Source: an uncultured Nitrospiraceae bacterium (GTDB taxonomy: Bacteria; Nitrospirota; Thermodesulfovibrionia; Thermodesulfovibrionales; Dissulfurispiraceae). Taken from it: DNA of 23,906 nucleotides. The stretch is from assembly GCA_947085205.1 (NCBI GenBank), contig CAMTVO010000064.1:1-23906 (forward strand), given 5' to 3'. Shown here piece after piece: positions 1-23,906 of this stretch (the first letter of the stretch is position 1; every line of letters starts with the position of its first letter). The translations under genes and the position numbers were made by a program. The notes below the pieces were generated by a model. It was not told where the DNA came from and made no database searches. It worked only from the letters and a program-made list of their open reading frames with translations.

Positions 1-278
1 ACGCATGGGTTTACAAACTTCTTTTCATGCCTGAAAAGAACTGTCTCCTCTCCCATTTTTACGGCATTATCTCCTGCGCCGAGCGTGATTGGTTTTATAG
101 GCGGCGCAGATGCCTCGCCGAGGACCTTCTTTGCCTCTTCCAACACATCAGGACATGCATCTAAAGATGCCTGCCTCTGCGCAAGCTTCATTGCAAAGGC
201 AAGGCATGTGGGATGCCCGCACTTTTTACAGTTGGTCTTTGGAAGTAATTTAAATATTTCAACGCCTGTCAAAGCCAT
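1..278 (-). CDS. acsC: Corrinoid Fe-S protein large subunit (CFeSP gamma), N-terminal part; runs off the window start
   Basis: Manual translation from ATG at 278 (SD GGAGG upstream): MALTGVEIFKLLPKTNCKKCGHPTCLAFAMKLAQRQASLDACP...MGEETVLFRHEKKFVNP. Contains the 4Fe-4S Cys motif; lies directly after acsD. Missing from the ORF track because it is truncated. Confidence 0.95.
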   Translation of the reverse strand, partial: MALTGVEIFKLLPKTNCKKCGHPTCLAFAMKLAQRQASLDACPDVLEEAKKVLGEASAPPIKPITLGAGDNAVKMGEETVLFRHEKKFVNPC

Positions 279-290
279 ATCTAACCTCCC

Positions 291-1229
291 TTACATTAAC
301 TCGTTTATGAATTTTTCGACGGCAGCCGCAGCCTCCGGATGCCTCATGATTAAAAACTCAGCGCCGGACATTAACAATGCAGACGCGGTCACAGCCTCCC
401 ACGCCACTCCTCTTTCCTTGAGGCTTCCGCCATAGGGAAGTTCTGATTCAGACGCCTGCGTCTCTTTTACTTTCCATACATACATGCCGACATCGGCAAG
501 CATCGGAGGCTGCATTGTAGCATCGTTCTGCGTAAGCGCAGCAAGCCTTATCCTCTCCATAACCGAATAAGTATATTCAAGTCCGTAACCGAGGGCTGAG
601 CACATAGGGTCAGTTATCAGCTTCTCTTTATCAAATCCCATCTGTGTTATGAGTATGTTAAGCTGCTTTGAAAGATTTATATCCAGCTCCGACATTGCTA
701 TGAGCTTATGATTGTTTGCCATTGCAGCCGCGACAACAGTCTTGTAGTTTCCTTCCTGCGCCTTTCCGATAATGCAGTTTTTACCCTTTGCGGCTTCAGA
801 GACTGCAACAAGCACGGAAGCGTCTTTCTCTATATTATTGCTGCCGAGTATTATCAGCGGGATATTTATTGCAGAAAGGACGTCTTTAACCGTCTTTGCA
901 GCATCCTCCGGAGAGCGGTTTTCCCTGTCCGGATGGGTTCCGACAAGCCTCAAGACTATTGCCTTTGCCTTCAATTCATCCTGACAGTATTTGGCCCATT
1001 TTACAGGGTCGTCGGAAACTCCGTCATATACCTTCCTCACCTCGTCAGGCCAGTCCTGAGGCAGAACATCCTGGATTTCATAGGCGACCACCGGCCCATT
1101 GGGGACATTGCCCTCAAAAGAACAAAATGGGAGCACATTCTCTCCGCCAAACTTAACGGCATTGTCCGTGCCGATGGCAACTTCAAAAACCTTGCCTGAA
1201 AAAGTCTCCTTTGGTGCAACAAAAGCCAT
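291..1229 (-). CDS. acsD: Corrinoid Fe-S protein small subunit (CFeSP delta)
   Basis: Motifs FGGENVLPF, DPVKWAK, DINLSKQLN, ALGYGLEYTYSVMERIRLAAL, MRHP; SD GGAGG; context between acsE and acsC. Confidence 0.95.
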   Translation of the reverse strand: MAFVAPKETFSGKVFEVAIGTDNAVKFGGENVLPFCSFEGNVPNGPVVAYEIQDVLPQDWPDEVRKVYDGVSDDPVKWAKYCQDELKAKAIVLRLVGTHPDRENRSPEDAAKTVKDVLSAINIPLIILGSNNIEKDASVLVAVSEAAKGKNCIIGKAQEGNYKTVVAAAMANNHKLIAMSELDINLSKQLNILITQMGFDKEKLITDPMCSALGYGLEYTYSVMERIRLAALTQNDATMQPPMLADVGMYVWKVKETQASESELPYGGSLKERGVAWEAVTASALLMSGAEFLIMRHPEAAAAVEKFINELM

Positions 1230-1239
1230 GTCTTACCTC

Positions 1240-1316
1240 CGTAATCTGTAATCCGTAATGCGTGATGGGTTGGAAAAATTATTTACTCATTACCCATTAC
1301 TCATTACGCATCACGG
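1240..1316. repeat. Two inverted arrays of degenerate 7-bp tandem repeats
   Basis: CGTAATC-TGTAATC-CGTAATG-CGTGATG (1240-1267) faces TTACTCA-TTACCCA-TTACTCA-TTACGCA-TCACGG (1283-1316). The arrays are approximate reverse complements. Confidence 0.85.
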
Positions 1317-1321
1317 TCTTT

Positions 1322-2104
1322 TTACATTTCTAAATATGAATGTGCATAAAGGGTGTTGTTCATTATCACATCTATTGTTTTTACTGTTTCCATGACCTCA
1401 TGTGCGTCGGCAATTGCTGAGGTGAGCCCCTCATACATCAACAGCGCAAGAAAATATCTGTTCAATATTGGACGCAAAGCCTTTGGACAACCGTTAGATA
1501 TATTACTTAATCCTATTGTGGTCTTCATTGGAGGGTCATTAAGTTCCTGAAACATTTTTATAGTCTTTATCACTTTTAGCGCATGGTCCTGAGAAGTCGC
1601 TATTTGAAGAGCAAGAGGATCAAGGTATAAATCCTCAAGGGGAACGCCGTATTCCATAGCCCTCGCCATTATCTCGGCGGCTATTGCCGCCCTTTCCTCT
1701 GCATCCGCAGGGAGTCCGCCCTTTCCTACCGTCAAGCCGATTATCTGCGAGTTATATTTTGCGGCAAGCTCAAGTATCGGAAATCGTTCAGGGTCGTTGG
1801 ATGTGGAGTTAATCAACGGTCTGCCCCATTCATTGTTATGCACTTTCAGTCCTGCCTCTAATGCATTGTAGTTTGTCGTATCAAGACAGATAGGCAAAGG
1901 AACAACCTCCTGAATAGTCGTAACCATCCACTCCATCAACTCCTCTCCGCCATCCTCTGCAGGACCTATGTTTGCGTCAATCATCCCTGCACCTGACTTC
2001 CATTGAGCGGCGGCAATCTCCTGTATCGGGCCTTTGTCTCTCTTCATCATAGCCTCTCTCACCCTCTTGGCTATAATGCTCAATTTTTCGCCAATTATCA
2101 GCAT
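1322..2104 (-). CDS. acsE: Methyltetrahydrofolate:CFeSP methyltransferase (pterin-binding TIM barrel)
   Basis: MLIIGEK start, LPICLDTTN, PLINSTS, LYLDPL, TTIGLSNISNG motifs; SD GGAGGGAG; acs cluster context. Confidence 0.93.
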   Translation of the reverse strand: MLIIGEKLSIIAKRVREAMMKRDKGPIQEIAAAQWKSGAGMIDANIGPAEDGGEELMEWMVTTIQEVVPLPICLDTTNYNALEAGLKVHNNEWGRPLINSTSNDPERFPILELAAKYNSQIIGLTVGKGGLPADAEERAAIAAEIMARAMEYGVPLEDLYLDPLALQIATSQDHALKVIKTIKMFQELNDPPMKTTIGLSNISNGCPKALRPILNRYFLALLMYEGLTSAIADAHEVMETVKTIDVIMNNTLYAHSYLEM

Positions 2105-2127
2105 ATTCTTCTCCCTCCGCTACAAAA

Positions 2128-2145
2128 TGTAATTGCTATGTTACA
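2128..2145. promoter_or_regulatory. Palindromic candidate operator upstream of acsE
   Basis: TGTAA-TTGCTATG-TTACA, 18 bp, just upstream of the acsE SD. Confidence 0.35.
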
Positions 2146-2306
2146 AAAGGTAAAGTTTTGGAATTTAAATAAAGTTCTTAAAAGTAACACAAAACACCTT
2201 TCAAGTAAAGAGAATCAGTTATTTGTTTATCTTATAAACTTATAATATGCCGATTTTCAAGGGAGACAATAGGATTGGCCTTGAGCGGCTTTTTTCGCTT
2301 CATTAA

Positions 2307-3074
2307 TTACGGTATTCCCAACGACTTGAGCACGCCAAACAAAGCATCCACAGACCTTGCATTTTCTGGAAGTTCAAATACAGGCTTGCCTTCCAAATCG
2401 AATTTGAATACCATATCGTCATGAGGCACAAGCCCTGCCACATGGATACCGAAACCCTCTGCCATTTTTCTGAGATCTTCGCCTTCCTGTCCGATAACCC
2501 TGTTGATGATAAGCACACGCCTGTCGACATCGAGCTGCAGCTCGTCCACAAGCTCGTTTATCCTCTTGGCAGTCATAACGCCTTTTACTGTCGGGTCGCT
2601 GACGATTATAAGCAGATCAACTTTATGTGTAGTTCTCCTGCTCAGATGCTCCATGCCTGCTTCATTGTCTATAACGACATAAGGATATTTATCCGAGAGC
2701 AGGTCTGTATATTTCCTTATTATATTATTCGCTGCACAATAACAGCCAGGCCCTTCAGGCCTTCCCATTACCATGAGGTCAAAGTCCTTTGCTTCAATCA
2801 ATGACTGCTGAACCTGATAATCAAACAACTGCTCCATTGACATGCCGCCCGGCCTGTCTCCTCCGCCTCTCACTGCCTGAAGGGATTCCTCCCTCAACTT
2901 TCCAATGGTTGCATGAATCTTGACACCGAGTGCTTCATTTAAACATGCATTGCTGTCGGCATCCACTGCAAGCACAGGCCCGTTCCTCTTGCTTAATAAA
3001 AATTTTATTGTCAGTCCTGCGATGGAAGTCTTTCCTGTTCCGCCCTTTCCTGCAAAGGCTATCGTAAATCCCAT
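2307..3074 (-). CDS. cooC: CooC/AcsF nickel-insertion ATPase
   Basis: Deviant Walker A GKGGTGKT, VDAD, GPGCYCAAN (CxC Ni motif), IDNEAGMEHLSR. Confidence 0.93.
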   Translation of the reverse strand: MGFTIAFAGKGGTGKTSIAGLTIKFLLSKRNGPVLAVDADSNACLNEALGVKIHATIGKLREESLQAVRGGGDRPGGMSMEQLFDYQVQQSLIEAKDFDLMVMGRPEGPGCYCAANNIIRKYTDLLSDKYPYVVIDNEAGMEHLSRRTTHKVDLLIIVSDPTVKGVMTAKRINELVDELQLDVDRRVLIINRVIGQEGEDLRKMAEGFGIHVAGLVPHDDMVFKFDLEGKPVFELPENARSVDALFGVLKSLGIP

Positions 3075-3734
3075 TTATTCAAACCTCCTTACAATGTCTA
3101 TCAGCTCATCCATTCTATTTATTATAAAATCAGCGCCCTTTAATAAGTCCAGAGGCCTGTATCCATAAGTCACTGCAACAGTTTTGATTCCTGCTGCCTT
3201 TCCTGCCTCGATGTCAAAATTGCTGTCACCAACAATAACAGCATCTTCTGTCTTTATATTAAGTTTTGAAAGGACATGAAGAATCGGGATTGGCGAAGGC
3301 TTTCTCTCTGGAGTTGTATCGCTCCCGACAACCAAATTAAGGTATTTCAATAGTCCGAGGTCATCCAGTACCCTTGATGATAAAGCCTCTCTCTTATTCG
3401 AGATTACAGCCTTCTTATACCCATCTAATTTCTCCAATGTCTCCCTGACCATGGGATAAACAGTGGTATTATCAATTAGATGAGAAGAGTAATGCTCAAG
3501 AAATCTTTCAACGAGAATGTCTTTATTAATATTACTTCTGACTTCCGACTCCTGACTTTTGACTATTTTTTCCATAAGCCTCGTGATTCCTTCTCCGACA
3601 AGGCTTATCGTCTCTTGAATTGTTACAGGTTTTACGCCGTAAGGCTCGATGGCATAATTAATGGCATTGGCGATATCGACGCTCGAATCTATGAGCGTCC
3701 CGTCAAGGTCGAACATGACAAGTTCTATCGGCAT
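3075..3734 (-). CDS. gph: HAD-superfamily phosphatase (phosphoglycolate phosphatase-like)
   Basis: FDLDGTLIDS (motif I), ISNK, KPSP, VGDSNFDIEAG, VTYGY. Confidence 0.85.
   Translation of the reverse strand: MPIELVMFDLDGTLIDSSVDIANAINYAIEPYGVKPVTIQETISLVGEGITRLMEKIVKSQESEVRSNINKDILVERFLEHYSSHLIDNTTVYPMVRETLEKLDGYKKAVISNKREALSSRVLDDLGLLKYLNLVVGSDTTPERKPSPIPILHVLSKLNIKTEDAVIVGDSNFDIEAGKAAGIKTVAVTYGYRPLDLLKGADFIINRMDELIDIVRRFE
3534..3564. repeat. 7-bp tandem repeat inside the gph coding sequence
   Basis: ACTTCTG-ACTTCCG-ACTCCTG-ACTTTTG-ACT; encodes VKSQESEVRS on the minus strand. Confidence 0.85.
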
Positions 3735-3839
3735 TTAATAATGTAATGGAAAAGGCTCAAAAAGCTCAATATTTCCCTTGACTTTGATTTATGCCTTGTT
3801 TTATCTTTCGTATCGAAATTCACTTTATTAGGAGCGTTT

Positions 3840-4604
3840 ATGGGCAACATAAAAATCGGCGTAATCGGCGGCTCTGGATTGGACGACCCAAGGCTGATGA
3901 AGGGCGCAAAGGGAAAGAAGGTAAAGACACCTTACGGCAGTCCATCGTCGCCTCTGACTATCGGAAAGATAAACGGAGTAGATGTAGCAATCCTCGCCCG
4001 CCACGGCAAAGACCACTCAATCTATCCAACAGGGGTCAATTTCAGGGCAAATATATATGCCTTGCAAAAAGAGGGCTGCACCCATATCCTCGCCACAACA
4101 GCAGTCGGCTCTTTGAGAGAAAAGATAATGCCCGGGGACATTGTATTTGTTGACCAGTTTATAGACTTTACAAAGCACAGGCCGCTTACATTCCATGACG
4201 AAAAGGTAATTCATACGCCAATGAGCGAGCCGTTCTGCAATGACCTGCGCTCGCTTGTCATTTCATCAGCAAAGGAATTAAAACTCAGGCACCATACAAA
4301 AGGCACGGTAATTACCATAGAAGGGCCGCGATTCTCCACAAAGGCAGAATCTCATATGTTCAGGGCATGGGGCGCTGATGTTATAAATATGTCAACAGTT
4401 CCTGAAGTAATACTCGCAAGAGAGGCAGGAATCTGTTACCAGAGCATAGCAATGTCAACGGATTACGACTGCTGGAAAGAAGGCGAAGAGCCTGTTACAT
4501 GGGAGATGATACTCGAAATAATGTCTAAAAATGCCGATAATGTAAAAAAGCTGCTTATAAAAACCATTCCAAAGATTAAAAACACAAAGTGCAACTGCAA
4601 ATGA
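3840..4604 (+). CDS. mtnP: S-methyl-5'-thioadenosine phosphorylase
   Basis: [39 protein letters not shown] motifs; SD AGGAG. Confidence 0.93.
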
Positions 4605-4617
4605 AAGGAGATAAGCA

Positions 4618-5151
4618 ATGCCGATTAAATCAAAAATAAGAACTATACCGGACTATCCCAAGAAGGGCATCATGTTCAGGGACATAACCACACTTATTAA
4701 AGATCCTGTAGGCTTCAGGCTCGTAATAGATAATTTCACCCAAAGATATATCAAAGGCGACATTGATTTCGATGTAATCGTAGGAATCGAATCGAGGGGA
4801 TTTATCATAGGCGGAGCGCTCTCCTACACATTAGGAAAGGGCTTTGTCCCTGTAAGAAAAAAAGGCAAGCTCCCTGCAGAAACGATAAGCCACGAATACC
4901 AACTCGAATATGGCACAGATACCGTCGAGATGCACAAGGACGCCATAACAAAAGGCACAAAGGTGATCCTTGTGGATGACCTCCTTGCCACAGGAGGGAC
5001 AGCCCTCGCGGCAGCAGCCCTCGTTGAGAAATTAGGGGGCATCGTCTCTGAAATGGCGTTTATAGTCGATCTGCCGGATGTGGGCGGCGCAAAGAAGCTT
5101 GCAGGCAAGGGATACAAAATATTTGCATTGACGGAATTTGAGGGAGACTAA
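4618..5151 (+). CDS. apt: Adenine phosphoribosyltransferase
   Basis: PDYPKKGIMFRDITT, ESRGF, RKKGKLP, LEYGTD, VDDLLATGGT (PRPP-binding). Confidence 0.97.
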   Translation: MPIKSKIRTIPDYPKKGIMFRDITTLIKDPVGFRLVIDNFTQRYIKGDIDFDVIVGIESRGFIIGGALSYTLGKGFVPVRKKGKLPAETISHEYQLEYGTDTVEMHKDAITKGTKVILVDDLLATGGTALAAAALVEKLGGIVSEMAFIVDLPDVGGAKKLAGKGYKIFALTEFEGD

Positions 5152-5159
5152 TCTTTTTC

Positions 5160-5168
5160 TGCTATAAT
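5160..5168 (+). promoter_or_regulatory. Extended -10 promoter, leaderless configuration, for the polA N-terminal ORF
   Basis: TGcTATAAT, then 5 nt, then ATG at 5174; no SD at a usable distance. Confidence 0.7.
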
Positions 5169-5173
5169 CATTC

Positions 5174-6091
5174 ATGAACCTCTATCTTATCGACGGGAAT
5201 TCCTATTTTTACAGGGCATATCACGCTATAAGGGGGTTAACCAATTCAAAGGGCTTTCCTACCAATGCAATCTACGGCTTTACAAATATGATTCTCAAGA
5301 TAATACGGGAGAAAAAACCTGATGCAGTTGCAATTGCCTTTGATTCTCCCGTTCCTACAGAGAGGCACAGGATATATGAGGAATACAAGGCACAGAGGCC
5401 TGAGACGCCAAATGATTTGGTTATCCAGATTCCACATATAAAAGAAATCATACGCTCATTTAAAATATCTTCGTTTGAGATGCCGGGTTATGAAGCGGAT
5501 GATATTATCTCTACCATTGCAAAAAAGGCTGCATCACAGAATATCGATGTATTCATACTAAGCGGTGACAAAGACATGATGCAGGTTGTAGGTAGTGGGA
5601 TAAAGATTTACGACCCCATGAAGGATATGATAATCGATGAAAATCATGTAAAAGAAAGATTCGGAGTCCCTCCTGAAAGACTCCCTGAGATAATGGCCAT
5701 AACAGGCGATGCAATAGACAATATTCCTGGAGTCAAGGGAATAGGCGAAAAGACGGCAAAGGAGCTTCTTTCAAAGACAGGCAGCCTCGATGAGCTGATC
5801 AAGCATCCTGAAAAAATAGAGAGCGAGAGGATTAGAAAAATGATAGTGGAAAATATAGAAAACATAAAAATCAGCAAGACCCTCGCAACCATCGATACAA
5901 ACATACCTATCGATATAAACCTTCAGGATATGAAAATAAAAGAGCCTGATTGGCCGGCACTGCTTCATATATTCACAGAGTTTGAATTCAAGAGACTTAT
6001 AAGGCTTATCCCCCCTGAAAGTTACAAGCCGAGAGGACAATACATGGCTATTACCGATAAAGAGGATTTGAAAAGGCTTTTGGGAATTTGA
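5174..6091 (+). CDS. polA: DNA polymerase I N-terminal part: 5'-3' exonuclease/flap endonuclease (split polA)
   Basis: LIDGNS, PTNAIYGF, YKAQR, EADD, SGDKD, GDAIDNIPGVKGIGEKTA are all intact. Ends in YMAITDKEDLKRLL, resembling the first helix of the 3'-5' exonuclease domain, then stops. Confidence 0.93.
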   Translation: MNLYLIDGNSYFYRAYHAIRGLTNSKGFPTNAIYGFTNMILKIIREKKPDAVAIAFDSPVPTERHRIYEEYKAQRPETPNDLVIQIPHIKEIIRSFKISSFEMPGYEADDIISTIAKKAASQNIDVFILSGDKDMMQVVGSGIKIYDPMKDMIIDENHVKERFGVPPERLPEIMAITGDAIDNIPGVKGIGEKTAKELLSKTGSLDELIKHPEKIESERIRKMIVENIENIKISKTLATIDTNIPIDINLQDMKIKEPDWPALLHIFTEFEFKRLIRLIPPESYKPRGQYMAITDKEDLKRLLGI

Positions 6092-6102
6092 CGATGGGAT
6101 GA

Positions 6103-6225
6103 GAGAAGCAGAAGGGCATGTTGAAATTTTTTGATTTTGTCTATATCACCAAACCCGGGAAATGGGAAAAGCCTATTTGTGAGTTCTCAAAAATTTTAGA
6201 CGACTTGAATACTATATATCGCTAA
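6103..6225 (+). pseudogene. Possible 3' remnant of a gene convergent with the methyltransferase (candidate restriction endonuclease C-terminus)
   Basis: Open frame EKQKGMLKFFDFVYITKPGKWEKPICEFSKILDDLNTIYR*, stopping 8 bp from the MTase stop codon, tail to tail. Identity inferred from context only. Confidence 0.4.
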
Positions 6226-6233
6226 ACCATCTG

Positions 6234-7840
6234 CTAAAGTTTTTTAAGCAAGACAATACTTTCTTTTTGCATTGTAAATCCGGTTTTGCCTTGCACATTT
6301 GTAGGACTGTTTTGAAGAGGCATTCTCTTGTTGGGAATATTTCTAAAAAGAATGCCCTGAGAAACAAAACCTATTTTCTCCCCGAACTCACAGATTATCC
6401 CATCGGTTTTTAATACCAGTTCTTTTACGGTTCTATTGCCAACAATAAGGCAAAAATATTTTTTAGGGCGTAAAATCTTGTGTGCTTGAACAAGCGCCTT
6501 ATACAAGTCCTTATAAAAACTAAGAACTTCTTTTGCTCGCTCCTCATCTCTCTCGGAAATAATTTTTATGCTTAATCTTAAAGTATCCGACAAGTCAATC
6601 ACAGGGTCATTGAGGCTTATATTGTTTTTGCCTCCAAGCAGTTCTTTGTCGATGTCTTTAATCTGAGGGGGCAATAAATCCAGCCATTGGGCCGGCAACC
6701 GCGAAAATTGTCCATAGGCTACTGTAGTTCTGCTGTCTCCGTAGGGAGGCGAAGTTATAATAAAATCTACAGAGTCCGGAGGAATGCCGTTATCTTTTGT
6801 TGAATCACCAAGTATAATTTTGACATTGGCATTAGGTATTACATCATTGATATATTCCTTCATGCACAAGATGTTATTTTCACATATCCTCACAAACTCA
6901 CCCGGAACATCAGGCTTAAAAGATTTTTCTAATTTGCTTTTATCCCTGAATAGTTTAAATTCCTTATGCCTCGTAAAAGAAACAATCCTTGCAACCTCGC
7001 TGAAGCATACTGAAAAAAAATTTCTGATATTTTCTTCTGAGATATTCCATATCGCCTGCTTGAGTTTTGCGAGGTCTTTAATGACTGATTCGGAAAACCA
7101 GAAATCAATATTATTGAATTGGGGAGATACGGCATTTTTCATGTTGTTATAGCCGGATAAAATTGTTTTTAGATTGTCGGTCAAAGTCTGCGGGTCTATA
7201 GGCGTGGTTTTGACCTTTGCAATCAGCACAGCCAGGGGGTTTAATTCAATACCGATGGAATTTCTGTTCAAAAGGCTGCTTTCAACAAGGGTAGTGCCTG
7301 AGCCGCAGAATATATCGCAAACAGTATCATGTTCGGATGAAAAGACTTCTATCAGTTTCCGGGCCACTTGCGGTATGAACATGGCAGGGTAAGTATGAAA
7401 TCCGTGAGTATAGGTTTTAGTTCGATAGTTTTTAAAGTCCCATTCCTCTATCCATCTGAATATATCCGTGCTGGTGTCGTAATGCTGTTTGTGGCTTCTA
7501 ATATTTCTCATTGTTATTTGCTGCTGCAATCTTGCGACAGATGATGTATCAATTTCAGGCGGCTCAAAAAGAGTGTATCCTGCAGCTTTTTCTTTTACAA
7601 AATAAGGGGACTGATTGGCGGAAGTTTTGTATTTGCTTGGATTTTGAGGGGCAGTAAATGATTTGCTTACGGTTAAATAATTCTCTAAATCCTCTCTATG
7701 AATCTGCGCTGACCGCCTGGAGTTCTCACAGATTGAATCAGCCCTTTTTCTTCCATGCGGTAAATTGTTTTTGAACTAACCCCTAAAAGCATAGCCGCTT
7801 GTTTTGTGTTGAGCATTTCAATCGTTGCAGTTTTGTTCAT
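6234..7840 (-). pseudogene. HTH-fused N4-methylcytosine DNA methyltransferase (alpha class, M.MvaI/M.PspGI-like) with a 1-nt frameshift near 7700
   Basis: THGFHTYPAMFIP, motif I DIFCGSGTT before motif IV TSPPYGDSRTTVAYGQFSR. The MTase frame stays open upstream of the track's TTG (7529) through HREDLENYL and overlaps the HTH ORF that starts at 7840. Confidence 0.8.
7685..7840 (-). CDS. Xis/MerR-like HTH domain (51 aa); probably the N-terminus of the methyltransferase
   Basis: MNKTATIEMLNTKQAAMLLGVSSKTIYRMEEKGLIQSVRTPGGQRRFIERI*, with the typical RTPGGxRRF wing; SD GAGG upstream. Confidence 0.8.
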   Translation of the reverse strand: MNKTATIEMLNTKQAAMLLGVSSKTIYRMEEKGLIQSVRTPGGQRRFIERI

Positions 7841-7857
7841 AGCAGACCTCGCTATAA

Positions 7858-7886
7858 ACTATACATCATTGGACAAGATTAGTCAA
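7858..7886 (-). promoter_or_regulatory. Sigma70 promoter of the HTH-MTase gene
   Basis: TTGACT-N17-TATAGT on the minus strand, ending 18 nt before the ATG at 7840. Confidence 0.75.
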
Positions 7887-7994
7887 ATCAATATATCCAA
7901 AGGGTAGCGTATAGTTGTAAAAATTATTAAAAATCCATATCTTTTGGCAATAAAAGTCATCACCTCTATTTCCTTTATATATAACTTCCGCTTC

Positions 7995-8003
7995 TGATAA
8001 ACT
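7995..8003 (+). promoter_or_regulatory. Extended -10 promoter, leaderless configuration, for the polA C-terminal ORF
   Basis: TGaTAAACT, then 6 nt, then ATG at 8010. No SD; in-frame stop at 7998-8000. Confidence 0.55.
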
Positions 8004-8009
8004 ACGAAT

Positions 8010-9824
8010 ATGGAACAATTTTCCCTTTTTAAAAGCAGCAAGGAGCCTGAAACGGAGCAAACCGTCTCCGAAACGCCGTCAACTTCACCTATCGCCCATA
8101 GTCCATCGCCTATTGCCCAGATTTCATTTGACATCGAGGCCACTGGCAGAAATCCCATATCAGACTCCATTGTCGGCATTGCATTATGCAAGGAGAAGGG
8201 CAAGGCATATTATGTTCCGATAAGACATAAGCACGGCGAGAACATACCTGACGCATTAGGCATATTAAAGGAAACACTCGAAAACGAATCCATTTCCAAG
8301 ATAGGCCATAACCTTAAATACGACATCCTCATATTAAGGCAGGAAGGGATTCATGTAAAGGGCAAGTTATACGATACAATGCTTGCAGCTTATTTGCTCA
8401 ATCCCAACAAGCCCGATCACAGCTTCGAAAATGTCGGGCTCGAATATCTCTTCCATAAAAAAAGGGCATTCAACGAAGTGCTCGGGAAACGACATTCATT
8501 CTCTGATGTGCCTATAGAGGAGGCAACGCAGTATGCGGCCGAAGATGCAGAATTGGCGATGGAGCTAAAGGACATCCTCTTTGAAAAACTTGGGAATGAA
8601 GGACTTGAAAAGCTGTATTTTGAAATGGAGATGCCGCTAATTTATATCCTTACAGACATGGAAGAGGCAGGCGTAAGGATAAATAAGGAGAGACTCGAAG
8701 AACTCTCAAAGGAACTGGATAGGGAGCTCGGAATAATAGAATCGAGGATATACTCAATTGCAGGCGAAAGTTTCAATATAAACTCGCCGAAACAGTTGCA
8801 AAAAATACTTTTCGAAAAGCTCGGACTAAAGCCATCGAAGAGGACAAAGACCGGATACTCTACAGGAATGGACGTCCTCCAAGAACTGGCAAGGACACAT
8901 GAACTCCCGATGGAAATCCTTAATTACAGGACATTGTACAAGCTGAAAACAACATATGTAGATGCTTTGCCAAAACTCATAAATAAAAAGACAGGCAGGG
9001 TGCATACATCATTTAACCAGACCGTAACTGCAACAGGAAGATTAAGCAGCAGCGAGCCTAATTTGCAGAACATACCTGTTCGGGGAGAATGGGGAACAAA
9101 AATCAGAGAGGTCTTTATTGCTGCTGAAGGATGCGTCCTTGTCTCTGCAGACTATTCGCAGGTGGAGTTAAGGATACTCGCCCATATGAGCAATGACAGA
9201 GGCCTGATTGATGCCTTTAAAAATGATATTGATGTGCACACAAGGACAGCTTCGGAGCTGTTCGGCATTCCAAAAGAGTCTGTAACAGAAGACATGAGGC
9301 GTATAGCAAAGACAGTGAATTTCGGAGTTGTGTATGGAATAAGCCCCTTTGGCCTGTCAGAGGCGCTTGATATATCACCCAAAGAGGCAGGCAGTTATAT
9401 AAACCGGTATTTTGATAAGCATGGCGGCGTTAAAAACTATATGGAAAATACCATTAAGACAGTGCAAAAGACAGGATATGTCACAACCCTGATGGGCAGA
9501 AAAAGGCCGATCCCCGAGATCAACAGCCATAACTCAAACATCAGGCAACAGGCTGAAAGGCTCGCAATAAACACGCCCATTCAGGGAACTGCCGCTGATC
9601 TGATAAAGATAGCAATGATAAACATCTCGAATAGACTCAAAGAAAAAAATCTCAAGACAAGGATGGTCCTTCAAATCCATGACGAACTTCTGTTTGAAGT
9701 GCCTGAGGATGAGCTTGAAACTGCTAAAAATCTGATTAAATATGATATGGAGAATGCCCTTGCCCTATCAGTGCCATTGAAGGTTGATATCGGGCACGGT
9801 AAAAACTGGGCAGAGGCGCATTGA
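8010..9824 (+). CDS. polA: DNA polymerase I C-terminal part: 3'-5' exonuclease + polymerase (Klenow-like; split polA)
   Basis: ExoI FDIEATG, ExoII GHNLKYD, ExoIII YAAEDA; TGRLSSSEPNLQNIP; motif A DYSQVELR, motif B RRIAKTVNFGVVYG, motif C QIHDEL. All intact. Confidence 0.95.
   Translation: MEQFSLFKSSKEPETEQTVSETPSTSPIAHSPSPIAQISFDIEATGRNPISDSIVGIALCKEKGKAYYVPIRHKHGENIPDALGILKETLENESISKIGHNLKYDILILRQEGIHVKGKLYDTMLAAYLLNPNKPDHSFENVGLEYLFHKKRAFNEVLGKRHSFSDVPIEEATQYAAEDAELAMELKDILFEKLGNEGLEKLYFEMEMPLIYILTDMEEAGVRINKERLEELSKELDRELGIIESRIYSIAGESFNINSPKQLQKILFEKLGLKPSKRTKTGYSTGMDVLQELARTHELPMEILNYRTLYKLKTTYVDALPKLINKKTGRVHTSFNQTVTATGRLSSSEPNLQNIPVRGEWGTKIREVFIAAEGCVLVSADYSQVELRILAHMSNDRGLIDAFKNDIDVHTRTASELFGIPKESVTEDMRRIAKTVNFGVVYGISPFGLSEALDISPKEAGSYINRYFDKHGGVKNYMENTIKTVQKTGYVTTLMGRKRPIPEINSHNSNIRQQAERLAINTPIQGTAADLIKIAMINISNRLKEKNLKTRMVLQIHDELLFEVPEDELETAKNLIKYDMENALALSVPLKVDIGHGKNWAEAH
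8088..8120. repeat. 7-bp tandem repeat inside the polA C-terminal ORF
   Basis: CCTATCG-CCCATAG-TCCATCG-CCTATTG-CCCAG; encodes PIAHSPSPIAQ just before ExoI. Confidence 0.8.
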
Positions 9825-9893
9825 TGTTTAACATTTAAATTTATTTTGTTATATAATTAGCTTAAATCGGCAATTGCTTTAATTGGGGGGGAT

Positions 9894-11060
9894 ATGAAAA
9901 AGCAGGAACTCACAGGGAAAAACATCTCTGAGTTAAGGACAATGGCAAAAAAAGCCGGGATAACCGCTAAGAGCAACTGGAAAAAGGAAGACTTCATAAA
10001 AGCGATCTCTAAAGAAAAACCGGCAAAAAAGAAAACCGAAAAAAAAGCAGCTAAACCATCAAAGAAAAAAGCGCCGACTAAAAAAACCGCTGCCAAAAAA
10101 ACCGCCGCAAAGGCAAAACCACAAAAACCGGAAAAGAAGACAAAAAAGAAAATAGAGGTCAAGAAAGCTAAGGCTCCTGCAAAAGCTAAAATCAAAGCCC
10201 CTGTGAAACTTAAAGCAAAAGCACCCTCGAAGGTTAAAGCAAAGACGCCAGAAAAGAAAACTGCAAAAAAAGCAGTAAAAAAAGCAACACCAAAACTGAT
10301 AAAAAAAGAGATTGAAGCGCCCCTTGAGAAATTGACAGTCGCAGAACTCAAAACACTTGCAAAGGAACTCAATATACCTTTAAAGAGTGGTTTTAAAAAG
10401 GCTGATATTATCAAAGCCATAAGCAAAGCAAAAGTCAAAACTGAAAAGCCGGTGCCCAAGAAAGCAAAAAGGGCCGAAGCACCCAAACCAGCGCCGGCAA
10501 AGAAAGAGAAAGAGGCGGTTAAAAAAGTTACAGCCGCTAAAAAACGGGTTGTGATTTCAGAAATATTGCCTAAGGCATTAAAAAAAATTCCAGAGAAGTT
10601 GAAAAAAACGCCAAAAGCTCCTGAAGAACCGGTAAAATACCTTGTACCGGAGGAGATGCCACTGCTTCCGATAGGATACGGGGAGAACAAGCTTGCATCC
10701 ATGCCTGTAACTCCAAGCCAGATATATGTTTATTGGGAGATAACAGAAGATACCATATCCCAATACAGAGGAAGCCTAAATCTAAAAATAGTAAATTCAA
10801 AGACGAATGCCTTTTTCTATCTACCATTATCAGAAAGGATAGGCGAACACTTCATTAATGTCAGACCTGCTGCTGAATACAATGTGGAGATAGGGGTTAT
10901 AAATTATAAGGGAGAATTTGTTAAAATATTGCATGCCCTGCCGGTAGAAACCCCTGTATCAGGCGTGTCGTCGAGGGAAGCTCCCTCCGCAGGAGCAGAA
11001 GAAGCAGCCGAACTGCCGGAAGAATTCTTCGAAACACCGGAATCCATAAGCTCCTATTAA
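9894..11060 (+). CDS. Protein with two Rho-N-like helical domains, Lys/Ala/Pro-rich histone-H1-like linkers and a C-terminal DUF4912-like domain
   Basis: LTGKNISELRTMAKKAGI..WKKEDFIKAI and LEKLTVAELKTLAKELNI..FKKADIIKAI; repeats such as KKTAAKK and KAKAP; LPIGYGENKLASMPVTPSQIYVYWEI. Confidence 0.75.
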   Translation: MKKQELTGKNISELRTMAKKAGITAKSNWKKEDFIKAISKEKPAKKKTEKKAAKPSKKKAPTKKTAAKKTAAKAKPQKPEKKTKKKIEVKKAKAPAKAKIKAPVKLKAKAPSKVKAKTPEKKTAKKAVKKATPKLIKKEIEAPLEKLTVAELKTLAKELNIPLKSGFKKADIIKAISKAKVKTEKPVPKKAKRAEAPKPAPAKKEKEAVKKVTAAKKRVVISEILPKALKKIPEKLKKTPKAPEEPVKYLVPEEMPLLPIGYGENKLASMPVTPSQIYVYWEITEDTISQYRGSLNLKIVNSKTNAFFYLPLSERIGEHFINVRPAAEYNVEIGVINYKGEFVKILHALPVETPVSGVSSREAPSAGAEEAAELPEEFFETPESISSY

Positions 11061-11078
11061 GTCATTATTAATAAGGCA

Positions 11079-11160
11079 GCGAGAGTGGCGGAACTGGCAG
11101 ACGCGCTGGACTTAGGATCCAGTGGGGCAACCTGTGGGGGTTCAACTCCCCCCTCTCGCA
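11079..11160 (+). tRNA. tRNA-Leu (anticodon TAG)
   Basis: Acceptor stem GCGAGAG/CTCTCGC with discriminator A; anticodon arm CTGGA-CTTAGGA-TCCAG; long variable arm; T-loop GGTTCAACTCC; CCA not encoded. Confidence 0.97.
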
Positions 11161-11180
11161 TTTTTAGATTTCTCAAATAT

Positions 11181-11480
11181 CTATGACTGCTTTGCCCAGT
11201 AAAAATGCATCTGATTTTCGCCGTGAACCTGTTTCCTCGGCGCACATTTCCTTTTGAGCCAGTATTTGCTCAGATCTACCGCGCAGCCGATGGTCTCTTT
11301 TACCGCCTCTTTGTCGAAATAGATGACCGGCTCAGCGTGGTTATGGGCATCGTAAAAAACCTCTGTGTCGTCTTCGAGCCTTATTCCCTTTCTTTCAGCC
11401 TCGCTCCTTGCCCATGCCGCAACTTTGTGCCCGTACTTTTTCCTGAAGTCTCCCCAACATCCGATGTGCAGTAATTTCAA
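11181..11480 (-). CDS. Hypothetical protein (99 aa)
   Basis: TTG start preceded by GGAGG; 14 bp downstream of the RHH gene; no recognisable motif. Confidence 0.6.
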   Translation of the reverse strand: MKLLHIGCWGDFRKKYGHKVAAWARSEAERKGIRLEDDTEVFYDAHNHAEPVIYFDKEAVKETIGCAVDLSKYWLKRKCAPRKQVHGENQMHFYWAKQS

Positions 11481-11494
11481 TTTCTTTTTCCTCC

Positions 11495-11689
11495 TTATAT
11501 TTTGTTTTTACTTTGTTCTATCGCAATAGCCCTAAGAGCATATTGCCTGATAACCGCAGCTATCGAGGTCTGGAGCATGTCTGCCATCTCCTCGAACTTC
11601 TCAAAGTCCGTATTTGTAAACCTCACAAGAACGGCCTTTACCTTCAGCTTTTCTTTGGGCTTTCTCGCTTTTTTTACCTTTTTTCCCAT
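11495..11689 (-). CDS. Small ribbon-helix-helix (CopG/Arc-like) DNA-binding protein
   Basis: Basic N-terminus; alternating beta-strand KAVLVRF; helix TDFEKFEEMADML; turn; helix SIAAVIRQYALRAI. Confidence 0.7.
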   Translation of the reverse strand: MGKKVKKARKPKEKLKVKAVLVRFTNTDFEKFEEMADMLQTSIAAVIRQYALRAIAIEQSKNKI

Positions 11690-11695
11690 TCTTTA

Positions 11696-11785
11696 AATAG
11701 TAATTATTAGAAATTAAATATAACTAAAAATAATTTTTAATAGTTCTTAGGAACTAATAGTAACTATTATTAAACCGTTTGTCAA
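11696..11785 (-). promoter_or_regulatory. Promoter of the RHH operon with overlapping palindromic operators
   Basis: TTGACA (11780-11785)-N17-TACTAT (11757-11762). Palindrome TAATAGT-A-ACTATTA (11755-11769) covers the -10; near-copy AATAGTAATTATTA at 11696-11709; near-palindrome TAGTTCTTAGGAACTA at 11741-11756. Confidence 0.7.
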
Positions 11786-11823
11786 TATTTTTTTTATGAA
11801 AATCAATTTTTTTCGGGATGATT

Positions 11824-11872
11824 CAAGCTACGGTAAAAATAGCTTGCAGACTAATTTCTTTTGCGATATGCT
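11824..11872 (+). promoter_or_regulatory. Candidate promoter of the oxidoreductase operon with an inverted repeat overlapping the -35
   Basis: TTGCAG (11844-11849)-N17-TATGCT (11867-11872), 9 nt before ATG 11882; CAAGCTA-N9-TAGCTTG at 11824-11846. Confidence 0.45.
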
Positions 11873-11881
11873 TTTAAGCAT

Positions 11882-13600
11882 ATGGATTACTCGATAAAAA
11901 TCGGCGGAGAGGCAGGTCAGGGAATACAGACCATAGGCGACACTCTTGCGCTTGTTTTCTCACGATCTGGCTATCATGTGTTCACGCATCAGGACTATGA
12001 ATCACGAATAAGAGGCGGGCATAACTTCTTTCAGATTAGATTTTCGGATAAGCCCATAACCGCATCACGGGAGAATATCGATATTCTAATTGCACTCGAT
12101 AAAGAAAGCTTTGACCAGCATGAAAAAGAACTGTCTGAGCTTGGCCAGATAATCTACGACTCAGCCACGCTAAAGCAGAAGCATGAAAAACCTTATTCCC
12201 TTGATATTCCCTTTGTAAACCTTGCAGTTGAGCACGGCGGGAACAAGATAATGGCCAATACCGTTGCAACAGGCGCAGTGATCGGAATGCTTGGAATGGA
12301 GTTGGACATACTGCTCGATATTATAAAAGACACTTTTAAAAAGAAAGGCGAAGATGTTATAAAGGCGAATATCAATGCTGCAATGGCAGGACATGATCAT
12401 GCTGTAAAGCAATGCATCAAGTGCTCTTTCTCTGCATCACCCCTTTCTAAACCTAAAATGTTAATTGCAGGCAATGACGCCATAGGACTTGGTGCAATTG
12501 CATCTGGATGCAAATTCTATGCTGCATATCCTATGACACCTTCAACAGGAATCATGCTCTATATCGCAAGCAAGGCAAAAGAGTACGGCATTGTCGTTGA
12601 ACAGGCAGAGGATGAGATTGCGGCAATAAACATGGCATTAGGCGCATCCTTTGCAGGTGTGAGGGCTATGACAGGAAGTTCGGGCGGCGGTTTTGCATTG
12701 ATGGTTGAAGGTCTTTCGCTTGCTGCAATGACCGAGACTCCGATAGTTATCGCCCTTGCACAGAGACCCGGCCCCGCAACAGGCTTTCCGACAAGGACGG
12801 AGCAGGCCGAACTTCAATTTGCATTATACACTGCACACGGTGAATTTCCGAGGGTTATCTTTGCTCCCGGAACGCCTGAGCAGGCATTTTATCTTACAAA
12901 TAAGGCATTTGACATAGCAGAAAAATACCAGATACCTGTTCTTATTCTCACGGACCAATACCTTGCTGACTCACAATGGACATTCGATGGTTTTGACATC
13001 AGCAGACTCAAATATACAGACTATAGGTTGAGGGGAGATGTATTCAGAAATCTTCCCGAATACAAGAGACATGGATTTACCGAGAACGGCGTGTCTCCTC
13101 TCGGAGTGCCCGGAGATTCAAAGCATGCAGTTGTCGTTGACAGCGACGAACATGATGAAGATGGGCATATGGTTGAAGATGCCGAAACCCGCAAGAAGAT
13201 GATGGACAAGAGGTTATTCAGAAAATTGCCTCTTGTGATAAACGAGATGGAACCGCCTCTCCTTTACGGCGATTCCGACCCAGAAATCGTAATTGCGGGA
13301 TGGGGTTCTACATATGGCGTGATGAAGGAGTATGTTGATGCGCTCTCGAAAGAGCACAGTATTGCGATGCTCCATTTCAGCGAGATATATCCGATTCCTC
13401 CAACGAATAAATTTAACTACATGAATGTATTAAAAAATGCGAAGATGACCATATGTGTCGAAAACAATGCCACAGGCCAGTTTGCACGTCTTATGAAGAC
13501 AGAGACCGGATATACATTCTCAGGGTTAATTAATAGATATGACGGAAGGCCGTTTACCGTAGAATCTTTGATAGGAGAGATAGATGCCGTCATTAGATGA
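11882..13600 (+). CDS. korA: 2-oxoacid:ferredoxin oxidoreductase alpha subunit (gamma-alpha fusion)
   Basis: IGGEAGQG, YESRIRGGHN, YPMTPST, QAEDEIAA, QRPGPATGFPTRTEQ, VENNATGQ. Start placed at ATG (MDYSIK). Substrate specificity not determinable. Confidence 0.88.
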   Translation: MDYSIKIGGEAGQGIQTIGDTLALVFSRSGYHVFTHQDYESRIRGGHNFFQIRFSDKPITASRENIDILIALDKESFDQHEKELSELGQIIYDSATLKQKHEKPYSLDIPFVNLAVEHGGNKIMANTVATGAVIGMLGMELDILLDIIKDTFKKKGEDVIKANINAAMAGHDHAVKQCIKCSFSASPLSKPKMLIAGNDAIGLGAIASGCKFYAAYPMTPSTGIMLYIASKAKEYGIVVEQAEDEIAAINMALGASFAGVRAMTGSSGGGFALMVEGLSLAAMTETPIVIALAQRPGPATGFPTRTEQAELQFALYTAHGEFPRVIFAPGTPEQAFYLTNKAFDIAEKYQIPVLILTDQYLADSQWTFDGFDISRLKYTDYRLRGDVFRNLPEYKRHGFTENGVSPLGVPGDSKHAVVVDSDEHDEDGHMVEDAETRKKMMDKRLFRKLPLVINEMEPPLLYGDSDPEIVIAGWGSTYGVMKEYVDALSKEHSIAMLHFSEIYPIPPTNKFNYMNVLKNAKMTICVENNATGQFARLMKTETGYTFSGLINRYDGRPFTVESLIGEIDAVIR

Positions 13601-14435
13601 TTACAAGGGACAGACCCCTGCATGGTGTCCGGGATGCGGCAACTTCAGCATCTTAAAGACATTCAAAGATGCAATGGTCGAAATGAGCATCGAGCCTCAT
13701 CAATTCACCATCGTCTCCGGAATCGGACAGGCAGGAAAATTCCCTCATTATCTGAAATGCAATACCTTCAACGGTCTTCACGGAAGGACGCTTCCTGTTG
13801 CAACAGCCATAAGGCTCGCAAATCATGCGATGCTCGTCATCGCAGTTGCAGGAGACGGCGACTGCTACGGAGAGGGAGGCAACCATCTCATGCACGCAAT
13901 GAGGAGGAATATAAATGTCAAACTATTTGTACATGACAACCAGATATACGGCCTGACAAAAGGACAGGCATCTCCAACGAGCATGGAGGGAATGGTGACG
14001 AAAAACCAGCCATTCGGCGTTCTTTCAGAACAGCTTAATCCAATTGCGCTTGCAATAGCCCTCGATTGCAGTTTTGTGGCAAGGGGATTTGCAGGCGATG
14101 CGGAACATCTGAAAGGATTGGTAAAAAAAGCTATTACTCATACGGGCTTCACGCTTGTGGATATTTTACAGCCATGCGTTACATTCAACAAAATCAATAC
14201 CTATGAATGGTACAGGCAGAGGGTTTATCGAATAGAGCCAGAATACAATCCCGAAGACAGGGCAGAAGCGTTCAAAAAGGCGCTGGAATGGGGAGAGAGA
14301 ATTCCGATAGGCATAATCTATAGAAACAACAGGCCTACCTTTGAGGAGAGGATACCTGTCATCAAAGATGCGCCGCTTGTAAAGCAGCCGTTTGATTTAT
14401 CAAACCTCGAAAACACCCTCAAAGAGTTTTATTAA
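13584..14435 (+). CDS. korB: 2-oxoacid:ferredoxin oxidoreductase beta subunit
   Basis: WCPGCGN, SGIG, LHGRTLP, TPP motif GDGD...DNQIYGLTKGQASPT, QPCVTFN. Confidence 0.9.
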   Translation: MPSLDDYKGQTPAWCPGCGNFSILKTFKDAMVEMSIEPHQFTIVSGIGQAGKFPHYLKCNTFNGLHGRTLPVATAIRLANHAMLVIAVAGDGDCYGEGGNHLMHAMRRNINVKLFVHDNQIYGLTKGQASPTSMEGMVTKNQPFGVLSEQLNPIALAIALDCSFVARGFAGDAEHLKGLVKKAITHTGFTLVDILQPCVTFNKINTYEWYRQRVYRIEPEYNPEDRAEAFKKALEWGERIPIGIIYRNNRPTFEERIPVIKDAPLVKQPFDLSNLENTLKEFY

Positions 14436-14443
14436 GCTTTCTA

Positions 14444-15256
14444 CTATCCAAGTCCCACATCAAGCATCATCATGACGACAAAGCCGATAATCGCCCCCAT
14501 TGTCGCTATATCTGTATTCCCTCCTCTTTGGGATTCTGGAATTAATTCTTCAACTACGACGAATATCATCGCACCTGCTGCAAAGCTCAGGGCATAAGGC
14601 AGTATGGGGCGAGAAAACATAACCGCTGCTGCACCGATAACACCTGCAATTGGTTCAACAATTCCTGATAACTGTCCGTACCAGAAGCTCTTAAATCTTG
14701 ACATGCCCTCACGCCTAAGAGGCATGGAGACTGCAACTCCTTCAGGAAAATTCTGAAGCCCGATACCAACTGCAAGGGCTACCGCTCCTGCAAGGGTAGC
14801 TGATGGGAGTTCCGCCGCGACCGCGCCGAATGCGACTCCTACCGCAAGACCCTCTGGTATATTGTGCAGTGTTACAGCAAGGATGAGTAATGTAGTCCTT
14901 CTCCATGAAGTCTTAATGCCCTCGGCCTCCGCCATAGGGAATCCGAGATGGAGATGCGGAAGGATTTTATCGATGACTCTCAAAAAAACAGCGCCAGCAA
15001 GGAATCCTGCGGCAGGAGGAAGCCACTGCGGCATACCCATGTCCTTTGACATCTCGATGGCTGGTGCAAGTAGAGACCAGTAGCTTGCAGCAATCATAAC
15101 CCCACCTGCAAAACCTAACATACCGTCGAGGAGTTTTCTGCTCACGCTTTTTGCCATAAAAACAACAGATGCTCCAAGAGCTGTTACCAGCCATGTAAAG
15201 CATGTTGCAATGAGAGCCTGAGTTACCGGATGAAAGTCTTTTATAAAATCAAACAT
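14444..15256 (-). CDS. ZIP family divalent metal transporter (GufA/ZupT-like)
   Basis: [11 protein letters not shown] and [10 protein letters not shown] motifs, VVEELIPE, multiple transmembrane segments. Confidence 0.93.
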
Positions 15257-15265
15257 CGTTAAAAT

Positions 15266-15294
15266 ATTCTATCTTACGTTTTTAGCAATGTAAA
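15266..15294 (-). promoter_or_regulatory. Sigma70 promoter of the ZIP gene (very short leader)
   Basis: TTTACA-N17-TAGAAT, 9 nt before the ATG, no SD. Confidence 0.55.
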
Positions 15295-15391
15295 TAAAAA
15301 AAGAATTTACAAATGTGAATATTAGTTGCAATCAGCTTTTTTTCTTAGTAGAATTGAATTTAAAAGCACCTAAAGAAAGGAGGTGAAGCAA

Positions 15392-15766
15392 ATGAAGGTT
15401 TTAAGAATCGCACTGTTGTCCATGATGGCACTTGGGCTGCTATTCTCGGTTGCTCTTGCAGCCAAGCACTTACCAGAGGAGCGCGGAAAGGCACTTTTCA
15501 CTGACCCGAAATTTGCCGGCGGAAGCAAGTCATGTAATGAGTGTCATCCCGGCGGGAAGGGTTTAGAGAAGGCTGCTGAGAAGAAAGAGTTCAAGATAAT
15601 GGGAAAGACCCAGAAAAGTCTTGAGGAAGCCGTGAATTTCTGCATTGAGAATGCTAACAAAGGCAAGCCGATAGATCCCAAGTCGGACCAGATGAAGGAT
15701 ATCGTCACTTATATCACGTCTCTCGCAAAAAAACCAGCGGAGGCACCGAAGAAACCTGGATACTAA
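15392..15766 (+). CDS. Periplasmic monoheme c-type cytochrome resembling a single TsdA/SoxA domain
   Basis: Sec signal peptide (…VALA), CNECH, downstream SLEEAVNFCIENANKGKP. SD AAGGAGG favours ATG 15392. Confidence 0.8.
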   Translation: MKVLRIALLSMMALGLLFSVALAAKHLPEERGKALFTDPKFAGGSKSCNECHPGGKGLEKAAEKKEFKIMGKTQKSLEEAVNFCIENANKGKPIDPKSDQMKDIVTYITSLAKKPAEAPKKPGY

Positions 15767-15768
15767 AA

Positions 15769-15802
15769 ATGAAGGGGAGGGATGATAATCGCTCCCCTTC
15801 AT
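15769..15802 (+). terminator. Stem-loop after the cytochrome gene (probable terminator or transcript stabiliser)
   Basis: ATGAAGGGGAG...CTCCCCTTCAT, an 11-bp perfect stem; no clear U-tract on the + strand. Confidence 0.65.
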
Positions 15803-15999
15803 AGTATCTGGCGTGATGGGTCCTGCCACCACCTCTATTTATGAGGAAATTCGTTCCCCATCGTTATTTTGCATACAGCACATTGATTTTTGGCTTTATC
15901 CATCTCATCTTTAAGTGGAGGAGGCTGCTTAATTATTTCAGGTCATTTAAAATAAAGCAACAATTGTGATAAGATTTAAAAAACGAAAGGAGAAAAGAA

Positions 16000-16893
16000 A
16001 TGCGAAGAGTATTATACTTTCTTTTAACAAATCTGGCAGTCCTCATTGTTCTCAGCACAACCATGAGGATATTGGGTGTTGAGCCATATCTAACACCATA
16101 TGGACTTAACTACCAATCGCTCCTCGCCTTTGCCACCATTTTCGGCATGGGAGGGGCCTTCATAAGCCTCGCCCTTTCCAAGTGGACAGCAAAGAGGCTT
16201 ACAGGCGCGAGGGTCATTGATTCACCTGCCAATGAAACAGAGGCATGGCTTTTAAGGACTGTATCTGATATGGCAAAAGCCTCAGAAATCGGGATGCCGG
16301 AGGTCGCCATTTACGCTGCAGAGGATATGAATGCCTTTGCTACAGGTATGCGAAGGAATAAGGCGCTGGTGGCTGTTTCAAACGGTCTTTTAAGACGGAT
16401 GGATAGAAATGAGATAAAGGCGGTCCTTGCCCACGAGGTATCGCATGTTGCAAATGGGGACATGGTAATCCTGGCACTGATTCAGGGGGTGGTAAACACC
16501 TTTGTGCTTTTCCTCTCAAGGGTCATTGGTCATGTCGTAGATAAGGTTGTATTCAAAACAAGGGAAGGTCATGGTCCTGCCTTCTGGATTACAACCATAA
16601 TCGCTGAGCTCATTATTGCCGTTCTGGCATCCATTGTTGTCTTTTATTTCTCAAGAAAAAGGGAATATAGGGCAGACAGCGGAGCAGCAGGACTTGTCGG
16701 GAAGAAGCCGATGATTGATGCCCTTGAGGCATTGAAGGCGTCTATAAGACAGCCCCATCTCCCTGATAAGATTGCCGCCTTCGGTATTTCAGGCGCCAAA
16801 AGACGCGGTATAGCAGCACTCTTTGCAACACATCCTGACCTTGATGATAGAATCAAGGCACTTGAGTCCCTGCCATATCCTGAATACAGGTGA
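16000..16893 (+). CDS. htpX: Membrane zinc metalloprotease HtpX
   Basis: NAFATG, AHEVSHVANGDMV (HExxH), FSRKREYRAD, FATHP. Confidence 0.95.
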   Translation: MRRVLYFLLTNLAVLIVLSTTMRILGVEPYLTPYGLNYQSLLAFATIFGMGGAFISLALSKWTAKRLTGARVIDSPANETEAWLLRTVSDMAKASEIGMPEVAIYAAEDMNAFATGMRRNKALVAVSNGLLRRMDRNEIKAVLAHEVSHVANGDMVILALIQGVVNTFVLFLSRVIGHVVDKVVFKTREGHGPAFWITTIIAELIIAVLASIVVFYFSRKREYRADSGAAGLVGKKPMIDALEALKASIRQPHLPDKIAAFGISGAKRRGIAALFATHPDLDDRIKALESLPYPEYR

Positions 16894-16988
16894 TTCGGTG
16901 CATGGAGGGGTAATACAAGGTCTCAAAGATTTTAAGATTTTTGTTAAAATAAAAATGAAATTTATTTGATAGCATCAGGGAGGCTGCA

Positions 16989-17534
16989 TTGAAAAGACTT
17001 GCCGGATATTTCTTTAAAGGTCTGATTTTTATAGTTCCAGTTACAGTAACAATATATGTTTTTTATCTCATATTTACAAAGATAGATAGACTTCTCGAAC
17101 TTGCAATCCCGGGACTCGGTTTCCTCATTGCCCTTGCCCTCGTTACAGTCGTTGGCTTTTTAGCCTCCAATATTTTTACAAAGAAATTGTTACATTTAAT
17201 AGATAAAATATTCAGTAAATTACCCCTTACAAGGTTGCTATATACAGCGACAAAGGACCTCCTTTCTGCTTTTCTGGGGGATAAAAGGAGTTTTGAAAAA
17301 CCGGTGTTCGTCACACTTATACCAGGAAGCAATGTAAAGGTTATCGGATTCATTACAAAGGAAAGCCTCGATTCATGGGGAGCGTCTGATGCAGTGGCAG
17401 TGTATCTTCCACAATCATACAACTTTGCAGGAAACCTCATCGTGGTTCCCAGATCCCAGGTCACCCTTATTAATGCAAGCAGCAGCGAGGTTATGACATT
17501 CATAGTCTCAGGCGGAATTACAGGCATTAAATAG
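16989..17534 (+). CDS. DUF502 family membrane protein
   Basis: GLIFIVP, KLPLTRLLY, IGFIT, VYLPQSYNFAG, FIVSGG pattern; TTG start with SD GGGAGG. Confidence 0.85.
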   Translation: MKRLAGYFFKGLIFIVPVTVTIYVFYLIFTKIDRLLELAIPGLGFLIALALVTVVGFLASNIFTKKLLHLIDKIFSKLPLTRLLYTATKDLLSAFLGDKRSFEKPVFVTLIPGSNVKVIGFITKESLDSWGASDAVAVYLPQSYNFAGNLIVVPRSQVTLINASSSEVMTFIVSGGITGIK

Positions 17535-17660
17535 AAGTTCTGCGGCGCGAATTAAAATCGCAGCTCATCACCTCCCGCATCTTTCACTATTCTTGCGTAT
17601 TCTTTTAAAAAACAGCGCCTCGCCATAAGCCTCAGCATAAATCATTGTTACTCCCGATAT

Positions 17661-18152
17661 TCATTTGATTCCCAGTTTTGACTGGAGATTTTTGAGATAC
17701 CGAATATGTTTGGCTTCCAGCTCCATCATCTCTTTAAAGACGACCCTCGCACTGGTATCAGCAGCGCCCTTTGAAAACCTCCAGTAGAGATTATACGCCT
17801 TGCCTTCCATCTCCAGAGCCATTGTCAGGGCGCCTCTATCATCCATGAAATTATATTCCTCTACTTTCGCCTCCATGTCTTTTACAGGAATGCCGGACTC
17901 TGTCAGCGGCGACTCTACCCGGTTTTTAAATTCCTCAAATCCGAGCATATCGTAATCTTCCACAATAGACTGGTAAAGAAACTGGATATACTCCATATGT
18001 CGCCCTTCCCATTCTGAGAGTTCCCTGAATGTCTTTTTAGCCTCTGAATTCATTGCCTTCTCCGCAGCATAAGAATAGAACTTCTTTGTCCCCATCTCCA
18101 TGAGATAAGCCTCGATAAGCGCCTGGAGCAAATCCTCTTTCCCTGTTAACAC
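17661..18152 (-). CDS. Ferritin-like / rubrerythrin family protein
   Basis: Duplicated E...ExxH di-iron motifs (MEMG..WEGRH; MEGKAY..LEAKH); GTG start overlaps the SOD stop. Confidence 0.8.
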   Translation of the reverse strand: MLTGKEDLLQALIEAYLMEMGTKKFYSYAAEKAMNSEAKKTFRELSEWEGRHMEYIQFLYQSIVEDYDMLGFEEFKNRVESPLTESGIPVKDMEAKVEEYNFMDDRGALTMALEMEGKAYNLYWRFSKGAADTSARVVFKEMMELEAKHIRYLKNLQSKLGIK

Positions 18153-18730
18153 TATTTGAGCCTCGCCTCTACCGCATTCCAGCTAACGTTCTTAAAGAAA
18201 GCCTCTATGTAATCTGCTCTCTTGAGTCCGTAATCAATCATGAAGGCATGTTCGAACACGTCTATTATCAATATGGGATTGCAGCCTGCCGGGTGTGAGA
18301 CATCATGTTCGTTTATCCAGAAGTTTATGAGCCTCCCGTTAGCTGTATCCTGATAAAGAATGGCCCAGCCAATACCTCTCATTGCGCCCACTGCCTTGAA
18401 GTCTTTTTCCCATGCCTCGTAGCCGCCGAAATCCTCTGCCATCTTCCTTACAAGCTTTCCATCCTTGTTTATTCCGCCTTTTCCTCCGAGATTCTCGAAA
18501 TAGTATTCATGGAGTCTCATTCCATTGAACTCCCATCCCAATCTCCTCTTTAGCTCGGCGAATTCCGGAGCGCCTGTTTTTCCATCCTTCAACATTTGCT
18601 CAAGGGTATCCAATACCTTGTTTGTGTTGGTTACATACCCATGATAGAGGGTAAAATGATTTTTCAAAAGAGTCTCGCTGAATCCCTCCATGCCTATGAG
18701 TTTTGAATAATCCTTTGCTGTGTAAGCCAT
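18152..18730 (-). CDS. Fe/Mn superoxide dismutase (ChrC-like subgroup)
   Basis: NHFTLYHGYV, LHEYYF, MRGIGW, DVFEHAF (metal ligands H, H, D, H). Confidence 0.9.
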   Translation of the reverse strand: MAYTAKDYSKLIGMEGFSETLLKNHFTLYHGYVTNTNKVLDTLEQMLKDGKTGAPEFAELKRRLGWEFNGMRLHEYYFENLGGKGGINKDGKLVRKMAEDFGGYEAWEKDFKAVGAMRGIGWAILYQDTANGRLINFWINEHDVSHPAGCNPILIIDVFEHAFMIDYGLKRADYIEAFFKNVSWNAVEARLK

Positions 18731-18776
18731 GATTACCTCCTAATTTTTATGATTTAGTTTTAAAGAGCATCATTCT

Positions 18777-19406
18777 TTAGTAAGAACCGTATCTCACAAA
18801 TTCACTGATGCCCCTCCTGAATGCCCTCGGAAGAAGCGTTGCGCCTGATTTAAGATAGCCGACAGCTATGAGCATGGGTATTATCTTGTCATCAGGTATG
18901 TTGAATTCCCTTTTTATGCAATCCTCATCAAATCCATCCATTGGATGTGTCTCAAGACCAAGACCTTTTGCTGCAATCATGAGGTTCATAGCAAACAGTG
19001 ATGTGTTTTTTACGGCAAATATCTTTCTTTTTAGACTGTCCGTTGCACCGTAAAGATTATTAGCCATGCCTTTATATGTCTCTCTCATCTCAGGCTTCAT
19101 ATATCCCAGTTGCTGCCAGCTATCAAGCATCCTGTCCATGTTTTCTTCCATTGCCATTGGGTCGGCAACCATAATCAATACAGCAGATGCCTCCTCAACC
19201 TTTGGCTGATTAAAGGCGCACTGCCTTAAAACCTTTTTCCTTTCAATGTCCTTTATTACCACAACCTTCCACGGCTGGAGATTAAAAGACGATGGCGCGA
19301 GATTGACTATTTCGAGCAGTTCTTTCAGTTTATCTTCAGGTATCTCTTTTCCCGGTTCAAAGAAATTTATTGAACGTCTCTCTTTTATCGCCTGTATAAT
19401 GTCCAT
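18777..19406 (-). CDS. Nitroreductase family flavoprotein
   Basis: ERRS, APSSFNLQPW, NQPKV, THPMDGFD. Confidence 0.92.
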   Translation of the reverse strand: MDIIQAIKERRSINFFEPGKEIPEDKLKELLEIVNLAPSSFNLQPWKVVVIKDIERKKVLRQCAFNQPKVEEASAVLIMVADPMAMEENMDRMLDSWQQLGYMKPEMRETYKGMANNLYGATDSLKRKIFAVKNTSLFAMNLMIAAKGLGLETHPMDGFDEDCIKREFNIPDDKIIPMLIAVGYLKSGATLLPRAFRRGISEFVRYGSY

Positions 19407-19419
19407 GTTTGACCTCCTG

Positions 19420-19704
19420 TTATATGCCTGTTATTTCCTTAACCTCTTTTTCCCCCTCTTCAAGTTCCTTTTTCTGCTCTTTGTCCAGATTTAAAAGCAA
19501 AGCCTGGAATTCCCCAACATGCGTCTTCTCTTCCTTTGCTATGTCCAGAAGTATCTTTCTTATATTCTCATCTGTAGTCAGGGCTGCCATCTGCTCATAA
19601 AGGTTTATGGCATCGAGCTCTGCTATTATCCCAGCCCTGAGTATCTCCTTGTCGATGTCCTCTTTTTTAATTTTTTCAAGATTGATGGGTATTTTTGAAA
19701 GCAT
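19420..19704 (-). CDS. Encapsulin-associated-type ferritin-like protein (Flp/EncFtn family, 94 aa)
   Basis: LRAGIIAELDAINLYEQ...IAKEEKTHVGEF...LDKEQ; SD AAGGAG supports ATG 19704 rather than the track's 19764. Confidence 0.85.
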   Translation of the reverse strand: MLSKIPINLEKIKKEDIDKEILRAGIIAELDAINLYEQMAALTTDENIRKILLDIAKEEKTHVGEFQALLLNLDKEQKKELEEGEKEVKEITGI

Positions 19705-19816
19705 GTCTTTCTCCTTTTTTACAAGTATTTCTCTAAATTTTATCACTTTTGAAGATAAAATCAATCAAAAAATTTTTATATTCCGATTGGCTTTCCAAAT
19801 CTAACTTGGCAATTGA

Positions 19817-19841
19817 TAGTTTTGATGTTATATTGAAACTA
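19817..19841. promoter_or_regulatory. Imperfect palindrome in the divergent promoter region
   Basis: TAGTTTTGAT-GTTAT-ATTGAAACTA; arms match at 8 of 10 positions. Confidence 0.35.
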
Positions 19842-19898
19842 ATTTCTGCTTTTTCGTGATATGATAAAAGCAGAAATTTTTGATTTTGGGGTGTATAC

Positions 19899-21044
19899 AT
19901 GATACCTGCTTCATATAACAAACTGCTTGCATTCAAAGAAAAACTCGGACTTGATGAAATGGAACTGGAAAAATTAGAACCGTTCAGGGAAATATTCATA
20001 AGTAAAAAAGACGAGTTTTCTGATTACTTTTATAAGTTTTTTCTAAATATACCAGAAACAAAAAAATTCTTAGAACATTATGAAACCCCGGGTTTTCTTA
20101 AAAAGGCATGGGCTAACTGGTTTGAATCCCTCTTCAGCGGAAGACTTGATGACAAGTATTTAAGTTATCTTTGGAAAATTGGTGTAAGGCATGTGGAGGT
20201 TAACCTTGACCAGAGGTTTTCAAATCTCGGATTTTCTGTAGCAAGACAGTTCTGCCAGCAAATCATATTATCAGAGATTCCTCCTCATAAAATAGGTTCA
20301 GTTTCACAAAGCGTTGATAAATTGCTTGATTTTTGTTTATTGGTAGAAACAGACGCTTATATTGAAGCTACTGTTAGGTGTGATATGGAGGTAATTAAAG
20401 GTATTGCTGACAGAATTAGAAACCGTGTAACTGTTATCGGTGGGAATATAAAAAGGCTACAGAGGAAGATCGACATTAATGACCCGTCATATAATACCTA
20501 TGAATCTCTAATCTCAGAAAGCTCTTCCTTAGAGCATATGATAATTGACCTTAGAACCTATATTGATATGTCTCAACAAGAACCAGAAATCAGCAAGATT
20601 TTATTAAAAGAATTAATAGGCAGCGCCCTTGAAAGATTACAGGTCAAAGAGAGATTGAAAGATATTCAAATGGATGTTCACCTCTATCCCGATGAAATCA
20701 TGGTTTTAGGGGATAAAGGAGACCTTGAAAATATATTTTATTATCTTCTCCAGAATAGCATAGAGGCAGTTGACCCGAAAAATCCGTATATAAAAGTCTC
20801 CGCAACTCTTGATGTCACGCTGCCTCATCGTGTTCATATAGAGGTATTCAACACAGGCACACCTCCTAAAATTGAAGACATGGTAAGACTATTTTCACCG
20901 TTTTTTTCTACAAAACCCCTCGGAACAGGTTTGGGGCTTGCTATTGCAAGACTGGCAGCGAGAAAAAACTACGGGAAATTGTTCATAGAGCCTATTCAGG
21001 GACAGGGGACAAAAGCTGTTATAACCCTTCCTATTGCCGAATAA
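19899..21044 (+). CDS. Protoglobin (globin-coupled sensor) fused to a degenerate HisKA/HATPase_c module
   Basis: Globin FY..F...PET..FL and KIGVRH (His98). H-box reads GIADRIRNR; N-box LLQNSIEA; G1 FNTGTP; F/G2 FSPFFSTKPLGTGLGLAI. Confidence 0.85.
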   Translation: MIPASYNKLLAFKEKLGLDEMELEKLEPFREIFISKKDEFSDYFYKFFLNIPETKKFLEHYETPGFLKKAWANWFESLFSGRLDDKYLSYLWKIGVRHVEVNLDQRFSNLGFSVARQFCQQIILSEIPPHKIGSVSQSVDKLLDFCLLVETDAYIEATVRCDMEVIKGIADRIRNRVTVIGGNIKRLQRKIDINDPSYNTYESLISESSSLEHMIIDLRTYIDMSQQEPEISKILLKELIGSALERLQVKERLKDIQMDVHLYPDEIMVLGDKGDLENIFYYLLQNSIEAVDPKNPYIKVSATLDVTLPHRVHIEVFNTGTPPKIEDMVRLFSPFFSTKPLGTGLGLAIARLAARKNYGKLFIEPIQGQGTKAVITLPIAE

Positions 21045-21048
21045 AGAC

Positions 21049-21087
21049 GGGGGGGCGCTTGACAATCTCCTTTTTTTTATTTAAGGT
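21049..21087 (+). promoter_or_regulatory. Weak terminator-like hairpin overlapping a candidate sigma70 promoter
   Basis: G-run/TCTCC stem followed by T8; TTGACA (21059-21064)-N17-TAAGGT (21082-21087). Confidence 0.4.
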
Positions 21088-21167
21088 GTAGTTGTAATAA
21101 ATAAAAAAGGCAAAACCTTGTTTTCAAGGATTTAAAAGTCTTTTAAACTGCGGCTCAACCGAATAAA

Positions 21168-21266
21168 AATGGAAAGGATGCTTCTTTTGAGCAGGAATGT
21201 ATTGGCTGTCATACACCTGCAAAACATAATGATTATGTTTTTACGCACCCAGCTATCGTGCCATAG
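21168..21266 (+). pseudogene. C-terminal remnant of a cytochrome P460/c'-beta family gene
   Basis: Frame reads NGKDASFEQECIGCHTPAKHNDYVFTHPAIVP*: terminal CxxCH plus DYVF. In-frame stop at 21144 and no start codon upstream of the motif. Confidence 0.75.
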
Positions 21267-21449
21267 TCTAATCTAATGGTATTTGGCTGGGGACATGAGA
21301 AGCAGTCTGTATATATTTAAGGCTGTTCAATAACTAAGGGAGTTTTAGAATATCATTGCGGTAAGCAAAAATTTAACGCTTTTGCGGAGCCTTGATTTTC
21401 AAGGGATTGTGAGTTTTTGAACAGACTAATTAAAGATTTGAGGGGGGAC

Positions 21450-22646
21450 ATGAAAACAGATGAATTATCAAGAAGGTCATTCATCAAAAAGGCAGGTCAA
21501 CTGGGCGCTGCCCTGGCGCTGAGCAAAGGAATTTTTGCAAAAAATGCCACTGCCCAGGCACAGGAAAAACCTGCTGAAAAACCGGTTTTTGAAGGGAAGG
21601 AGAAAATGATAGTCCTTTCTTCAAAGCCGATCACTCTGGAAATGCCGCTGGAGGGCTTTGAGCATTTTATAACCCCGACAGAGTTTTTCTTTGTGAGGAA
21701 TAACATAGGCATGCCGGTGACAGACATCGGAAAGTGGAACCTCATGATTAATGGAGAGGTCAGGAGTCCCCTCCGTCTCACCATGAGCGATATCAGGAAG
21801 TTCGAAGAGGTGGAGACCCTCGTTACTCTTGAGTGCTATGGCAACAGCAGAGGCTTTTTTGAGCCAAAGGCCTCAGGAAACCAATGGAAAAAAGGAGGAA
21901 TAGGCACAGCGAGATGGAAAGGCATCAGGCTGAAAGATGTCATTGAGAAAGCGAATATAACGGATAAGGCAAAACATGTGGTTTTTGACGGCGCCGATGA
22001 ACCTTTTGTGCCAACTGCCCCGGACTTTAAAAGGAGCATCCCCATAGAAAAGGCAATGGGTCCAGAAACGCTCCTTGTATATGAGATGAATGGAGCGCCC
22101 CTTCCAGTGTATCATGGCTACCCACTTCGTGTTCTGGTTCCTGGCTGGGGCGGGTCATGTTCGGTAAAATGGCTTGTCAACATACAAGTAGCGGAAAAGG
22201 AATTTGACGGCTTATATATGGTGGATAAATATCGCACCCCTATAAATCCCGTTAAGCCAGGAACTAAAGTTCTCCCAAAGGATATGGCAGTTCTGACTGA
22301 CCTGGATGTGAGATCAATTATTTTCAGTCCATCAGATGGAGCAAAGATATCAACCGAAGAAGTCCTGATAAAAGGATATGCATGGACGGGTGATGCCGAG
22401 ATAGAGAGGGTAGATGTCTCTACGGATTCTGGGAAAACATGGCAAAAGGCGAAGATTGTGAAAAAGGGCGGACGCTATGTGTGGAGTCTCTGGGAATATA
22501 AGTGGAAGGCACAGAAACAGGGATCATATCTTCTCATGTGCAGGGCAACTGACAGTAAGGGGAGGTCACAGCCCATATCTGCAAACTGGAATCAAGATGG
22601 ATACCTTTACAATGCTGTGGACAAGGTGTGGGTCGATGTTGGATAA
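21450..22646 (+). CDS. Tat-exported sulfite oxidase family molybdoenzyme (SorA/SoxC-like)
   Basis: SRRSFIK twin-arginine signal, FFVRN, Mo-ligand LECYGNSR, HGYPLRVLVPGW, SVKWL, C-terminal dimerisation domain. SD GAGGGGG supports ATG 21450. Confidence 0.9.
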   Translation: MKTDELSRRSFIKKAGQLGAALALSKGIFAKNATAQAQEKPAEKPVFEGKEKMIVLSSKPITLEMPLEGFEHFITPTEFFFVRNNIGMPVTDIGKWNLMINGEVRSPLRLTMSDIRKFEEVETLVTLECYGNSRGFFEPKASGNQWKKGGIGTARWKGIRLKDVIEKANITDKAKHVVFDGADEPFVPTAPDFKRSIPIEKAMGPETLLVYEMNGAPLPVYHGYPLRVLVPGWGGSCSVKWLVNIQVAEKEFDGLYMVDKYRTPINPVKPGTKVLPKDMAVLTDLDVRSIIFSPSDGAKISTEEVLIKGYAWTGDAEIERVDVSTDSGKTWQKAKIVKKGGRYVWSLWEYKWKAQKQGSYLLMCRATDSKGRSQPISANWNQDGYLYNAVDKVWVDVG

Positions 22647-22923
22647 AGGTATTTGGCTCTTAGCGGCTGCAATTCTTTTTATGCCTGTCATGATACAGGA
22701 GTCCGGCGCGCAGCAGGAACAAAAAGACCTTACACAACCTCAGCAGCTATTCGAAACAAAGTGCAGTCAGTGCCATTCACTGGATTTACCGAGGTCTAAT
22801 AGGTCTGACCGCAAGGGATGGGAAGAAACAGTAGGAAGAATGAGGGTTTCCTATGGCTGTAAATTAACGAATGCAGAAGCAGAGATAATAGTGGATTACC
22901 TGACAAGGGAATACGGCAAGTAA
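22636..22923 (+). CDS. Small periplasmic monoheme cytochrome c (SorB-like)
   Basis: Start overlaps the end of the Mo-enzyme gene; signal peptide, CSQCHS, WEETVGRM (Met ligand), IIVDYL. Confidence 0.8.
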   Translation: MLDKGIWLLAAAILFMPVMIQESGAQQEQKDLTQPQQLFETKCSQCHSLDLPRSNRSDRKGWEETVGRMRVSYGCKLTNAEAEIIVDYLTREYGK

Positions 22924-22973
22924 CATTCTCTGCGGACTCACTTAATGGCAAGTTGAAGAAAGGGGTTGATTGC

Positions 22974-23906
22974 TTGAAATTAAAAAAGCCTTTTAGAATT
23001 TTGATTCCCATTTTATTTCTGATACCCCTTTTTGCTGTAGCACCGGTACTGAATGCCGAAACGGTCGAATATAACCTTACAATCGGATATAAGATGGTCA
23101 ACTATACAGGTCGTGAGGTTCGCGCCATGGCAATCAACGGCTCGATTCCCGGACCCACGCTGCGTTTCAAAGAGGGCGATTTCGCTCGCATCCGCGTCCA
23201 CAATGAGATGGACGAGGAAACCTCTATCCACTGGCATGGATTGCTGTTACCGAACAGGCAGGATGGAGTGCCTTACCTCACTACACCGCCTATCATGCCG
23301 GGAACAACCCACACATTTGAATTCCCGCTCATCCATTCCGGCACCTACTGGTATCATTCCCACACCGGGCTTCAGGAGCAGGCAGGCGTCTATGGTTCAA
23401 TCGTTATAAAGCCAAAAGAGCAAAACATCAGGATGGATAAAGAATATGTCATTGTGCTTTCTGACTGGACAGATGAAAACCCTGATGAGGTGCTGCGAAC
23501 ACTTAAGAGGGGAAGCGAATACTACGCTTTCAAGAGAGGGTCAATTCAGAGCCTGTTGGGTGCGATTAAAGCCGATGCTCTCGGTGATATGTTCAGTCGT
23601 TCACTGATGCGCATGCCGCCGATGGACATCTCAGATGTTGCTTATGACAGGTTCCTTATCAATGGAAAGGAAGAAACAACACTTGATGCAAAGCCAGGTG
23701 AAACAATAAAGTTGCGAATCATCAATGCCTCAGCTTCTACTTATTACTATTTACAATTTGCAGGCGGTCATATGGAGATAGTGTCTGCCGATGGCGTAGA
23801 TGTCCAGCCTGTAAAGCTTGATAGGTTTCTTATAGCTATTGCAGAAACTTACGATGTGCTTGTGAATGTCCCGCAAAATGGGGTGTACGAGTTTAGGGCT
23901 ACGGCT
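22974..23906 (+). CDS. Multicopper oxidase (CopA/PcoA-like), partial; runs off the window end
   Basis: Manual translation from TTG 22974 (SD AAGGGG): signal peptide, AINGSIPGPTLRF, TSIHWHG, GTYWYHSH, VLSDWTDE, LRIINASAST. Confidence 0.92.
   Translation, partial: MKLKKPFRILIPILFLIPLFAVAPVLNAETVEYNLTIGYKMVNYTGREVRAMAINGSIPGPTLRFKEGDFARIRVHNEMDEETSIHWHGLLLPNRQDGVPYLTTPPIMPGTTHTFEFPLIHSGTYWYHSHTGLQEQAGVYGSIVIKPKEQNIRMDKEYVIVLSDWTDENPDEVLRTLKRGSEYYAFKRGSIQSLLGAIKADALGDMFSRSLMRMPPMDISDVAYDRFLINGKEETTLDAKPGETIKLRIINASASTYYYLQFAGGHMEIVSADGVDVQPVKLDRFLIAIAETYDVLVNVPQNGVYEFRATA

Follow-up and report, generated by a model that had tools for sequence, protein, structure and literature searches.

A two-gene DNA polymerase I in a Nitrospirota family, its polymerase half beginning with a probable sliding-clamp-binding motif

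Is a polA gene separated into two frames by some 1.9 kb of other DNA a gene that an insertion has broken, or does it encode a DNA polymerase I (Pol I) made of two proteins? The question is raised by a stretch of 23,906 nucleotides (hereafter the window), whose forward strand carries a 305-residue 5'-nuclease, or flap endonuclease, half at 5174..6091 (PF02739 and PF01367) and, 1918 nt further on, a 604-residue half at 8010..9824 that joins the 3'-5' exonuclease domain, minus its first strand and helix, to the polymerase (PF01612 and PF00476). Both frames are free of internal stops, and the exonuclease carboxylates D41, E43, D105 and D179 and the polymerase motifs A, B and C are intact in the C-half, so that the description of the locus in the earlier note, two open halves with complete catalytic motifs, stands. 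The best profile for both halves is NF004397, the Pol I equivalog, of whose 889 positions the N-half covers positions 2-284 in a profile search. The comparison of the C-half with a natural Klenow fragment is right as to its exonuclease and polymerase domains and inexact as to its beginning: set against the E. coli Klenow chain, this half lacks the initial ~22 residues and bears a new N-terminus of ~36 residues. An intact polA was sought elsewhere in the genome (89.7% complete), in which the only PF00476 and PF02739 matches are these two halves. As regards the assembly, one contig of sequencing run X1, possibly the source of this DNA, covers 4500-10500 with one difference, runs X3 and X5 providing only scattered short pieces at the locus; the identical break in 58 other genomes, including the single-contig genome G008, counters misassembly decisively.

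The break is indeed a property of a whole group. Among 63 scorable genomes of one Nitrospirota family, probably the Dissulfurispiraceae (G011, G014, G016 and G055 being left out since the full polymerase match is missing), polA lies in two genes with the same break point in 59. The two genes are adjacent, with nothing between them, in 44 of these 59 genomes, and stop and start codons overlap (-4 or -1) in 39 of the 44 pairs; they lie apart in the other 15, in several of which the halves sit on separate contigs or over 1.5 kb away from one another. The separate regulation of the halves that had been proposed for the window would thus concern a minority state. The four remaining genomes, from two genera, have a one-piece polA, a single ORF of 905-919 codons. 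Outside the family, polA is full-length in 93/101 order matches and 114/116 phylum matches among those listed, the remaining 10 being contig ends or breaks elsewhere, and the family-type split was found in none of them. Motif A D/E and motif B R/K/Y are present in 64/64 sequences and motif C H/D/E in 63/64, one being truncated. All four exonuclease carboxylates are kept in 52 of 63 family polymerase halves and at least one is missing in the other 11, which argues that proofreading is not the universal reason for the arrangement. Purifying selection acts on both halves: in 11 pairs of genomes dN/dS is 0.03-0.10 for the N-half and, in 9 of them, 0.03-0.07 for the C-half (the other 2 are saturated), dS being near saturation (1.0-3.6) so that the ratios are rough. 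Selection on each half was the check put forward with the locus, and it is not relaxed, as expected of a functional two-gene Pol I. The two-piece Pol I of this family was not found in the literature searched. We propose, with reasonable but not full confidence, that the family owns a two-gene Pol I, that the fission likely occurred once, in the family ancestor, and that the polymerase half likely binds the β sliding clamp through a QxxLF motif at its N-terminus. The enzyme described in textbooks as a single chain would then probably work in this family as two parts.

The earlier note had overlooked the QxxLF motif at the start of the polymerase half, as well as the one-piece, likely re-fused forms. 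In the window it reads QFSLF (residues 3-7, 8016..8030, forward strand) and is followed at 8031..8117 by a variable linker rich in S, P, E, D and K, likely disordered to judge from its composition and length, which leads to the exonuclease strand. QxxLF occurs in 62/63 family genomes and in 106 of 120 database matches; Q is found at position 1 in 62/63, and L at position 4 and F at position 5, hence LF, in 63/63. The pN/pS is 0.17 in the motif versus 0.62 in the linker, which is polar, variable and poor in aromatics and measures 14-45 residues (median 29) from the motif to the Exo I aspartate. The motif is absent from the corresponding place in 16 intact outgroup enzymes and from the N-half. 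The genome encodes DnaN; Qx[SD]LF occurs in only 6 of its 1550 ORFs, one of them MutS (residue 814), and this canonical form is absent from its DnaE. Binding of Pol I to the clamp through such motifs has been measured in M. tuberculosis and B. subtilis; a clear clamp motif is lacking in E. coli Pol I. According to the part of a preprint available to us, clamp binding depends most on motif positions 1, 4 and 5 (bioRxiv 2026.05.27.728225), which are precisely the invariant positions in the family. The conserved peptide would therefore likely tether the polymerase half to the sliding clamp.

An old and functional fission could also leave QxxLF with another task, namely docking on the exonuclease domain of the polymerase that carries it or onto the nuclease half, or satisfying constraints on the start of translation. 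The break leaves a hydrophobic gap which, from the alignment, a short peptide could fill, and the motif lies where codon choice may matter, codons near a gene start affecting translation initiation. At position 2 most family sequences carry Y, F, P, C, H, Q or R (L or V in 2/63, Y or F in 27/63), off the published consensus, in which an aliphatic residue is preferred there, a position not counted among the most important in the part of the preprint at hand (bioRxiv 2026.05.27.728225). However, the four one-piece forms all retain the motif, there at an internal position, and it also persists in 10 of the 11 halves whose exonuclease site is degraded; its Q, L and F are the clamp-critical residues, and intact Bacteroidota Pol I enzymes bear QLGLF/QMDLF-type motifs in the neighbouring linker. 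A role away from the clamp is on this evidence unlikely.

The N-half ends with the very elements that the C-half lacks. Its tail, residues 287-305 (6032..6088, forward strand), corresponds by conservation and alignment to the strand and helix with which the 3'-5' exonuclease domain begins, and it aligns, via intact relatives, with residues 5-22 of the E. coli Klenow chain; the first exonuclease helix has thus stayed on the N-half, as had been noticed from the sequence. In the family genomes L299 and Y/F290 are conserved in 57/57 and R287 in 54/57, the tail of G043 deviating from the pattern. Constraint is weaker here than in the cores (pN/pS 0.43 vs 0.13-0.15), and in coupled loci the tail and the second gene's start signals overlap. 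This strand-helix would likely be the docking element for the polymerase half. Could the halves instead never come together, the flap endonuclease remaining free and taking turns with a clamp-tethered polymerase, as in phages and archaea? The 15 genomes with genes apart, some of them far apart, would fit such a scheme, as would the lack of QxxLF in the N-half and the separate 5'-nucleases of phages and Mycoplasma mentioned in the accessible part of PMC3021548. We nevertheless regard it as distinctly improbable, since the strand-helix retained on the N-half, which serves no function in the nuclease fold, includes an invariant leucine and a conserved aromatic residue, stop-start coupling prevails in adjacent pairs, and two likely re-fusions indicate that the joined geometry still works.

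These re-fusions are deduced from the history of the gene. In polA trees (not species trees) computed under LG+G4, the family clade has 100/100 support; the final tree omits G070, whose contig ends before the junction, and 11 long-branch rows, with an unchanged result. The distribution of split and one-piece forms takes 3 state changes in all 200 bootstrap trees, and the AU test rejects both the monophyly of the split-only forms (p 8e-41) and the grouping of all four one-piece forms in a single clade (p 2e-11). Since the one-piece members keep the tail, the motif and the linker and nest among split ones, they are likely the products of two re-fusions. Conversely, the ancestral family form might have been one piece with an internal QxxLF loop, a floppy and hence natural break site, that was split many times; the four one-piece genomes, with all three elements in place, are what such an ancestor would leave. 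This history is very improbable: it requires 14 independent fissions versus 3 changes, both one-piece pairs nest within otherwise split genera with starred support, and the one-piece G046 keeps, right before the motif, an in-frame Met and a TAATG that by eye resemble the overlap of its split relatives. A short-lived fused ancestor with the loop may have preceded the single fission.

The DNA that separates the halves in the window did not cause the split: it is a type II restriction-modification cassette that came later and has decayed. Of a gene for a BsaWI-like type II restriction endonuclease it contains the final 38 codons (6106..6225, forward strand), 36/38 of which are identical to the C-terminus of a 248-residue PF18643 protein in L066, no other endonuclease copy having been found in the genome. 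On the reverse strand lie the body of a type II DNA methyltransferase (6234..7697, PF01555; PADLOC MTase_II match, E 2e-125) and, cut from it by a frameshift near 7697, the MerR/HTH_17 domain that forms the N-terminus of its gene (7688..7843, PF00376 and PF12728); in G002 the two constitute a single 536-residue ORF. The likeness to BsaWI-type systems resides in the PF18643 endonuclease convergent with an N6/N4 methyltransferase, an intact pair in L066, whereas in the window the endonuclease is reduced to its remnant and the HTH-methyltransferase fusion is frameshifted. Searches of the insert ends for repeats or target-site duplications gave only short, chance-like matches, and the count of WCCGGW sites in the window (19 vs 13.1 expected) is uninformative. 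That a recent insertion broke polA and was then domesticated, as the earlier note had supposed, or that the locus is a pseudogene, a misassembly or the source of one protein by frameshifting or splicing, is virtually excluded: foreign DNA does separate the halves here and the -4 and -1 overlaps do place the second gene in the -1 frame, but the break is ancestral and shared by 59/63 genomes, the 44 adjacent pairs have no insert, inserts differ from genome to genome elsewhere, and both halves are under selection. Programmed frameshifting is rejected, a slippery heptamer being found in only 4/40 overlapped loci (and a different frame in 4 more), and so is a split intein or splicing at the junction, a Pfam scan of both halves having returned no intein family.

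Each half is preceded by an extended -10-like element at the leaderless spacing that had been described: TGCTATAAT (5160..5168, forward strand), 5 nt upstream of the first ATG and predicted to be the ancestral leaderless-type polA promoter, and TGATAAACT (7995..8003, forward strand), 6 nt upstream of the polymerase-half ATG and predicted to be its own promoter. A sigma-70 scan missed both (20 sites vs 15.9 in shuffles); as it demands a -35 box, spacings were counted instead. TG.TA...T peaks 5-6 nt before start codons (14 and 21 of 997 ORFs in the genome), compared with 4-11 ORFs at 7-10 nt and, for every individual spacing within 10-29 nt, 0-5; the two elements thus stand above chance. TAnnnT is found 4-7 nt before the N-half start in 48/57 family and 12/16 outgroup genomes, and the polymerase-half element recurs with identical spacing in G002, G013 and G063.

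The model we propose combines these elements. The ancestral leaderless promoter would drive the transcription of both genes and stop-start coupling their translation, the halves being thereby kept near 1:1. The nuclease half would dock by its C-terminal strand-helix, completing the exonuclease fold and rebuilding the 5'-nuclease-linker-polymerase geometry without a covalent bond, while the free N-terminus of the polymerase half would offer QxxLF on its flexible linker to DnaN, a contact that would bring Pol I to the clamps that remain on Okazaki fragments and at repair gaps. Once the polymerase half owns a promoter, the gap could accept mobile DNA such as the present cassette, the halves no longer needing a single frame; and twice the halves would have re-fused, the motif being left as an internal loop. 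That the whole is a two-subunit clamp-loaded Okazaki machine, with a clamp anchor on a freed N-terminus and an exchangeable nuclease that donates its strand-helix, reversible by re-fusion, is a tentative reading on which we are almost evenly divided. If true, these bacteria would stand half-way to the archaeal and eukaryotic design, in which the clamp coordinates a polymerase with FEN1.

The split enzyme descends from Pol I and likely works like it, without being its one-chain form. It shares with canonical Pol I (cd08637; NF004397, TIGR00593) and Klenow the three domains, their order and the catalytic motifs, and is 56-66% identical to the intact enzymes of sister families; it differs by its two genes, cut ~22 residues inside the Klenow start, and by an N-terminal motif and linker that these lack. 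The 5'-nuclease is fused in 94% of canonical Pol I, the rest being left undescribed in the available parts of the study concerned (Czernecki 2023, PMC10201439). The split PolA of S-SBP1-like T7 phages has in common with ours the fission, the overlapping new stop and start and a predicted reassembly, but is cut between exonuclease and polymerase (Czernecki 2023, PMC10201439); here a cellular canonical Pol I is cut behind the 5'-nuclease, the split has become fixed across a family, and a new motif and re-fusions go with it. The Pol I of M. tuberculosis (QLSLLDD) and of B. subtilis (QLELF) likewise carry a lineage-specific QxxL[LF] in a low-complexity stretch, with binding measured there; there the motifs lie inside one-chain enzymes (in M. 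tuberculosis between exonuclease and polymerase), whereas that of the family stands at a free N-terminus made by fission. In M. tuberculosis the affinity for the clamp is ~7-fold higher for the Klenow part than for the full enzyme (160 vs 1100 nM), a hint as to what could favour fission. Aquificae-like PolA (cluster 8, cd08639) and the stand-alone 5'-3' exonucleases (PRK14976, Xni) also have polymerase and 5'-nuclease in separate genes, but are distinct subfamilies by transfer, or paralogues, whereas the family halves are the products of one gene; both score under the cut-offs of the stand-alone exonuclease models, canonical Pol I being the best match.

The family thus bears on why Pol I holds nuclease and polymerase on one chain, and on whether and how it uses the clamp. 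Its natural split, separated and re-fused versions, together with a cultured member, Dissulfurispira thermophila, which carries a 604-residue half, make the covalent linker, the docking and the clamp tethering directly comparable. It is also a source of natural proofreading polymerases that resemble Klenow and bear a likely clamp handle, some of the records with a polymerase half coming from hot springs. Furthermore, split polA marks the family cleanly and constitutes a blind spot of annotation, for the polymerase half by itself exceeds the Pol I annotation cut-off: that of the window scores 800 bits against an NCBIfam threshold of 720.

In the window, polA is carried as two clean open reading frames on the forward strand, the first encoding the 5'-nuclease (N-half, 5174-6091, 305 aa) and the second the 3'-5' exonuclease and family A polymerase (polymerase half, 8010-9824, 604 aa). 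They lie 1918 nt apart, in agreement with the two intact halves described in the earlier note, and the window's genome (89.7% complete) holds no matches to PF02739 and PF00476 beyond them. A single contig of sequencing run X1, possibly the source of the window DNA, covers 4500-10500 with one difference, and in run X6, which comes from a separate study and contains a related organism, one contig passes the N-half stop and reaches 6107 while a second links the polymerase half to sequence before 7892.

The split is found in almost the whole family, probably Dissulfurispiraceae. All 68 family genomes were searched, a full polymerase match was obtained in 64, and the omission of G070 (contig edge) left 63 scorable genomes: in 59 the frames are separate and about 590-730 codons long, and four have a one-piece polA in a single frame of 905-919 codons. 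The two genes are adjacent in 44 of the 59 split genomes and apart in 15; the adjacent pairs display a stop/start overlap of 4 nt (32 pairs, including G076, assigned by hand, whose N-half has an extra frameshift) or 1 nt (7 pairs), or a gap of 7 or 8 nt (5 pairs), and just 4 of the 40 loci with an overlap contain a slippery heptamer. Outside the family, polA is intact in all 16 individually examined genomes, which represent the order's 12 other families. When 257 genomes across the order were searched, 101 non-family matches were listed, on which the counts rest, and a further 87 matches lie beyond that list. Of the 101, 93 have frames of at least 861 codons, and the remaining eight lie at contig edges (four) or are broken elsewhere, without the motif discussed below (four). 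A sample of 136 genomes from the phylum gave 116 matches outside the family; 114 of these have frames of at least 827 codons, one of the two short ones stops at a contig end, and the other is frameshifted late in the gene. Among the best 120 database matches, 119 are at most 617 residues long; close relatives are assigned to Nitrospirota, Thermodesulfovibrionales, Dissulfurispiraceae, and a 604-residue homologue (P0013) is named for Dissulfurispira thermophila, a cultured organism.

The DNA between the halves is the remnant of a type II restriction-modification system. A methyltransferase (6234-7697) and an HTH frameshifted away from it (7688-7843) are convergent with an endonuclease remnant, of which the last 38 codons persist; the intact version, BsaWI-like and 248 aa long, is found in record L066. 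This frameshift looks strain-specific, since X6 contigs carry one extra base at 7698 or 7703, near window position 7697. In genome G002 the cassette lies 3' of the N-half with an intact HTH-methyltransferase (536 aa) and an endonuclease of which just the start is present; the gap holds another methyltransferase and an HhH-GPD fragment in G005, and a Y1 transposase in G013. Because the passengers differ among genomes, the insert is the result of the split and not its cause, and the proposal that an insertion broke polA has to be abandoned, most split genomes having the two genes side by side.

The other part of the earlier reading, a Pol I made of two functional halves, is supported. The dN/dS ratios, computed per half as had been proposed, are low in the N-half (0.027-0.099 against 11 close relatives) and in the polymerase core (0.034-0.066 in nine pairs, two further pairs being saturated), and are rough because dS is 1.0-3.6. 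The polymerase motifs are invariant, and all four exonuclease carboxylates are present in 52 of 63 genomes. The fission is almost certainly old and functional. Carboxylates are lost in 11 polymerase halves (G020, G078, G079, G022, G041-G043, G019, G050, G061 and G003), and two genera account for seven of these; the QxxLF motif is still present in ten.

On a concatenated polA tree built without the N-half tail, the motif and the linker that follows it, the family forms a single clade, and the four one-piece proteins fall as two pairs, each nested within an otherwise split genus. Three changes of state suffice on the 80-row tree and are found in every bootstrap tree of a careful 68-row search; a history of fissions only would take 14 events. 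The AU test rejects trees that unite all split rows in one clade (p 8e-41) and trees that group the four one-piece rows together (p 2e-11). The simplest reading of these gene trees is one fission followed by two re-fusions; all four one-piece proteins keep the tail, QxxLF and the linker. The motif may have arisen either before or after the fission. Genomes of different genera share a near-identical sequence upstream of the polymerase half or a near-identical linker (window 7960-8120; L004, L006, L147, L143-L146), which suggests that the junction was exchanged between genera or that they share a separated ancestor.

The polymerase half begins M-x-Q-x-S-L-F. Ahead of the exonuclease strand, QxxLF is present in 62 of the 63 family genomes, LF in every one, and S as the third residue of the motif in 48; QxxLF also lies within the first 15 residues in 106 of the best 120 database matches, with Q at residue 3 in 98; these were ranked by a query containing the motif, and several misses resemble late start calls. 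It occurs at the corresponding place in none of the 16 intact outgroup enzymes, two of which have QEVLF in the polymerase domain. Pooled pN/pS is 0.17 for the motif versus 0.62 for the linker, 14-45 residues rich in S, P, E, D and K. The clamp motif consensus in the literature is QL[S/D]LF, positions 1, 4 and 5 being most important, and the peptide QLELF of B. subtilis Pol I is clamp-binding (bioRxiv 10.64898/2026.05.27.728225); M. tuberculosis Pol I binds the clamp via QLSLLDD, and its Klenow part does so more tightly than the complete enzyme (bioRxiv 10.64898/2026.09.19.751633). Position 2 of the family's motif is seldom aliphatic. QxxLF is thus a likely, predicted clamp motif. Across its 1550 ORFs the window's genome contains just six Qx[SD]LF, one of them in MutS (residue 814); its DnaE (1158 aa; L229, contig 54) has no canonical Qx[SD]LF and reads FGPGLFG at residues ~935-940. 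In L013 and L152 (G017, G081) the polymerase half apparently starts at a CTG after GGAG, yielding M-K-Q-Y-S-L-F, and the motif in such loci may be overlooked by gene callers. Among the Bacteroidota records (L085-L142), most intact Pol I have motifs of the QLGLF, QMDLF or QGTLF type, but these lie some 50-65 residues ahead of Exo I, elsewhere than in the family; this would likely be an independent, putative clamp motif in the nuclease-exonuclease linker.

The alignment of the E. coli Klenow chain with an intact relative begins at chain residue 5. When intact and one-piece family proteins are aligned, the N-half tail (residues 287-305, an exonuclease strand-helix) fills the first ~18 of those residues, and motif plus linker form a ~33-column insertion ahead of the Exo I strand. 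The two halves would probably dock. L299 and Y or F at 290 are conserved in 57 of 57 tails and R287 in 54; as support for docking this is weakened by a pooled pN/pS of 0.43, between core (0.13-0.15) and linker, by the final codons coinciding with the start signals of the second gene, and by G043, outside the 57, which deviates from the pattern.

The halves of E. coli Pol I function when supplied separately. Phages and Mycoplasma have separate 5'-nucleases (PMC3021548), and Czernecki et al. 2023 (PMC10201439) put the share of canonical Pol I with a fused 5'-nuclease at 94%. That study, whose supplements may list family sequences, presents the exonuclease/polymerase fission of T7-like phages as the first case of a split PolA; the family's cut, in contrast, falls behind the 5'-nuclease, inside the exonuclease start. 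Full-text searches of a collection with few subscription papers and no bioRxiv supplements turned up no description of the family's split. The picture is of a Pol I encoded by two genes across the family, whose newly created N-terminus likely serves as a clamp anchor, with likely reversals. The polymerase half alone clears the NCBIfam Pol I cut-off (800 versus 720), so the split would stay hidden from annotation.

At 4-7 nt upstream of the N-half start, TAnnnT is present in 48 of the 57 genomes compared within the family and in 12 of the 16 outgroup genomes and, being common to both, is predicted to be the ancestral polA promoter pattern. The extended -10 at leaderless spacing is confirmed at the sequence level, TG.TA...T being most frequent 5-6 nt before starts genome-wide, and the element upstream of 8010 keeps its spacing in 4 of the 15 separated loci. 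Directly 3' of the polymerase half, a lysine/alanine-rich protein of 388 aa with Rho_N repeats and DUF4912 (9894-11060, plus strand) is followed by tRNA-Leu(TAG) (11079-11160, plus strand) and small minus-strand ORFs, a possible integration site. The three genes at 291-3074 (minus strand) presumably resemble acetyl-CoA pathway components: a corrinoid protein small subunit, a methyltransferase and a CooC-type ATPase.
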